Shown: piece after piece, positions 1-64,000 of the stretch
How the letters are laid out: each line of letters starts with the position of its first letter
Numbering within the stretch: the stretch's first letter is position 1
Source: Deferribacterales bacterium
Lineage (GTDB): Bacteria > Chrysiogenota > Deferribacteres > Deferribacterales > Geovibrionaceae
NCBI GenBank assembly: GCA_050253075.1
Contig: JBFWJS010000003.1
Location: 277,458-341,457, forward strand
Direction: 5' to 3'
Length of the DNA: 64,000 bases
Made by a program: the position numbers and the translations under genes
Notes under the pieces: model-generated
Told to the model about the DNA's origin: nothing
What the model saw: only the letters and a program-made list of their open reading frames with translations
The model's database searches: none

Positions 1-23
1 ATAAACAATATAGAGAAACTGAA

Positions 24-461
24 ATGAAAAAAGATTATAACGATAATGAAATGCTCAATATGCGTCTGGTACATGCCATATATAACGGCATGAAAAATAT
101 GCGCAGGAAAGAGTATGAAAAGATAAAGGAAACAGGGGTTACCTTTGCACAGTTTGAGGTTTTGGTGGTGGTGTATCACTTCCAGCCGATGACTGTGAAT
201 GCGATAATAGACAAAACGCTGTCAACCATAGGTAATATATCTCTGGTGATAGCGAACCTTGTGAAGGAAGGATATCTGGACTCTGTGCCTGATCCAAAGG
301 ATAAGAGGTCGAAGCTGATATCCCTGACTAAAAAGGGGGAGAAATTCATGGACGACTTCTTCCCTGAGCATCTTGAGAATCTGGATAATATCTTCGGCAT
401 TTTCTCCAAAGAGGAGAAAGAAGTACTGCTGTCACTCATGCGCAGACTGAGAATTAGTTAA
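24..461 (+). CDS. MarR family transcriptional regulator
   Basis: 145 aa; winged-helix with DKRSKLISLTKKG wing motif. Confidence 0.9.
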   Translation: MKKDYNDNEMLNMRLVHAIYNGMKNMRRKEYEKIKETGVTFAQFEVLVVVYHFQPMTVNAIIDKTLSTIGNISLVIANLVKEGYLDSVPDPKDKRSKLISLTKKGEKFMDDFFPEHLENLDNIFGIFSKEEKEVLLSLMRRLRIS

Positions 462-551
462 GTAATTAAAGTAAAAAATCACATCTCCATTAAAAATTCA
501 TAATTGATTATAACGATGGTTGCGTTACAATCAAAATATGGAGGTGTGAAA

Positions 552-2816
552 ATGAAAAGAATAATCAGTACGCTGATCTTGTGCAGCTTTCTCATATACG
601 GCTGCGGAGGCGGAGGCGGAAGCAGCAGTGGAGCGGTAGACGACTCAGGCGGAAGCTCGGTCAGCTCCGGCGTTGCAGTCGACCCATATCTTAAAGATGC
701 GATATTCTGTGTGGATATCGATCAAAACGGCATCTGCGGTGCAGATGAGCCCGAATCTACCCCTAGTGACGAAAACGGTGTATTCACTTTCGATAACTAC
801 GAAGTTCAGGAAGGGGACATCATCCTGATGAAATCAGCAGGCACACACAACGGCGTGCCTTTCCAATACGCTAAAATGATCGCAGTGTATCAGGGCGGAG
901 ACCTCATAGTTTCCCCGCTGACAACACTCCTTGCGAAGAGCCTCGACGCTGCTCAGATCGTAGCTCTTTTAGACCCGATTGGCACATACGGACTGACAGC
1001 AGACCTCGTCAGCATGGACCCTGTAGAGATAGTGGAGTCTATCGGTACAGAAGTTCTGACAGATGCGAACCTCGCAGCCATCAGAGCATCCATCGGCGCA
1101 TACATGCTGCTCCGTATGATAGATGCTAATCCTGCCCTTGCAGACCTTTCAGGCGACGACCTTGTGAACAATGACGACGTCAAAGACCTCGCAAGCAACA
1201 TGATGGCTATCGTTGCAGAGGCTATCACTGTCGAAAGGATAGAAGACTTCCAGACTATGGTGGATAACTCAGGCGTGGACGGACTCCCCGCTGTGGACAT
1301 CATGGACATCATCTACACAGCAGTGACCATATGCGACTATGCACTTGAGCTCGGTGAAGCCGAATTTGAGGCAAACGGAAACGTGAACGGCGTTATCAAC
1401 GCTATGAACTCATTCAAAAATACTCAGATGACAGCCCTTATCGATGAGGTAGGACCTAATCAGTATGTATACAGACTTAAAAGAGAACACGGCATAAACA
1501 TTCCTAACGGCGTGCCTTTCAGCACTGTGGACTTCAATGCATGTTCTCAGGGACTCCACATCGGCGGAAACGGCAGACCAATGTGCTACGGCGACGATGA
1601 AGAAACTGAAGCAACAGATGAGGAGATAGCCGAGGCTGTTGCCGATGCTCCTGAGATCAAGTTCGACTTTGACGAAGCATCATACACACCGCCTGCGGGC
1701 GCAGGTGATGCCAGAGCATCCAGCAGGATAGGCTTTGGTACAAATGCTGTCGGTGCATGCTATGTTTACGGCATCAGATACAACGCAAGCGAATTTGTCC
1801 CTAATGCGGACTATCTCAGATGTGTGGTTTCTGAAACTGCCGAAGCAGGCTACCTCGAAGGTATCAGCGAAGGCGCAGTTTACCTTAAGCTCACAAATTC
1901 TGATAATCAAAATCACTTTGCTAAGCTCACATACTCAAACGGCACAGCCACAGCAGACATCTGCTACAACCAGAATATGGCAGCCGACTATGCACCTGTA
2001 AAACAGAATGCACGTGTAACTGTGACATACTCCGAAGACGGCTATGTCGTAAACAGCACGATGCTTCTGGACAATAACTGGAACGGCACTCCTGAAGGGC
2101 TTGTGGAAGAAGGTCTTAAGATCGATGCTTCTGCCAGCGTTTCCGAGAGCGAAGGCGAGATGTATAGCTTCATCATCCACTTCCTTAACGAGCAGGGGGC
2201 AAACTGTGCGGATCTTCCTTCCGGTTCTTCCGCAACAGCCACAGACGACCAGTGCTTCCTCAGATACGAAGGAAACATATACTACGGACTCAGTGAAAGC
2301 GACGTCAGCTTCAGCAAGTATGACGGTCTCTTTGTTGAAAAAGTGTATGACGGAGGCCCCGGCGCATTCCTTGCGGGCGGATCAGTCTCTGCCGTTATCA
2401 GCGGCGGAAGTGCTTACTCCAGATATGCAGGCCTGACAACAGATACAGTATCATTTGACCTTGGTACACCTGAAAGCGAAGCCTGGACAGCCAGCAGTCT
2501 GCTTATCGATGCTCTGAGTTCCCTCGGGGCTGTTTTCGGCGAAATTCCGCTGCCTGAGAGAACAGTTACAATACCGGCTATCGAAGATGCTTGGGACTGC
2601 TCGGCAGACGCTTTTGTCACAGTCGATACAGACAGTATCGCAGGTATGGCTGATTGTGTAAGTGACAGCTCGCTTATAAACTTTGTCGGTGCCGCTGACC
2701 TTACAACATGTTCCGAAGGTACAGACAGCCCGACATTCCAGCAGCTTATGGATAACTACAGATGTAATGATGAAGATCCGCTTACGCTGAATGCCAACAT
2801 GTGCGCACCGGATTAA
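552..2816 (+). CDS. Large acidic lipoprotein of unknown function
   Basis: GGAGG RBS before ATG 552; lipobox IYGC followed by a Gly/Ser linker; VDPYL...CVDIDQNGICG...EP N-terminal motif seen in secreted proteins; strongly D/E-rich. Confidence 0.75.
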   Translation: MKRIISTLILCSFLIYGCGGGGGSSSGAVDDSGGSSVSSGVAVDPYLKDAIFCVDIDQNGICGADEPESTPSDENGVFTFDNYEVQEGDIILMKSAGTHNGVPFQYAKMIAVYQGGDLIVSPLTTLLAKSLDAAQIVALLDPIGTYGLTADLVSMDPVEIVESIGTEVLTDANLAAIRASIGAYMLLRMIDANPALADLSGDDLVNNDDVKDLASNMMAIVAEAITVERIEDFQTMVDNSGVDGLPAVDIMDIIYTAVTICDYALELGEAEFEANGNVNGVINAMNSFKNTQMTALIDEVGPNQYVYRLKREHGINIPNGVPFSTVDFNACSQGLHIGGNGRPMCYGDDEETEATDEEIAEAVADAPEIKFDFDEASYTPPAGAGDARASSRIGFGTNAVGACYVYGIRYNASEFVPNADYLRCVVSETAEAGYLEGISEGAVYLKLTNSDNQNHFAKLTYSNGTATADICYNQNMAADYAPVKQNARVTVTYSEDGYVVNSTMLLDNNWNGTPEGLVEEGLKIDASASVSESEGEMYSFIIHFLNEQGANCADLPSGSSATATDDQCFLRYEGNIYYGLSESDVSFSKYDGLFVEKVYDGGPGAFLAGGSVSAVISGGSAYSRYAGLTTDTVSFDLGTPESEAWTASSLLIDALSSLGAVFGEIPLPERTVTIPAIEDAWDCSADAFVTVDTDSIAGMADCVSDSSLINFVGAADLTTCSEGTDSPTFQQLMDNYRCNDEDPLTLNANMCAPD

Positions 2817-2837
2817 GCTGAGATATTTTAAAATGAT

Positions 2838-2867
2838 AAAGCCCCGTCTTACGGCGGGGCTTTTTTT
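2838..2867 (+). terminator. Rho-independent terminator
   Basis: AAAGCCCCGTC-TTAC-GGCGGGGCTTT followed by a T-run. Confidence 0.9.
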
Positions 2868-2888
2868 GTTAAAGCAAAATATTTTCTT

Positions 2889-3025
2889 GTCATCCTGAGC
2901 CTGCTTCGGCAGGTGTGGGGATCTCAAACCCTTGGTCAGCATGAATTCACAGTCACAGTGACGATATGTCATTGCTTGCCGAAGGTTATGAGATTCTTAC
3001 GTCGCCCGTGGCTCCTCAGAATGAC
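2889..3025. repeat. GTCA...TGAC palindromic (REP-like, CGTC-type) element
   Basis: GTCATCCTGAG...GGATCTC and GAGATTCT...CTCAGAATGAC terminal hairpins; homologous to 29596-29720 in reverse orientation. Confidence 0.8.
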
Positions 3026-3099
3026 TGTTTTAGTTAACTGCCATTATATGAATATTTTCAACATATCTTTCGCACGCTTTGGTTTTTCGAGGGCTTTTT

Positions 3100-4242
3100 T
3101 TATAGCGGGCTTTTAGTTTTAAATTCTGTAAAGTGCAGAAATACACTCAGGGCAGAGCCTTCGTGCGTGTATTCCGCATGACCTTTGAAATTATTTTCCA
3201 AAAGTTTTTTGATGAACATTAATTCCATTTCAGCATCGTCTTTGACTCTGGTATAGCTGATCTTCACAGTCAGCAGTCCGTCGTTTATCATATGCTCAAA
3301 GGTGATCTTATTGTTCTCTTTCCCTTCGATTATACCGAGGGTGATGAGGTGGCGGATGAGGAACTGATAAAGCTCTTTGTCGCCGCTGATGACCACATTC
3401 CCTTTGTTACATCCGTGGAAGCATTTTTTCGTACCCGTACCGCATCGAATCTTAAAATTTTCTGTGATGTCGATGAACGTCTCGGTGATGATGTCGCCTA
3501 GTGCATGACAGTTCAGGCTGACGTGTGTTTCGGTCTTTTTCAGGATGTCGTTCAGTCTCTCTATGTTGTTAAACATGGTCTCAGAGATGTTTATGATATC
3601 CTCGTCTGAATCGTTAGAGTAGAAGACCGCCATCTCGTCGATGGATTCAGACAGCCTCGATATCTCGTTGAAAACCTGCCTTGTGGCAAAGTTCATATAG
3701 TATTTTGTAAGGCTGCTGTCTTCGAACTGTTCCTTTATGTCCTGAGTGAAGAGCGAGATGCTGTTCAGAGGCTGTCTCCATGTGTGCATGGATTCAGATA
3801 TGATTTGTCTGACTATCTCGTTGTCGTCGCTCTTGTTCTCCAGCTTTCTCTGCTTATACTGGGCTGTGGTATCGTATATCTTCACTGTGTATATTTCGTC
3901 ATCTTCTATAACTTGATAACACGCCGTGAGGAACATCCAGTAAGAGCTGTCCTCGGAATATAAGGGGAACTCATAGGTGAAGCATCTGGTAAGGTCGCCA
4001 TGCAGCTCTTTCAGACCCTTTATGATGTTATGGATGATCAGCTCGTCTTCGTGCAGATACTCCGACATAAGGTCTCTGAGCGAGATATTCTTGCCCTCTG
4101 TAAGTTTTGTCTGTAATATCTCTAGTAGAGATTTGAAAGAGTTATTCACCCAAAGTATATCTAACTCTTTATTTAACAGAACAATCTTTTCCGGGCTGTT
4201 TGTGTAAGTCCTAATAATATGTTCTTGAACGTTGATTTGCAT
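3100..4242 (-). CDS. PAS-like/HisKA protein with degenerate ATPase domain (pseudokinase-like)
   Basis: N-terminal PAS-like segment; H-box HTWRQPLN; no recognisable N/G1/G2 boxes; Cys-rich insert. Confidence 0.65.
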   Translation of the reverse strand: MQINVQEHIIRTYTNSPEKIVLLNKELDILWVNNSFKSLLEILQTKLTEGKNISLRDLMSEYLHEDELIIHNIIKGLKELHGDLTRCFTYEFPLYSEDSSYWMFLTACYQVIEDDEIYTVKIYDTTAQYKQRKLENKSDDNEIVRQIISESMHTWRQPLNSISLFTQDIKEQFEDSSLTKYYMNFATRQVFNEISRLSESIDEMAVFYSNDSDEDIINISETMFNNIERLNDILKKTETHVSLNCHALGDIITETFIDITENFKIRCGTGTKKCFHGCNKGNVVISGDKELYQFLIRHLITLGIIEGKENNKITFEHMINDGLLTVKISYTRVKDDAEMELMFIKKLLENNFKGHAEYTHEGSALSVFLHFTEFKTKSPL

Positions 4243-4503
4243 GCGGAGTATAATATCTGAATTAAATTTTTTTTCAATCAGAAATTACTTAACATTTGAT
4301 AAAAAAGACAAAATAAGTATAGTAATATAAATGGCTGTTAATATTAACTTTTGCGGACTATCTGAAGATAAAAAGTATCATATAAAATTTTGATAGTTAT
4401 CAATGCTTTGAGCATTGATGCGGGTGTGATGCGAGAAAATTAACGTATAATAAACCTAACAAAAAATTGGTAAGTATATTTAACTACCCGGCGATGGAGT
4501 GTA

Positions 4504-4767
4504 ATGGCAGAATTCACGGTAAAAATCGTCGATCAGCGAGCCACCTCTGGTATACTCTGAGGTGATTGTCCTCTTTTAATTAAGAGGCACCTCATAGGTC
4601 TATGGGGTATAGACTCGGTCGACTTTGACCTACAGACTGCGACCTTTCATGTTGTGTCCCGTGTGACACATGCAGGTGCTCTGCGCCTTATTATCAGCAG
4701 AGGGTTAAATGCCTTATCTAAAATACATTTCAAAGATTTCAAAGTTTATTCCATAGAGCCGAAATAA
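4504..4767 (+). CDS. Putative selenoprotein, MerP/HMA-like heavy-metal-binding domain (UxxC), 87 aa
   Basis: Hand translation MAEFTVKIVDQRATSGIL-U(TGA 4558-4560)-GDCPLLIKRHLIGLWGIDSVDFDLQTATFHV...IEPK*; GGAG at 4496-4499; hairpin at the TGA; terminator directly after TAA. Confidence 0.7.
4558..4594 (+). promoter_or_regulatory. SECIS-like stem-loop
   Basis: TGAGGTG-ATTGT-CCTCTT-TTAATT-AAGAGG-CACCTCA. Confidence 0.55.
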
Positions 4768-4790
4768 AAAAAGGCTCCGAAGAGCCTTTT
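4766..4790. terminator. Bidirectional terminator
   Basis: AAAAGGCTC-CGAA-GAGCCTTTT between convergent genes. Confidence 0.85.
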
Positions 4791-4791
4791 G

Positions 4792-5346
4792 TCATTGTAT
4801 CATAAATATCAGGAAAATGACCGGTATGGCAAAGCCTGCCGTGGTCAGCAGTATGCCTCTCCGCATAGTCTTCTTTCTTATCATCAGGAGCCCCGATATA
4901 GCCAGATAGGCGAGGAGTACGGCATAAATATCTGCTGCTATTGTCCATGCCCCCTTCGGCTTATTCAGGTGCAGATAGTTCAGCTCATACAGGATAGGGC
5001 GCTTTTCAAATTTTATTATGTCTACACGCCCGGTGGGGAGCGATATGTCTATCGTGTTATCCCCTGCGAATATGCGCATTACCTCCGGCGACATCATAGA
5101 CACATTCTTAAACTCGCCGTAATCGCCGAGCTCTGCCATCTTTTGTCTCACCAGATTCATATCGGGCTGTACGTTCATAGGCACTGGAGTCACCTGTGCG
5201 AAGCTCCGTTCTATCTTATAGCTGGGGTTGAACTCTCTGGATAAATGGTTCACCGCGACACCGCTTATCGCATATAAAAGTGTCAGTCCGATGCAGAGGA
5301 ACCCTATGTCCCTGTGCAGTATATAGTTTATCTTACGCCAATTCAT
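4792..5346 (-). CDS. PepSY-associated TM helix protein
   Basis: LHRDIGF...SGVAVNH and LNYLH motifs; three TM segments. Confidence 0.8.
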   Translation of the reverse strand: MNWRKINYILHRDIGFLCIGLTLLYAISGVAVNHLSREFNPSYKIERSFAQVTPVPMNVQPDMNLVRQKMAELGDYGEFKNVSMMSPEVMRIFAGDNTIDISLPTGRVDIIKFEKRPILYELNYLHLNKPKGAWTIAADIYAVLLAYLAISGLLMIRKKTMRRGILLTTAGFAIPVIFLIFMIQ

Positions 5347-5347
5347 T

Positions 5348-5806
5348 TTATTCTATTACAGCTCCCAGACCCTGTACACGATAGAGCTTCATTGGCTCTT
5401 TCACTGTGGACGGGTCGAATTTTACGCCTTTTTCATACGCCTGATGTTCATAGTATTCGATGGTCTCTTCGAGGTCAAAATCAAGCTCTTCGACTATTCC
5501 TTCGACCTTTGCTGTGCGGCCTCTCGCCTCCATAGGGAATACTATTACTCCGTCGATGACCTTTACTTCCATCTTTTTGAATGCTTCATCGCTGGCAATG
5601 TCTATCCAGCATCCTCTGGCTGCGCAGACGTCTATCACCATCCCCTGAACCTGAACACGTTTGCCCAGATATTTTTCAGGATGTGCGTTTATCTCGGATA
5701 TCTTTGTAGTGCTGTTCAGCTTCAGCGGCTCTCCGAGAAAGATAGGTTTCGCATATGCAGTAACGGATGCAAGGATAAGGGCTAGAATGATTAGATATTT
5801 TTTCAT
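5348..5806 (-). CDS. DUF4920-like exported OB-fold protein
   Basis: Signal peptide; VCAARGCW motif. Confidence 0.7.
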   Translation of the reverse strand: MKKYLIILALILASVTAYAKPIFLGEPLKLNSTTKISEINAHPEKYLGKRVQVQGMVIDVCAARGCWIDIASDEAFKKMEVKVIDGVIVFPMEARGRTAKVEGIVEELDFDLEETIEYYEHQAYEKGVKFDPSTVKEPMKLYRVQGLGAVIE

Positions 5807-5875
5807 TATGCTCTCCGAATAATAATTTCTACTTTTTCAAATGTCTTTTGGGATCAAATATACGGAAGAGAACCG

Positions 5876-6256
5876 CTATGCCGTGATATCTCTCTCAGGG
5901 ACAACCTCGAGCCACCATCCGTCGGGGTCGCTGATGAAGTAGAGTCCCATTGCGATATTTTCATAGCAGATGCAGTCCATCTCTTTGTGTTTTTTATAAA
6001 ATCCGTCGAAGTCGTCCACACGGAAAGCGAGGTGTATCTCGTTGTCTCCGAGGTTGTACGGCTCTTTTCTGTCACGCAGCCATGTGAGCTCTATCTCCAT
6101 GTCTGACATGCCGTCTGTGAGATACACAAGGATAAAGTTCCCCTCGGGGTGCTCATACCTGCGTTTTTCCTTCATGCCGAGGGCTTCGTCATAAAATTTA
6201 AGGCTTTTTTCCAGGTCTAATACATTGATATTCGTATGGATATACTTGGCTTTCAT
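5876..6256 (-). CDS. gloA: Lactoylglutathione lyase / VOC family
   Basis: HTNINV.DLEKSL.FY, ELT, HLAF, DPDG..LE motifs. Confidence 0.8.
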   Translation of the reverse strand: MKAKYIHTNINVLDLEKSLKFYDEALGMKEKRRYEHPEGNFILVYLTDGMSDMEIELTWLRDRKEPYNLGDNEIHLAFRVDDFDGFYKKHKEMDCICYENIAMGLYFISDPDGWWLEVVPERDITA

Positions 6257-6265
6257 CTCTTCTCC

Positions 6266-7225
6266 TTAAAACCGCTTAGAAATTTTTAATAATACGATCT
6301 GTGCAGCGAGAACGGCGACGCAGACAAGGCTGAAAACTTTGAATCCGTTCATGCTGGCAGCTCCCGGGATACCCCCCAGATTCACTCCCAAAAGCCCCGT
6401 AAGGAAGCTGAGCGGGAGGAACACCGCTGTCATTATAGACAAAAGATACATGTTTTTGTTCATCTTTTCTCCCGACACGGCGCTCAGATCGTCTTTAAGG
6501 ATGTGGCATCTGTTTGTGATGGATTCCAGCTCTTCCAGATACCTTCTGGTTACGTTTATGCTTTCTGTTATCACTATTCTGTCGTCTTCGGTGAATGTGT
6601 TTGTCTTTATGGTCATCAGCTTCACCAGAGCGTCTTTCTGTGGTGAAAGGTATCTGGCAAAGGATACGGCGGCACGGCGCACTTCGGATATTGTGCCCCT
6701 TTTGTTCAGGTCTGTATGGTCTATTACATGGCACTCGAAGTCATACACCCAGTCATTCTTTTCGGATATATATGCCTCTATCCTGTCGGTGATCAGCTCT
6801 ATGGCGTATGAGAGGAATTCGCCCTTATTCGCAGGGGGGAATTCTCCGTGGAGCACTTCCACCATGTCCTTTATGATATGTATCTCTTTCAGGCTGGTGG
6901 ATATTATGCGATTCTTCTGTATGAACATCCTCATGGAGAGCATGTCGTATGGCTGTTCGTCACGGCTGGTATTCACCGCACGCAGGTTCAGCAGAACCCC
7001 GTCGGGGAAGACAGTGGTTCGTGGGCGTGTGTCTTCATCGGTGAGACTCTCTATTACGGGTTCGTCGAAATCGTGCTCATAAAGCCACTTCTGCGTGCTG
7101 AGACTCTCTCTGTAGAAGTGTATCCAGTGCAGGGTGTAGCTGCCGTCCTCCGGCATCTTGTCCCCAATGTTTTCCCATTTGCCTTCTTTGGTCAGTATCA
7201 GGTTCTGAAGTATAAAATCACTCAT
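6266..7225 (-). CDS. zntB: ZntB/CorA family divalent metal transporter
   Basis: FLPLSFLTGLLGVNLGGIPG (GVN signature); TRPR motif. Confidence 0.85.
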   Translation of the reverse strand: MSDFILQNLILTKEGKWENIGDKMPEDGSYTLHWIHFYRESLSTQKWLYEHDFDEPVIESLTDEDTRPRTTVFPDGVLLNLRAVNTSRDEQPYDMLSMRMFIQKNRIISTSLKEIHIIKDMVEVLHGEFPPANKGEFLSYAIELITDRIEAYISEKNDWVYDFECHVIDHTDLNKRGTISEVRRAAVSFARYLSPQKDALVKLMTIKTNTFTEDDRIVITESINVTRRYLEELESITNRCHILKDDLSAVSGEKMNKNMYLLSIMTAVFLPLSFLTGLLGVNLGGIPGAASMNGFKVFSLVCVAVLAAQIVLLKISKRF

Positions 7226-7356
7226 AAAACACCATGTAAATATTTATCCCTAAGTATCTCGACTTTTAAGCTCTCCGTCAACGGTACTTTTAAGCTATTG
7301 ACTAGTTTGCCCCGACATATTATTTTTTATATATTATATTTATTCAGGAGCAGTTA

Positions 7357-7797
7357 ATGCGATTTATTTTATTGATAGTGTTTGCACTATTTTCCTTTAA
7401 TGTTTATGCGGACGGAATGCCGACCCTGAACATGGACCAGCTCATGACAGAAGTTAAATCCCACAGTGCCAAGACAATGGTTGTTTTCTGGGCTCCGTGG
7501 TGTCCATTCTGCATGAAAGAGCTGAAGATAATAAGAGACAACCCTGACTTTGTGAAAAACAACAATCTGCAGGTCATCGGGCTCACCAAAAAGCCTGATA
7601 AGAGCAGAGCAATAGCATTTGTGGAAAAAGAGAATATGCCTTTTAAATTCTTCATCGGAGAGCAGGAAATATATGACCGTCTCCAGAAGATAGACGCTGT
7701 GCCCCTTACTCTGGTATACGGCAGCGACGGCAAGCTCCTGGACTATGAATACGGAAAGCAGAGCGTGGAAGACCTTGCTCTGATGCTGGAAGATTAA
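7357..7797 (+). CDS. TlpA-like thioredoxin-fold protein, exported
   Basis: Signal peptide; FWAPWCPFC. Confidence 0.85.
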   Translation: MRFILLIVFALFSFNVYADGMPTLNMDQLMTEVKSHSAKTMVVFWAPWCPFCMKELKIIRDNPDFVKNNNLQVIGLTKKPDKSRAIAFVEKENMPFKFFIGEQEIYDRLQKIDAVPLTLVYGSDGKLLDYEYGKQSVEDLALMLED

Positions 7798-8990
7798 TCC
7801 ATCTTAATGAATATACACTTAAGGTAGGCTCCCTCGGGGAAGCCTATCGGGTGGTCTATGGCGTGGGCTGTGCGCTTTATCTCGCTGTATCTTCTGCCTG
7901 ATGCTTTTACGGCATTGATGACAGCGGTGAAGAATTCGTCCTTAGACACCCTTGCCGAGCATGAAGCGGCGACCAGTATGCCGTTTTGTTCTATCAGTTT
8001 CACTGCGAGCTTATTCAGCTTTTCATAGGCTTTCAGTGCGCCCGGTACGTCCGGCTGCTTCCTTGCGAAGGAAGGCGGGTCTACTATCACCATGCCGAAT
8101 TTACGTTTCTCGGCTGACAGTCTCTCCATCTCCTCAAATGCGTCTCCGCATATTATCTCATGTGGAGTGGTGAATCCGTTCAGCTCATAGTTCTGCACAC
8201 ATTCGTCCAGAGCAGGCTTTGATATGTCCAGGCTGGCTACCTTTTTAGCTCCGCCCTGCGCCGCATAAAGGCTGAATCCGCCTGTATAGGCAAAGATGTT
8301 CAGCACGGAGAGTCCTTCTGACATGTCGCCCACGAGCTTTCGGTTGTCCCGCTGATCGAGGAAGAAGCCTGTCTTCTGGCCTTCTACGGGGTCTGCATAG
8401 AATTTTATGCCGTTTTCAAAGAAGGTCACAGGTTTTGAAATCTTATTTCCGAAGACGACAGAGCCGTCGGGGATATCAGAGAATTCCTTAACGGTACGGC
8501 TCATCCGCAGGACTATCCTTTCGGGTTTTATCAGTGCTATGAAGATGTCTTTCAGTGTTTCCAGATGTGGGAGCCAGCATGTGCTGTCCAGTTTTATCAC
8601 GAGGGTTGTGTCGTATATGTCAGCGACAACTCCCGCCAGAGCGTCGTTTTCACCGTTTACAAGTCGGTATCCCGTTGTCTGCGGGTCGTTTATCAGCTTC
8701 GCACGTTTATCTATACTTGCGCTTATCCTGCCTGTCAGCCACTCTTTGTCCAGTATTATCTGTTTGCCCGAGTGGAGCACACGCACCACTATTGGGGAAT
8801 GTGCATCGTACAGACCGATACCGGCAAACTGACGCTTGCTGTCGTAGAGTATGGCTATGTCGCCTGAATTACCCTGCTTGTTCATCCTTTCCACAGCTTT
8901 GTCATAAAGCCACGGATGACCCTTGCGGACGACCTGATGCCCCTTATAAGTGAGAATGATAGAAATAATGTTGTCTGATATAGCTCCCAT
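7794..8990 (-). CDS. RlmI-like class I SAM-dependent rRNA methyltransferase
   Basis: GHPW PUA-like start; GQKTGFFLDQR, FAYTGGF, VDPPSF, SCS motifs. Confidence 0.88.
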   Translation of the reverse strand: MGAISDNIISIILTYKGHQVVRKGHPWLYDKAVERMNKQGNSGDIAILYDSKRQFAGIGLYDAHSPIVVRVLHSGKQIILDKEWLTGRISASIDKRAKLINDPQTTGYRLVNGENDALAGVVADIYDTTLVIKLDSTCWLPHLETLKDIFIALIKPERIVLRMSRTVKEFSDIPDGSVVFGNKISKPVTFFENGIKFYADPVEGQKTGFFLDQRDNRKLVGDMSEGLSVLNIFAYTGGFSLYAAQGGAKKVASLDISKPALDECVQNYELNGFTTPHEIICGDAFEEMERLSAEKRKFGMVIVDPPSFARKQPDVPGALKAYEKLNKLAVKLIEQNGILVAASCSARVSKDEFFTAVINAVKASGRRYSEIKRTAHAIDHPIGFPEGAYLKCIFIKMD

Positions 8991-9028
8991 TGGGAGATAT
9001 TAGATGTTTTTAACGAAACAGACAACAG

Positions 9029-9364
9029 CTATATAGCGACGTCTGCCATTCTCAGGTTTTTAAGTGTCTGTGTGACAACCAGAGCGGTCTTTGCCATAGA
9101 GATCATCTGCCTCAGATCAAACTCGGGAGTGATACATACGGGAATGTCCGTGTTCAGACTGACGAATTCCCATACGGAGGCGTCAGCGTCGGCAGGCTTC
9201 ATTGTGTAATGTTTCTGCCCGTCCAGCGACGTCGTCTGGTCGTACCTCAGAGACTGCAGCCTGTAGAGATAGCCGAATGCAGTCCAGAGCTCTTCGTCCG
9301 TGAAAGATGATGTGTGTGCAACCTCAGCTCCGCCGATGGTTGTTTTTCTCAGTTCATTTGTCAT
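9029..9364 (-). CDS. Hypothetical protein
   Basis: 111 aa ORF filling the gap; no motif recognised. Confidence 0.55.
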   Translation of the reverse strand: MTNELRKTTIGGAEVAHTSSFTDEELWTAFGYLYRLQSLRYDQTTSLDGQKHYTMKPADADASVWEFVSLNTDIPVCITPEFDLRQMISMAKTALVVTQTLKNLRMADVAI

Positions 9365-9406
9365 ATAATGAATATCGGAGATATATTTTAGAATATAAGC
9401 AGATTA

Positions 9407-9946
9407 ATGTTCGGAGTGTGTAAAATCTTGAAGATAAACATCGTATACGCAAGCAGATACGGATCGACAAAACAGGTGTCGGAGCTTATAGGCAGGCACA
9501 TGCCCAATGGAGTGAATGTCCTGAGCGTGGCAGACGCAGGAGCTTTAGACTGTGACGTTATCATACTCGGCTCTGGGATATACGCCAATAAGATGCTCCC
9601 TGAGATGGAGGACTTCATCAGCAGCAATCAGGAAACCCTGAAAGAGAAGAGGGTGGGGCTGTTCGGCGTTGCCATGCGCACAGAGCCTGTGGAGAGGCGT
9701 GGCAAGCTGAGCGGAGGCGTGCTGATATTCGACAGGTATCCTCTGGATCCTTTTGTGAAAGGTATGCTCCACGGCAGGCGTGATTTCTCCGTACTGACGG
9801 ATGAAGACAGGGGAGGGCTGGAGAGGTTTTACAACACCATAGGACTGAGCGAGGAAGAAAAGGCGAACCGCCGAAAGCTGTGTGATGAAGTTTCCGAGGA
9901 AGAGTGCGCTAAGTTTGCAAGGGATGTTATCAGCTCTTTTAAATAA
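9407..9946 (+). CDS. Flavodoxin-domain protein (HemG-like)
   Basis: IVYASRYGST FMN-binding loop; IILGSGIY; true start may be TTG 9428. Confidence 0.75.
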   Translation: MFGVCKILKINIVYASRYGSTKQVSELIGRHMPNGVNVLSVADAGALDCDVIILGSGIYANKMLPEMEDFISSNQETLKEKRVGLFGVAMRTEPVERRGKLSGGVLIFDRYPLDPFVKGMLHGRRDFSVLTDEDRGGLERFYNTIGLSEEEKANRRKLCDEVSEEECAKFARDVISSFK

Positions 9947-10006
9947 AAAAAACTCCCGCCGATCTGAGACCAACGGGAGCTTATTTATAGATCAGCTTAG
10001 AATATA

Positions 10007-10492
10007 TTAAGCGAGCTTTGCAGAGATTATCTTCTGCTCTTCACGAGGTCTGTCCATCATGTCTGTTTCGACCTGCTCGAGCTTTGTCACGTTTTCCATA
10101 CCTTCGACAACCTTTCCGAAGATAGTATGACGGTGATCCAGCCAGTCTGTAGGCACTGTCGTGATGAAGAACTGGCTTCCGTTTGTACATGGACCGGAGT
10201 TTGCCATTGCGAGCAGTCCGGGCACGTCAAATACGTAGTCGTCGTGGAACTCATCCTCGAACTGATCGCCCCAGATGGATTCGCCGCCGTAGCCTGTGCC
10301 TGTGGGGTCGCCCCCCTGAATCATGAAGCCCTCTATGATACGGTGAAAGATTATACCGTCGTAGAATCCGTTTTTAACGTGTGTGGTGAAGTTCTCCACT
10401 GCTTTGGGAGCAATTTCGGGGAAGAGCTTAAACTTTATTTCGCCCTGTGTGGTTTCAAAAATTACAAATTGTTCTTTAGCTTTTTTAGCCAT
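10007..10492 (-). CDS. Cyclophilin-type peptidyl-prolyl isomerase (cytoplasmic)
   Basis: [27 protein letters not shown]. Confidence 0.95.
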   Translation of the reverse strand: MAKKAKEQFVIFETTQGEIKFKLFPEIAPKAVENFTTHVKNGFYDGIIFHRIIEGFMIQGGDPTGTGYGGESIWGDQFEDEFHDDYVFDVPGLLAMANSGPCTNGSQFFITTVPTDWLDHRHTIFGKVVEGMENVTKLEQVETDMMDRPREEQKIISAKLA

Positions 10493-10505
10493 TGTGTATC
10501 GCCTC

Positions 10506-11039
10506 TTACTTTTTAATGTATGCCTTGATTATCTTCTGAGCGTCAAAAGGCATGTCGTATCTATCAGTTTTCACCTTTGAGATGCGCTCGACGACATCGT
10601 ATCCGTCTACAACGTATCCAAAGATGGTGTGTTTGAAATTAAGGTGGGGTGTTGTGGCGACAGTTATGAAGAACTGGCTGCCGTTTGTACCCGGGCCGGA
10701 GTTTGCCATAGCGAGCATACCCGGCTGGCTGAATGTATAGTTTTCGTTGAATTCATCCTCAAAAGGCTTGCCCCAGATGGACATCCCGCCTCTGCCTGTT
10801 TCGGAAGGGTCGCCCCCTTGTATCATGAACTTATCTATAACTCTATGGAATGCTATGCCGTCATAGTATCCGTTCTTTACATGTGTGACAAAGTTTTCCA
10901 CTGCTTTCGGAGCAACAAGCGGAAGCATCTTGAGAGTGATCTTCCCCTGATTTGTTTTAAGGACTACAAATGTGTCCTTGGCGTATACGGCTCCTGTAAG
11001 GAGTATAAAAGAAGTGATGATTAACAGAAGTTTTTTCAT
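10506..11039 (-). CDS. Cyclophilin-type peptidyl-prolyl isomerase (signal peptide, periplasmic)
   Basis: Same motifs plus N-terminal signal peptide; tandem paralog. Confidence 0.95.
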
Positions 11040-11120
11040 GCCTGCCCTCGTATTATTGTTTAAGTTGGATTTTAGCCTGTTTATGGAGAAAATCCAGAAT
11101 AAATTGAGGGCAGGATGATA

Positions 11121-12746
11121 TTATATCTTTTTGACCTTGATGTTGTATTTCTTGATGCGATAGTTCATCTGGCGCACTGTCATGTCCAGCATGCGTGCTG
11201 CCTTCGCCTGTACCCAGCCTGCTTTCTCAAGAGCCTGTACCACACGCTCTCTTTCGTCCATGTCTCCGCTGATGAGCTCTTCGTCTGCCTCACGGGCATG
11301 ATGAGGCGCTTCGGGCACTCCGCCTGTCTGAGGCGTTATGGAGACAGGTGCTCCCGAGAGCTGCTCCTCCATAAAGTGAGACATACACATCTCGCCTCGC
11401 ATACAGGATATATGGTCGGTCTTTATCATGCCGTCGCCCGCTTCAAAAGCGGATCTTTCCAGACAGTTTTCCAGTTCCCGTATATTACCGGGGTAGTTAC
11501 AGTGCATAAGAGCCTGCAATGCCTCGGGTGCTATGCTGAAGTCTTTGTCATAGCGTTTGCTGAGGTTTTTCAGTATGTGTGCGGCTATTTCGGGGATGTC
11601 CTCTTTACGCTTGCGCAGAGGGGGGAGGAATATAGCGAACACATTCAGCCTGTAGTAAAGGTCGAGCCTGAATTCGCCGTGCTGTACTGCTGCCTCGAGG
11701 TTTTTATTTGTCGCTGCGAGGATGCGCACATCGACCTTGACGGGTTTGTTCCCGCCGAGCTTTTCGACAACCTTATCCTGAAGCACACGTAGCAGCTTGC
11801 TCTGTGCCTCCATCGGCATGTCGCCTATCTCGTCGAGGAATATGGTTCCGCCGTCGGCCTGTTCGAATTTACCTTTCTTTTCACCCGCTGCACCCGTGAA
11901 TGCACCCTTAGAATAACCGAAAAGTTCGCTTTCGATCAGTTCGCCCGGGATAGCGGCGCAGTTTACTGCTACGAAAGGCTTCTTGCTGCGTGGGCTGTTA
12001 TAATGTATGGTTTTTGCCACTACCTCTTTACCTGTTCCGCTTTCGCCCCTTATGAGCACTGCGGAGTCAGAGGCCGTGACCATCTGTATCTTTTCCATCA
12101 CCTTGCGCATCAGGCGTCCTGAGCCAACGAGCCCTTCGAACTGATACTTCTTGGACACTTCGCCCATCAGCTTCAGCTTTTCCTGCTCTATGCGTGATTT
12201 CTCTTCCTGAATGGCTTCCATCTCACTGGTGAAGAACTGCACCTTATGCAGAAATGACGCCATGAGAGTGGCTATCATCTTGAGTATATCCACATCTGTG
12301 GTGATGCTGTAAATCTTAGAGACGACCTTATCCACCGCCAGTACTCCATAGGTCTTACCCTGATGGTTTATAGGTACGGCGATGAAGCTGATCTCTTCCT
12401 CTTTGACCTGCCTTCCGAGCTTGTTGAGGAACATCGGCTCTTTCGAAACATCGGGTATGAGTATAGGTATGCCGAAACGGAACACCTTGCCCACTACACC
12501 TTCGTCTGCGGTGTATCTGACATTCTTCACCGGGCCTTCGTCACTGTCCAGTCCGATGGATGCTTCGACTACGAGCTCTCCTGTATCTTTGTCCTGCAGG
12601 AGGATGATGCCTCTTTCCATAGATAGAGTATCAGACATCTGTAACAGCGAGCGGTACAGCGAGTGCTGTATCATGTTAGAACTGTTCAATATGACGCTGA
12701 TCTCATAAATAGTGTTCAATGCTGTTTTGTAATAATTTGCGTTCAT
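11121..12746 (-). CDS. nifA: Nif-specific sigma54 activator NifA
   Basis: GAF domain, [15 protein letters not shown]-terminal [14 protein letters not shown]; located in nif cluster. Confidence 0.93.
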
Positions 12747-12820
12747 GTTTCCCTTTCGAGCAATGTATATGCCATGTGTTGTGTCTATGGCTTAAATATA
12801 GCACTATCCGGCTTAGAAAG

Positions 12821-12836
12821 TGTCATAAACCTTACA
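12821..12836. promoter_or_regulatory. NifA UAS (TGT-N10-ACA)
   Basis: TGT-CATAAACCTT-ACA, about 75 bp upstream of nifA. Confidence 0.55.
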
Positions 12837-12973
12837 AAGCCTATTTGTGACGTTTCGCCATTATAAAAAAATTCACTATACAGATAAAGCAAAATAGAAC
12901 ACTGCTCATAATTTCATCAAATATAGTCTATTTTTTGAGCGGTATCGGGTGTCTGAATCCTTGTAAGGATTTA

Positions 12974-13011
12974 TGTTACATTCTTAACATTATATTGTAC
13001 AGATAATTACA
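12974..13011. promoter_or_regulatory. Two NifA UAS sites
   Basis: TGT-TACATTCTTA-ACA 12974-12989 and TGT-ACAGATAATT-ACA 12996-13011. Confidence 0.75.
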
Positions 13012-13062
13012 CAAGACTTTTTTTATTTTGTTAAATCATTGATAAATATAGATGTGTAAAAC

Positions 13063-13078
13063 TGGCACGCTCCTTGCA
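13063..13078 (+). promoter_or_regulatory. Sigma54 -24/-12 promoter of fdxB-nifZ
   Basis: TGGCACGCTCCTTGCA; IHF consensus on the minus strand at 13032-13044. Confidence 0.9.
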
Positions 13079-13124
13079 TGTATGAAGTCGAAATTTAAGT
13101 ATCAAAAATAGAAGGAGTTTAATT

Positions 13125-13388
13125 ATGGCTTTTGTAACTGGAACAAAGAAAAACGGATCTTCATGGACACCGCAATTCGTAACTAGTATCGATAAAGAGG
13201 TCTGCATCGGCTGCGCCAGATGTTTCAAATCCTGCGCATACGGTTGCCTCGGACCATACGAAATAGAGGAAGAAGACGATGCGAGAATGATCATGCAGGT
13301 AACAAACGATGGTAACTGCATCGGCTGCCGTGCATGCTCTAAGGCATGCCCAAAAGGATGTCTCACACACGAACCACTGGAGGCTTAA
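13125..13388 (+). CDS. fdxB: Nif-specific ferredoxin III, 2[4Fe-4S]
   Basis: WTPQFV..ID...CIGCARCFKSC and CIGCRACSKACP. Confidence 0.85.
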   Translation: MAFVTGTKKNGSSWTPQFVTSIDKEVCIGCARCFKSCAYGCLGPYEIEEEDDARMIMQVTNDGNCIGCRACSKACPKGCLTHEPLEA

Positions 13389-13389
13389 T

Positions 13390-13662
13390 ATGGCTCTTAC
13401 AATCAACTCTAAGGTCAAGGTCAATAAGATCATCCGCGACGACGGCACATGTGCCGGATGCAGCAGAGGTGATGAAATAGCATATGTCGGTCAGGAAGGA
13501 TTTATCTGTGATATTCAGGATTTCCTCTTCCAGCCTGTATATGTCGTACATTTTATGCACTCTAACAAGCGCATAGGTTTCCGCGAAGGCGAGCTCACCG
13601 TTATCGAGCGCTTCGACGATGAAACAGAGACCTGGATAAAAGTAGAAGAGGTAAACGCCTAG
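13390..13662 (+). CDS. nifZ: NifZ family protein
   Basis: IRDDGT..G..RG....G..G and Y.VHF.....IGFREGEL motifs. Confidence 0.85.
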   Translation: MALTINSKVKVNKIIRDDGTCAGCSRGDEIAYVGQEGFICDIQDFLFQPVYVVHFMHSNKRIGFREGELTVIERFDDETETWIKVEEVNA

Positions 13663-13726
13663 CATCTGCTTTTGAGTAAATCAGTTCAGACTGATAGAAA
13701 CTTAGAGAGTAAGGTTTTGAGAATTC

Positions 13727-13760
13727 AAAGGCGCGGTGCTAATGAGTACTGCGCCTTTTT
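13727..13760 (+). terminator. Rho-independent terminator
   Basis: AAAGGCGCGGTGCT-AATG-AGTACTGCGCCTTTTT. Confidence 0.85.
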
Positions 13761-13792
13761 GTTTTCAGTTGTAGGGCATCGTTTAGATATAA

Positions 13793-13987
13793 GGCTAAGA
13801 TTGCTTCACTGCGTTCGCAATGACTAAAAAACGCAGCGAGAGGTAAAATTCTTGAGGACGAAGAATTTTACTTAGTAATTGTTGTTTGAATTATTAATAT
13901 GCCGGGCTGAGATGCCCGTTGTGATGAGCAAAAAGCGAAATGGTTGTTTTCCTCTGGCTAAGATTGCTTCACTGCGTTCGCAATGAC
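13793..13987. repeat. Two identical 32-bp REP-like half elements
   Basis: GGCTAAGATTGCTTCACTGCGTTCGCAATGAC at 13793-13824 and 13956-13987. Confidence 0.9.
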
Positions 13988-14171
13988 AAAACCTTGAATC
14001 CAGAAAGGATTCCACGGAGCGAGCTGAGTCAATTAGAGTTTACATGCAGGATGCATGTCACGGAGCGAACCGCAAGAGGCTTTGCCTCTGGAGGTTTCGG
14101 CGGAGTGGGAACGAGCCTTGCTTTTAACAAGGCGAGAGACTGAATTATTTTTCTAGGACAGAAAAATAATA

Positions 14172-14990
14172 TTAATAATATGTCACTTCCGTGTCGTACC
14201 GCCCGCCGAGGACAAGGTATTCCTTTTCCCCTGCGAATTTAACATTCGGCAGTATCTCCGAGAAGAAGACTATCTTTGTATAAGGTATGTTTGACTTCAG
14301 GATGTAGTCGCCGAAGGAAGAGGCGATGTCTCTGTCTGAGGTGAAGGATACCAGAGAGTTCTGCTCTATGCAGATCATCTTATCCTCCAGTTCTTTAACA
14401 ACCAGATGCTCTGAGAGGTCGTTTACGCCTCTGTAGAGTGTCAGCTTAGGGAGTTTATCTGAGTAAAACGACTCAAGGATGACCTGTGTGTAGGTGTACA
14501 GAAGATCAAGCTGATGAAATATAAGGTTTTTGTTCAGCCTGTGATCCATCTTCTCCACCATATATTCATAGTATTCTTCAGAGTTCATGTCGGGGATGAT
14601 GTCTTTGTGAAAGAATGGAGTGATGCCGAAGCGGCTCTCTACCCAGCCTTTCATGACAGCGCCTTCGATGCTGTTGGAGTCGAAGAGCCAGCCTTTTAAA
14701 AGTCTGGAATAGCTTCCCATCTTTTTACCGTTGTGCTTTTCGTTCAGGGAGAAGAGCGAATCCATAGAGCATGTGAAGATGTATGCGGCTTCTTCGATAT
14801 TATCGGCTTTCTTAATGGCTTTAAAGATTTCGCCGTAATATTCCCACACGCCGCTTATGGTGATGGGGAGAACCTTCTGGTTATACTCATTGCTGACGAA
14901 CATTCCAGTGGGGATATTTATCAGGTTTGTGTAATGGTAAAACCTTTTTAAGTCTTTAAGTTTATTGATAGACTTCTTTTTGATGCTCAT
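14172..14990 (-). CDS. draT: NAD+-dinitrogenase-reductase ADP-ribosyltransferase
   Basis: LLKGWLFDSNS.EGAVMKGWVESRFG, LYRGVN, GEKEYLVLGG. Confidence 0.93.
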   Translation of the reverse strand: MSIKKKSINKLKDLKRFYHYTNLINIPTGMFVSNEYNQKVLPITISGVWEYYGEIFKAIKKADNIEEAAYIFTCSMDSLFSLNEKHNGKKMGSYSRLLKGWLFDSNSIEGAVMKGWVESRFGITPFFHKDIIPDMNSEEYYEYMVEKMDHRLNKNLIFHQLDLLYTYTQVILESFYSDKLPKLTLYRGVNDLSEHLVVKELEDKMICIEQNSLVSFTSDRDIASSFGDYILKSNIPYTKIVFFSEILPNVKFAGEKEYLVLGGRYDTEVTYY

Positions 14991-15027
14991 GATAATGAAT
15001 AATGAAATAAGTTGGCAGAGTTTGCAA

Positions 15028-15921
15028 ATGAAAAATGATATAGAGGCGAATGTTATTGCTAGTTATCTCGGTCTCGCCGTGGGGGATGCTCTGGGTGCGA
15101 CAACGGAATTCATGACTCCGAGAGAAGTACGTGCGACATATGGGGTGCACAATAAGATCATCGGCGGGGGCTGGCTCCACCTGAAAGCTGGGCGTGTCAC
15201 AGACGACACAGAGATGAGCCTTGCTCTTGGTGACAGCATTGTCGAGGCCGAGGGATTCAGCATCAACAAGGTGGGCGACCACTTTGTTACATGGATGCGG
15301 TCGAAGCCTGTGGACATAGGCAGCACCGTAAGGAAAGGGCTCAGGGAATATATGCTGCAGGGGATAACGATTCAGGAAGAATCGGATCTGTCGGCCGGAA
15401 ACGGCGCGGCGATGAGAAACCTCCCTATCATCATATATTGTCTGAAAAAGTGGGACTACTTCGAACAGATGACACGCATGCAGTCTCACCTTACACATAA
15501 TAATAAGAAGTCTGACCTTATCACACTCTGCTTTGGCGAGATGACAAAGACACTGCTGGAAACAGGGGATAAGCTGCAGGCTCTGAACATAGCGAACAAG
15601 CTAATAAGGCTTAACCCGAAATTCTCCTATTCTACATATAAGGGCGAGGCTTCGGGATATATAGTGGATACTTTCAAGACTGTCATGCATCACTTTGCAG
15701 ACAGCTCTGATTTCGAAGAGACAATGCTGCGTGTGGTGAATCAGGGCGGCGACGCCGACACAAACGGAGCGATAGCAGGTATGCTGGCAGGTGCCCTTTA
15801 CGGCATAGACAGCATACCGTCCAAATGGCTGAAAAAGATCGACCAGACTGTCGTAAAAGATATTAAAATACAGACAAAGAAGCTGCTCGAGCTTCCTGTG
15901 AGGTACAGTGATGAAGTTTGA
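15028..15921 (+). CDS. draG: ADP-ribosyl-[dinitrogenase reductase] glycohydrolase
   Basis: GDALGATTEF, GGGWLHLKAGRVTDDTEMS, GNGAAMR, GGDADT. Confidence 0.93.
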   Translation: MKNDIEANVIASYLGLAVGDALGATTEFMTPREVRATYGVHNKIIGGGWLHLKAGRVTDDTEMSLALGDSIVEAEGFSINKVGDHFVTWMRSKPVDIGSTVRKGLREYMLQGITIQEESDLSAGNGAAMRNLPIIIYCLKKWDYFEQMTRMQSHLTHNNKKSDLITLCFGEMTKTLLETGDKLQALNIANKLIRLNPKFSYSTYKGEASGYIVDTFKTVMHHFADSSDFEETMLRVVNQGGDADTNGAIAGMLAGALYGIDSIPSKWLKKIDQTVVKDIKIQTKKLLELPVRYSDEV

Positions 15922-16357
15922 AACTGCAAATCTGATAGAATTCCTTGAATATTATCCCGTGGTAATTACCACAAACGGAACAGTGAAAAAAGACGGCAAA
16001 GCGAACCTCGGCAGGGGTAACGCTAAAGAGATAGGTAAGGTTTACGCATGGCTCAGCGATAAACTGGGCAAGCTGATAACCGAAAAAGGAAACCACGTAC
16101 ATTATATAGATAAGAATCTGGTCAGCTTCCCTGTGGAGGAAACATGGACATCCTATGCAGACATCAGACTTGTGGAACGCTCTGCCTGGGAGCTGAGAGA
16201 CCTTGTGGATGAAAAGGGCTGGGACAAGATTTATATGCCTCTCCCCGGGTGCGGCGGCGGCGGACTGCGTCCTTCGGATGTTATCTCCGTGCTTGCTCCT
16301 ATACTGGACGACAGGTTCATCGTTTTGAATAAAGGTGAAGTGCCGGCACTTCTGTAA
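15911..16357 (+). CDS. Macro-domain (ADP-ribose-binding/hydrolase) protein
   Basis: VITTN...LGRGNAK, VSFPV, IYMPLPGCGGGGL macro-type loops; overlaps the draG stop. Confidence 0.75.
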   Translation: MKFETANLIEFLEYYPVVITTNGTVKKDGKANLGRGNAKEIGKVYAWLSDKLGKLITEKGNHVHYIDKNLVSFPVEETWTSYADIRLVERSAWELRDLVDEKGWDKIYMPLPGCGGGGLRPSDVISVLAPILDDRFIVLNKGEVPALL

Positions 16358-16428
16358 AAAAACTTACAATTTCTTCATAAAGTGCTATCATTGACACAAT
16401 ATATACATTGATTTTGTCGGTGGTGCAG

Positions 16429-17190
16429 ATGATCCGTAATATTACAGCCAAGCTCCGCAGGGAGTATACTGACAATAGAAAGATTTTGGCTGAGACAGTT
16501 TTTTTAATTCTTGTATCGGTTCTGACAATCATGCTTTTTGATATCTTCAATGTCACTGAAGCATTCTACGAATTCACAAGAAACCATGAGGAATATAACC
16601 TTGACGAGGTGGTCTTCGCACTTTCCGTCATATCCTTATACCTCATGATATTCGTCACCAGAAGATTCCTCGAACTCCGCAGATACATCATAAAGGCGAA
16701 TACGGATGCCCTCATCGGTATTTTCAACCGCCGTAAGGGGAGCGAGATCATCAATGATGAAATGACAAAAGCGAAAAGAAGAGGCAACAGGGTCTCTCTT
16801 ATAATGTATGATCTGGACAATTTCAAAAAGATAAACGACTCACTCGGACATAATATCGGCGATGCCGTTCTGAAAGATGTCGCATCTCTGGTTGATTCCG
16901 AGATACGTGTCAGAGATTCCCACATCAGATGGGGAGGGGAGGAGTTCATCATCCTCTGCCCGGATACAGACCTCGACGGAGCGACAAAGATTGCCGAGAG
17001 ATGCAGACGCATCATAGACGAGACAGAGATAGTTTTCGGACGTCCTGTGACAGCCAGCTTCGGCGTTATAGAGATAAAGCTGGAGTCTGACCTCCGTGAC
17101 AACATCGAGATACTGGACAAGATGCTCTATAAGAGCAAAGAAAGCGGAAAGAACAACGTCATCTGCAGTCTTGCAGACGGCTGCAGGTAA
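16429..17190 (+). CDS. Membrane diguanylate cyclase
   Basis: Two TM segments; DLDNFKKINDSLGH; RVRD I-site; RWGGEEF. Confidence 0.88.
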   Translation: MIRNITAKLRREYTDNRKILAETVFLILVSVLTIMLFDIFNVTEAFYEFTRNHEEYNLDEVVFALSVISLYLMIFVTRRFLELRRYIIKANTDALIGIFNRRKGSEIINDEMTKAKRRGNRVSLIMYDLDNFKKINDSLGHNIGDAVLKDVASLVDSEIRVRDSHIRWGGEEFIILCPDTDLDGATKIAERCRRIIDETEIVFGRPVTASFGVIEIKLESDLRDNIEILDKMLYKSKESGKNNVICSLADGCR

Positions 17191-17218
17191 CACACCTACC
17201 ACATCCCAATACGTGCTT

Positions 17219-17285
17219 TGTAATTATTGTTACAATCATATGTCAGGTTGCAAAATGTCGTAATTGTCATGTTTGTAACATTACA
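17219..17285. promoter_or_regulatory. NifA UAS cluster of nifH
   Basis: TGT-N10-ACA at 17219-17234, 17265-17280 and 17270-17285. Confidence 0.8.
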
Positions 17286-17329
17286 AAACACACGACAAAA
17301 CATTACACTCAAAAGTGACAATCCTTAAT

Positions 17330-17363
17330 TATCAATGATTTAAAATTTGGCACGCATCTTGTT
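17330..17363 (+). promoter_or_regulatory. IHF site and sigma54 promoter of nifH
   Basis: TATCAATGATTTA 17330-17342; TGGCACGCATCTTGTT 17348-17363 (-12 is GT). Confidence 0.8.
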
Positions 17364-17369
17364 ATATAG

Positions 17370-18272
<903 letters not shown>

Positions 18273-18320
18273 GCACCAATTAAAACCGACTCTGAATTTA
18301 ATTAAATATATGCTCCTCTG

Positions 18321-18338
18321 CTCCCCCTTCGGGGGGAG
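18321..18338 (+). other. UUCG-tetraloop hairpin between nifH and nifD
   Basis: CTCCCCC-TTCG-GGGGGAG. Confidence 0.7.
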
Positions 18339-18367
18339 ACAGTGGGAGACTGTAAAGAGGTAATAAA

Positions 18368-19810
18368 ATGTCTAAGAAGAACGTACACGAACACGGCGTT
18401 GAGGTGATGGAAGAGATCCTCAACGGATATAATGATAAAACAGCGAAAGACAGAAAGAAAAAACTCGATGTTGTGACAGCTGATGACGTTAAATGCGGAA
18501 TCAACGCCAACAGAAAGATCCGTCCCGGTGTTATGTCTATGCGCGGCTGTGCATATGCCGGAGCTAAAGGGGTGGTTTTCGGACCTATCAAGGATATGAT
18601 ACATATCTCTCACGGTCCTGTCGGCTGCGGTCAGTACTCATGGGCTGCCCGTCGTAACTTCGCTAACGGTATCGCAGGTATTGATAACTATGTTACAATG
18701 CAGATCACTTCCGACTTCCAGGAAAAAGATATCGTTTTCGGCGGCGATAAAAAACTTACAAACCTTATAGAGGAAGCAAACACACTTTTCCCACTTAACA
18801 AAGGTGTATCTATCCTCTCTGAGTGTCCTATCGGTCTTATCGGTGACGATATCGAGGCTGTTGCAAGACAAACAGCTAAAACAATAGAGAAGCCTGTTAT
18901 TCCTTGCCGTTGTGAAGGCTTCCGCGGTGTTTCACAGTCACTCGGACACCACATCGCAAACGACTCCCTTAGAGACTGGGTATACGAGAAAGACCTCGAA
19001 GGCGCTGCTTTCGAAGCTTCTCCATACGACGTAGCACTTATCGGTGACTACAACATCGGTGGTGATGCTTGGGCTTCCCGTATGATACTCGAAGACATGG
19101 GTCTTAACGTTGTCGCACAGAACACAGGTGACGCTACAGTAAGTGAGATCGCTAACACTCAGAGAGTGAAGGTAATCCTCATCCACTGCTACCGTTCTAT
19201 GAACTACATCTCAAGATACATCGAAGAGAAGAAAGGTATCCCATGGGTAGAGTTCAACTTCTTCGGTCCTACTCAGATCGTTAAATCTATGAGAAAGATC
19301 GCTGAGATGTTCGACGACAAGATCAAAGAGCAGACAGAGAAAGTTATCAAAGAAAAATACGAGCCTGCATTCAAGAAAATTCTTGATAAATTCAAGCCTA
19401 GACTTGAAGGCAAAAATGCAATGCTCTTCGTTGGTGGTCTTCGCCCAAGACACACTATCCCTGCTTTCCGTGACCTCGGTGTTGAGGTTGCTATCACAGG
19501 TTACGAATTCGCACACAATGACGACTACGCTAGAACACTGGAATATGTTGAAAACACAACATTCATCGTAGACGACATGAACGAATACGAACTGGAGAAA
19601 CTTATAGAGAACTTCAAACCTGACCTTATCGGTTCCGGTATCAAAGAGAAGTACTCTACACAGAAAGCCGGTATCCCATTCCGTCAGATGCACTCATGGG
19701 ACTACTCCGGTCCTTACCACGGCCTCGACGGTTTCGCAGTATTCGCAAGAGACATGGACATGGCAGTAAACGGCCCTGTATGGGACAAATTCACTGCACC
19801 ATGGAAATAA
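18368..19810 (+). CDS. nifD: Nitrogenase MoFe protein alpha chain
   Basis: [29 protein letters not shown]. Confidence 0.98.
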
Positions 19811-19827
19811 TTTAGGGAGTTAATACA

Positions 19828-21339
19828 ATGAGCGATAAACTTAAAATTCAAGACCACGTTTCACTTTTCAGCCGTCAAGACTACATTGACATGTTCGAAA
19901 AGAAGAAACAATACGAGAACGCTGAGACAGATGCTAAAGTTCAAGAGATCCTTGAATGGACAAAAACTGAAGAGTACAAGAAGATCAACTTCGACAGAAC
20001 TGACCTTGTTGTAAACCCTCTTAAAGCTTGTCAGCCACTCGGCGGTATATATGCTGCTATCGGATTTGAAGGAACAATGCCTTTCGTACACGGTTCACAG
20101 GGCTGCGCTTCTTACTTCCGTTCACACTTTATACGTCACTTCCGTGAGCCATTCCCGACATCATGCGACGCCATGACAGAGGATGCAGCGGTTTTCGGCG
20201 GACACAACGCACTTTACCTCGGACTTCAGAACACACACGAGCTGTTCAAGCCTGAGATGATCGCTATCGTAACTTCATGCATGTCAGAGGTTATCGGTGA
20301 CGACCTTAACAACTTTGTTAAGAATGCTAAAGCTGAGGGGTACATCCCTGAAGACTTCCCTGTGACATACGCTCACACACCATCTTTCGTCGGCTCCCAT
20401 GTTGTCGGATACGACGCTATGATGACAGCTATCCTTAAGCAGCTCGGCGAAGTTAAAGAAGAGAAGCACGATAAGATCAACGTTATCATGGGATTCGACA
20501 CATACATCGAAAACTTCAACGAAGTTAAGCGTATATTCGAACTCTTCGGCGCTGAGCTTACACTTCTTTCCGACCCTACAGAGGTACTTAACTCACCTGC
20601 TGACGGACATTACAAAATGTACTACGGCGGTACACCTCTCGCAGATGTTAAGGATGCTCCTAACGCTAAATCTGCGATCCTTATGCAGAAATACTCCATG
20701 ATCAAGACAAAAGAGCTTCTTGAAGGATGGGGACAGAACGTTAAGGTTGTAAACCCTTACGGTCTCGAAGGAACTGACCAGCTTATCATGGCTATCGCTG
20801 AGCTGACAGGCAAGCCTATTCCTGCTCAGATAGAGAAAGAGCGTGGTCTCCTTGTGGATGCTATCACAGACTCTTACTACTGGACACACGGCAAGACCTT
20901 CGGCATCAACGGCGACCCTGACTTCGCACTTGCCCTTACAAGATTCGTAATGGAGCTCGGCGGCGAGCCTGTACACGTACTCTGCACAAACGGCGGTAAA
21001 GCATGGGAGAAAGAGTGTAACGAACTTCTCGCTAGCTCACAGCTCGGTGCAGACGGCAAAGCATACCCACAGAGAGATATGTGGCACTACCGTTCACTCC
21101 TCTTCACAGAGCCGGTTGACTACATGATAGGAAACTCCTACGGTAAATTCCTTGAGCGTGACACAGGAACACCTCTTGTACGTATCGGTTTCCCACTTCA
21201 GGACAGACATCACCTCCACAGATATCCTACACTCGGATACAGAGGCGGTGTACAGATGCTGACTTGGATCGTTAATGAAATCCTCGACGACGTAGATTTC
21301 AAAACAAAGGACACAACAAGCTACGACCTTCTGAGGTAA
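19828..21339 (+). CDS. nifK: Nitrogenase MoFe protein beta chain
   Basis: NPLKACQPLG, HGSQGC, TSCMSEVIGDD. Confidence 0.98.
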   Translation: MSDKLKIQDHVSLFSRQDYIDMFEKKKQYENAETDAKVQEILEWTKTEEYKKINFDRTDLVVNPLKACQPLGGIYAAIGFEGTMPFVHGSQGCASYFRSHFIRHFREPFPTSCDAMTEDAAVFGGHNALYLGLQNTHELFKPEMIAIVTSCMSEVIGDDLNNFVKNAKAEGYIPEDFPVTYAHTPSFVGSHVVGYDAMMTAILKQLGEVKEEKHDKINVIMGFDTYIENFNEVKRIFELFGAELTLLSDPTEVLNSPADGHYKMYYGGTPLADVKDAPNAKSAILMQKYSMIKTKELLEGWGQNVKVVNPYGLEGTDQLIMAIAELTGKPIPAQIEKERGLLVDAITDSYYWTHGKTFGINGDPDFALALTRFVMELGGEPVHVLCTNGGKAWEKECNELLASSQLGADGKAYPQRDMWHYRSLLFTEPVDYMIGNSYGKFLERDTGTPLVRIGFPLQDRHHLHRYPTLGYRGGVQMLTWIVNEILDDVDFKTKDTTSYDLLR

Positions 21340-21343
21340 TCCT

Positions 21344-21553
21344 ATGAAGGTAACACTAAATAAAAAAGGGGACGTATACTCAGTATACGTCCCTAAAAAA
21401 GATCTGGAAGCAATAGTAGTAGAAATCGAGCAGAAGGGCGTATTCGGAGGACTTTTTACTCTGAATAACGGGTGGATACTGGAATTCGCCGAACTGGAAG
21501 AAGAGCCCGAACTGCCGCAAACATTTAACGCAACGCTTGTAAGCAGAGGTTAA
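21344..21553 (+). CDS. nifT: NifT/FixU family protein
   Basis: YVPKKDLE and GG...L.NGW motifs. Confidence 0.88.
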   Translation: MKVTLNKKGDVYSVYVPKKDLEAIVVEIEQKGVFGGLFTLNNGWILEFAELEEEPELPQTFNATLVSRG

Positions 21554-21571
21554 TAGAGAAACCTTCTATCT

Positions 21572-21612
21572 GTCATGCTGGGGGTCGGGCTTTCAGCCTT
21601 CCTCAGGGTGAC
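21572..21612. repeat. Short GTCA...TGAC palindromic element
   Basis: GTCATGCTGGGG...CCTCAGGGTGAC hairpin between nifT and nifE. Confidence 0.55.
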
Positions 21613-21714
21613 ACATAAAAAGTTTCTGTAATAGCTGAATGTATTGTCGGGGAGCTGACAATACAGATGAGAGAGTAGTACCTACAGCTTTTTTATCGTT
21701 CTAGGGAGTGCAAT

Positions 21715-23079
21715 ATGAAGCTTACATTACAGACACTGGTTAATGAGCCGGGTTGCGACCACAATCAGGCTAAATCAGATAAAAAGAAAAAAGAAGGGTG
21801 CAAAAAACCGACTCCCGGTGCCACAGCGGGCGGATGCGCATTTGACGGCGCACAGATCGTCCTGCTTCCGGTTGCGGATGCTGCCCATCTCATACACGGA
21901 CCAATCACATGCTGCGGCCACAGCTATAACAACAGGGGCACACGCTCCACTGTGGGCGACATGCACACATACGGCTTTACCACCGACATGTCCGAAATGG
22001 ACATTATCTTCGGCGGGGAACAAAAGCTGAGAGATTCCATAAAGTACATAGCAGAAAGATATAAGCCAAAAGCTATTTTTGTATACTCGACCTGCGTCAC
22101 AGCCATGATAGGCGAAGATATAGACCAGGTCTGTAAAGAGACTTCCAGTGAGGTGAGGCTGCCTGTGATCCCGGTAGACTCCCCCGGTTTTGCGGGCAGC
22201 AAAAACCTCGGCAATAAGTTTGCGGGAAACTCTGTAGTAGAACACGTAGTCGGAACGATAGAGCCAAAGTCCGTTCCGGAGAATTCGATCAACCTGATAG
22301 GGGAGTATAACATAGCGGGGGAGCTGTGGCAGGTTGAACCGATACTCAAAGCAGTGGGCATAAACATCCTCTCGAGGATAACAGGAAACGCCACATACGA
22401 AGAGCTCGCCTATGCGAACAAAGCTCAGGTGTCCGTGGTGATATGCAGCCGTGCGCTGATATCCATCGGGCGTCAGCTCGAGGAAAAGTACGGCATACCA
22501 TACCTCGAAGGATCCTTCTACAGCATGAAGCAGACAAAGGAAACCCTTCTGAAAATAGCCGATGTGCTGAAAAACGACGAACTCAAAGAAAGAATAGAAA
22601 AATACTGTGCAGAGAAAGAGAAAGAGACATACGCCGAGCTCGCTCCCTATCTGCCGGTGCTGAAAGATAAAAAGGTGCTCGTTTACACAGGCGGAGTGAA
22701 AAGCTGGTCTGTGCTCCATCAGCTCGAAGAGCTCGGTATGGAGGCTATCAAATCAAGCACCAGAAAGTCCACTGAAGAGGATGTGGAGAGGATTCTCGAC
22801 CATTTCGACGGAAATGAGGACGGTCTCCTCCCAAAAGCTACAGGCAAGAGCATGCTTGCCCTGCTGAAGGAACGCAAAGGCGACCTTTTCCTCGCGGGCG
22901 GCCGAAACATGTATAACGCTATGAAAGGGCAGGTTCCCTTCCTCGACGTAAACCAGGAGAGGCACTTTGCCTATGCAGGCTACGAAGGGATGGTGGAGCT
23001 GGCGAAGCACATGGTGTGGACTCTGGAATCACCCGTGTTTGACATAGCACACAGCAAAGCACCATGGGAGGCAGAATAA
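21715..23079 (+). CDS. nifE: FeMo-cofactor scaffold NifE
   Basis: GGCAFDGA, HGPITC, YSTCVTAMIG, TGGVKSWS. Confidence 0.96.
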   Translation: MKLTLQTLVNEPGCDHNQAKSDKKKKEGCKKPTPGATAGGCAFDGAQIVLLPVADAAHLIHGPITCCGHSYNNRGTRSTVGDMHTYGFTTDMSEMDIIFGGEQKLRDSIKYIAERYKPKAIFVYSTCVTAMIGEDIDQVCKETSSEVRLPVIPVDSPGFAGSKNLGNKFAGNSVVEHVVGTIEPKSVPENSINLIGEYNIAGELWQVEPILKAVGINILSRITGNATYEELAYANKAQVSVVICSRALISIGRQLEEKYGIPYLEGSFYSMKQTKETLLKIADVLKNDELKERIEKYCAEKEKETYAELAPYLPVLKDKKVLVYTGGVKSWSVLHQLEELGMEAIKSSTRKSTEEDVERILDHFDGNEDGLLPKATGKSMLALLKERKGDLFLAGGRNMYNAMKGQVPFLDVNQERHFAYAGYEGMVELAKHMVWTLESPVFDIAHSKAPWEAE

Positions 23080-24386
23080 TGGTTAAGACTATCGAAAAGC
23101 CTCTGAGCATCAACCCTCTGAAAAAGAGTCAGATAATGGGCGCAGTGTCCGTTTTCCTCGGTATAGAGGGGTGCATGCCTCTCGTACACGGCTCACAGGG
23201 CTGTATGGCATTTACAAAGAACTTCCTGACACAGCACTTCCGTGAGGTCACCCCTATGCAGAGTACTGCTGTGTTCGACATTGCTACTATCCTCGGCGGG
23301 GATTCAAACCTGCACGACGGACTGAAGAATGTAATAGAAAAGACAAAGCCTAAGATAATCGGGCTCTGCACATCAGGCATGACAGAGACCAGAGGCGACG
23401 ACATAAAAGGGACTCTCATGAGATTCAGAGAGCAGTTCCCCGAATTTGACGAAACAGTTATCGTGCCGGTCCTCACACCCGACTTTGTCGGTGATGCTGA
23501 GACAGGCTATGCAGAGGCTGTGGCGCAGATTCTCAATGTCGGCGTAGATGTAGAGGCTAAGAAAACATATAAAGACAACCGCAGGATAAACATCCTCGCA
23601 GGGATGCACCTGAACGCCGCAGATATCGACTGGCTCCGCAGGCTGTTTGCAGATTTCGGTCTGGATACATTTGTCCTGCCTGACCTCGCCTCCACAATGG
23701 GCGGTCAGGTGACAAGGTTCTACAGCCTCCCCGAAGAGGGCTCAAAGCTCGAAGATATCAAAACGGCAGGATGCGCTGATTTCACCATCGCAGTCGGCAG
23801 CAGTATGGAAAAAGCTGCGGATGTGCTCCTTGAGAAATGCAGCGTTCCTTATAAAAAATTCGACACACTCACAGGTGTGAAAGCAACAGACGAGCTCCTT
23901 AGCTGGCTGATGGACTACACAGGCAAGCCTGTCCCCGAGTGGGTTAAGATAGAGCGCAAAAGAGCGCTGGACGCCATGCTGGACGCACACTTCAGCTTCG
24001 GCGGGAAAACATGCTCCATAGCTGCCGAGCCTGACCTTGCTTATAACCTGGGCAAGATGATCAGTGAGGAATTCGGCATAAAGCTGGAGACCGTAGTTTC
24101 AACTGCGAAAGAGGGACTCTTCACCACGCTGGATGCTGAAAATATCATCTGCGGAGACATGGAAGACCTCGAAGACAACATCGGCAAATCCGACTTTGTC
24201 ATAGCAAACTCAAACGCAGGCAACATCTGCCACAGAAAAGGACTCCCATTATATAAAGCAGGATATCCGATAAAGGATATGTTAGGCCATTTCCACAGGC
24301 ATTTCATAGGCTACAAGGGGGCTGTGATGCTCGCTTTTGACCTCGGAAATATTTGTCTGGAAAAGGACATCCACTCATCACACTAA
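23079..24386 (+). CDS. nifN: FeMo-cofactor scaffold NifN
   Basis: INPLKKSQ.MGA, HGSQGC; TAATG overlap with nifE. Confidence 0.95.
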   Translation: MVKTIEKPLSINPLKKSQIMGAVSVFLGIEGCMPLVHGSQGCMAFTKNFLTQHFREVTPMQSTAVFDIATILGGDSNLHDGLKNVIEKTKPKIIGLCTSGMTETRGDDIKGTLMRFREQFPEFDETVIVPVLTPDFVGDAETGYAEAVAQILNVGVDVEAKKTYKDNRRINILAGMHLNAADIDWLRRLFADFGLDTFVLPDLASTMGGQVTRFYSLPEEGSKLEDIKTAGCADFTIAVGSSMEKAADVLLEKCSVPYKKFDTLTGVKATDELLSWLMDYTGKPVPEWVKIERKRALDAMLDAHFSFGGKTCSIAAEPDLAYNLGKMISEEFGIKLETVVSTAKEGLFTTLDAENIICGDMEDLEDNIGKSDFVIANSNAGNICHRKGLPLYKAGYPIKDMLGHFHRHFIGYKGAVMLAFDLGNICLEKDIHSSH

Positions 24387-24397
24387 AGGAGACAGAC

Positions 24398-24769
24398 ATG
24401 AAAATCGCATTTTGCACAACTGATATGGAAACAATAAACCAGCACTTTGGTCAGGCTGATAAAGTGGCTATCTATGATATAGACGACAAAGAATACTCAC
24501 TCGCAGAAGTCAGAGAGTTCGTGCCTATCGACCCTGAGAAAGGCGACCATAAGGTAGACACAGAGACAAAAGCCATAGCACTGAAAGACTGCGCAATCCT
24601 TTATGTCGCTGAGATCGGCGGACCTGCTGCTGCACACGTTATAAAAAATAAGATTCACCCTATAAAAGTCGCAGAACCTGTGGCTATCAAAGAGATACTC
24701 GACGCTCTGAAAGCGAAACTCGGCGATAATCCTGCACCGTGGCTTAAAAAGGCAATGTTAAAGGGATAG
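24398..24769 (+). CDS. nifX: NifX
   Basis: MKIAF.T.D...NQHFG, IGGPAAA, APWLKK. Confidence 0.92.
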   Translation: MKIAFCTTDMETINQHFGQADKVAIYDIDDKEYSLAEVREFVPIDPEKGDHKVDTETKAIALKDCAILYVAEIGGPAAAHVIKNKIHPIKVAEPVAIKEILDALKAKLGDNPAPWLKKAMLKG

Positions 24770-24773
24770 TCCT

Positions 24774-25196
24774 ATGCAGAAATTCATGGAGACACTGAAC
24801 GCAAAGCTGCGTGCCCACGATGCTTACGGCGTGTGGAAAAAGCTAGACGATGCGACAGTTATATCAAGGCACTATGTCCTCAGCAAAGAGGATAAGAAGA
24901 AGATAGACGTATACGGCAGGATGCCCGATGATGTCATTGCTAAGATGCGCCTTTACTATGAGGCTGTTGCACAGACGGTAGAGTGGCAGACAGGGAAGAT
25001 GGCCATAACAATGCTGGACATCAATACCGAAGGCTTCGGCCGTGCACTCGTCGCTTATGAGGACGCTATCCTCTGCCAGAGGGTGCATCGAAACGCACAT
25101 AAATTCGGCTTTAAAGACCTCGAAGATATCGAGAGCGACGGCGAAAAGCTCGTTGCTGCGTGCCTTAAGAAATTGTCTGAGATGCCCGAAGAATAA
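24774..25196 (+). CDS. NifX-associated protein (DUF269)
   Basis: RAHDAYGVW, EGFGR, FGF...E motifs. Confidence 0.85.
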   Translation: MQKFMETLNAKLRAHDAYGVWKKLDDATVISRHYVLSKEDKKKIDVYGRMPDDVIAKMRLYYEAVAQTVEWQTGKMAITMLDINTEGFGRALVAYEDAILCQRVHRNAHKFGFKDLEDIESDGEKLVAACLKKLSEMPEE

Positions 25197-25235
25197 TTCT
25201 GGATACTTTTTTCTTTTATATATGTTCAGGAAGAG

Positions 25236-25260
25236 GGCGGCTCAATGAGTCGCCTTTTTT
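25236..25260 (+). terminator. Terminator of the nifHDKTENX operon
   Basis: GAGGGCGGCTC-AAT-GAGTCGCCTTTTTT. Confidence 0.8.
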
Positions 25261-25263
25261 CGT

Positions 25264-26202
25264 TTAGGTGATTATTCGGCTGACAATGCCGTCACGCCCT
25301 TGATTCTTCACTTCGTAAATTCCTTTATCTGCCTCGATTATAAGCTCTTCCACTTTGTTGCTGATGTTCATTGTGATGTCCATACGCATGGATACCACGG
25401 ATATGCTGAGTGACGTGCCGAAGTTTTTCTTTTTCTGGTAGTGTCCTCTGAGCCTGCCTGCTGCCTTTACGGCGGCTTTGAGGTCTGCCCCGGGCATTAT
25501 AATGCCGAATTCGTCCCCGCCGAATCTGAATGCGGTGTCTTTATCTGCACGCACGATAGTCAGCATGGTGTCTGCAAGAGTTCTGAGGACTTTGTCCCCT
25601 GATGCATGGCCGTATTGGTCGTTGACCTCTTTGAATTTGTCACAGTCCAGCATTATGAGCGACATATACTCGCCCTTTGGAGCCAGCTTTTCTGCTTCTT
25701 TCAGGAGACAAGCATCAAAATATCTCCTGTTGTAGAGACCTGTCAGGCTGTCTTTTATAGCCAGATCCTGCATCTTCTGCGCCTTGTCTTTACTCTCGTT
25801 AAGCATCTTTATCAGCATGCGGTTCTGCCCTCGGATGTGATTTCCCACCAGCTTTAGATTACGCAGAAAATCTATGAAAGCGTTTTCGTCCTCACGCTGG
25901 TTCGGCAGGGCAAAGTATGCCATATAGTTCCCTTTACGGATGTTTTTACAAAATTCAGATGCCTGCCTCAGGCTTTTGCCGATGAGCAGATATTCGATCA
26001 GTCTGGATACATTCGGCAGGACAATTATCATAAGCAAGACCAAAGCCGTCAGAGCATGCTGACCGGGTTTTACTATTCTTGACTCATAAAGATATATGAC
26101 CGTACAGATAGGTACGATCGCAAGGATGAAATAAGTGAAAGCTATCTTTTTCCGAATGCTGTAAGATATTTTTATCTCTGTGTTTGAGTGTTTGCCAGTC
26201 AT
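25264..26202 (-). CDS. Membrane diguanylate cyclase (HAMP-like linker)
   Basis: Two TM segments; DSLTGLYNRR, DCDKFK.VND.YGH, RFGGDEF. Confidence 0.88.
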   Translation of the reverse strand: MTGKHSNTEIKISYSIRKKIAFTYFILAIVPICTVIYLYESRIVKPGQHALTALVLLMIIVLPNVSRLIEYLLIGKSLRQASEFCKNIRKGNYMAYFALPNQREDENAFIDFLRNLKLVGNHIRGQNRMLIKMLNESKDKAQKMQDLAIKDSLTGLYNRRYFDACLLKEAEKLAPKGEYMSLIMLDCDKFKEVNDQYGHASGDKVLRTLADTMLTIVRADKDTAFRFGGDEFGIIMPGADLKAAVKAAGRLRGHYQKKKNFGTSLSISVVSMRMDITMNISNKVEELIIEADKGIYEVKNQGRDGIVSRIIT

Positions 26203-26245
26203 TTTCCCGACCTTTAAATGAATAATTCAGAGCACTTCATTAAAT

Positions 26246-26264
26246 GATAATGAGAATTGATATC
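26246..26264. promoter_or_regulatory. Putative Fur box
   Basis: GATAATGAGAATTGATATC, 15/19 to GATAATGATAATCATTATC. Confidence 0.6.
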
Positions 26265-26389
26265 AATAAATGAGAGTGAAGTCAAGTAGAGATTCAAAGG
26301 GATTTAAGTTTAATCTTTGCGAGCTTCGGACACTAAAAAAGGCGATGTGAAAACACCGCCTTCTTCAGAATGCCTACAGTGGATTTATA

Positions 26390-27508
26390 CTAAGCAGGTT
26401 TACTGCATAGTTTGCTGTATAGTCCTATCACCTGAGCCTTATTCAGCACAGATTTGTTCTTTCTGGCGAGCTTCTTCGCCTCGTGCAGCAGCCCTGTGAG
26501 CTGAAAGTCCTCGAGGAAGAGTCCTTCCTGATCGAGTATATATTTCAATACCGCAAGCCCTGACTGGTTGCCGAACACAAGGTTACGCTTCATATTCAGC
26601 TCAGACGGGTCGAAGGGCTCATAGTTCTTAGGGTTTTTAAGAACTCCGTCTGTGTGTATGCCCGATTCGTGGGTGAACATGAACTCTCCGATGACTGGCT
26701 TCTGAGGGTCGAGGGCTCTGCCCGCTGCCTTTGCCACATATTCAGAGAGGGATCTCATATTCTGTGTATCGAATGTATCCTCCATGCCGTATACATGTCT
26801 GGATGCCATTATGATCTCTTCCAGCGGTGCATTCCCCGCACGCTCGCCGAGCCCCATCACGGTGGTGTTGACGTGTGTGGCTCCCGCCTTAACGGCTGCC
26901 ATAGCGTTTGCTGTCGCCATGCCGAAGTCGTTGTGAGTGTGCACCTCTATGTCCATTTTCGTTATCTCACGTATCTTCTTTGTGAGCTCGTATGTTGTGA
27001 AAGGGTCGAGTATGCCGACAGTATCGCAAAATCTGAACCTGTCTGCACCGTGTGCTTCGATCACCTTTACATATTCGGCGAGGAAGTCGAAGTCCGCACG
27101 GGATGCATCCTCTCCTCCGACGGATATATAAAGGTCGTGATTTGCGCAGAAGTCGAGAACTGATTTCACCTGATCGAGTATCCATTCCCTCGTCTTATTC
27201 AGCTTTGTATGTATCTGTACATCCGACATAGGCAGGGATATCTCTATGGATGTAGCCCCCGCTGCTATGGACGCTTGCACATCGCCTATCAGCGCTCTGT
27301 TCCATGCTATTATGCGTGCATCCAGCCCGAGCTCCAGTATGGATTCAAACATGCGTGACTCGGCTCTGCCCATAACGGGTATGCCCGCTTCTATCTCCTG
27401 AACGCCGATAGCGTCGAGATGTTTTGCTATTGTCAGCTTTTCCTTACGGGAAAAGGCGACACCCGGGGTCTGTTCCCCGTCTCTTAGTGTAGTATCGTCT
27501 ATTATCAT
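26390..27508 (-). CDS. nifV: Homocitrate synthase
   Basis: DTTLRDGEQTPG, HTHNDFGMA, GLGERAGN, HESGIH. Confidence 0.93.
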   Translation of the reverse strand: MIIDDTTLRDGEQTPGVAFSRKEKLTIAKHLDAIGVQEIEAGIPVMGRAESRMFESILELGLDARIIAWNRALIGDVQASIAAGATSIEISLPMSDVQIHTKLNKTREWILDQVKSVLDFCANHDLYISVGGEDASRADFDFLAEYVKVIEAHGADRFRFCDTVGILDPFTTYELTKKIREITKMDIEVHTHNDFGMATANAMAAVKAGATHVNTTVMGLGERAGNAPLEEIIMASRHVYGMEDTFDTQNMRSLSEYVAKAAGRALDPQKPVIGEFMFTHESGIHTDGVLKNPKNYEPFDPSELNMKRNLVFGNQSGLAVLKYILDQEGLFLEDFQLTGLLHEAKKLARKNKSVLNKAQVIGLYSKLCSKPA

Positions 27509-27533
27509 CTTAAGACTCCCATCTTAATAGATT

Positions 27534-27622
27534 GTCATCGCGAATGTAATGAAGCGATCTTGCAAGTATATTTTCTCCCAGTAGTTGGAAGACTGCTTCG
27601 TCGATGTCTCCCTCGCAGTGAC
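27534..27622. repeat. GTCA...TGAC palindromic element in the nifV leader
   Basis: GTCATCGCGAA...GAAGCGATC and GACTGCTTCG...CTCGCAGTGAC. Confidence 0.7.
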
Positions 27623-27637
27623 GTTATAGCAATGTAT

Positions 27638-27653
27638 TGCAATCGGCATGCCA
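27638..27653 (-). promoter_or_regulatory. Sigma54 promoter of nifV
   Basis: Minus strand TGGCATGCCGATTGCA (GG-N10-GC). Confidence 0.85.
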
Positions 27654-27667
27654 GTTGCTCTTTATGA

Positions 27668-27732
27668 GTCATCCTGAACGGAGTGAATGAACTGAAACCT
27701 ATATACATTAATGGGTTCAGCCTTTTTATGAC
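27668..27732. repeat. Degenerate GTCA...TGAC element
   Basis: GTCATCCTGAACGGAGTGAA...TTCAG...ATGAC. Confidence 0.55.
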
Positions 27733-27760
27733 GACAGAGAGATGAAGAGAAAGTAAGGAT

Positions 27761-27823
27761 TGTAACATTACAGACATTACACAATGTCAGGTACGCTGTC
27801 AGACAATTGTAACAAACATGACA
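27761..27823. promoter_or_regulatory. NifA UAS pair shared by divergent nifV/nifB
   Basis: TGT-AACATTACAG-ACA 27761-27776 and TGT-AACAAACATG-ACA 27808-27823. Confidence 0.78.
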
Positions 27824-27867
27824 CTGACAAAAATGCTGAAACCCTTGATATCAGCGGGTTGTGGTTT

Positions 27868-27883
27868 TGGCACAAAGGTTGCT
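27868..27883 (+). promoter_or_regulatory. Sigma54 promoter of nifB
   Basis: TGGCACAAAGGTTGCT; IHF-like TATCAGCGGGTTG at 27849-27861. Confidence 0.88.
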
Positions 27884-27905
27884 TTGTAAAAGGCGGAGGC
27901 AGAAT

Positions 27906-29246
27906 ATGAGAAAAGACGAAGTAAAAGCCAAGATTGAAAAGCACCCTTGCTATTGCAAAGATGCCCATGATAAATACGCAAGAATACACCTTCCCGTTGC
28001 TCCTGCGTGTAATATACAGTGCAACTACTGTAACAGAAAATATGACTGCTCCAACGAATCAAGACCGGGCGTAACCAGCGGTGTACTTAACCCTGAGCAG
28101 GCTCTTGAAAAAGTTATAATGATAGAACAATCACTCGACAATCTCTCTGTTGTCGGTATCGCAGGCCCCGGAGATGCACTGGCTAATCCATCGGCTACAT
28201 TCGAGACACTCCGTCTCTTAAAAGCATACAAACCTGAGCTCATCCCGTGCATCAGCACAAACGGTCTCGCTCTCCCTGACTATGTGGACGAGATAGTAGA
28301 GCTCGGCATCAGCCACGTAACAGTAACAATGAATGCAGTAGACCCTCTCGTGGGTCAGCAGATATACAGCTGGATACACTTCGAAGGTGTTACATACCGA
28401 GGTGTTGAAGCAGCCGCAAAGCTCCTTGAGCGTCAGCTCGAGGGCATCAAGATGCTCACAGACAGAGGCATACTCGTTAAGATAAACACTGTCCTCATCC
28501 CGGGCATCAACGACAAGCATATAAATGAAGTAGCTAAAAAGATAAAAGAGCTTGGTGTTTTCATACACAATATCCTGCCTCTCATGAGCAAGCCCGAATA
28601 CGGCACAAAATTCGCCAAAGACGGCGTACCTGAGCCTGATATCAAGATGATAGCCAGAGCAAGGTTCGACTGTGCCGAGATCATGGGCGGATTCGACAAT
28701 GTCATGCAGCACTGCCGTCAGTGCAGAGCAGATGCAATAGGCAAGCTCGGACAAGACTTCGACATGAATCAACTAAGCGACGAGATCATAAACAACTCCT
28801 CAGCGGTAAAGGCACAGGTGATGAGTTCACATCGTGCCTTTACTTCTAAAAGCATGGAGCAGACATCATCCCGAGCCACAAGAAGCAAGATGACCGTGGT
28901 TGCTGTCGCTACAGAGAATAAATATATATCCGACGTCACATTCAAAAATGCCAGAACCTTCTATGTTTACGAAGTTTCGGGCTGGGGTGCGCATCTCAGA
29001 GAGATCAGAACCCTGAATTATGACGATTCCGATGCCTGTATAAAACTTTCAGGCCACCTTAAGAATGTACTGGAACTTCTCGAAGGATGCTCTGTTATGG
29101 TTTGCAGCGTTGCAGGAAAGAGCGCTGTGACAGAAATGTCTAAGCTGGGTATCACAATAGATACTACATGTGGTTATAAAGGACTGGAAGAAGCCGCTTA
29201 CCACGCCGGTATGAAAATACTGAAGGAAACAAAAGTTACAGCGTAA
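27906..29246 (+). CDS. nifB: Radical SAM FeMo-co biosynthesis protein NifB with C-terminal NifX-like domain
   Basis: HPC, CNIQCNYC, ESRPG, AGPG, CRQCRADA. Confidence 0.96.
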   Translation: MRKDEVKAKIEKHPCYCKDAHDKYARIHLPVAPACNIQCNYCNRKYDCSNESRPGVTSGVLNPEQALEKVIMIEQSLDNLSVVGIAGPGDALANPSATFETLRLLKAYKPELIPCISTNGLALPDYVDEIVELGISHVTVTMNAVDPLVGQQIYSWIHFEGVTYRGVEAAAKLLERQLEGIKMLTDRGILVKINTVLIPGINDKHINEVAKKIKELGVFIHNILPLMSKPEYGTKFAKDGVPEPDIKMIARARFDCAEIMGGFDNVMQHCRQCRADAIGKLGQDFDMNQLSDEIINNSSAVKAQVMSSHRAFTSKSMEQTSSRATRSKMTVVAVATENKYISDVTFKNARTFYVYEVSGWGAHLREIRTLNYDDSDACIKLSGHLKNVLELLEGCSVMVCSVAGKSAVTEMSKLGITIDTTCGYKGLEEAAYHAGMKILKETKVTA

Positions 29247-29584
29247 TGAAAAAAGATGGGAGTCTTGATATGTTACAGCAAAATCTGAGTGCAAACTCTG
29301 AGTCGGCGCAGATCGCCGCACTTATGAAAAACGACGGATACAAAATGATAAAAGGCGTGTGTGAAGACATCGATGTCGGAAACATTACAACAAGCATGCA
29401 TATCCGCTCGGGAAAGAGACTGATATCCCTGCTCATCCCAAACGGTGAAGCAAAGGCATCAGGTGCAGAGGTCGGTCAGCCTATCTACTGCATGATAAAA
29501 GGCAAAGATATCTATGTATTCAGAGACATCAAATACATGATGACAAAACTGCTGGAAAAAGACGGAAAACAGATAATCGTTTAA
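29246..29584 (+). CDS. TOBE/Mop-like domain protein
   Basis: IKGVCEDIDVG...G.EVGQPIYCMIKG.DI resembles TOBE; TAATG overlap with nifB. Confidence 0.6.
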   Translation: MKKDGSLDMLQQNLSANSESAQIAALMKNDGYKMIKGVCEDIDVGNITTSMHIRSGKRLISLLIPNGEAKASGAEVGQPIYCMIKGKDIYVFRDIKYMMTKLLEKDGKQIIV

Positions 29585-29595
29585 CAAATATAGAA

Positions 29596-29720
29596 GTCAC
29601 TCTGAGGAACACTGAAAGTGTGACGTAAGAGTCTCAGACCCAAGCTTATAGGCTGGTTATTAAGTAATTGATAAACAAAGGCTGAGATCCATACGCCTGC
29701 AGTTGCAGGCTCAGGATGAC
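29596..29720. repeat. GTCA...TGAC palindromic element (inverted copy of the 2889-3025 family)
   Basis: Reverse complement begins GTCATCCTGAGCCTGC and ends CCTCAGAGTGAC. Confidence 0.8.
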
Positions 29721-29826
29721 AATCTGAAATGTCTTCTATTGCGGGGCAGCTATCGGCACTGTGTCACCCCAATCAAGCCCGTTGCCGTGTGCGATGGGGG
29801 GCGGTTCACCCCCCACCCCGATTTTT

Positions 29827-31236
29827 TTATATTTCGTACACTCTTATAAGGTTTGTCGAGCCTGCGGAACCCAGAGGGATACCGCTCGTTATGACGATCT
29901 TATCACCTTTTTTAGCAAATCCTTTTGATACGGCGAGCTGTGCAGCTCTGGAGAACATCTCCTCCGCATCTTCGAATCCTTCGGACAGCCCCGGTATCAC
30001 ACCCCAGGATATATTCATCTTACGATAGGTAGCAAGGTTCGGCGTGAGCCCCAGAATAGGGCATTCAGGGCGGAAGCGTGCGACGCTCCTAGCTGTGAAG
30101 CCTGAGTTTGTATATGCTATGATGGCTTTGGCTCCGAGGTCTTTGGCGAGCCAGCTCGCAGACCTGCCCACAGCCCATGCCACAGTCTTGTCCGAGACGT
30201 GTTCTTCGCTAGATATGTTCAGGTTGTACTGTATGTTGTTTTCCGTTGTGCGGGCTATCCTGTCCATCACGGCGACAGCCTCCACGGGGTATTCCCCCGC
30301 TGCGGTCTCCTCAGACAGCATTACGGCGCATGTGCCGTCGAATATGGCGTTTGCCACGTCGGTACACTCCGCACGGGTAGGGCGATAGTTCGACACCATG
30401 CTCTTGAGCATCTGTGTGGCTGTGATGATCACTTTCCCTTCCTTGCGGGCGGCTTTGATTATCTGCTTTTGTATCACAGGCACTTCATAAAGCGACATTT
30501 CGACACCGAGGTCTCCACGGGCGACCATTATGCCGTCCACCATGTCCAGTATCTCTTTTATGTTTTTCACCGCCTGCGGCTTTTCTATCTTTGCTACCAG
30601 CAGGGGCTGATTCTTATCACGTTTTATCATGTCGCTGATGACGACGAGGTCTGCGGCATTACGCACAAATGAGAGCGCAACGACATCCACTCCTTTCATC
30701 AGCCCGTATTTGAGGTCTGCCTTATCCTTTTCGGTGAAGGCTACAATGCTGAGCTCGGAGGAGGGCATGTTCACCCCTTTTTTGGTATAGGCTGTCCCGC
30801 CGTTCAGCACTCGGCATGTTACATTCTCGCCTGTGATGTCCTCCACCATGATGTCCATAGCACCATCGGCAAGTAGTATTCTGTCGCCTATGGATAGATC
30901 CTTCGCCAGAGAATCATACTGCACGGGGATGACACCTTCCTTTGCGTGGGCTTCGGCCGCTATCACGCATGTGTCGCCTGGCTTGAGAACTATCCCTTCC
31001 TCCGGGAGTGTGCCGAGGCGTATCTTCGGCCCGCAGAGGTCCTGTAAAATGCTGACGCATACGCCTTTTTCGTCGGCTATCTCACGTACGAGGTCTATCA
31101 TTTCTCCGTGGCTTTCGTGTGTGCCGTGGGAAAAATTCAGGCGGACGACATCGAGCCCCGCATCTATCATATTCGAAATAGTTTCTCTATCGCATGAAGC
31201 AGGTCCCAGAGTCGCTACTATTTTGGTCTTTCTCAT
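29827..31236 (-). CDS. pyk: Pyruvate kinase
   Basis: RKTKIVATLGPA, RLNFSHG, MVARGDLGVE, ATQML.SM. Confidence 0.97.
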   Translation of the reverse strand: MRKTKIVATLGPASCDRETISNMIDAGLDVVRLNFSHGTHESHGEMIDLVREIADEKGVCVSILQDLCGPKIRLGTLPEEGIVLKPGDTCVIAAEAHAKEGVIPVQYDSLAKDLSIGDRILLADGAMDIMVEDITGENVTCRVLNGGTAYTKKGVNMPSSELSIVAFTEKDKADLKYGLMKGVDVVALSFVRNAADLVVISDMIKRDKNQPLLVAKIEKPQAVKNIKEILDMVDGIMVARGDLGVEMSLYEVPVIQKQIIKAARKEGKVIITATQMLKSMVSNYRPTRAECTDVANAIFDGTCAVMLSEETAAGEYPVEAVAVMDRIARTTENNIQYNLNISSEEHVSDKTVAWAVGRSASWLAKDLGAKAIIAYTNSGFTARSVARFRPECPILGLTPNLATYRKMNISWGVIPGLSEGFEDAEEMFSRAAQLAVSKGFAKKGDKIVITSGIPLGSAGSTNLIRVYEI

Positions 31237-31376
31237 TGTTTTCTCCGTATCAATAAACATATTAAAAGAATAAGTGATGTTTCATTAACTTACAAGACTA
31301 CTTTGATCATAGAAATATTAAGTTAAAGTTTGTCTATACGGCATTAAAGATACAAAAAAGCTTGACATCTCTTATT

Positions 31377-31395
31377 GATAATGATAATCAATATT
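31377..31395. promoter_or_regulatory. Fur box downstream of a TTGACA -35
   Basis: GATAATGATAATCAATATT, 17/19 to consensus; TTGACA at 31362-31367. Confidence 0.85.
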
Positions 31396-31419
31396 ATAAA
31401 GTTTATTTGAGGTACTATT

Positions 31420-31746
31420 ATGAAGGTAAGTGTAGTCGGCGGACTTGCACGCAGAGAAAAGGAATACGAGCAGGCATTGAAAAAAGTAGGATTCAAGGCG
31501 AAGGTCTTCAATACTAAGTCGGCACGCATGGACGAGTCTCTGAAATGCTCCGAATGCGTAATACTGCTTACAAAGCTGTCCAGCCACAACATGGCAAACG
31601 CAGCTAAAAAAATATGTAAGAAACATAACATACCTCTGGTATGTCTTGATAAAACAAGCCCTGAGTCAGTAACATGCGCTCTGGCAGACTATATAGAATG
31701 TGATACTTGTGAATTTGCAGCACTCTGCGGCAGGAGAGCAAATTGA
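31420..31746 (+). CDS. DUF2325-like protein with C-terminal Cys cluster
   Basis: VVGG, VILLT..SSH....AKK.CKK.NIP. Confidence 0.75.
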   Translation: MKVSVVGGLARREKEYEQALKKVGFKAKVFNTKSARMDESLKCSECVILLTKLSSHNMANAAKKICKKHNIPLVCLDKTSPESVTCALADYIECDTCEFAALCGRRAN

Positions 31747-32126
31747 GCGTGGATGCAAACCTCAGACTGTTCTCTCACATGGTATACGAATATAAAAAGG
31801 GTGTACGCAGGCTCGCCATGTATACCTGCGACGACCATGAGTGCAGATTCTGTGTTAAAAAACTGGAAAAGAGCGGCATAAGCTATATGGTGACAAAGGC
31901 GAGAGACGGGAAGACAAATATCTTCTTCGGAGACTGCCCGTGTATCAGCATCATAGAGAGCTTCGGTAAAGACAGGCTGAACGAGTTCGACGCGAAGGAA
32001 GACTTCATCCTCGGCATTTTGCTCGGCTATGATGTCACAAAGCAGTGCGAGAGATACATCGGTCTCTCCACACCGGAGAAATGCAAAGGGTGCAAAGTCC
32101 CCGTTAAAAAGAATGTAAGTGCCTGA
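31743..32126 (+). CDS. DUF2023-like protein
   Basis: HMVYEYKKGVR and EDFILGILLGYD...QCERY. Confidence 0.8.
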   Translation: MSVDANLRLFSHMVYEYKKGVRRLAMYTCDDHECRFCVKKLEKSGISYMVTKARDGKTNIFFGDCPCISIIESFGKDRLNEFDAKEDFILGILLGYDVTKQCERYIGLSTPEKCKGCKVPVKKNVSA

Positions 32127-32135
32127 ATAGAGTGA

Positions 32136-32462
32136 TTATTCTATTTCAAAACGGATATCTTTGACAGATACGGGCTCGATGTGTACGCTGGCGCATGTGG
32201 ATTTCACCACATGGTTCACGCTTATCCTCAGGTCCGATACGCCCGCTTTGCTGAAAGAGATATCTATGCCGTCGGGCGTCATGACAAAGCCGTAATCTGC
32301 GCCGTAGGGCTCGACTGATACGTTGTAAAAATCTCCCCCGCCTATCTTTCCTATCGGTATATCAAGGGCTATAGGGATGCGTTCGTTAACGTGTGCCCTG
32401 ATGCTTTCGGCATTTGCCGTCAGTGCGGTCAGTGTAAGGAATATTACGATAAACTTTTTCAT
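32136..32462 (-). CDS. Small exported hypothetical protein
   Basis: Signal peptide ending ANA; beta-rich. Confidence 0.6.
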   Translation of the reverse strand: MKKFIVIFLTLTALTANAESIRAHVNERIPIALDIPIGKIGGGDFYNVSVEPYGADYGFVMTPDGIDISFSKAGVSDLRISVNHVVKSTCASVHIEPVSVKDIRFEIE

Positions 32463-32507
32463 AAAAAGTGCCCGGGCATATCCGCATACACCCGGGCTTG
32501 CTCCTTT

Positions 32508-33083
32508 TTAGTAGTCTTTTTTCGCCAGTACAAGCTTCGGAGCCGTGGGCTCGATGAATCTTGTGGACGGATTAAGCTCTGTGTGTTTCGGAAAACCTTT
32601 CGGATACTGAACGGCTTTGTCGTCCTTCATCTCTGAAAGCTCGACAAGTGTCAGCGCCTTTGTCGGGCATCCCTGTACGCATGCGGGCATGAGCCCTGCG
32701 TCTATTCTCTCCACGCACATGCTGCACTTCTCTGCTCTTTCAAGGGCTTCGTTTGCTTGTGGAGCGTGATAGCTGCATTCCTCTATACATGCACGGCAGA
32801 ATATGCATTTATCTGCAGAGTGGACGACAATGCCGTCTTTCTCTCTTTTAACATGTGCACCGACAGGGCAGACCTCTGTGCAGACAGGGGTCGCACAATG
32901 GTTGCATGCCAGGGAGTAGAATGCCCTGTCAGTGAATGGATAATCGTTTTCTGCGAGGGGTGTCAGGTTTCTCCAGACAACTCCTGCTTCCTGATGATAC
33001 TGGTTTTTGCACGCCATGGCGCATGTATAGCATCCGATGCATTTTTTAGAATTTACTTTAAAAGCAAGCTGCTTTTTCATCAT
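32508..33083 (-). CDS. DmsB-like 4Fe-4S electron-transfer subunit
   Basis: CIGCYTCAMAC, CNHC..P.C...CP, CIFCRAC...C, KCSMC...PACVQGCP. Confidence 0.92.
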   Translation of the reverse strand: MMKKQLAFKVNSKKCIGCYTCAMACKNQYHQEAGVVWRNLTPLAENDYPFTDRAFYSLACNHCATPVCTEVCPVGAHVKREKDGIVVHSADKCIFCRACIEECSYHAPQANEALERAEKCSMCVERIDAGLMPACVQGCPTKALTLVELSEMKDDKAVQYPKGFPKHTELNPSTRFIEPTAPKLVLAKKDY

Positions 33084-33090
33084 TGCCTCC

Positions 33091-35349
33091 TTACGCCTTA
33101 GCGATGTTTGCGAACTGGTCGTGGATTGCTACGCCGGGTGCGCCTGTTTTGAATGTACCCATGTCGGATGATTCGTCGTCTACGACGTTCTGAACGTTGT
33201 AGTTGCCTTTTCTGAACCATGCCTCATACATAACGAGAACATCCTCTGCTACTATGTCGGACAGCTTCGCTTTCACAGTCACACTGCCCACCTTGTTGGA
33301 AACCTTCACCATGTCCCCCTCTTTGATGCCTTTAGCTTTGGCAGCTTTCGGGTTTATGTATATGTAGGGCTCTTTGTTGAAGTCTTCCATATAGTCGAGG
33401 TTTACAAACTGAGAGTGCAGTCCGAACTGTGTGTGCGGTGTGAGCACACGGAATTTATCATAAGGAACTCTGCGAGCCTTATATTCAGGCAGTTTGGTGT
33501 GTCCGTATTCTTCCGCCTGATCAGAGCTGAACTCATACTTGCCCGACGGTGTGCCGAACTTTCTTTCGTTCCATGCTGCGCTGCTTTCTGTCTTCGCTTT
33601 GCGTGGTCCATTTTTCAGGTCTTCCCATGATGATATGCCGAAGAAGTTATAGATGCCTGAGTTGAACTCTTTCTCCATCCAAACCTTTGTGTCGGTTATC
33701 TGAGGGAATGTGCAGGAGCCTTCTTCCAGCTCGTTCATCTTTTTAGAGAGCAGGGCAGCTATCTGCAGGTCGCTCTTTGCCTCGTACTGTTCAGGGATGG
33801 CCTTTTCATTCAGGCTGAGCCAGTAGTGCCAGTAGGATACGTTCACCGTATTTTCCTCAAAGAGAGTGGTGGAAGGGAGCACAATGTCTGCGTTCTGCAC
33901 TGTCTCGTTGAAGAACTGGTCTACGACGACGACCATCTCTAGCTTTTCAAATGCCTTGATCAGCTTCGGTCTGTCGAAGTCCTGCGCAAACGGGTTCTTG
34001 CAGGCTACCCAGAGGAGCCTTATCGGAGGCTCGTTTGTGGTGAGTATCGATTCCGCCAGTTTGTTTATGTTTATTGTTCTGTCGGAATAGCTTGTCTCTT
34101 TCTCATCATTGGCGAATTCGCTTTTGATCTTGTCCTTGCCTGTGTATCCGACAGCGCCCGCAGGCTTCTGCTGAACCATGGCGTTATAGTTAAATCCCCA
34201 TGTCTGGAGGTGTCCGTATCTGGCTCCTCCCCCCTCTATGCCTATATTTCCTGTCATGGCGACGATGGCGTCGATGGCACGTACGTTTGTACCGCCGTTT
34301 GTGTGGCGCTGCATGCCGTAGCCTATCCATATGGTCGCAGGGTCGGCCTGTGCGAATTCCTCCGCAAGCTGTCTGATGACATCTGCGGGCACGCCGCTCT
34401 GCTCTGCCGCCGCTTCTACTGTTATGTTTGTGTTAAGGTAATTTACATAGTCTTCAAAGCCCTTTGCATATTTTGTGACAAATTCTTTGTCGTACAGCTT
34501 TTTATCCACTATGTGCTTTGCGATACCGAGTGCCAGTGCGCCGTCCTGCGCTGTTTTCACTCGGATATACGTGTCGGCCTTTGCCGCTGTCTGTGTGAGG
34601 ATAGGGTCGATGACGACGAGCTTTGCGCCTCTCTCCTGTGCCTCATAGATGAACTTCATGGTGTGCACGGAGTTCCATGCGGGGTTTCCGCCCCAGATGA
34701 TGATATATTTAGATTTGACAAAGTCTTCGGGGTCGTTGCACCACATGTTGCCCATGTCGAAGTTCTGCGCGTCTATCCCCGCAGGCCAGCATGGTGTTCC
34801 GACGAACCTTGTGGTGTATCCCAGAGAACTGAACATCCCTTCCACGCCGTAGTGGGTGATGCCGAAGTTGCCTGAGTATTTGTCCAGTGCCATGCCGAGA
34901 AGGGAACCGTCCTTCTTTTTTATCTCCTGGATCTTGCCTGCGATCTCGCTCAGGGCTTCATCCCAGGATATGCGTTTCCAGTTTCCTGTTCCTCTGCCTA
35001 TCTGTTTCATAGGATATTTGACTCGGTCAGGACTATAGACCCTTCTCGGATAGCTGTACCCCTTTACACACAGAGCTCCGTCTGTGAATGTCGACTCCTG
35101 CGCGCCTTCGATGAACTCGAGCACGCCGTCTTTAACATACGATTTAATACTGCATGTGTCGTAACAGTTTCTGGGGCAGGCATTGCGAAATGTCTGATAG
35201 CCCCCTTCATATTTGGTTCTCTCCCATGCGTGTGCCTTTAAAATGCCTGCGGGCATTGAAGCGAGCGCACCTGCCGCTGCGACACCTTTCAGGAATGTAC
35301 GTCTGCTGAAAGGACAGCCGTTTTTCAATAAATCCTCTTTCCTGCTCAT
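33091..35349 (-). CDS. Tat-exported molybdopterin oxidoreductase (DMSO reductase superfamily, MopB_3-like)
   Basis: SRRTFLKG Tat motif; CPRNCYDTC...C Fe-S motif; GTPCWPAG; C-terminal MGD-binding domain. Confidence 0.9.
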   Translation of the reverse strand: MSRKEDLLKNGCPFSRRTFLKGVAAAGALASMPAGILKAHAWERTKYEGGYQTFRNACPRNCYDTCSIKSYVKDGVLEFIEGAQESTFTDGALCVKGYSYPRRVYSPDRVKYPMKQIGRGTGNWKRISWDEALSEIAGKIQEIKKKDGSLLGMALDKYSGNFGITHYGVEGMFSSLGYTTRFVGTPCWPAGIDAQNFDMGNMWCNDPEDFVKSKYIIIWGGNPAWNSVHTMKFIYEAQERGAKLVVIDPILTQTAAKADTYIRVKTAQDGALALGIAKHIVDKKLYDKEFVTKYAKGFEDYVNYLNTNITVEAAAEQSGVPADVIRQLAEEFAQADPATIWIGYGMQRHTNGGTNVRAIDAIVAMTGNIGIEGGGARYGHLQTWGFNYNAMVQQKPAGAVGYTGKDKIKSEFANDEKETSYSDRTININKLAESILTTNEPPIRLLWVACKNPFAQDFDRPKLIKAFEKLEMVVVVDQFFNETVQNADIVLPSTTLFEENTVNVSYWHYWLSLNEKAIPEQYEAKSDLQIAALLSKKMNELEEGSCTFPQITDTKVWMEKEFNSGIYNFFGISSWEDLKNGPRKAKTESSAAWNERKFGTPSGKYEFSSDQAEEYGHTKLPEYKARRVPYDKFRVLTPHTQFGLHSQFVNLDYMEDFNKEPYIYINPKAAKAKGIKEGDMVKVSNKVGSVTVKAKLSDIVAEDVLVMYEAWFRKGNYNVQNVVDDESSDMGTFKTGAPGVAIHDQFANIAKA

Positions 35350-35894
35350 GACAACTCCTTATGTAATATTGTCTTTTCGGACTCAACAGAGATCCACTCT
35401 TCTAAAATGCCTAGGACATTCCTGATCGCCTTTGACGATTCACAGTTTTCCTTTGCTTTTTCGATGAAAAGCGGCAGCCACAGTGCGATATGCTCGTTTA
35501 TGAATGCGCGGTATATCTCCTCTGCTTCAGGGTGTGTGTCGGAAACGGAGAGGAGATATCTGCACGCATCAAGTTCAAATGCCAGGGAGTCTTCCGGCTC
35601 ACGCCCCTGTTCGGGAAGTGCGAGGCCGATAGATTGATAAAACTCGCGTATCTCTGCGGTTATTCTGTTTTGTATGAGGTTTTCCGGGTCGAGATAGACA
35701 GATGCCACTAAAGGAGCCTTCGGTGCGGCAGGGCCCACAAAGAGCCTGTTGAAGATAAACTCTTCCTGTTCCCAGTCTATGCCGTCCATAGGCAAGGAGG
35801 TTGTGTATGTCCCTAAGACGCCATAGGCTTTTTCAAGCTCTGCTTGTCTGCCGTCGTAAAAGAAGTCTCTGAAAGCTGTGATAAGTTCTACCAT
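35346..35894 (-). CDS. TorD/DmsD family chaperone
   Basis: FNRLFVGP....AP..ASVY, EPEDSL..EL, HIALW. Confidence 0.88.
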   Translation of the reverse strand: MVELITAFRDFFYDGRQAELEKAYGVLGTYTTSLPMDGIDWEQEEFIFNRLFVGPAAPKAPLVASVYLDPENLIQNRITAEIREFYQSIGLALPEQGREPEDSLAFELDACRYLLSVSDTHPEAEEIYRAFINEHIALWLPLFIEKAKENCESSKAIRNVLGILEEWISVESEKTILHKELS

Positions 35895-36004
35895 GATATA
35901 TACCCCATACTTGTTATGTTTAAAACATAGTCGGGTATTTATAGGGTAGATATGGGGGTGATCAGGTAATTATCGGGTATAGACATATACCCGATGTCTA
36001 AATA

Positions 36005-37657
36005 TTATTTGTTCAGATATGCAAAGAGGTTTACGTCTTTACCGCTGAGACCGAGCTTTTTACGTATATTCTTACGGTGGGTCTGCACGGTTTCAAAGGA
36101 GATGTTCATCGTCTCTGCTATGTCTTTGCTGGATGAACCGCTCTGTATCATCTGGCACACCTGTATCTCGGATTTCGTCAGTTTCATGATATCTTCGTTA
36201 TTCATGCTGCCTGTTGATTTGGTCAGCCCGGAGAGCTGGTCACGCACTATGTTCAGATACATCTGGCGTATCTCAGAGTTTGATTCGCCTGCGAGCTTCT
36301 GCACGGACGGGATGATGGTCGTCAGTACTTTCTGCGAGATTGAGAGCTCCAGCTCTTCCTTCTCTTTATCTATAGCTTTCATGACGTTACGCAGGGTCAC
36401 GTTCATCTCTTCGGCCTTTGTCTTTTCCTGTTTCAGGTATTCTTCCATAGATTTCTGCTGGGTGATGTTCCGCACGATGATATGCAGAAAGTCCTTACCG
36501 CCCAGCTTAAACTTGTTCACCGTTACGCTGGCGGGGAATATGTCTCCGCTCTTGGTGATGCTGTTTATCTCGCCGTGCCAGACCTCGCCCTCTTTGATGG
36601 AAGCGGCCAGCCTCAGGCTGTCTATGCTGGCGGGGTGTGTTATCATGATGCAGCTGACGCCCTCGAGTGTGGCGGTGGTCAGACCGTACATGTCGGCTGC
36701 CTTCTGGTTTGCCTGTACGACATTCAGCTCGGCGTCTGCCAGCATTATGCCTTCCCCTGCGGATGTGAAGAGGGAGCGGAAAATCTTTTCAGATTTGGTC
36801 AAGGCCTCTGTCCTCTCGGCAACGACCGCCTCGAGCTTCAGCCTTTGATCCACCATGCAGGTGATGTCGTTCAGGATGATGACATAGCCTGCCGATGCCA
36901 GCGAAACCTTTTTCAGCGGAACGACCACCATAGAGTATATGGCGGATATCTCAGGCACACGTATCTCGTGCTGTTCGCCGTATGGGAATGCTTTGAGGAA
37001 TTCGTCTATGCTGTATTCGGAGAGTCCGATGTATTTCAGTATGTTTTCTCCGACTATGTCGCCTTTGAACTGTTCGGTGGCTGCTTTGTTCAGCTCCAGC
37101 ACGGTTCCTTCGGCGTTTATGACTATTGCGATGTCGGATGTGACTTCAAATATGTTTTCGTATTTATTCTTGTCCAGCGTGAGCGCACGGTTCTTTTCCG
37201 CCAGAACAGATATGTATTCGCTGCCGTCCTGACTGTTCCAGTCGTTTATGACTATTGTCTCCATAGCGTCGAAGATACGGCGGAGTTCGATATAGCCTTT
37301 CAGCTTTGTGCTGTCGTCTGCGTCCATGCCGAGGATTATGTCCTCTACGGAGTGTATGAGCGTCTTGAAACAGCCGAAAAACATCTCTGCGCTGATGCCT
37401 CGTGATTTGTGCCTTTGGGCTGTCATGAGGACGCTGTCGGCGATGTTTCTGCTGTTTTTCAGTATGCTTGCGAAGTCGAGGGGGATCTTCTCAGACAGGT
37501 GCTGACGGATGGGGAATACAACTCCCTGAATGCTGAGTATGCAGTCCTCACGCTTTGCCGTTGTATGTTCCAGATACCCCGCTCCGCGCATATACATTGC
37601 CCAGTTTTCCAGAAAGGTTTCCATCTCGGTCAGTATTCTGTCTAATAAAATCTTCAT
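36005..37657 (-). CDS. Multi-PAS LuxR-family one-component regulator
   Basis: Two PAS-like domains; C-terminal LTKSE.QV...G.SSKDIA...IS..TV.THRKNIRKKLG. Confidence 0.88.
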   Translation of the reverse strand: MKILLDRILTEMETFLENWAMYMRGAGYLEHTTAKREDCILSIQGVVFPIRQHLSEKIPLDFASILKNSRNIADSVLMTAQRHKSRGISAEMFFGCFKTLIHSVEDIILGMDADDSTKLKGYIELRRIFDAMETIVINDWNSQDGSEYISVLAEKNRALTLDKNKYENIFEVTSDIAIVINAEGTVLELNKAATEQFKGDIVGENILKYIGLSEYSIDEFLKAFPYGEQHEIRVPEISAIYSMVVVPLKKVSLASAGYVIILNDITCMVDQRLKLEAVVAERTEALTKSEKIFRSLFTSAGEGIMLADAELNVVQANQKAADMYGLTTATLEGVSCIMITHPASIDSLRLAASIKEGEVWHGEINSITKSGDIFPASVTVNKFKLGGKDFLHIIVRNITQQKSMEEYLKQEKTKAEEMNVTLRNVMKAIDKEKEELELSISQKVLTTIIPSVQKLAGESNSEIRQMYLNIVRDQLSGLTKSTGSMNNEDIMKLTKSEIQVCQMIQSGSSSKDIAETMNISFETVQTHRKNIRKKLGLSGKDVNLFAYLNK

Positions 37658-37703
37658 ACGTTCCTCTTATGTAGAGGATAGTCGCAAGATTTAAATAGTC
37701 AAT

Positions 37704-37925
37704 TTAATTTTCAGTATAGACCATTGCATGCATGTATGAGGCAAAGGCATATATCATTGATGTGAAAGAGAGCAGGGCGCTGATCTTAAGAGAATCCATC
37801 CATTGCCCCGTATTTATACCATAGGCGAGTGCTCCGCACGCAATAATGGCGAAAAGAACGCAGAATTTGATCATTTCAGCTTTAAAAATAGAGATTTCGG
37901 CATTTTGGTCCTGATTGTTTGTCAT
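37704..37925 (-). CDS. Small two-TM membrane protein
   Basis: AGGAG RBS; two hydrophobic helices. Confidence 0.6.
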   Translation of the reverse strand: MTNNQDQNAEISIFKAEMIKFCVLFAIIACGALAYGINTGQWMDSLKISALLSFTSMIYAFASYMHAMVYTEN

Positions 37926-38050
37926 TTTCAGACTCCTTTTAAACAATTCAGAAACCGGTTTCTGCGCTAAATATACAACCTTTAAATATATAATGAAAAT
38001 ATTATTTTTTTATTTATAATATAATAAATTTTTATATTTTGGAGATATGT

Positions 38051-38956
38051 ATGAGCCTCGATATATACAGGAATTTTATGGTGATAGTGGACGAGGGGAG
38101 CCTTACATCTGCGGCTAAGATACTGCACATAGCCCAGCCCGCACTGACAAATCAGATACGCATCTTAGAAGATAGATTCGGTGCAGAGCTCATACAGACG
38201 GGGCGGGGTATCCGCCAGATAAAAGTGACGGATGCGGGGCGTGTGCTTTATGAAAAGGCGAAATACCTCTGCGAGCTCGAGGACTCCGCCGTTAAAGAGA
38301 TAAACGACATAAACAGAGGTCTTTCGGGGGTGCTGAATATAGGTGTTGCGCCTTCGGTTTCAGAGCACGTGATAAACAACCTCTTGCTCGACTTTCAGCG
38401 TATATATAAGAATATTACGGTGGAGCTGTATGAGCTGGTGAGCGGTGATATCGGCGAGCTTCTCCTTGCGGGGGTTTGTGAGATAGGCATAATACGTGCG
38501 CCGCTCCCTTATCAGCATCTGCTGAACAGCTATATGATAGAAAATGAGGTGATGTCCGCCATTTTCCGAAAGGACAGCCAGTGGATCAAGAACCCCGGGG
38601 AAAGTCTGTCCATAAGCGACCTTTTAGGCGTGCCCATCTGCATGGACAGAACATTCCGTGACAGGATGAAGAGTGCTTTCGACGAGATAAATGCCTCGGC
38701 GAATATCGTCAGCACCTGCGTCCTCAGGCAGAGCTGTGTGACATTTGCGAAATCGGGCGATGCCGTCGCCCTTGTCTCCGCAGGCACCATAGACGAGATG
38801 GGTGATGACCTCTATTGTCTGCCTCTGCGCGGAGAGGTGCATAAGCTGAAGAAATCACTAATAACAGTGAAAAACAGAGGGCTCTCTGCTGTTGCATTAA
38901 ATTTTCTCAAATTCGCAGGTGAGCGGTTCGGACAGGAATGGGACATTCAGCAGTAA
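38051..38956 (+). CDS. LysR family regulator
   Basis: GSLTSAAKILHIAQPALT.QI..LE. Confidence 0.92.
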   Translation: MSLDIYRNFMVIVDEGSLTSAAKILHIAQPALTNQIRILEDRFGAELIQTGRGIRQIKVTDAGRVLYEKAKYLCELEDSAVKEINDINRGLSGVLNIGVAPSVSEHVINNLLLDFQRIYKNITVELYELVSGDIGELLLAGVCEIGIIRAPLPYQHLLNSYMIENEVMSAIFRKDSQWIKNPGESLSISDLLGVPICMDRTFRDRMKSAFDEINASANIVSTCVLRQSCVTFAKSGDAVALVSAGTIDEMGDDLYCLPLRGEVHKLKKSLITVKNRGLSAVALNFLKFAGERFGQEWDIQQ

Positions 38957-39068
38957 AATAGCGGGCTTATTTGTTTGATATGACATTTTTCTAATATAGA
39001 TATAAGAATTCTTTTTCATCCTGACGGTATCATTTTCCAGTTTAGAGATTATTTAATTGGAGGACAGG

Positions 39069-40136
39069 ATGAAAATTTTAAAATTATTTGTTTTATCGCT
39101 GATCATGCTTTCTGTTACGTCGGCTAACCTTTATGCTCAGGATACTCTAAAGGTACTGACATGGGAAGGCTATGCCCCGAAAGCACTCGTGGAAAAGTTT
39201 GAAAAAGAAACAGGCATCAAGGTCGAGCTGACATATTCCAACAATGAGGAAATGATAACAAAGCTCAGAGCGACAAGAGGCGCAGGCTTCGACATCGCAC
39301 AGCCGTCACAGGACAGGATCAGCTCTGTTCAGGAAAAATACAATTTATACAAAGCCATAGATTATTCCAAGATCAACTCGGATGCGATAATCACATCTAT
39401 GCTCGACGCTGTGAAGAACAACACAAAGGTCGGCGGTGAATCCTTCGCAGTGCCGTTCTGCTACGGCACATCGGGCCTGATCGTTAATAAGAAGCTCGCT
39501 CCTTATGCAAAGGACTACAGCGACCTTCTCAACCCTGCATACGCAGGCAAGATATCCTACAGACTTAAGAGACCTACGCTAATCGCCCTCGCATTTGCCA
39601 GAGGCGACAATCCTTTCGCCAAATATGACAGCACAGAAGAGTACACAAAGCTCATGGAGCTCGTAGAAGCTGACCTAGTGAACGGCAAACCGCTGGTCAA
39701 AAACTACTGGGCAAACGGTGATGCACTCCTCGGAATGCTCAGAAGCGGTGAAGTTGTCGTCGCTATGGGATGGGACGGAGGCGGATGGAAGCTGCATAAA
39801 GAGAATGCAGACATAGACTTCGTAGCCCCTGCCAGCGGTGCTCTCGGCTGGATAGACACATTCGCTATCCCTGCAAAAGCTAAGAACATCGACGGAGCCT
39901 ACAAATGGATAAACTTCATGCTCGCTCCTGAGAACGCAGGCTATTTCACAAACGACAGCGGATACGGCACAGCATCTGCCGACGCAGCTAAATACCTCGA
40001 CGCTGAGAAGAAAGACAACTTTGAGCGTTCTTTCACAAAGGCAGATATAGACAACATCAAATGGTATCCGCCGGTTCCGGCAGCACTCGAAAAAGTAGAA
40101 GGCAAAATACTTGATAAAGTAAAAGCAGCACAATAA
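39069..40136 (+). CDS. PotD-like ABC substrate-binding protein
   Basis: Signal peptide; LTWEGY, FEKETGIKV, W.DTFAIP. Confidence 0.88.
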   Translation: MKILKLFVLSLIMLSVTSANLYAQDTLKVLTWEGYAPKALVEKFEKETGIKVELTYSNNEEMITKLRATRGAGFDIAQPSQDRISSVQEKYNLYKAIDYSKINSDAIITSMLDAVKNNTKVGGESFAVPFCYGTSGLIVNKKLAPYAKDYSDLLNPAYAGKISYRLKRPTLIALAFARGDNPFAKYDSTEEYTKLMELVEADLVNGKPLVKNYWANGDALLGMLRSGEVVVAMGWDGGGWKLHKENADIDFVAPASGALGWIDTFAIPAKAKNIDGAYKWINFMLAPENAGYFTNDSGYGTASADAAKYLDAEKKDNFERSFTKADIDNIKWYPPVPAALEKVEGKILDKVKAAQ

Positions 40137-40202
40137 GTTTCTTCGTTTTGGGGGCGGTCGGCTTTGTCTGTCCGCCCTTATTGTTTTACAGGTTTGGTAA
40201 TA

Positions 40203-41273
40203 ATGAATGACAGTTTAGAGATTTCTTCGATAAATAAAGCCTTCGGCGAGTTTAAAGCCGTCGACGGCGTTGATTTTTCAATATCAGACGGGAAGTTCTT
40301 TTCGATACTCGGTCCTTCGGGATGCGGTAAGACGACCCTTCTGCGCATGATAGCGGGCTTCCTTGAACCTACATCGGGGAGCATCAGGATAAGAGGCAGA
40401 GAGATGGTGGGTATCCCGCCGAATAAACGCCCGGTAAATCTCGTTTTTCAGAATCTGGCACTGTTTCCCATGATGAATGTTGGCGAGAATGTCGCATTCG
40501 GGCTGAAGCGTCAGGGGATAACAGGGAAGGAGATGCGACAGCGTGTCTCAGCCATTCTGGAAAAGGTGCATCTCGGCGGATTTGAGTCGAAAGACGTATC
40601 ACAGCTTTCAGGAGGGCAGAAGCAGAGGGTGGCGATAGCACGTTCCCTTGTGCTCGAGCCTTCGATACTCCTGCTGGACGAGCCGCTCGGTGCACTCGAT
40701 CTGAAACTGCGTGAACAGATGAAGATAGAGCTTAAAAAACTTCAGCATGAGGTCGGCACGACATTCATGTATATCACCCACGACCAGTCCGAAGCACTCG
40801 TTATGAGCGACATCGTGGCTGTGATGAACCGTGGGAAGTTCGAGCAGATAGACACTCCGCAGAATCTTTATGCAAACCCGAAGACGAGCTTTGTTGCGGA
40901 GTTTGTCGGCGAAACGAACAAGTTCGACATTCAGCTCACAAACGATGCAAAGACAGAGGCTGTGACATCCGCAGGGATTAATTTTAAGATAGACTGCATA
41001 GACTCCTGCCCGAACAGGAACGGGACTCTGTTCATCAGACCCGAGGCTGTGGTGCTTATGGCGGATAAGTCTGTGGACAATATGAATTTCTTCGAACTTG
41101 GCATTAAGACTGTCCTCTTCGACGGTTCTAATACTAAGGTCTTGGCCGAGATAAAAGGCACAGACCACGAGATGATGGTTGCTCTCCCGCAGAACCGCCA
41201 TTTTGCCCACATTCAGCCGGGCGATGTACTTCAGGCGGGTGTGGATATAAAGGACTGCCGCTGTTATGCTTAA
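40203..41273 (+). CDS. PotA-like ABC ATPase
   Basis: GPSGCGKTT, LSGGQKQRVA, LLDEP. Confidence 0.92.
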   Translation: MNDSLEISSINKAFGEFKAVDGVDFSISDGKFFSILGPSGCGKTTLLRMIAGFLEPTSGSIRIRGREMVGIPPNKRPVNLVFQNLALFPMMNVGENVAFGLKRQGITGKEMRQRVSAILEKVHLGGFESKDVSQLSGGQKQRVAIARSLVLEPSILLLDEPLGALDLKLREQMKIELKKLQHEVGTTFMYITHDQSEALVMSDIVAVMNRGKFEQIDTPQNLYANPKTSFVAEFVGETNKFDIQLTNDAKTEAVTSAGINFKIDCIDSCPNRNGTLFIRPEAVVLMADKSVDNMNFFELGIKTVLFDGSNTKVLAEIKGTDHEMMVALPQNRHFAHIQPGDVLQAGVDIKDCRCYA

Positions 41274-42123
41274 AGGTGTCAGACTCGGATTCATAATATT
41301 CTTTACGCCTATATTCCTCTGGCTCTTTCTGCTGATAGTACTGCCGAATCTGGAGCTTCTGCTCATGTCGCTGAAGGCGGAGAACAGCGCAGGGGATATG
41401 GTCTGGTCGCTGGCTAACTATGCAGAGTTTTTCAACGAGCGTGTATACTGGCTGACATTTGTGCGGGTTGCCGTGTATTCGATACTTGTCACATTTCTTA
41501 CATTCATCGTGACGTTCCCCATAGCGTTTTACATTACTAAGATAGCATCGGTGAAGCATAAAGGATTCCTTATGATACTGCTCCTCATACCTTTCTGGGT
41601 TAGTGAGCTGGTGCGGGTTTACGGATGGATGATCCTTTTGAGAGAGAGCGGGGTGATAAACTATTTCCTCGTGAGCCTCGGTCTGCTGAGTAAACCTGTA
41701 GAGATGCTCTACAACGACGTCAGTATGATAATGGGGCTGGTCTACACATCCATGCTGTTTATGGTTGTCCCGCTGATATCGTCTCTGGACGGTATGGACG
41801 ACAGCTACATAGAGGCCGCCCACGACCTCGGCGCATCAAAGTGTGTCATATTCTTTAAGATAATCATCCCGTACACTGCCCCGGGGATAGTCTCGGGCTC
41901 GATAGTTGTTTTTATGCTCACACTGGGGAACTACCTCACGCCGAACCTGATGGGTGGGAAAAACTCGCTCTGGTTCACCGAGCAGATATATAACCAGTTC
42001 ATCGCCAGCTTCAACTGGAATCTGGGTGCGGCTTTCGGTTTCCTGCTCCTTGTGCTCTCTTCATTCATAATATGGCTCAGTCTGAAGCTGACAAGGCAGA
42101 GCCTCGCAAAGGCGCTGTCATGA
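41266..42123 (+). CDS. PotB-like ABC permease
   Basis: IPFW...LVR.YGW; EAA..LGA loop. Confidence 0.9.
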   Translation: MLKGVRLGFIIFFTPIFLWLFLLIVLPNLELLLMSLKAENSAGDMVWSLANYAEFFNERVYWLTFVRVAVYSILVTFLTFIVTFPIAFYITKIASVKHKGFLMILLLIPFWVSELVRVYGWMILLRESGVINYFLVSLGLLSKPVEMLYNDVSMIMGLVYTSMLFMVVPLISSLDGMDDSYIEAAHDLGASKCVIFFKIIIPYTAPGIVSGSIVVFMLTLGNYLTPNLMGGKNSLWFTEQIYNQFIASFNWNLGAAFGFLLLVLSSFIIWLSLKLTRQSLAKALS

Positions 42124-42974
42124 TTCGCTCTCTGCCGAGATCAAAAACATACAGAGCAGGGTTTAAGCTGTATGTTATTCTGTTTTATATATTTTTGTTT
42201 GCACCTCTGGCTGTGACGTGCGTTCTCGCTTTTAATAATTCAGACTTCCCTTCACTCCCGTGGAACGGATTTTCCCTCGACTGGTTCTTCTCCGACGAAT
42301 CGCCGAGGATCGGTATTTTTCATAATACGACGATGCTCAGGAGCATCTGGATAAGTTTACAGACGGCATTTTTCGTTTCGATCTTTTCACTGGTCACGGG
42401 CACAATGGGTGCTTTCCTCTTCGAACAGGAGCAGTTCCGCTTTAAGCAGGCTTTGTATTTCTTCGCCCTTACGCCTCTGGTTATCCCGGGGGTTATTCTC
42501 GGCATATCACTGCTCTTGATGAGCAACAGCACAGGCATGTTTATCGAGGATAGGTTCGGCATAGATATTGGTTTTTTACGTCCCAGTTTCTGGCTGGTGG
42601 TGATAGGCCAGTTTTCATTTATTACTACTTTCGTCTTGCTGGTGGTATCGGCGAGGCTGAGGAAATTTGATAGATCGTTGGAAGAGGCCGCTCTGAACCT
42701 CGGTGCGAACAGGCTGGATGTCATCTGCCATATCACGTTGCCTTTTCTGCGTCCTGCGCTCATAGGTGCGGGGGCTGTGGCTTTCCTCATGAGCTTTGAG
42801 AATTTTAACACCACGCTGTTTCTCATCGGTTCGGATACTACACTGCCCATAAACCTCTATCTACAGGTGAGGGACGGCAGTTCGCCTATAATAAATTCCA
42901 TATCGTTTCTGCTGATATTATTTACATCGTTATTGGCGGTTGCTAAACTTTTCATATCCAGAAAAGGTGAGTAA
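42120..42974 (+). CDS. PotC-like ABC permease
   Basis: EEAA.NLGA, F.MSF..F, TLP. Confidence 0.9.
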   Translation: MIRSLPRSKTYRAGFKLYVILFYIFLFAPLAVTCVLAFNNSDFPSLPWNGFSLDWFFSDESPRIGIFHNTTMLRSIWISLQTAFFVSIFSLVTGTMGAFLFEQEQFRFKQALYFFALTPLVIPGVILGISLLLMSNSTGMFIEDRFGIDIGFLRPSFWLVVIGQFSFITTFVLLVVSARLRKFDRSLEEAALNLGANRLDVICHITLPFLRPALIGAGAVAFLMSFENFNTTLFLIGSDTTLPINLYLQVRDGSSPIINSISFLLILFTSLLAVAKLFISRKGE

Positions 42975-43790
42975 ATGTTTTTCAAAAACTGCTTTAAAAA
43001 GGTGCATCTGGTCGCTGCCCATAGGGGCGTCAGTGCTCTCCGTGCGGAGAACACAATGGCTGCTTTCAGGCTTGCTTCGGGGCGGAATGATTTCGTAGAG
43101 CTGGATGTCGGTTTCAGCAGAGAGGGCGAGGCTGTGATAATCCACGACTCCACCCTTGAACGAACATCAAATGCAAAAGACCTCCCTTTGTTCACAACTC
43201 CTTATAATGTCACAGACTATACATTTGAAGAACTGCGCAGTCTGGATATCAGCTCTTGGTTTATAGCTTCCGACCCTTTCGGCACTATCGCATCAGGGCT
43301 TGTTTTTGCTGAGGAGCTCCGGAGCCAGCCTGTGGAGAGGATGCCGACACTGCGTGAGGCACTGGACTATTTTAAGCGTGTTCAGATGCCTGTGAATGTA
43401 GAGATAAAGGATATGTCGGGGACTGTATTTGGCGAGACTGCCGCTGAAAATGTTGTGAAGATAGTGCTGGATGCAGACTGCTCTGAGCAGGTGGTCATTT
43501 CATCTTTCAACCACGAATATCTGAAACAATGCCATAGACTTGCACCCGATATCTCAACTGCAGCACTTGTCGAGGGGGAGCACCCCGCAGACCTCACGGA
43601 TTATCTTTTATCCCTTTATGTCGATGCATATCACGCCGAAAGCAGTATGTTGGACAAGGCTGTCGTGGATGCCGTAATGAGCAAAGGTATGACGGTAAAT
43701 GCTTACACTGTGGACAGCATGGACGAGATGAACAGGCTGTTCCGAATGGGCGTTTGTGCCGCGTTTTCAAACATTCTTAAATCTGTGTAA
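42975..43790 (+). CDS. Glycerophosphodiester phosphodiesterase
   Basis: AHRG, ENT, ELDV, HD..L.RT, NVEIK, SSF. Confidence 0.9.
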   Translation: MFFKNCFKKVHLVAAHRGVSALRAENTMAAFRLASGRNDFVELDVGFSREGEAVIIHDSTLERTSNAKDLPLFTTPYNVTDYTFEELRSLDISSWFIASDPFGTIASGLVFAEELRSQPVERMPTLREALDYFKRVQMPVNVEIKDMSGTVFGETAAENVVKIVLDADCSEQVVISSFNHEYLKQCHRLAPDISTAALVEGEHPADLTDYLLSLYVDAYHAESSMLDKAVVDAVMSKGMTVNAYTVDSMDEMNRLFRMGVCAAFSNILKSV

Positions 43791-43850
43791 GATGTCTGTT
43801 AACCGTTTAATCTTTATATATTATTGTCGAAATTTGTGCTAGTATAGAGC

Positions 43851-44390
43851 ATGGTTATATGGAAGATAATTTTAAAAATCATTCAAATTTTGAACAGTGA
43901 GGAAACACCGAATCAGGTGGCACTAGGCTTTGCCCTTGGTTCTGTGATAGCTCTCACCCCGTTTTTCAGCCCGCATAATCTGCTGGTTCTGCTGATCATA
44001 ATGATCACACAGGTCAGCTTCCGCAGTGCTGTTCTGGGTTTTACCCTTCTATTTATACCTAGCTATGCGCTGTCACCCATAGCAAACGGCATCGGACTGT
44101 CTCTGCTTACAGATACGCCTGGGATGGTGCCTTTCTGGAGGTCATTCTTTGACCTGCCACTCATGGGCTTTTCCCGCTTGAATAATTCATACACACTGGG
44201 AAGCCTCGTGTTATCACTGATACTCTTTATACCTATATTCATAGGTGTGAGATATTTTGTATTCCGCTATAGAAAGGATCTTAAAGATAAAATAATTGCT
44301 TCGAAATGGTTCAAAGCCCTCTCGGCTACAAAAATTTTCATCTGGGTAAAAAAGGGATACGATATCCTCGGGAAGGGCGTCTATGAATAA
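43851..44390 (+). CDS. TIGR03546-like membrane protein
   Basis: LNSEETP.QVALG, NNS..LGS; paired with the downstream gene. Confidence 0.75.
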   Translation: MVIWKIILKIIQILNSEETPNQVALGFALGSVIALTPFFSPHNLLVLLIIMITQVSFRSAVLGFTLLFIPSYALSPIANGIGLSLLTDTPGMVPFWRSFFDLPLMGFSRLNNSYTLGSLVLSLILFIPIFIGVRYFVFRYRKDLKDKIIASKWFKALSATKIFIWVKKGYDILGKGVYE

Positions 44391-46200
44391 GATTATAAGA
44401 ATTAAGGGACTGCTGATATGGGTGGCTGTTGTTGCTCTTATTGCAGCTTTTTTACTGATATTTCTGGATGTCATTCTGAAAAAGACATTTATCAGCACAT
44501 CTGAAACAATAAATAGGGCGAAGGTAGAGCTGAGCACTCTGGAAACAGGGCTCATGGATACCTCCGTAAGGTTAGACGGGCTGGAATGGTCTGACAGAGA
44601 GAAGCCAATGCGCAACCTCTTTGCCTTCGATACTGCTACTTTTGACCTTGACGCAGGACCGCTTCTCCGCAAAAGGCTCACTATAGACACTGTGTCTGTG
44701 GACGGGCTGCGCTTTGACACAGAGAGAAAGACGAGCGGTGCTATTTCGAAATATGAAAAGAAAGATAAATCCGAAAACAAAGAGGAAAAATCTGATACAG
44801 GCAAAAAACTTCTGGCAAATCTGAGCATAGATGTTTCAAAAGTTATCGACATTGAGAAAATTCCCGCTGTGCAGGAAGCCCGCAGGATGAAAAATCTTGC
44901 AGAAAAGAAAACTGAAGAGTGGAATCAGCGCATTAAAAAAGCCGCTGATACACAAGAGCTGCAAGTAAACTATGAAACTATACGGAAAATAGACGTTAAT
45001 TCCTATAAGTTTCCTGCTGACTTGATTAAAGCAAAGAACGACGCAGAAACTGTGCAGAAATTCATAAAACAGGTTCAGGCAAAAAAGGACGAGGCGGACA
45101 GCTTAGTCAAAAACTTTGAGGCCGAACAGCAGAATATAAGAAACGAGTACGCAAACCTGAAAAAAATGTCTCAGAAGGCTCCGAAGGAGCTCCTGATGTC
45201 TGCGGATTCCAGCCCGATAGACTCCAGAGCTATCATGGAAGAGCTGGTCGGTAAAAAGATGACTGAGACTGTGACCACCGCCGTCGCTCTATACAGGAAA
45301 TATCACCACATGATCCCTATGCCTGAGAAAAACGGTGACAAGCCCGAAACAGTGAAGCGTGTGGCGGAAAAGGGTACAAACGTATATTTCAAGACACCAG
45401 GCGAGACACCTAGGGTTTATATTAAAAACATGCACCTTAAGGGTCAGATGAAGAACGGCGATGTGCTTACAGGAGATATCAAAAACCTGAGCACCGACAT
45501 TTCGTTTAAACCTTATGAACTGGCGCTGAATCTGGCTAAAGGGGCAGACGGGAGAACATTTTTCACCCTTGACGGTCAGGTGGGCGTTGTGGAGGATTCT
45601 CTCAGCACTTATCTGCGTATAACTGCAGCAGGGTATCCCGTGGCAGAGATAATCAAACCTGAGGAAAACAGCTATCTGAAAGGTGTTTCAGGCAATTTAA
45701 ATATACAGGGGCAGATAAAGGGCACAGGCGAGAGCTTTAAGCTGGATATGCGCCTTACAAGCCCTGCTATGGGTATGGAAATAAACAGCGACGGAATGGA
45801 TAAAACTCTGGCGGGACTCCTTTCATCTGCACTCGGACGAGTGGAAGATTTCACTGCTGACCTTTCCGCCGAAGGTAAACTTGATGATTTCAGCGTGGCA
45901 ATATCCACAAACCTTCAGGACATCATCAGCAGAAATGTGAAAGGATACGTAAACGAACAGCTTAAGAAAGTAAACGACGAGATACAGAAACGCTACGCCG
46001 CAGAGCTTGACAAAGTTTTCTCATCGTCAGACGGCATCATAGGCGGCATGGCTCTGAACGACACCAGTAAAAACAGCCTGAAAGAACTCGCATCACTTAA
46101 CACCGGCGCAGCCGAAAAGAGCGACCTCATCAAAAAAGCGATCTCAGGTCAGTCCGGCTCCGGAGCACTGGACAAACTGAAAGGTAAACTTCCTTTTTAA
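44383..46200 (+). CDS. TIGR03545-like (AsmA-related) protein
   Basis: N-terminal TM; PMRNL, PLLR, F.T.R.TSG motifs; coiled-coil middle. Confidence 0.75.
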   Translation: MNKIIRIKGLLIWVAVVALIAAFLLIFLDVILKKTFISTSETINRAKVELSTLETGLMDTSVRLDGLEWSDREKPMRNLFAFDTATFDLDAGPLLRKRLTIDTVSVDGLRFDTERKTSGAISKYEKKDKSENKEEKSDTGKKLLANLSIDVSKVIDIEKIPAVQEARRMKNLAEKKTEEWNQRIKKAADTQELQVNYETIRKIDVNSYKFPADLIKAKNDAETVQKFIKQVQAKKDEADSLVKNFEAEQQNIRNEYANLKKMSQKAPKELLMSADSSPIDSRAIMEELVGKKMTETVTTAVALYRKYHHMIPMPEKNGDKPETVKRVAEKGTNVYFKTPGETPRVYIKNMHLKGQMKNGDVLTGDIKNLSTDISFKPYELALNLAKGADGRTFFTLDGQVGVVEDSLSTYLRITAAGYPVAEIIKPEENSYLKGVSGNLNIQGQIKGTGESFKLDMRLTSPAMGMEINSDGMDKTLAGLLSSALGRVEDFTADLSAEGKLDDFSVAISTNLQDIISRNVKGYVNEQLKKVNDEIQKRYAAELDKVFSSSDGIIGGMALNDTSKNSLKELASLNTGAAEKSDLIKKAISGQSGSGALDKLKGKLPF

Positions 46201-46283
46201 TAAATAAATCTAATCTATGAGCCATGTGAACGGCTCTCTTCTGCTCTTTATACTATTTTCGCATGTTTCCGTTAATTCACCTG

Positions 46284-47957
46284 TTAATCTTTATCCGGCC
46301 ATATCTTCAATGTAGTATAGTATGTGTTTTTAGAGCACAAATTTAGTAAAGTACCGTACTGGGACTGGTCAGTATAATACTGTATGATCCTGTTATTTGG
46401 GATGTCGGCAACCATAAATGTCAGGCAAACCCAGCTTTTATCAGCTGGTTCTTTATAGTCGATCTTTCCAGTGTCAAGGTTTACAAGGGCGAGAAGGCTT
46501 TTTGTACTGCTAGAGAAGACGCTATGTTTTTTTGCATCATTATAGGATAAATAGCTGGTGTTAGTGCTATTATTTTGATAGCCGAATAAGTGATTGGTCA
46601 TTGCGTAAAGCACTTTTGACACTGCATGCATACCGGATGACCATCTGCTCGCCCCACCGCCATAATAAAATCTGCTGTCGGCTGCCGATTTGTCTGTTGC
46701 ATTCTTATATTCATAGTTGATGTACTGAGACTCATAATCCAGCACGGTTGCTGCCTGCTGCATCGCAGCTCCTATAGCGGCTCCTTTTGCTATACGGTCT
46801 GTTATAGGGTAGAAATCACCGGCTTTCCAGATCACTCCGTTTGTTTCGGTATTATAAAGAATGGAGCTTCTTATACTGTTAATAAGTAGATTGCCTTTGT
46901 AATTTATCGGAACAGTATTAGCGTATCTGTAGTCGGTATACTTGTCCATGATGGTTTCTGAGCCATTTGCAGTGTTAAAACTCACTAGGTGGTTATAATA
47001 ACCCCAGAATAGCTTGTTTTTTATTAATGCAAATGTTTGCCAATACTGGGGATGCTCTATTTCTCCTTTTCTGCGTTCCCACATTAATTTCCCACGCTTA
47101 AAATCGTATGCCATCAATGTTGGGATCAGACCTTGATTTACTAGTATATAAAAAGCTTTATCATCACTTTCCAGATGCAGAACCTGATCAAACTGTGACA
47201 TTTTCAGCTCTGTTGTCATTTTTTCTTCTGGAATTAACAGCATCCCATCTTTGGTGCTGATAAAAAGCTTATTATTATTGTGGAATATTTTATTAATATT
47301 CTCATTCCTGACTATTTTTGAATTTGCTATGACGATAGTGCCTAAGTCTTTGCCGGTAATTGTGTCTATGGTATAAATACGATTGCTGTTAAAATAAAAG
47401 GCCCTATTATCTGCAAGAAAGAGGGTATCGTCATCAATGTTTTTCATCGGATAATCTTTTGTCCATGTGATTTTGCCTGTTTTTACATCCAGTCCTGAAA
47501 GTTTGACATGGTCTTGATTTAGATAATTAAGGACAACAGTTCGTGTCGTTTTGTCATAAAAATAGAAGTATTTGTCTGTTAAATTGAGCTCCCATGCTCT
47601 TTCCGCATTATTATTGAAGCTGACTAACTGCCGTATATTATTGTCTTTGTGAACTTCATAAAAGACCGGCTGATCACCGCCAAACAGAGGTGCCATAGCG
47701 ATCTGATTATCTTGGGAATTGTGATGTATGGTTTTGCCGCTTTTTGTAATAACGAAAACTTGACCTTGGTTAAAGTGTAAGTCTAATCTTGCTAAGTTGG
47801 TGTCAATAATAACTCCCCTCATAACCTGCTGTCTTTTACCTAGATTTTCTTCTGCTATAATGTCTGATTGGTTTAATGACATAGTTACCTGCTTAGTGGC
47901 AGCGCATCCCATCATCATAAAACTGCAGCAAAGTGCTACTATTCCCAAATATCTCAT
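46284..47957 (-). CDS. Lipoprotein with PQQ-like beta-propeller repeats
   Basis: Lipobox MMGC; repeated D.KTG...W blades; AT-rich. Confidence 0.65.
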   Translation of the reverse strand: MRYLGIVALCCSFMMMGCAATKQVTMSLNQSDIIAEENLGKRQQVMRGVIIDTNLARLDLHFNQGQVFVITKSGKTIHHNSQDNQIAMAPLFGGDQPVFYEVHKDNNIRQLVSFNNNAERAWELNLTDKYFYFYDKTTRTVVLNYLNQDHVKLSGLDVKTGKITWTKDYPMKNIDDDTLFLADNRAFYFNSNRIYTIDTITGKDLGTIVIANSKIVRNENINKIFHNNNKLFISTKDGMLLIPEEKMTTELKMSQFDQVLHLESDDKAFYILVNQGLIPTLMAYDFKRGKLMWERRKGEIEHPQYWQTFALIKNKLFWGYYNHLVSFNTANGSETIMDKYTDYRYANTVPINYKGNLLINSIRSSILYNTETNGVIWKAGDFYPITDRIAKGAAIGAAMQQAATVLDYESQYINYEYKNATDKSAADSRFYYGGGASRWSSGMHAVSKVLYAMTNHLFGYQNNSTNTSYLSYNDAKKHSVFSSSTKSLLALVNLDTGKIDYKEPADKSWVCLTFMVADIPNNRIIQYYTDQSQYGTLLNLCSKNTYYTTLKIWPDKD

Positions 47958-48162
47958 GATCGAGCTCCTGCAAAAAATAACTCATTGATATTACTAATGT
48001 ATTAATAATATCTGTATAGACGCTGAGTCTAGATTTTTACAATTAAATAATTATGTTATTTAATTGTAACCTGTTTAATACTTAGATGGCTACTAAACTA
48101 TTTAATGTGCTGGATGTGTAATGAATGTTTTCGACTGTTTTAGCCGTTTTGTTTTGAAAAAT

Positions 48163-48198
48163 AAAAAACGGATGCAGCTTTAAACTACATCCGTCTTA
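48163..48198 (-). terminator. Terminator downstream of the tRNA 3' fragment
   Basis: Minus strand GACGGATGTAG-TTTAAAG-CTGCATCCGTTTTTT. Confidence 0.8.
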
Positions 48199-48203
48199 TT
48201 AGA

Positions 48204-48225
48204 GTGCCGAGAGGGGGACTCGAAC
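48204..48225 (-). mobile_element. att site: duplicated 3' end of a tRNA (probably tRNA-Leu)
   Basis: Minus strand GTTCGAGTCCCCCTCTCGGCAC = T-loop plus acceptor 3' strand, with no upstream tRNA body. Confidence 0.85.
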
Positions 48226-48407
48226 TGAAAAACGTATAGGGAACAGCGGGAAATAGAAGGGGCAAAAGTGAATAACTACAAACACTTTACTCGACATGCT
48301 ATTTCCCGCATATTCCCGCTAATTCCATCAATCTGTCAGAATTCTGTCAGAATGAAATTCAATATGTTATGATTTAATAAATATCATTTTTGATTTATGA
48401 GGCTTGA

Positions 48408-51400
48408 GTGGGAAAAGTTAGCAAGAAATTAATTGAACATTTAAATAAGATTAAATATGCAATAGACAATAATCAGTTGATTTTATTTGTTGGTGCGGGC
48501 GTTTCAAAAAATTCAGGGATACCTGATTGGAATGAATTAACATTAAAATTAGCAGAGGAATTAAACTATTCTAAGAGAGCAGAGTTACAAGAATCATATA
48601 TTGCAGCAAAATTAGAGAGTTATGATCCTTCGTTATTAGAAAACTACAATAAATTACAGGGTTTTGATCCTGATGAGTATTTGAAAATACCACAATATTA
48701 TTATTTGAATTTTGGTAAGAAAAAATACAATGAAAAGTTACAATCAGTTTTAGATATCAAATGTGAACCAAATGCAATTAACCATATAATTTTTGAATTA
48801 AACCCTCAGCATATAATTACTACGAATTACGATGACTTAATTGAAAAGGCTATGGATATAGAGAAAGAAAATTTTTCTGTTATAACTACTGATAAAGAGT
48901 TAGCCAAAGCAGAAAATAAAAAACTTCTTATAAAAATGCATGGCGATTTTAAAAACAATGTATTGAAAGAAAGTGACTATGACACATATTCTGAAAATTT
49001 TACATTAGTTGAAACATTTATTAAAGGCCTATTGGTAACACACACGTTGTTATTTATTGGATTCTCTGCTGATGATCCAAATGTAAGAAAAATATTTAGA
49101 TGGATCAAAAATATACTTGGCAAGGAGTACAATTCGGCATATTTGTTAGATGTCAGTAGCCAAAAGGATATGTCGGCATCGAGACGTAAAATTCTAAATA
49201 AATATCTTAGTTCTTTTGGCATAAATTGTGTATATCACTATCAATTTGCTAATATGTATTCAACATTCAATATCGATGAACAAGTTAAACTATATTACGA
49301 TCGAAATACATCCCTTGGACAGCTTGAGCACGATAAAGGAAGAAAGTTATTTGATTCTTTAATATTTCTTAGAGAATATAATCAGAATTCGACTTATAGT
49401 AATTACTCATTATTTAATATCATTTCTTATAATTTTCTGGGTTTGAGTATTAGTGCTGTTAAAGAACTGGAAAATGAGTCAATAAATACGGAAGGGAGTT
49501 TACAAGGTCAATATATTGCTAAGCTGATTACTGGGAATCAAAAGATTCAAACATTCATTAAAGATAATGACTATATTTATAATAGCCATCTGAGTGACTT
49601 ACTGATGTTTAATTATGCTGCTATTAAAAATAGTTTAAATGGCTTAGAAGATGAATTATCAAATTCATGTAACATAAATTCATTCGAAAAGACTTACTTA
49701 CTATATAAAAATTGTGATTATTTAGAAGCATATGAAGAGCAGAAAACTTTATCTAATAATGCGTATAAATCTAATAATTATTTAGCTTACTGTCTTTCAG
49801 AATTTCAAAGAAAGTTATTAAGTATAGTTATAAATATTGAGTATTTTCCTCATGATGCACAAGTTGAATCGATAGTTGCAGAAGGCTCAAATATAGATTT
49901 AGATTTTCTATCAGATAAGTTTGTTCATAAGGACAATAAAGACGTTTTTAAGAAGTTATTTAACTTTGAATATGTCAACAATATCCATTCTAAATTATCT
50001 AAGACTCTAGATGAAATACATAAAACAAAAGAGTATTTTAATCGTGGAGGTAGTGCAACAAATAGTGCACTCGCTGATTTGTATAGTTCCTTTTTTGAGA
50101 TATGGAACTTTTGTAATCATAATTTTTTGATTCTAGATTATTTTAATGAAATACGAGAATGTGCTGCAAAATTTATAGAAGGACTTATCGTAAGCTATAC
50201 TATAGATGATAAGAATGTTAATACATTAAACCAATTATATTTTCCCGCTGATAAACTTAACTATTTTGATTATTTCCATTTTTATGTAATGATTGAGTAT
50301 GTAGATAAAAAGGGATTGGAAAGTCTGTTCTGGAAGCATCTTGAAAAAGTTGATATTTTAAAGACAAGCTCAGGTGTTATAGATCAACTTATTGAGGGAT
50401 ATTGCAACTTAATTGATTCTGCAATAAAGCATCATGTCGTTAACAGGCTAGACCACAAGATAAGTAATTTTTTACTCATATTTGCAAAGCTTGAACTGTC
50501 TAGTGATCAATTGGAGAAAATATTATTAAAATATTCTGAATTGACAAAATGTAATCTTAGTAGCTCTATTCATGCTATAAACTTTCGAAATAATAAATAT
50601 GAAATATTAACTAATTTCCTATTTCGTACATATAATAACCTACTTAGTAATAAGGCTTACTTATCAACGATATATATTACTGGTTTGATAGATGAGATAA
50701 TCGATAATATTAAATTCTGGCAATTCCCATATTACCAAGCTTCAAAAGTGATCCAATTGTTTAAGATTATTTCATTAATTAATAAAAAAAATTCAATTGA
50801 TAATGAGTTTTTGTTAGATAATGCAATCTATAGCAAGATATGCCAGATAAATGATTTAGAAATTAGGAATAATGTGTTTATTGTATTCTTTAATTTGTTC
50901 TCACATGAAAATCAAAAAGAAATCAGAAAGATTTTGTTAACAACTATAGATAACCTTACTCAGGATTATGATTATTTATCATTCATCTATGAACTGATTA
51001 CCACTGATATCATAGATATTTCTTTAGTGGTTGAAAAACGAACTTTGCAAATACTCAATGGAGCGATTAAAGATCGCAGGAAATCTTTTCAGGGTATTTC
51101 AAGTAAAGACTTATTGCGACTATCACTTACTGTCATCGTTGACTTTTTGATAACCGATAAGTGGATAGGTGTTGATATACTGAGAGCTCAATTGCCGGAT
51201 TTGAAAAAATTACAGAATGATTATGACGCATTTACAGAAACTCATCATGATAAGCATTACCTTGATTATTTAAATGAGCTCACTGAATGTATACGAATAA
51301 TCGAAGTTTATGTTTCAATAGACAACTTTGATTTTGATTCATTTGTTCCAAGTGATATCCAGTACTATAGTGATGAGTTAATTGATAAAATTAGAGTGTT

Positions 51401-51524
51401 AATCAATACAGATGTTAACCTTAAGAAAATCCTAGTCCAAAAGTTTAGAGACAGAGATTTTATGAAACTAGTTGCGGATAAAAAGAGAATTCAGGATAAG
51501 TTCTATCGCTTGTTGATAGCTTAG
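48408..51524 (+). CDS. SIR2-domain anti-phage NADase, DSR2-like
   Basis: FVGAGVS, DEYLKIPQ, ITTNYD, KMHGDF, LFIGFS.DD.N; 1038 aa with long helical C-terminus. Confidence 0.85.
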   Translation: MGKVSKKLIEHLNKIKYAIDNNQLILFVGAGVSKNSGIPDWNELTLKLAEELNYSKRAELQESYIAAKLESYDPSLLENYNKLQGFDPDEYLKIPQYYYLNFGKKKYNEKLQSVLDIKCEPNAINHIIFELNPQHIITTNYDDLIEKAMDIEKENFSVITTDKELAKAENKKLLIKMHGDFKNNVLKESDYDTYSENFTLVETFIKGLLVTHTLLFIGFSADDPNVRKIFRWIKNILGKEYNSAYLLDVSSQKDMSASRRKILNKYLSSFGINCVYHYQFANMYSTFNIDEQVKLYYDRNTSLGQLEHDKGRKLFDSLIFLREYNQNSTYSNYSLFNIISYNFLGLSISAVKELENESINTEGSLQGQYIAKLITGNQKIQTFIKDNDYIYNSHLSDLLMFNYAAIKNSLNGLEDELSNSCNINSFEKTYLLYKNCDYLEAYEEQKTLSNNAYKSNNYLAYCLSEFQRKLLSIVINIEYFPHDAQVESIVAEGSNIDLDFLSDKFVHKDNKDVFKKLFNFEYVNNIHSKLSKTLDEIHKTKEYFNRGGSATNSALADLYSSFFEIWNFCNHNFLILDYFNEIRECAAKFIEGLIVSYTIDDKNVNTLNQLYFPADKLNYFDYFHFYVMIEYVDKKGLESLFWKHLEKVDILKTSSGVIDQLIEGYCNLIDSAIKHHVVNRLDHKISNFLLIFAKLELSSDQLEKILLKYSELTKCNLSSSIHAINFRNNKYEILTNFLFRTYNNLLSNKAYLSTIYITGLIDEIIDNIKFWQFPYYQASKVIQLFKIISLINKKNSIDNEFLLDNAIYSKICQINDLEIRNNVFIVFFNLFSHENQKEIRKILLTTIDNLTQDYDYLSFIYELITTDIIDISLVVEKRTLQILNGAIKDRRKSFQGISSKDLLRLSLTVIVDFLITDKWIGVDILRAQLPDLKKLQNDYDAFTETHHDKHYLDYLNELTECIRIIEVYVSIDNFDFDSFVPSDIQYYSDELIDKIRVLINTDVNLKKILVQKFRDRDFMKLVADKKRIQDKFYRLLIA

Positions 51525-51594
51525 TGCCTTTCCATTAAACTGAATAGAATTTAGGGCGATATCCACTATGGCTTTGGATGTCTATGGCTTGAAT

Positions 51595-51648
51595 TATCCT
51601 TGCGTAAAAGGATATAAAAAGCTATATTTATCCTTATGAGAAAGGATA
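51595..51648. promoter_or_regulatory. Two TATCCTT-N6-AAGGATA palindromes
   Basis: 51595-51614 and 51629-51648, directly upstream of ATG 51652. Confidence 0.75.
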
Positions 51649-51651
51649 GGT

Positions 51652-52953
51652 ATGCGAGAGACATTTAAGACTTTAATCACAGACTTTCAGGAAAGGAAGT
51701 TAAACGGCATAGTTCCCAGAGAATATAATATTCCTGTGGACAGTGACAAGATAATATCTTTGATCGGTGTCAGGCGTTGCGGTAAGACATATATACTCTT
51801 TGATGTTATCAACAAGCTCAGAGAAACCATTCAGCCGGAAAATATAATCTACATAAACTTTGAAGATGACCGTCTCTTTCCGATAGAGTCAAAAGACCTT
51901 GATGCTCTTATGGAAGGGTACTATGAAATGTATCCAGATAAGCGTGATGAATTGATTTATCTGTTTCTTGATGAAGTCCAAAATATACCTGAATGGGAAA
52001 GATACGTCCGCAGGATATACGACACTCTAAATGTCAGAATATTTGTAACAGGCTCATCCTCAAAGCTTCTCAGTAAAGAGATAGCAACCTCTCTGCGTGG
52101 CAGAACTCTTACTTATGAAATATTTCCTTACTCTTTTGCTGACTTCCTGAAAGCGAAAGATATAAAAGTGAATGTTAATAGTTCCTCCTCAGTAAGTCAT
52201 ATAAAGAATGCCCTCAATGAATTTATCACTGACGGCAGCTTTCCGGAAACTTTGTCACAATCTCCAGACATAAAAAGGCGAATACTCAGGGACTATCTTG
52301 ACCTGATAGTCTACAAAGACATAGTTGAAAGGTATGGTGTGAAAAACAACAGCCTCTTGAAGCACATCATAAAATACAGCTTCTGCAACATCGGAACGCT
52401 CGTCAGCCTCAACAAACTATACAATGAATTTAAGTCTCAGGGCTATAAAGTCGGTAAAGATACTGTCTTCGATTATTACTCATACCTTGAAGATGCCTAT
52501 GCGGTTTTCAGTACCCCTATATTCAGAAATAACATCAGGGAAGAGAACCGTAACCCAAGAAAGATATATTCGGTCGATAACGGCTTTAAAGGCGTGTATG
52601 ACGCATTTGTAACTAATGACTACAGCAAGCTTTATGAAAATGCAGTATTCCTGCATCTGAGACGCCAGACATCGGAAGTTTACTATTATAGCGGTAAGCA
52701 GGAAGTAGACTTCTATTGCCGGATAGATGGCAGACAGCTTTTGGTTAATGTCAGCTACAGGATAGACAGCCAAAGCACCAAAGAGCGTGAAATAAACGGC
52801 CTCATTGAAGCTATGGAATATTTCAAAATGAAAGAAGCCTACCTCATAACTGAAGATCACGAAGAAACTATATCTATAGGAGACAATAAAATATTTGTTC
52901 TCCCTCTTTGGAAATGGCTCATAGGTGGCAAAATGTTTTTGGAAATGAAATAA
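51652..52953 (+). CDS. AAA_14 ATPase with DUF4143 / PD-(D/E)XK-like C-terminus
   Basis: GVRRCGKT, FLDEVQ, TGSSSKLL, L.GR, K.Y..DNG, YEN, EVDF. Confidence 0.9.
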   Translation: MRETFKTLITDFQERKLNGIVPREYNIPVDSDKIISLIGVRRCGKTYILFDVINKLRETIQPENIIYINFEDDRLFPIESKDLDALMEGYYEMYPDKRDELIYLFLDEVQNIPEWERYVRRIYDTLNVRIFVTGSSSKLLSKEIATSLRGRTLTYEIFPYSFADFLKAKDIKVNVNSSSSVSHIKNALNEFITDGSFPETLSQSPDIKRRILRDYLDLIVYKDIVERYGVKNNSLLKHIIKYSFCNIGTLVSLNKLYNEFKSQGYKVGKDTVFDYYSYLEDAYAVFSTPIFRNNIREENRNPRKIYSVDNGFKGVYDAFVTNDYSKLYENAVFLHLRRQTSEVYYYSGKQEVDFYCRIDGRQLLVNVSYRIDSQSTKEREINGLIEAMEYFKMKEAYLITEDHEETISIGDNKIFVLPLWKWLIGGKMFLEMK

Positions 52954-52963
52954 GTGAAGCACT

Positions 52964-53950
52964 ATGAAAGAAACAGTAACCTTGGAGGACTTACAAAAAG
53001 TTTCATATCTCAATATTAATGAGCTAGATTCTCGTTTTGTTATGCTGCAGCCATGCCACCATTCAAACGGGAAATGGGAGCAATGGGTTCCAACAAGTGA
53101 AGGCTTAATAAAATTAAAGACTATAGATTTTATTAGTGGTTGTTATTTTGCGAAGCAGCCAGCTGGACACAAAGATGTATATATCTATTTTATTGAATTC
53201 CTGATTAAGAAAGCTCTTTATAAAGGCTCTGTTCATTATTTTAAAGGTATTTTAGAAGACATATATAATTTATCGGCATGTATAAATAAGTTGAATGTAT
53301 TTCATAGTGTTTGGCTTGAAGATGAGAATATGGTTACTAACCAGTTTGTGACTTCTGAACTTGAGTATCTAGTTAAAGTGTCTCGTAGTATGTATGATTT
53401 GCTACAGGAAATTATTGTTTCAACTTGGTCTAATATAAAATTCAATGATGCCAGTTTAGGGCATAAAAAACTACCTAAGTCATTTGCAAAGATGGTTTAT
53501 AAAAATAATCAACTTTCTAGTGCTCCTGAAATAGCTGAAAGGTACTCACTACCAGCATTGTTAGCCGAGTTTTACTATAGAAATGGCACTTTCTTTGATT
53601 GGCTTAAACATTTTAGAGATAATATAATTCATGGTGGGAACAATATCGATTATATTTTTATGACAAACGAAGGTTTTGCGTTATCAATTGAAAAAAATCC
53701 ATTTAAAGATTTGCATATTTGGGAAGTCACGAATGTTAAACCAAATGGACTTGGCTCAGTAAGAGCATTAATGGCTTATATAATATTAAATACAATAAAT
53801 TCACTTGAAGATTTTGCTAATGTCATCCAACACATTATTCAATTTCCACCGGATATAGCACCAGATTATCATGTGTTTATTCGAGGCGAGAATATAGGTG
53901 TGTTAAATGAACTGTATGCTTATTTCTATGGTGACGAGTGGGTAAAATGA
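52964..53950 (+). CDS. Hypothetical protein with HEPN-like RX4H motif
   Basis: SRSMYDLL helix and FRDNIIH; resembles Cthe_2314-type HEPN. Confidence 0.55.
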   Translation: MKETVTLEDLQKVSYLNINELDSRFVMLQPCHHSNGKWEQWVPTSEGLIKLKTIDFISGCYFAKQPAGHKDVYIYFIEFLIKKALYKGSVHYFKGILEDIYNLSACINKLNVFHSVWLEDENMVTNQFVTSELEYLVKVSRSMYDLLQEIIVSTWSNIKFNDASLGHKKLPKSFAKMVYKNNQLSSAPEIAERYSLPALLAEFYYRNGTFFDWLKHFRDNIIHGGNNIDYIFMTNEGFALSIEKNPFKDLHIWEVTNVKPNGLGSVRALMAYIILNTINSLEDFANVIQHIIQFPPDIAPDYHVFIRGENIGVLNELYAYFYGDEWVK

Positions 53951-53953
53951 ATT

Positions 53954-55399
53954 ATGAAAAATATAATTGAAATCTCTTTATTGGCTGATAAAGCTATTCT
54001 GGAGAAAAATGGCCTTGTAATCAATGAACTGATCCAAGGCATCAATAATATACTTCCAAGCTTGAGTGGTGATGATAAGTTTCAAGGTTATTATACGCTT
54101 GCAAATTTATATTCTGAATACGGTCAATTAAACAGTGAAAGTATTTATGGGTGGATGGATGATGAATACCCCAAAAACTTAGTGCTGAGTATGAACTCTT
54201 ACCGAGAGTGCCTTTTGCAAAATAACAATGAATTAATAGAACCTATCGTAAATTATGCGAATGCATTGAATAAGTTTTGTCGTACTGTTGAAGCCGTAAA
54301 ATATTGGAAATGCGATTTTTCTTTGGTTGGTGACCCAGCCCCTGTTTCATTTTTATCTATGGGAGACTCATTAGGATGGCTGTCGCAATTCCTAGACGAT
54401 AAGGGACACGAGCTAGAATTTCAGCTTCAAGCCTATCAATTACTAAAAGAGCTACAGCAAAATATTAATAAGGTTGAACATGTAGGGATAGTCCTGACCG
54501 TAAAGGAAGACGAAAGGATAAATAGATTTCTTGCTTACGGGGACAAGCACTTTGCAGATTTAAATTCATCAATTGATACATTTGCTAAACCGAATTATTC
54601 AGCAGATGAAGAGGGCTATAGGAAATGGGTTTTGAATAATAATCTTTTTGCTAACCCTATGAATATTATTACAAAAGAATGGGTGGCTGCAAATGATATT
54701 CTTCAGTTTCCAAGCCATACTGTTAAAGTTTCGGAAGGGCCATATTATATGGCTGCATTTTCATCAATTAAGAGAGAGTATTGCTTTGCTCGACACTTGC
54801 TGTATGAAGGGATACACGGATTCCACCCTAAATATGAAAATGATGATCTTTATTTAACCGACACTCTTGATTATGTTTCATATGATGGCAGTATAGAAAA
54901 AATAAAGGCCTCTTTTCGCATTATTTTTAGCATTTTTGATAGCCTGTATAAACTTCTATATGAATATTTTGGTGCAAACAGTAGCAGTGTTGAAAAAGTT
55001 TATTTTTATCCCAGTCATTTCAGGAAACACTTTTCTTCTTTTGCTAAGAATCCTTTTGTGAATGCTTTGTTTTGGCTTTCATGTGATCTGACAGATAACG
55101 ATCGAATGAAAGACTGGAAAGCTCCTAACCCTAATGGTAAAGATTTTAGAAAAATTAGAAATGCTTTGGAACACAACTGGTTAAGAGTTGCTGATTCAAA
55201 ATCCTTTTATTCTGGAGAGATTGATTATGCATTTAAAATATCCAGAGAGAGTTTGACTGACAAAACATTGGAGCTTATTAGGTTAGCAAGGGCAGCATTG
55301 TTTTATACTGCTTTCGCAGTTAGATGTAATGAAATGCATAACAAGAAAGATGAGTCTAAGATAGTTCAAAACCCTATTAATCTTTACAGACCAATTTGA
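53954..55399 (+). CDS. LA2681-family HEPN domain protein with helical/TPR-like N-terminus
   Basis: YRKW.L.N.LF.NP.N, EYCFAR, IK.SFR..FSIFD, IRNALEH. Confidence 0.75.
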   Translation: MKNIIEISLLADKAILEKNGLVINELIQGINNILPSLSGDDKFQGYYTLANLYSEYGQLNSESIYGWMDDEYPKNLVLSMNSYRECLLQNNNELIEPIVNYANALNKFCRTVEAVKYWKCDFSLVGDPAPVSFLSMGDSLGWLSQFLDDKGHELEFQLQAYQLLKELQQNINKVEHVGIVLTVKEDERINRFLAYGDKHFADLNSSIDTFAKPNYSADEEGYRKWVLNNNLFANPMNIITKEWVAANDILQFPSHTVKVSEGPYYMAAFSSIKREYCFARHLLYEGIHGFHPKYENDDLYLTDTLDYVSYDGSIEKIKASFRIIFSIFDSLYKLLYEYFGANSSSVEKVYFYPSHFRKHFSSFAKNPFVNALFWLSCDLTDNDRMKDWKAPNPNGKDFRKIRNALEHNWLRVADSKSFYSGEIDYAFKISRESLTDKTLELIRLARAALFYTAFAVRCNEMHNKKDESKIVQNPINLYRPI

Positions 55400-55423
55400 T
55401 TGTTATCAGAAGATATAGTTTAT

Positions 55424-56608
55424 CTATATAAACAACCCCGGTAACCAGAATTCTTTTGCTTCTTCGCTTATTCCAAGGCTGACGGGGGCTTTTTTATCTT
55501 TGGAAACAAGTAATCCTCTTTTGAGAAGTTCGGATAAAGCTTGGCTGGCGACAGTACGGCTTTGGATGCCCATGATATCGGCTGCCTCACCACGTCTGAA
55601 CTCGCCTTCTTTGACTGCGTAGGCCACAAGTTTGAATGACTTAGGATGTAAGCCTTCTTTGTTGATTAAGAGGCTTATATGGGCTTCTATGCGGTCAAGT
55701 AATCCTTGCTGGTCTATTAGCTTGCCCATGAACTCTACTTGGTCTATACAGCATTTCAGGAAGAATATGCAGAAGTCCTGAAGACCAGAAAGTGACAGGC
55801 TTCCTCTACCGTCCAAATCACCTAATCTTTCAGCGTCACCTTTTGCCAACATCTGTTTGTATAGATCTGACTCTCTGGCAAGTCCTCTGGATACAGACCA
55901 TAAATCACTGCCTATTCCGATAGCTTTTAAATATGCATGGCTGAATAAGCGTGCAACACGTCCGTTACCATCAAGGAAAGGGTGAATCCATAGTAGTCTA
56001 TGGTGTGAGGCTGCTGCTGCTGCCATTTGTTCGTGTTTGCCCAGTTTGCTGATTTCATAAGTTTTACAGAATTTCGCTATGAAGTCTGATATTGACTCGT
56101 GCTGTACACCTACATGACGGCCTACAACTACATCTCTGCTTCTGAATTGGCCGGATTCAACCTCGAACTTGCTACCTTTATCATCTGTAACAAATTTCAA
56201 ACTGTCCGGAAGCTCTTTATAGAACTCTAGATGTATCCACCTTATGAAGCCTTCAGAAACTATTTCATCAAAGCCATGTGTGCCGTAGTCAATTTGCCTT
56301 TGAACTTCTATGTGTGCTTTTGCTTCAAGTTGTAAGTCTCTGGTTTCGGAGTTGTCAGAGAAATCACCGTTCAAAGCATCCTGAATGTCTTTAGGTTTGG
56401 TAGGGTGACCTTCAATGAGGTTGCTGTAATAGCAATTCATGAGGCGTACTTGATCACCGATAAGTGACAGCACTTTAGGGTGCAGTTTACTTGTGAGCAG
56501 TACTGACTGCTCACGCAGGTCTGCAATAAGGTTGTCAATTTCACGCCTTTTCTCAGGAGTCTTGCCATCCTGAAGAGGCATCATTGGTTCCATATATGTT
56601 GGCTTCAT
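55424..56608 (-). CDS. Fic family protein with C-terminal wHTH
   Basis: HPFLDGNGRVAR; SNLIEG inhibitory motif. Confidence 0.92.
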   Translation of the reverse strand: MKPTYMEPMMPLQDGKTPEKRREIDNLIADLREQSVLLTSKLHPKVLSLIGDQVRLMNCYYSNLIEGHPTKPKDIQDALNGDFSDNSETRDLQLEAKAHIEVQRQIDYGTHGFDEIVSEGFIRWIHLEFYKELPDSLKFVTDDKGSKFEVESGQFRSRDVVVGRHVGVQHESISDFIAKFCKTYEISKLGKHEQMAAAAASHHRLLWIHPFLDGNGRVARLFSHAYLKAIGIGSDLWSVSRGLARESDLYKQMLAKGDAERLGDLDGRGSLSLSGLQDFCIFFLKCCIDQVEFMGKLIDQQGLLDRIEAHISLLINKEGLHPKSFKLVAYAVKEGEFRRGEAADIMGIQSRTVASQALSELLKRGLLVSKDKKAPVSLGISEEAKEFWLPGLFI

Positions 56609-57139
56609 ACGAACAATATAACGAACACAAAAACAAAATGCAATCTAAATGAAAATAACATTTAAAATAAATAAATTAGGAAATATATCTTATGTCAATC
56701 GAACATAAAAACGAACATAAATATGAAAATGTATTACTGTATATGAGAGCTGCATTTATTTGCCTGGCAGTACAGGTAACTGTGTTGAGTGCCACCGTGC
56801 ATTTTTTGAGAAGACACGTCACTTCTTTCGGTCGCCTCATCATATTTTTGCAAACACAAGAAACACGATGTCCATTGCTCAACAGAACAACAGCCGGCAA
56901 TTTATTCTTTTGCACCGAAAGAACAGAAACGGAAGCGGAGAAAACCGCACACTACGATTAATCGAATATCAATTAAAAAATATATAAAATCTTACCATTC
57001 TTATTAAGTATTTGTCAATGTCTTGTGTAAATTTTACCTGTTTAGATTATGGGAATAATAAATAGTATTGACAGATGTATATTGATTATATTATACAGTA
57101 TAAAATACAATAAAAAATAATAATAAAATACATTAAGGA

Positions 57140-57664
57140 GTGAAGTATATGATACAGGTGATGATACATCCATTGTTTGTGGCTTTGGCAGGAGTTACGG
57201 TGCTGGCAATAGTGTTTTGTTTTTTCTTTTGGAGTGCTGCAAGTTTGAGAAAAAATCGTCTAGTTGAGCTAAGAAAGAAGCTCAAAGAGCAGGAAGATGA
57301 TACCAACTTTCGATCATCAATGAGGAATGAATTCATTGAAAAACTGACCATAGCTAAGGATAAGTACGGTGCTGAAGCACATAAATGGAAAGAGCAGTAC
57401 GAAAACATGGAAAGCACGGCGCATGCTATCACTGAAAAGCTTGAGGAAAACATTGAGAACTACAAAGAAGAAATCAAAGGGCTGAAGTATAAAAATGAGG
57501 TTTTAACAGTTTTGACCTCAGACCTAATTGCTGCGTATAAAATCAAGCGACCAAAAATCACGGCTATTTTGAACAATTTGCCTGAAAGGCTACATGACCC
57601 CAAAAAGCTAGAAAGGGTAGTGTCTGCAATACTGAAGGAGGCAAATCACGATGAGAGATTTTGA
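57140..57664 (+). CDS. Hypothetical membrane-anchored coiled-coil protein
   Basis: N-terminal TM then K/E-rich coiled coil; start uncertain. Confidence 0.6.
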   Translation: MKYMIQVMIHPLFVALAGVTVLAIVFCFFFWSAASLRKNRLVELRKKLKEQEDDTNFRSSMRNEFIEKLTIAKDKYGAEAHKWKEQYENMESTAHAITEKLEENIENYKEEIKGLKYKNEVLTVLTSDLIAAYKIKRPKITAILNNLPERLHDPKKLERVVSAILKEANHDERF

Positions 57665-58181
57665 CAGCCATCTTCCGGTGCCTCTGGTGCAATACGAGGA
57701 TTACATTCAGGATATTCCTGATGATGAAGAGTATCGAAAAGAGCGTGTAATACAGGTCTGTGATGAGCTGGTTGCCTTGATAGACGAGAGGGCTCGTTAT
57801 AACGATAAGAAGATATTTGGTAAGAGTGGGAATTACTATAAGCCGAGTGATATCGTTGTTACAACCACAAGAATACGTCCGCAGTTCCTTGGGTTGTTTC
57901 ACGATGCAGATTTTTACATTGCTCCTAATTACAGGTTCAAGCCTCTTGATGCTGTTGAGCTTATGGCTGTTCTGGATAGTTTTGTAAGCAATAATATAAA
58001 CGTCGAAAGGGTATACAGGCGGAGAGCGTTCTCATTCAAAGTTGTTAAGCGTGATGACGGCATCGTCTTATGTATTGACTATGGCGAAGACCTTAAGAAG
58101 TCATATTTGGATAAATGCTATTGCAGAATAACTGCCGGCGTTCTGAGAACCATACTTTCTAATTGCGACTACTGGTTATAG
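57651..58181 (+). CDS. Hypothetical protein
   Basis: AAGGAGG RBS; overlaps the previous ORF. Confidence 0.6.
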   Translation: MRDFDSHLPVPLVQYEDYIQDIPDDEEYRKERVIQVCDELVALIDERARYNDKKIFGKSGNYYKPSDIVVTTTRIRPQFLGLFHDADFYIAPNYRFKPLDAVELMAVLDSFVSNNINVERVYRRRAFSFKVVKRDDGIVLCIDYGEDLKKSYLDKCYCRITAGVLRTILSNCDYWL

Positions 58182-58183
58182 CT

Positions 58184-58786
58184 ATGGCAGTATATGCGTA
58201 TATTAGAGTCTCTACAGACAAGCAAGATGCGAAGAATCAGACATATACGGTGTCTTCTTATGTATCTGACAATGGTATTGGAGCTGTTCAGTATGTGGAA
58301 GAAACCGTATCAGGCAAAAAATCGTGGAAGCAGCGGAAGCTGGCTGATGTGATAGAGAGGCTGGAGGCCGGTGACAAGCTAGTAGTTACTGAGATGTCTC
58401 GACTTGGCAGATCCATGCTGGAGGTCTTTGAGATATTTTCAATCTGTATCTCTAAGGATGTTGAAGTCCACATTGTCAAAAGTAACCATGTGCTTAAAAA
58501 CGACATCAACTCGAAAGTACTGACATTCGCCTTCTCTCTTGCTTCCGAGCTGGAGCGTGAGCTTATCTCCTCCAGGACAAAGGAGGCTCTAGCCAGAAAG
58601 AAAGCGGAGGGTGTAAAACTTGGCCGACCAAAAGGTAGCCAGTCCAGTAAGTTAGATTCGAAGATTGACGAAATCCGCATACTTCACAATAAAGGTGTAA
58701 ACACGACCTCTATCGCTAAAATATTCGACGTTAGCCAAACGGCAATGAGACATTTTATGAAATCAAGAGGGTTATATGTAAACTGA
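58184..58786 (+). CDS. Serine recombinase (resolvase/invertase)
   Basis: YAYIRVSTDKQ, SRLGRS, ERELISSRT, LGRPKG, C-terminal HTH. Confidence 0.93.
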   Translation: MAVYAYIRVSTDKQDAKNQTYTVSSYVSDNGIGAVQYVEETVSGKKSWKQRKLADVIERLEAGDKLVVTEMSRLGRSMLEVFEIFSICISKDVEVHIVKSNHVLKNDINSKVLTFAFSLASELERELISSRTKEALARKKAEGVKLGRPKGSQSSKLDSKIDEIRILHNKGVNTTSIAKIFDVSQTAMRHFMKSRGLYVN

Positions 58787-58876
58787 CTTTACAAATAGTA
58801 ATGATTATGGCGTAATGTCAACTAGGTGCGTTGATTGATAATTTAGGTCTGATATTGTTTGCGTGAGAGGTCGTAT

Positions 58877-59845
58877 ATGTATAAATATTTAATATTATTG
58901 GTTATTGCTGTAGTATGTTTTTCCTGTGGGACTCATCAGAAAACTGACACTCTATTACTAAATGCACAAGAAGGAGACGCCTTAGCACAGTACAAAGTTG
59001 GATACAAGTATTACCATGGGAACAATGTAAATCAAAGTTATGCAGAAGCACTTAAGTGGTTTCGTCTAGCTGCTGAACAAGGCCTGAGTGATGCACAAAA
59101 AGATTTGGGATATATGTACACCTATGGACAAGGTGTTGAGAGAGATGTTCATAAGGGAGTAGTATGGTACCAAAAGGCTGCTGAGCAAGGTAACTCCAAT
59201 GCACAGAATAATTTGGGATATGCATATTATTCTGGCAGAGGTGTAGTGCAAAATTTCAGGACTGCGCTTATGTGGTATAAAAAATCAGCTGACCAAGGTA
59301 ATGAAACTGCTCAATTAAGTCTTGGTAATATGCTTTTTAAAGGAGAAGGAGTAGAAAGAAATTACGAAGAAGCATTTAAGTGGTACGAGAAATCTGCTAT
59401 TCAAGGTAATAAAGACGCTCAGGCTAGTTTAGGATTGATGTATTTAAAAGGATACATATCTATGACCGATAAAGCATCACAATACGAAGAAGCTTTTAAA
59501 TGGTTTAAAGCTGCAGCTATGGGCGGTAATGCATATGCTCAAAAATACCTAGGTGACATGTATTATGACGGCTATGGATGTGGTAAGGATCGTACAGAAT
59601 CATTTAAATGGTATAAATTATCGGCCGAGCAAGGCAATAAGGATGCGCAATATAACTTAGGTGGTTTGTATTTAAATGCAATGAATTATCAGGATGCCTA
59701 TACTATGTTTCTTCTATCAAATCTAAATGGTAGGCAGCTTGATTCTTTGGCTGTATATTCAGCCACAAAACACCTGAACGATTATCAAATTAGTGCTGCT
59801 AAACGTAAGGCTAAAGAACTATATAGTACATGGCGTACTAAATAA
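58877..59845 (+). CDS. Sel1-like repeat lipoprotein
   Basis: Lipobox CFSC; multiple A..W...AAEQG...AQ..LG..Y repeats. Confidence 0.9.
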   Translation: MYKYLILLVIAVVCFSCGTHQKTDTLLLNAQEGDALAQYKVGYKYYHGNNVNQSYAEALKWFRLAAEQGLSDAQKDLGYMYTYGQGVERDVHKGVVWYQKAAEQGNSNAQNNLGYAYYSGRGVVQNFRTALMWYKKSADQGNETAQLSLGNMLFKGEGVERNYEEAFKWYEKSAIQGNKDAQASLGLMYLKGYISMTDKASQYEEAFKWFKAAAMGGNAYAQKYLGDMYYDGYGCGKDRTESFKWYKLSAEQGNKDAQYNLGGLYLNAMNYQDAYTMFLLSNLNGRQLDSLAVYSATKHLNDYQISAAKRKAKELYSTWRTK

Positions 59846-59856
59846 GTAGTCGGTTG

Positions 59857-60789
59857 TTACGTTTTAAATTTAAGGTAGTGCTCAGTGATATCAGCTCGTT
59901 CGTGTCCCATCTCCTGGCTGACAATGACTAGCCCCTGCTCATGGACTTTGCCGGATTTCTGGAGTTCCTGCATGCGGTTCTGGGCGAAGTTCCAGCGTAG
60001 ACCGTGTGAGGCGTTGTATGGCTGACATGTTTCTTCTGAAGCTATTTTGAGGTGGTAAAGGTATTTGCCTTTATCAAATTTGAAATTGCCATCTTTTGCC
60101 AATATATCCGAAAGCTCTTTATAGTCTTCAGGATTGATCAGCAGGTCTCTGATTTTTCCGCCTTTACCTTTCACAGTTACACGGCTATCTCCCTTTAAAG
60201 ATGAAGGCATAATGCCGTAGACCTCATCTATGCGTGCTCCGCCAATATATTGAATAGATGCTATTAGCCGATGCGTAGGGTCTTCTAGCTTGGAGATGAG
60301 CTCTTCTGGATTATCGTATGACCTCACACCATCGAACCTCTGGAGAGCTTTATGAGCCTTTTGACGTGCGACTTCTATGGATTCGCCGAAATTGTACTCG
60401 TTACCTGTTTTGTGCGCCTCTGCGTACAGACTTAAAGCCACTGCTAACTTCTCTATGGCTGATGCGTATTGCATAAAAGTCGCATGCTTAACTGAATCAT
60501 CGATTTTTTTCATCAAGAATGATTGCATGTGTTCGCCTGTGAGAACCTCAATGTCTTTGATACCGAAGTGGGCTTTGGCATGCCTGAATGCAGATATCCA
60601 TATCTCACGATAGTCATCAGCGGTAGAGTATGAATATATCCCTGTATTTTGCCCTATGTCGTGCCATGTAACTTTTTGATCTGTGCTGTTTCTGAAGGCT
60701 TCTTTATCAGTGTGCTTTGACTTGCCTATCCTGTTGATTCCTGATGTCTTGAATAATGTCTGAACTTGGTATATTATGCTTCCTCTCAT
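59857..60789 (-). CDS. Tyrosine recombinase/integrase
   Basis: GARIDE, KGKGGK.R, HGLR, MGH.R..IT.HY. Confidence 0.88.
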   Translation of the reverse strand: MRGSIIYQVQTLFKTSGINRIGKSKHTDKEAFRNSTDQKVTWHDIGQNTGIYSYSTADDYREIWISAFRHAKAHFGIKDIEVLTGEHMQSFLMKKIDDSVKHATFMQYASAIEKLAVALSLYAEAHKTGNEYNFGESIEVARQKAHKALQRFDGVRSYDNPEELISKLEDPTHRLIASIQYIGGARIDEVYGIMPSSLKGDSRVTVKGKGGKIRDLLINPEDYKELSDILAKDGNFKFDKGKYLYHLKIASEETCQPYNASHGLRWNFAQNRMQELQKSGKVHEQGLVIVSQEMGHERADITEHYLKFKT

Positions 60790-60919
60790 AAGTGTATAAT
60801 AACATTGTATTGATTTTGATTCAATAATGTATAATATACATTGACGAAAAGTTGATGGTCTATTAGATGTACCATCAGAGAGACCATCTAGGAAACACTT
60901 TGTTAAAGGTTTGGTAAAC

Positions 60920-61432
60920 ATGTATAAATACGATACTGAATATATAAAGGAACTAACGGGAATCAGCACTGCTGAGGCGAATTCTCTTGTGAAATACTAT
61001 TCAAAGCTGCCTGAGAATGTTCGTATCGAGTCGTTTAAACTGCAAACAGACCTGGCCAGACAAAACAAAGACGGGTTTGATAAAGAGAAAGCGTCAGAGT
61101 ATTACTACGGCATGCACCTACTAGCTTTGCGTGCTATGAAGCGTATAGAGACAGCTCAGGCCACAAAAGATTCGCTCACCGAAGAAGAGGCTATGAGGCT
61201 GCATAAGCTTCGCATAGAGCGTATCAAGGCCGGCAGAGGAAAGAAAGATAGCAAGAAAGCAAGGCTTATCAAAGAAACATTATTTCAGGAAATCAAAGAT
61301 ATGCACTTCAACGAGGGATTGTCCTGGAGGGAGATTGCAGACTACTTAGCAAAGTACCGCAAAGTGAGAATTTCTCACGGATACCTGCAACAGAAATTTA
61401 ATGAGGCGATGTTGTATGAGCAGGAAGATTAA
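60920..61432 (+). CDS. Hypothetical protein with C-terminal HTH
   Basis: GLSWREIADYL...ISHGYL; divergent from the recombinase. Confidence 0.6.
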   Translation: MYKYDTEYIKELTGISTAEANSLVKYYSKLPENVRIESFKLQTDLARQNKDGFDKEKASEYYYGMHLLALRAMKRIETAQATKDSLTEEEAMRLHKLRIERIKAGRGKKDSKKARLIKETLFQEIKDMHFNEGLSWREIADYLAKYRKVRISHGYLQQKFNEAMLYEQED

Positions 61433-61527
61433 TTCCTGCTCTTTATTTTGTGTTCAATTACCACGCCTGTGATTGCGATCAAAGCCATTCCGATTGTCAG
61501 CGATACGATAAATGTTCCGTATGTCAT
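61429..61527 (-). CDS. 32-aa single-TM peptide (absent from the ORF track)
   Basis: MTYGTFIVSLTIGMALIAITGVVIEHKIKSRN*; AAGGAG RBS 6 nt upstream. Confidence 0.65.
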   Translation of the reverse strand: MTYGTFIVSLTIGMALIAITGVVIEHKIKSRN

Positions 61528-61530
61528 TTC

Positions 61531-61719
61531 TTACTCCTTATGATTTTTTACTATACCATGTTTTTTAAGGTTTTGCTCTAAGGTCTTCTCCATATCTACA
61601 GCCATCTCTGTAGGATCAATAGGTAGCTCCAGCGTCTTGCAAAGAGCCTGGGCAAGCCTAGACAGGCTATCCAAATTGTTTATTCTTCTTTCAAATTCAA
61701 GTTCTTCAAACGCATTCAT
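61531..61719 (-). CDS. Small hypothetical protein
   Basis: 62 aa; AGGTG RBS; tight operon spacing. Confidence 0.55.
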   Translation of the reverse strand: MNAFEELEFERRINNLDSLSRLAQALCKTLELPIDPTEMAVDMEKTLEQNLKKHGIVKNHKE

Positions 61720-61726
61720 AATTCAC

Positions 61727-61942
61727 CTAGAAATATGAAACTTTCACACAATATATAAAGGCTGCAGCAAGCATAAAACCGACAAAATATGGGATATACT
61801 TTGCCCATGCTGGCGAGAAATCTTCAATCATATTCCCGCAAATAGGGCAATATGTTGCGATTGGTTGTCCGTGTTCGATATGCATTCTTGGTATTATGGA
61901 GCTACCGCATCCCGGACACTGTATTGTTGTTCTGTATGACAT
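61727..61942 (-). CDS. Zinc-ribbon protein with C-terminal TM
   Basis: CPGC...CPICG; GGAGG RBS. Confidence 0.7.
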   Translation of the reverse strand: MSYRTTIQCPGCGSSIIPRMHIEHGQPIATYCPICGNMIEDFSPAWAKYIPYFVGFMLAAAFIYCVKVSYF

Positions 61943-62073
61943 ATAACCTCCTGTATAATATACATTATAGTATATTATACAAATACAAAATACAAGTGAA
62001 AGTTGCTGATTATATTTAAGTTGCCTTTATTCGAGAGCTGTAGCAGACTATATGAAAAGCCTTTGGGGATAAT

Positions 62074-62634
62074 ATGCTGCACTTTAATCTAAGCAAAAAC
62101 ATGTATGAGACTTTGTCGAAAGCTAAGGCAGATATGACTCATAATAAACCAAATAATGCATGGGATTGGCATGCTAAGATTATTAAGTTCGGAAGAGTTA
62201 ATTGCGTCATCGCCGTTGAGGAAGACACAAGATATGCAATATTCCTATGTGACCTCAAAAAGGCTGACTTCAAGATGTTTCACTATGCTTTCATGGATCA
62301 GTTTGAAAATCACATAGTAGACTTGTTTGGAGATACTTCTGTAGAGACGCAGAAGATTATATTTGATCTGGTTCTTCGGCTTAGGGGCAGTTGTTCTTAC
62401 TCAAAGCCAATGTCAAATAGTGTTATTTCCCATATGACACAGATGCAGTATGAGATTGAAGATTTTTGCCATAGAGACCTAGGCGGCTATCTGCCAGCAA
62501 CAAATCATCATTTACTTTCTCTCGGGCATCGCCTTAATGACAATATACGAACTCATAAAAACATAAAGACAGAGTGCATTGTGCCAATAAGAGAGTTTAA
62601 AGCTAAGATATTATCCATGCTCAATATAGACTAA
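62074..62634 (+). CDS. DUF6933-like protein
   Basis: WDWHA.......C.IA.E..TRYAI.L..LKK.D motif. Confidence 0.6.
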   Translation: MLHFNLSKNMYETLSKAKADMTHNKPNNAWDWHAKIIKFGRVNCVIAVEEDTRYAIFLCDLKKADFKMFHYAFMDQFENHIVDLFGDTSVETQKIIFDLVLRLRGSCSYSKPMSNSVISHMTQMQYEIEDFCHRDLGGYLPATNHHLLSLGHRLNDNIRTHKNIKTECIVPIREFKAKILSMLNID

Positions 62635-63551
62635 TTTTTGTTAAAACATATTGCACCCTCAAGGGTTTCGGTAAAGTAGCCTCTAACCGCTCCTGGTGAG
62701 ATGATTTTGATATATGGGAGCCATGGGAGGCAAAGCTTGACGCATTCGATGTGGGACCCAGCCTGAAACTCTATGATGATGTCTCCGTTGTTGTGTTCGT
62801 CAACGATGCTCTGTTCTGGAAAAAATTCCTTTCGACGAATGTAGCCAGCCATCTGCTCTTTCAGCAGACATCTAACTTTTATCTTTTTCTCTGGATCGAA
62901 AAAGATATTATTGGCTTTTGATATCTCTTCATTCAGGACGTCATGCCCCATATCAAAGGACTCCCCAGTAGCTTTAATTTCATCCATTAAGTCGAGGCCA
63001 AATTTGCGGAGAGAGTCTTGTTCGTTAAGTGCAGCCAGGTACCAGAATCCGTCATTATATAAAAGCCGGTAAGGTTTAACTGTGTATGCTTTATCGTTTT
63101 TCTGATAATTGAATGAGATCACTTTTCTTTCTATGATATATTTCTCCAGGAGAGTGAAGTTTTCTGCAATCTTATCAAATCCCACCGAATCGGCCTTCAT
63201 AAATTGTATGACATTTTGTCTATTGGATGCGGATACGATCTTCTTTCTGAGCTTTGACAGCATGCCGGAATATTCGTCCTTCAGAATGTTCTCTGCATAA
63301 TCAAAAAGACCGGAGAGGACTGCCAGCTCATCCTGCTTTAAATAGCTCTCCTGAAGCCCGTAGTGCTCTGTCAGATACCAGTGATGCTTTTCATCGCTGT
63401 AGCATACTCCAGGGAGATAACTCATGTCAGAGAGATATCTCTGGGCAGTACGCAGGCTGACACCTAGTTCATCAGCAACCATGCTTGATGTGACATACCT
63501 ATTCTCATTCAGCAGTTTTATTAGTTTTAAGGCTATATATAGCTTATTCAT
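62631..63551 (-). CDS. HTH-WYL-WCX transcriptional regulator
   Basis: N-terminal HTH (ELGVSLRTAQRY); V.PY.L....GFWYL; W.P.I.I.SP. Confidence 0.9.
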   Translation of the reverse strand: MNKLYIALKLIKLLNENRYVTSSMVADELGVSLRTAQRYLSDMSYLPGVCYSDEKHHWYLTEHYGLQESYLKQDELAVLSGLFDYAENILKDEYSGMLSKLRKKIVSASNRQNVIQFMKADSVGFDKIAENFTLLEKYIIERKVISFNYQKNDKAYTVKPYRLLYNDGFWYLAALNEQDSLRKFGLDLMDEIKATGESFDMGHDVLNEEISKANNIFFDPEKKIKVRCLLKEQMAGYIRRKEFFPEQSIVDEHNNGDIIIEFQAGSHIECVKLCLPWLPYIKIISPGAVRGYFTETLEGAICFNKN

Positions 63552-63558
63552 CAATAGC

Positions 63559-64000
63559 CTACTGTTTTTGTAACATCAGGACATTATTTTCGTTTCTTAT
63601 CTGATTTGAGGTCGCAAGGCAATTAATATTATCTCTTATCCTGTCTGCGATATTCTCAGTAGTTCTGGCAAATCCCAGTAAATTCGAAGTTTTCAAAACA
63701 GCTTCTTCGGAAGGGATAGAGAATGCATTTTGTATGATAAGCTTTAAAGCTTCCATGATTTCTTCGTCACAGATAAATTCAATTTTCTTTTCTTGGTTCT
63801 CCAACCCAGACCTATCTCGAACAATAGGAATTTCCATATTCTGATCCCATACGAAATCATTTCTGAATCTGAAATCGCCATTTTCGCTTCCAACTATGCA
63901 GGCGGAGTATACTGCAGTCTGGATTCTGGATCCTGATTTTTGTATGCCTGCTGATAGGCGAAGCCTTTTGGTGAGTTCATCCACATGTATGGGCGATTCT
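63559..64000 (-). CDS. C-terminal part of a DUF3320-containing protein (probably a DUF4011 helicase/nuclease); starts beyond the window
   Basis: Frame is open to the window edge: ESPIHVDELTKRL...G..KSGSRI and LLGFART motifs. Confidence 0.65.
   Translation of the reverse strand, partial: ESPIHVDELTKRLRLSAGIQKSGSRIQTAVYSACIVGSENGDFRFRNDFVWDQNMEIPIVRDRSGLENQEKKIEFICDEEIMEALKLIIQNAFSIPSEEAVLKTSNLLGFARTTENIADRIRDNINCLATSNQIRNENNVLMLQKQ

Follow-up and report, generated by a model that had tools for sequence, protein, structure and literature searches.

Among the described systems close to the gene reported here is the UxxU metal-binding (seleno)protein family NF041115, listed as 'putative mercuric reductase' in the available text of PMC13188914. 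Its members are likewise small, stand-alone and HMA-like with selenocysteine (Sec) in the metal motif, and NF041115 was the best NCBIfam match of our protein (E 6.6e-4). However, it has UxxU in a 74-position model, as opposed to a single Sec (UxxC) in 87 residues here, and the match scored 19.8 bits where the cut-off demands 95. Because the ordinary Cys HMA domains of the same genome score 43-59 bits on NF041115, the 19.8-bit match is generic. A cation-transporting ATPase E1-E2 selenoprotein (TIGR01525) in the same source shares UxxC with our protein (PMC13188914, available text). It is a membrane P1B ATPase, whereas our protein is a free single domain without an adjoining ATPase. The UxxC of the ATPase presumably lies in its metal-binding domain. 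CopZ, Atx1/HAH1, MerP, NmerA and other HMA domains (PF00403) have the same fold with the ligand pair at the start of helix 1, and a VxGM-like start is found in the relatives of our protein. Compared with CopZ and MerP, GM and the first ligand stand about six residues further apart in those relatives (GMGxxxxxLUMGCP), and in the copy studied here the GM is lost. Our protein also has a longer loop ahead of the first ligand, a longer helix 2, Sec in place of Cys and, unlike MerP, no signal peptide. The arsenite chaperone ArsD has three Cys residues and another fold and serves ArsA; as we understand it, ArsD is alike in proposed role only, as a small cytoplasmic As(III) binder in arsenic loci, and our protein did not match it in the Pfam or NCBIfam scans.

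Of the 119 families tabulated in PMC13188914, in its available part, two are related to HMA, namely NF041115 (UxxU) and a P-type ATPase with UxxC, and neither fits our protein. No HMA or Deferribacter selenoprotein family appears in the available passages of PMC9312934, PMC12013277, PMC13326102, PMC1976440 and bioRxiv 10.1101/2022.07.06.499078. In the literature searched, an HMA-fold Sec family is apparently uncatalogued, though it may be mentioned elsewhere.

The window, the whole stretch of 64,000 nucleotides of Deferribacterales DNA that was analysed, contains an open reading frame of 87 codons from ATG 4504-4506 to TAA 4765-4767, in which TGA at codon 19 is followed by 68 sense codons. These coordinates and the read-through peptide match those given in a preliminary description, which had proposed a Sec-containing metal chaperone. 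The features of the locus are the following.

4390..4451, plus strand: possible promoter region (a weak lead) with an FNR/Crp-like box, an inverted repeat and TATAAT
4496..4499, plus strand: Shine-Dalgarno-like GGAG, from the sequence
4504..4767, plus strand: predicted gene of a Sec-containing HMA-fold protein, 87 codons
4558..4560, plus strand: in-frame TGA, codon 19, inferred selenocysteine and first ligand of U-x-x-C-P, with TGA or Cys at the homologous codon in relatives
4558..4594, plus strand: competing hairpin starting at the UGA, not conserved
4567..4569, plus strand: Cys22, second ligand, without variation in the alignments
4589..4608, plus strand: likely SECIS with an 8-bp stem and a GGUC loop (4597-4600), 36 nt after the UGA
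4769..4790, strand not assigned: terminator-like hairpin between the Sec gene and the convergent PepSY-TM gene

The GGAG lies 4 nt upstream of the ATG. The Sec gene stands alone, with a PAS-like gene diverging upstream and a run of PepSY_TM_like_2, DUF4920, glyoxalase and CorA/ZntB-like transporter genes (ZntB model 212 bits, below the 292 cut-off) converging from the opposite strand. The neighbours that had been regarded as metal-related (PepSY-TM, DUF4920 and ZntB) are indeed there, but their convergent orientation means that they form no operon with the Sec gene, and PepSY/DUF4920 are retained in two same-genus genomes without it. The terminator said to follow the stop directly was found as a stable hairpin (-12 kcal/mol, with none of 200 shuffles equally stable), but the terminator scan called it on the minus strand only, and the plus-strand tail has four T. 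Upstream, a perfect FNR/Crp-like box (TTGAT-N4-ATCAA, 4390-4403) overlaps a perfect 9-bp inverted repeat (4399-4419), and TATAAT is located at 4446-4451. The box centre lies ~61 nt before the start expected from TATAAT 4446, which we take to be a class I activator position. The box was not enriched, with three in the genome against 4.2 expected, and was absent upstream of the 16 relatives checked. Two proteins encoded nearby are of note: a 380-residue PAS-like protein whose C-terminal part is kinase-like and which has no strong family match (3100-4242, minus strand), conserved in all three congeners, and a 770-residue acidic lipoprotein-like reading frame with no Pfam match (504-2816, plus strand), of which related reading frames shift around the locus in congeners (G001).

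The preliminary description had suggested looking for the Sec machinery in the genome. The genome, which is 99.9% complete, has the selA, selB, selC and selD expected for a bacterial selenoprotein: selA (524 bits), selB (293) and selD (339) each scored above cut-off, and tRNA-Sec is present. The selD gene itself has an in-frame TGA. Five other likely selenoprotein genes, with TGAs at C1:39357+, C1:671814-, C1:679566-, C1:660750- and C4:237506-, lie outside the window; besides SelD, we take them from their motifs to encode a HesB-like protein (GUGGP), two SelW-like proteins (CxxU) and an arsenate-reductase-like UxxC protein. No second copy of the Sec HMA gene was found in the genome.

A four-sequence profile searched against 68 genomes of the phylum matched in 15, eight with one TGA and seven without stops. 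The TGA genomes are the window's own, all four of Deferribacter and all three of a further genus (g11); the stop-free Cys forms come from all seven genomes of Seleniivibrio (g4). TGA and Cys share the same alignment column, with conservation on both flanks. A TGA-anchored pattern additionally gave seven metagenome stretches with six true members, four of them distinct, which were not counted for Sec versus Cys because the pattern required a TGA; L036 and L048 were chance matches to the pattern and were dropped. Homologs of both kinds, which the preliminary description had proposed to seek, were thus found, with TGA in seven genomes of relatives and in six contigs from metagenomes, and Cys in the seven Seleniivibrio genomes. 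A TGA unique to this allele with Cys in all close orthologs, which would have marked a nonsense pseudogene, was not what was found, since seven other genomes have TGA at the same codon. Seven of the eight TGA genomes have selA; the remaining one (G035, 87% complete) yielded no selA and no selB-family match at 1e-30, not even EF-Tu (1e-56 in the window's genome).

In databases, the TGA forms are shortened to 65 residues. Among 37 matches of a protein search, 34 start with MGCP and one with MGCS directly behind the Sec position, one has Trp there and one is an inner fragment; no full-length Cys form was among them. In 35 of the 37, the annotated start is thus the Met that immediately follows the TGA position, the pattern that gene callers produce from a selenoprotein. 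A Planctomycetes HMA protein (P0058), seen as a protein entry alone, also has its database start at MGCP and may be another shortened selenoprotein. The Sec gene was found in the three congeners neither by the profile nor at the syntenic site, plasmids and viral contigs gave no match, phmmer over 1.84 billion representatives retrieved only seven repeat-HMA proteins, and 333 genomes outside the phylum gave only two matches, both ordinary GMxCxxC domains. The seven Seleniivibrio genomes with Cys forms (L027-L033) all have selA, and their genes are convergent to the same ZntB-like gene. These Cys forms are a possible case of Sec-to-Cys conversion, the tree having left the order of Sec and Cys forms unsettled; such conversion is rare in bacteria according to the available text of PMC13188914.

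Folding by minimum energy does give the stem-loop previously noted at the TGA (z -2.9), but this stem-loop is not conserved and was rejected as the SECIS, as 58% of its cells were paired and 113 of 500 shuffles reached as high. In the hairpin at 4589-4608, 97.7% of 88 cells were paired across 11 distinct TGA sequences (duplicates L020, L051 and L052 left out), a value reached by none of 500 shuffles, and slid controls gave 27-60%. Four of the eight stem pairs changed on both sides among the 11 sequences, which as kin are not independent, and four of the five double changes stem from the window's sequence alone. Seven or eight of the eight pairs are retained in all 11 TGA sequences, as opposed to 0-4 in the seven Cys genes, and equal pairing occurred in only 1-6% of synonymous encodings and in 0.6% of random genome 22-mers. 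With the first 12 nt removed, as the ribosome would cover them, this hairpin forms with a probability of 0.96. The bacterial SECIS consensus, as given in the available text of PMC13188914, has a loop of 3-9 nt with G in its two opening positions, a stem of 4-16 bp, a distance of 16-37 nt from the UGA and an MFE of -7.5 kcal/mol or below. The hairpin at 4589-4608 agrees with it by its GGUC loop, 8-bp stem, 36 nt and -8.0 kcal/mol, the 36 nt being close to the limit of 37 and, as a point against it, longer than the spacing of about 21-25 nt in the genome's five other likely selenoprotein genes. Taken by itself, a hairpin of SECIS type carries no weight, since a simple hairpin filter lets through 266 of the genome's read-through TGAs. 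From the comparison of sequences, the hairpin at 4589-4608, rather than the one at the TGA, is the likely SECIS. The ribosome would cover the UGA and melt the competing hairpin, after which the hairpin at 4589-4608 could recruit SelB-tRNA(Sec). The machinery, the Sec/Cys pairs, the conserved TGA and the covarying hairpin speak for the selenoprotein suspected earlier, and we are highly confident that codon 19 would be decoded as Sec.

AlphaFold, run on 17 sequences, predicted a beta-alpha-beta-beta-alpha-beta model for our protein with a pLDDT of 92.4, in which the CxxC-type pair precedes helix 1 of a ferredoxin-like HMA fold. All five Foldseek matches at E<=0.001 were HMA domains, and these ranked first in VIA-align (ATP7B domains 5-6, Z 9.0, rmsd 2.4, 72 residues), where unrelated ferredoxin-like folds reached Z 8.4. 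The HMA fold of the 87-residue protein is, on this model, nearly certain. The HMA character claimed from the sequence was thus recovered in the predicted structure but not in the Pfam scan, in which PF00403 gave 21 bits against a gathering cut-off of 24.8 (E 4.4e-4) and matched at E<=1 in 10 of the 17 aligned members. Moreover, no NCBIfam model (release June 2026; best E 6.6e-4 across 14 Sec members) and no Pfam model reached its cut-off for this protein, so that it is not MerP, CopZ or NF041115. The MerP/CopZ-like identity first assigned to it had to be abandoned, with GILUGDC in place of GMxCxxC and 14.1 bits against a CopZ cut-off of 91. The cytoplasmic location is supported by the model, which has no signal peptide; residues 2-10 would form strand 1, and no mer gene was found among the scanned neighbours.

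We compared seven neighbourhoods of Sec forms, using 34 neighbour scans that covered part of the reading frames.

Neighbourhood 1, the window's locus: no arsenic gene adjoining
Neighbourhood 2, G029 and G035: arrA, arrB, torD-like, the gene, PhnD-like binding protein, kinase, regulator; acr3 a few kb further in G035
Neighbourhood 3, G022: TtrA-like reductase, rhodanese, the gene, the same PhnD-like binding protein, kinase and regulator block
Neighbourhood 4, four Deferribacter: uvrB, the gene, penicillin-binding protein
Neighbourhood 5, L050/L052: arsC, acr3, the gene; L054: acr3, the gene
Neighbourhood 6, L049/L051: the gene divergent from ArsR and an ArsP_1 permease
Neighbourhood 7, L053: the gene behind a DUF362 gene

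Arsenic loci (arrABD, arsC-acr3 and ArsR-ArsP) thus account for three of the seven, and the other four, the window's copy among them, have no adjoining arsenic gene. In neighbourhood 2, arrA was the best match at 1161 bits, below the 1600 cut-off, and the ArsP_1 permease of neighbourhood 6 also resembles SO_0444 Cu/Zn exporters (below cut-off). No copper ATPase or pump and no mer family was found in the 34 scans of part of the reading frames. As described in the available passages, ArrX-type binding proteins are arsenate sensors (PMC5908839) and ArsP is an exporter of methylarsenite (PMC11653729). The Sec gene occurs in only three of 14 arrA genomes; the three congeners without it have arrA, and the window's genome has no acr3, arsB or arrA, its two ArsC-like genes and one ArsP-like gene lying away from the Sec gene.

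Two observations were made alongside. In L055:7392-15124 and L056:3080-10818, arrA, arrB and a torD-like gene are followed by genes of a PhnD-like binding protein, a kinase and a sigma-54 regulator, an arrXSR-like module in Deferribacterota, from which none is reported in the available text of PMC5908839; such a module also follows the TtrA-like operon in G022 and adjoins one in the window's genome. Furthermore, an acr3 match with one in-frame TGA (G058:C11:8704-9696) occurs in a genome without a selA match.

Metal or metalloid binding by the Sec19/Cys22 protein is probable. With arsenic genes in three of seven neighbourhoods and no copper pump or mer gene seen, we regard arsenite as the most probable ligand of the family; from the gene neighbourhoods of relatives, we judge the case for arsenic as the main ligand to be about evenly balanced. 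For the Cu or Hg of the preliminary description the fold speaks alone, and the relatives' neighbourhoods point more to arsenic. The arsenic loci, ArrX sensing and ArsP export led us to favour a Sec-Cys chelator of trivalent arsenic that would buffer it or feed efflux. As(III) or methylarsenite would be held as a chelate between the selenolate and the thiolate where helix 1 begins, and the bound arsenic would be buffered or, in relatives, handed to an efflux pump (Acr3, ArsP). Against arsenic stand the four neighbourhoods with no adjoining arsenic gene, the presence of the Sec gene in only three of 14 arrA genomes, the likeness of the ArsP_1 permease to Cu/Zn exporters and the missing acr3, arsB and arrA of the window's genome; in addition, As(III) prefers three ligands, and the family has only two conserved S/Se ligands. 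Taken as a whole, the reading of the gene as very likely encoding an 87-residue cytoplasmic selenoprotein of HMA fold, in which Sec19-x-x-Cys22 is likely to bind a soft metalloid, with trivalent arsenic as the most probable one, has in our estimate an even chance of being right.

The same selenoprotein could instead serve as a chaperone or buffer of Cu(I), Hg(II) or Zn(II) like CopZ, MerP or NmerA. Two ligands suit linear Cu(I) or Hg(II), CxxCP recalls MerP, all top structural matches were Cu-, Zn-, Cd-, Hg- or Au-binding HMA domains, an FNR-like box lies upstream, and within its own family-level lineage the gene is near a ZntB-like gene, here and in the seven Seleniivibrio genomes (48% identity). 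However, the ZntB gene is convergent and not co-transcribed, GMxCxxC is absent, a canonical CopZ-like protein and two further HMA domains are already encoded in the genome, and the neighbour scans lacked copper ATPase and mer families, so that we consider this role possible but unlikely. It is more doubtful still that the UxxC pair is redox-active or carries S or Se (persulfide, selenide, tellurite) for oxyanion respiration and holds no metal. Such a function would suit neighbours including a TtrA-like reductase, rhodanese, TauE/SafE exporters, FmdE and ArsC, and UxxC selenoproteins are for the most part regarded as redox proteins (PMC13188914, available text), but the predicted fold is HMA and not thioredoxin, and the gene contexts are mixed.

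The window's copy has diverged strongly. Its protein is 21-28% identical to the Sec relatives, its branch (length 6.16 against a median of 0.25) was too long to be placed by the tree, and its codon score lies at the 3rd percentile of real genes, with 13.5% of off-frame windows scoring as high. Nevertheless, when the genome was searched in six frames with a profile built from 13 relatives excluding our protein, the frame was the sole significant match (31.7 bits, E 2.6e-7; next E 1.2), and the Cys-clade profile found it at E 0.012. In 2000 neutral simulations run to 27% identity, the open frame never survived together with TGA, Cys and Pro, and a strain from another study has the TGA intact, its two differences in the frame (4551 and 4713) both being third-position synonymous. 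Because of the profile match, the simulations, the compensated hairpin and the intact TGA in the second strain, we read the copy as functional and fast-evolving. That the TGA is a true stop, in a decaying pseudogene or between an 18-residue leader and a protein of 65 residues that begins with the Met after it, is very improbable: the long branch, the low codon score, the failure to find the gene in three congeners, the ATG directly behind the TGA in relatives and the Trp at the Sec position in the database proteins P0035 and P0064 (known from protein entries alone) would fit it, but the first 18 codons make strand 1 of the predicted fold and align to uninterrupted Cys genes, the evidence just given for function opposes decay, and GGT instead of ATG follows the TGA here, so that a restart cannot explain this copy. 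The window's copy is a lone, fast-evolving orphan whose genome lacks acr3, arsB and arrA, so that it may have shifted to another ligand than that of the family.

Our broadest proposal, which we put forward tentatively and with more doubt than belief, is an undescribed family of Sec arsenite chaperones or sensors on the HMA fold, which in anaerobes would serve Acr3/ArsP efflux and the respiratory reduction of arsenate, with an unusually distant SECIS and turned to Cys in Seleniivibrio. The finding would add a family to the bacterial selenoproteome, the members of which are shortened by annotation pipelines to hypothetical proteins of 65 residues without the key ligand, and the hairpin at 36 nt from the UGA offers a test of the reach of SelB. 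If the arsenic link is true, the natural Sec and Cys versions would provide a small soluble protein for the direct comparison of Sec and Cys in As(III) binding, and arsenate respirers would gain a chaperone with a fold familiar from copper and mercury proteins.
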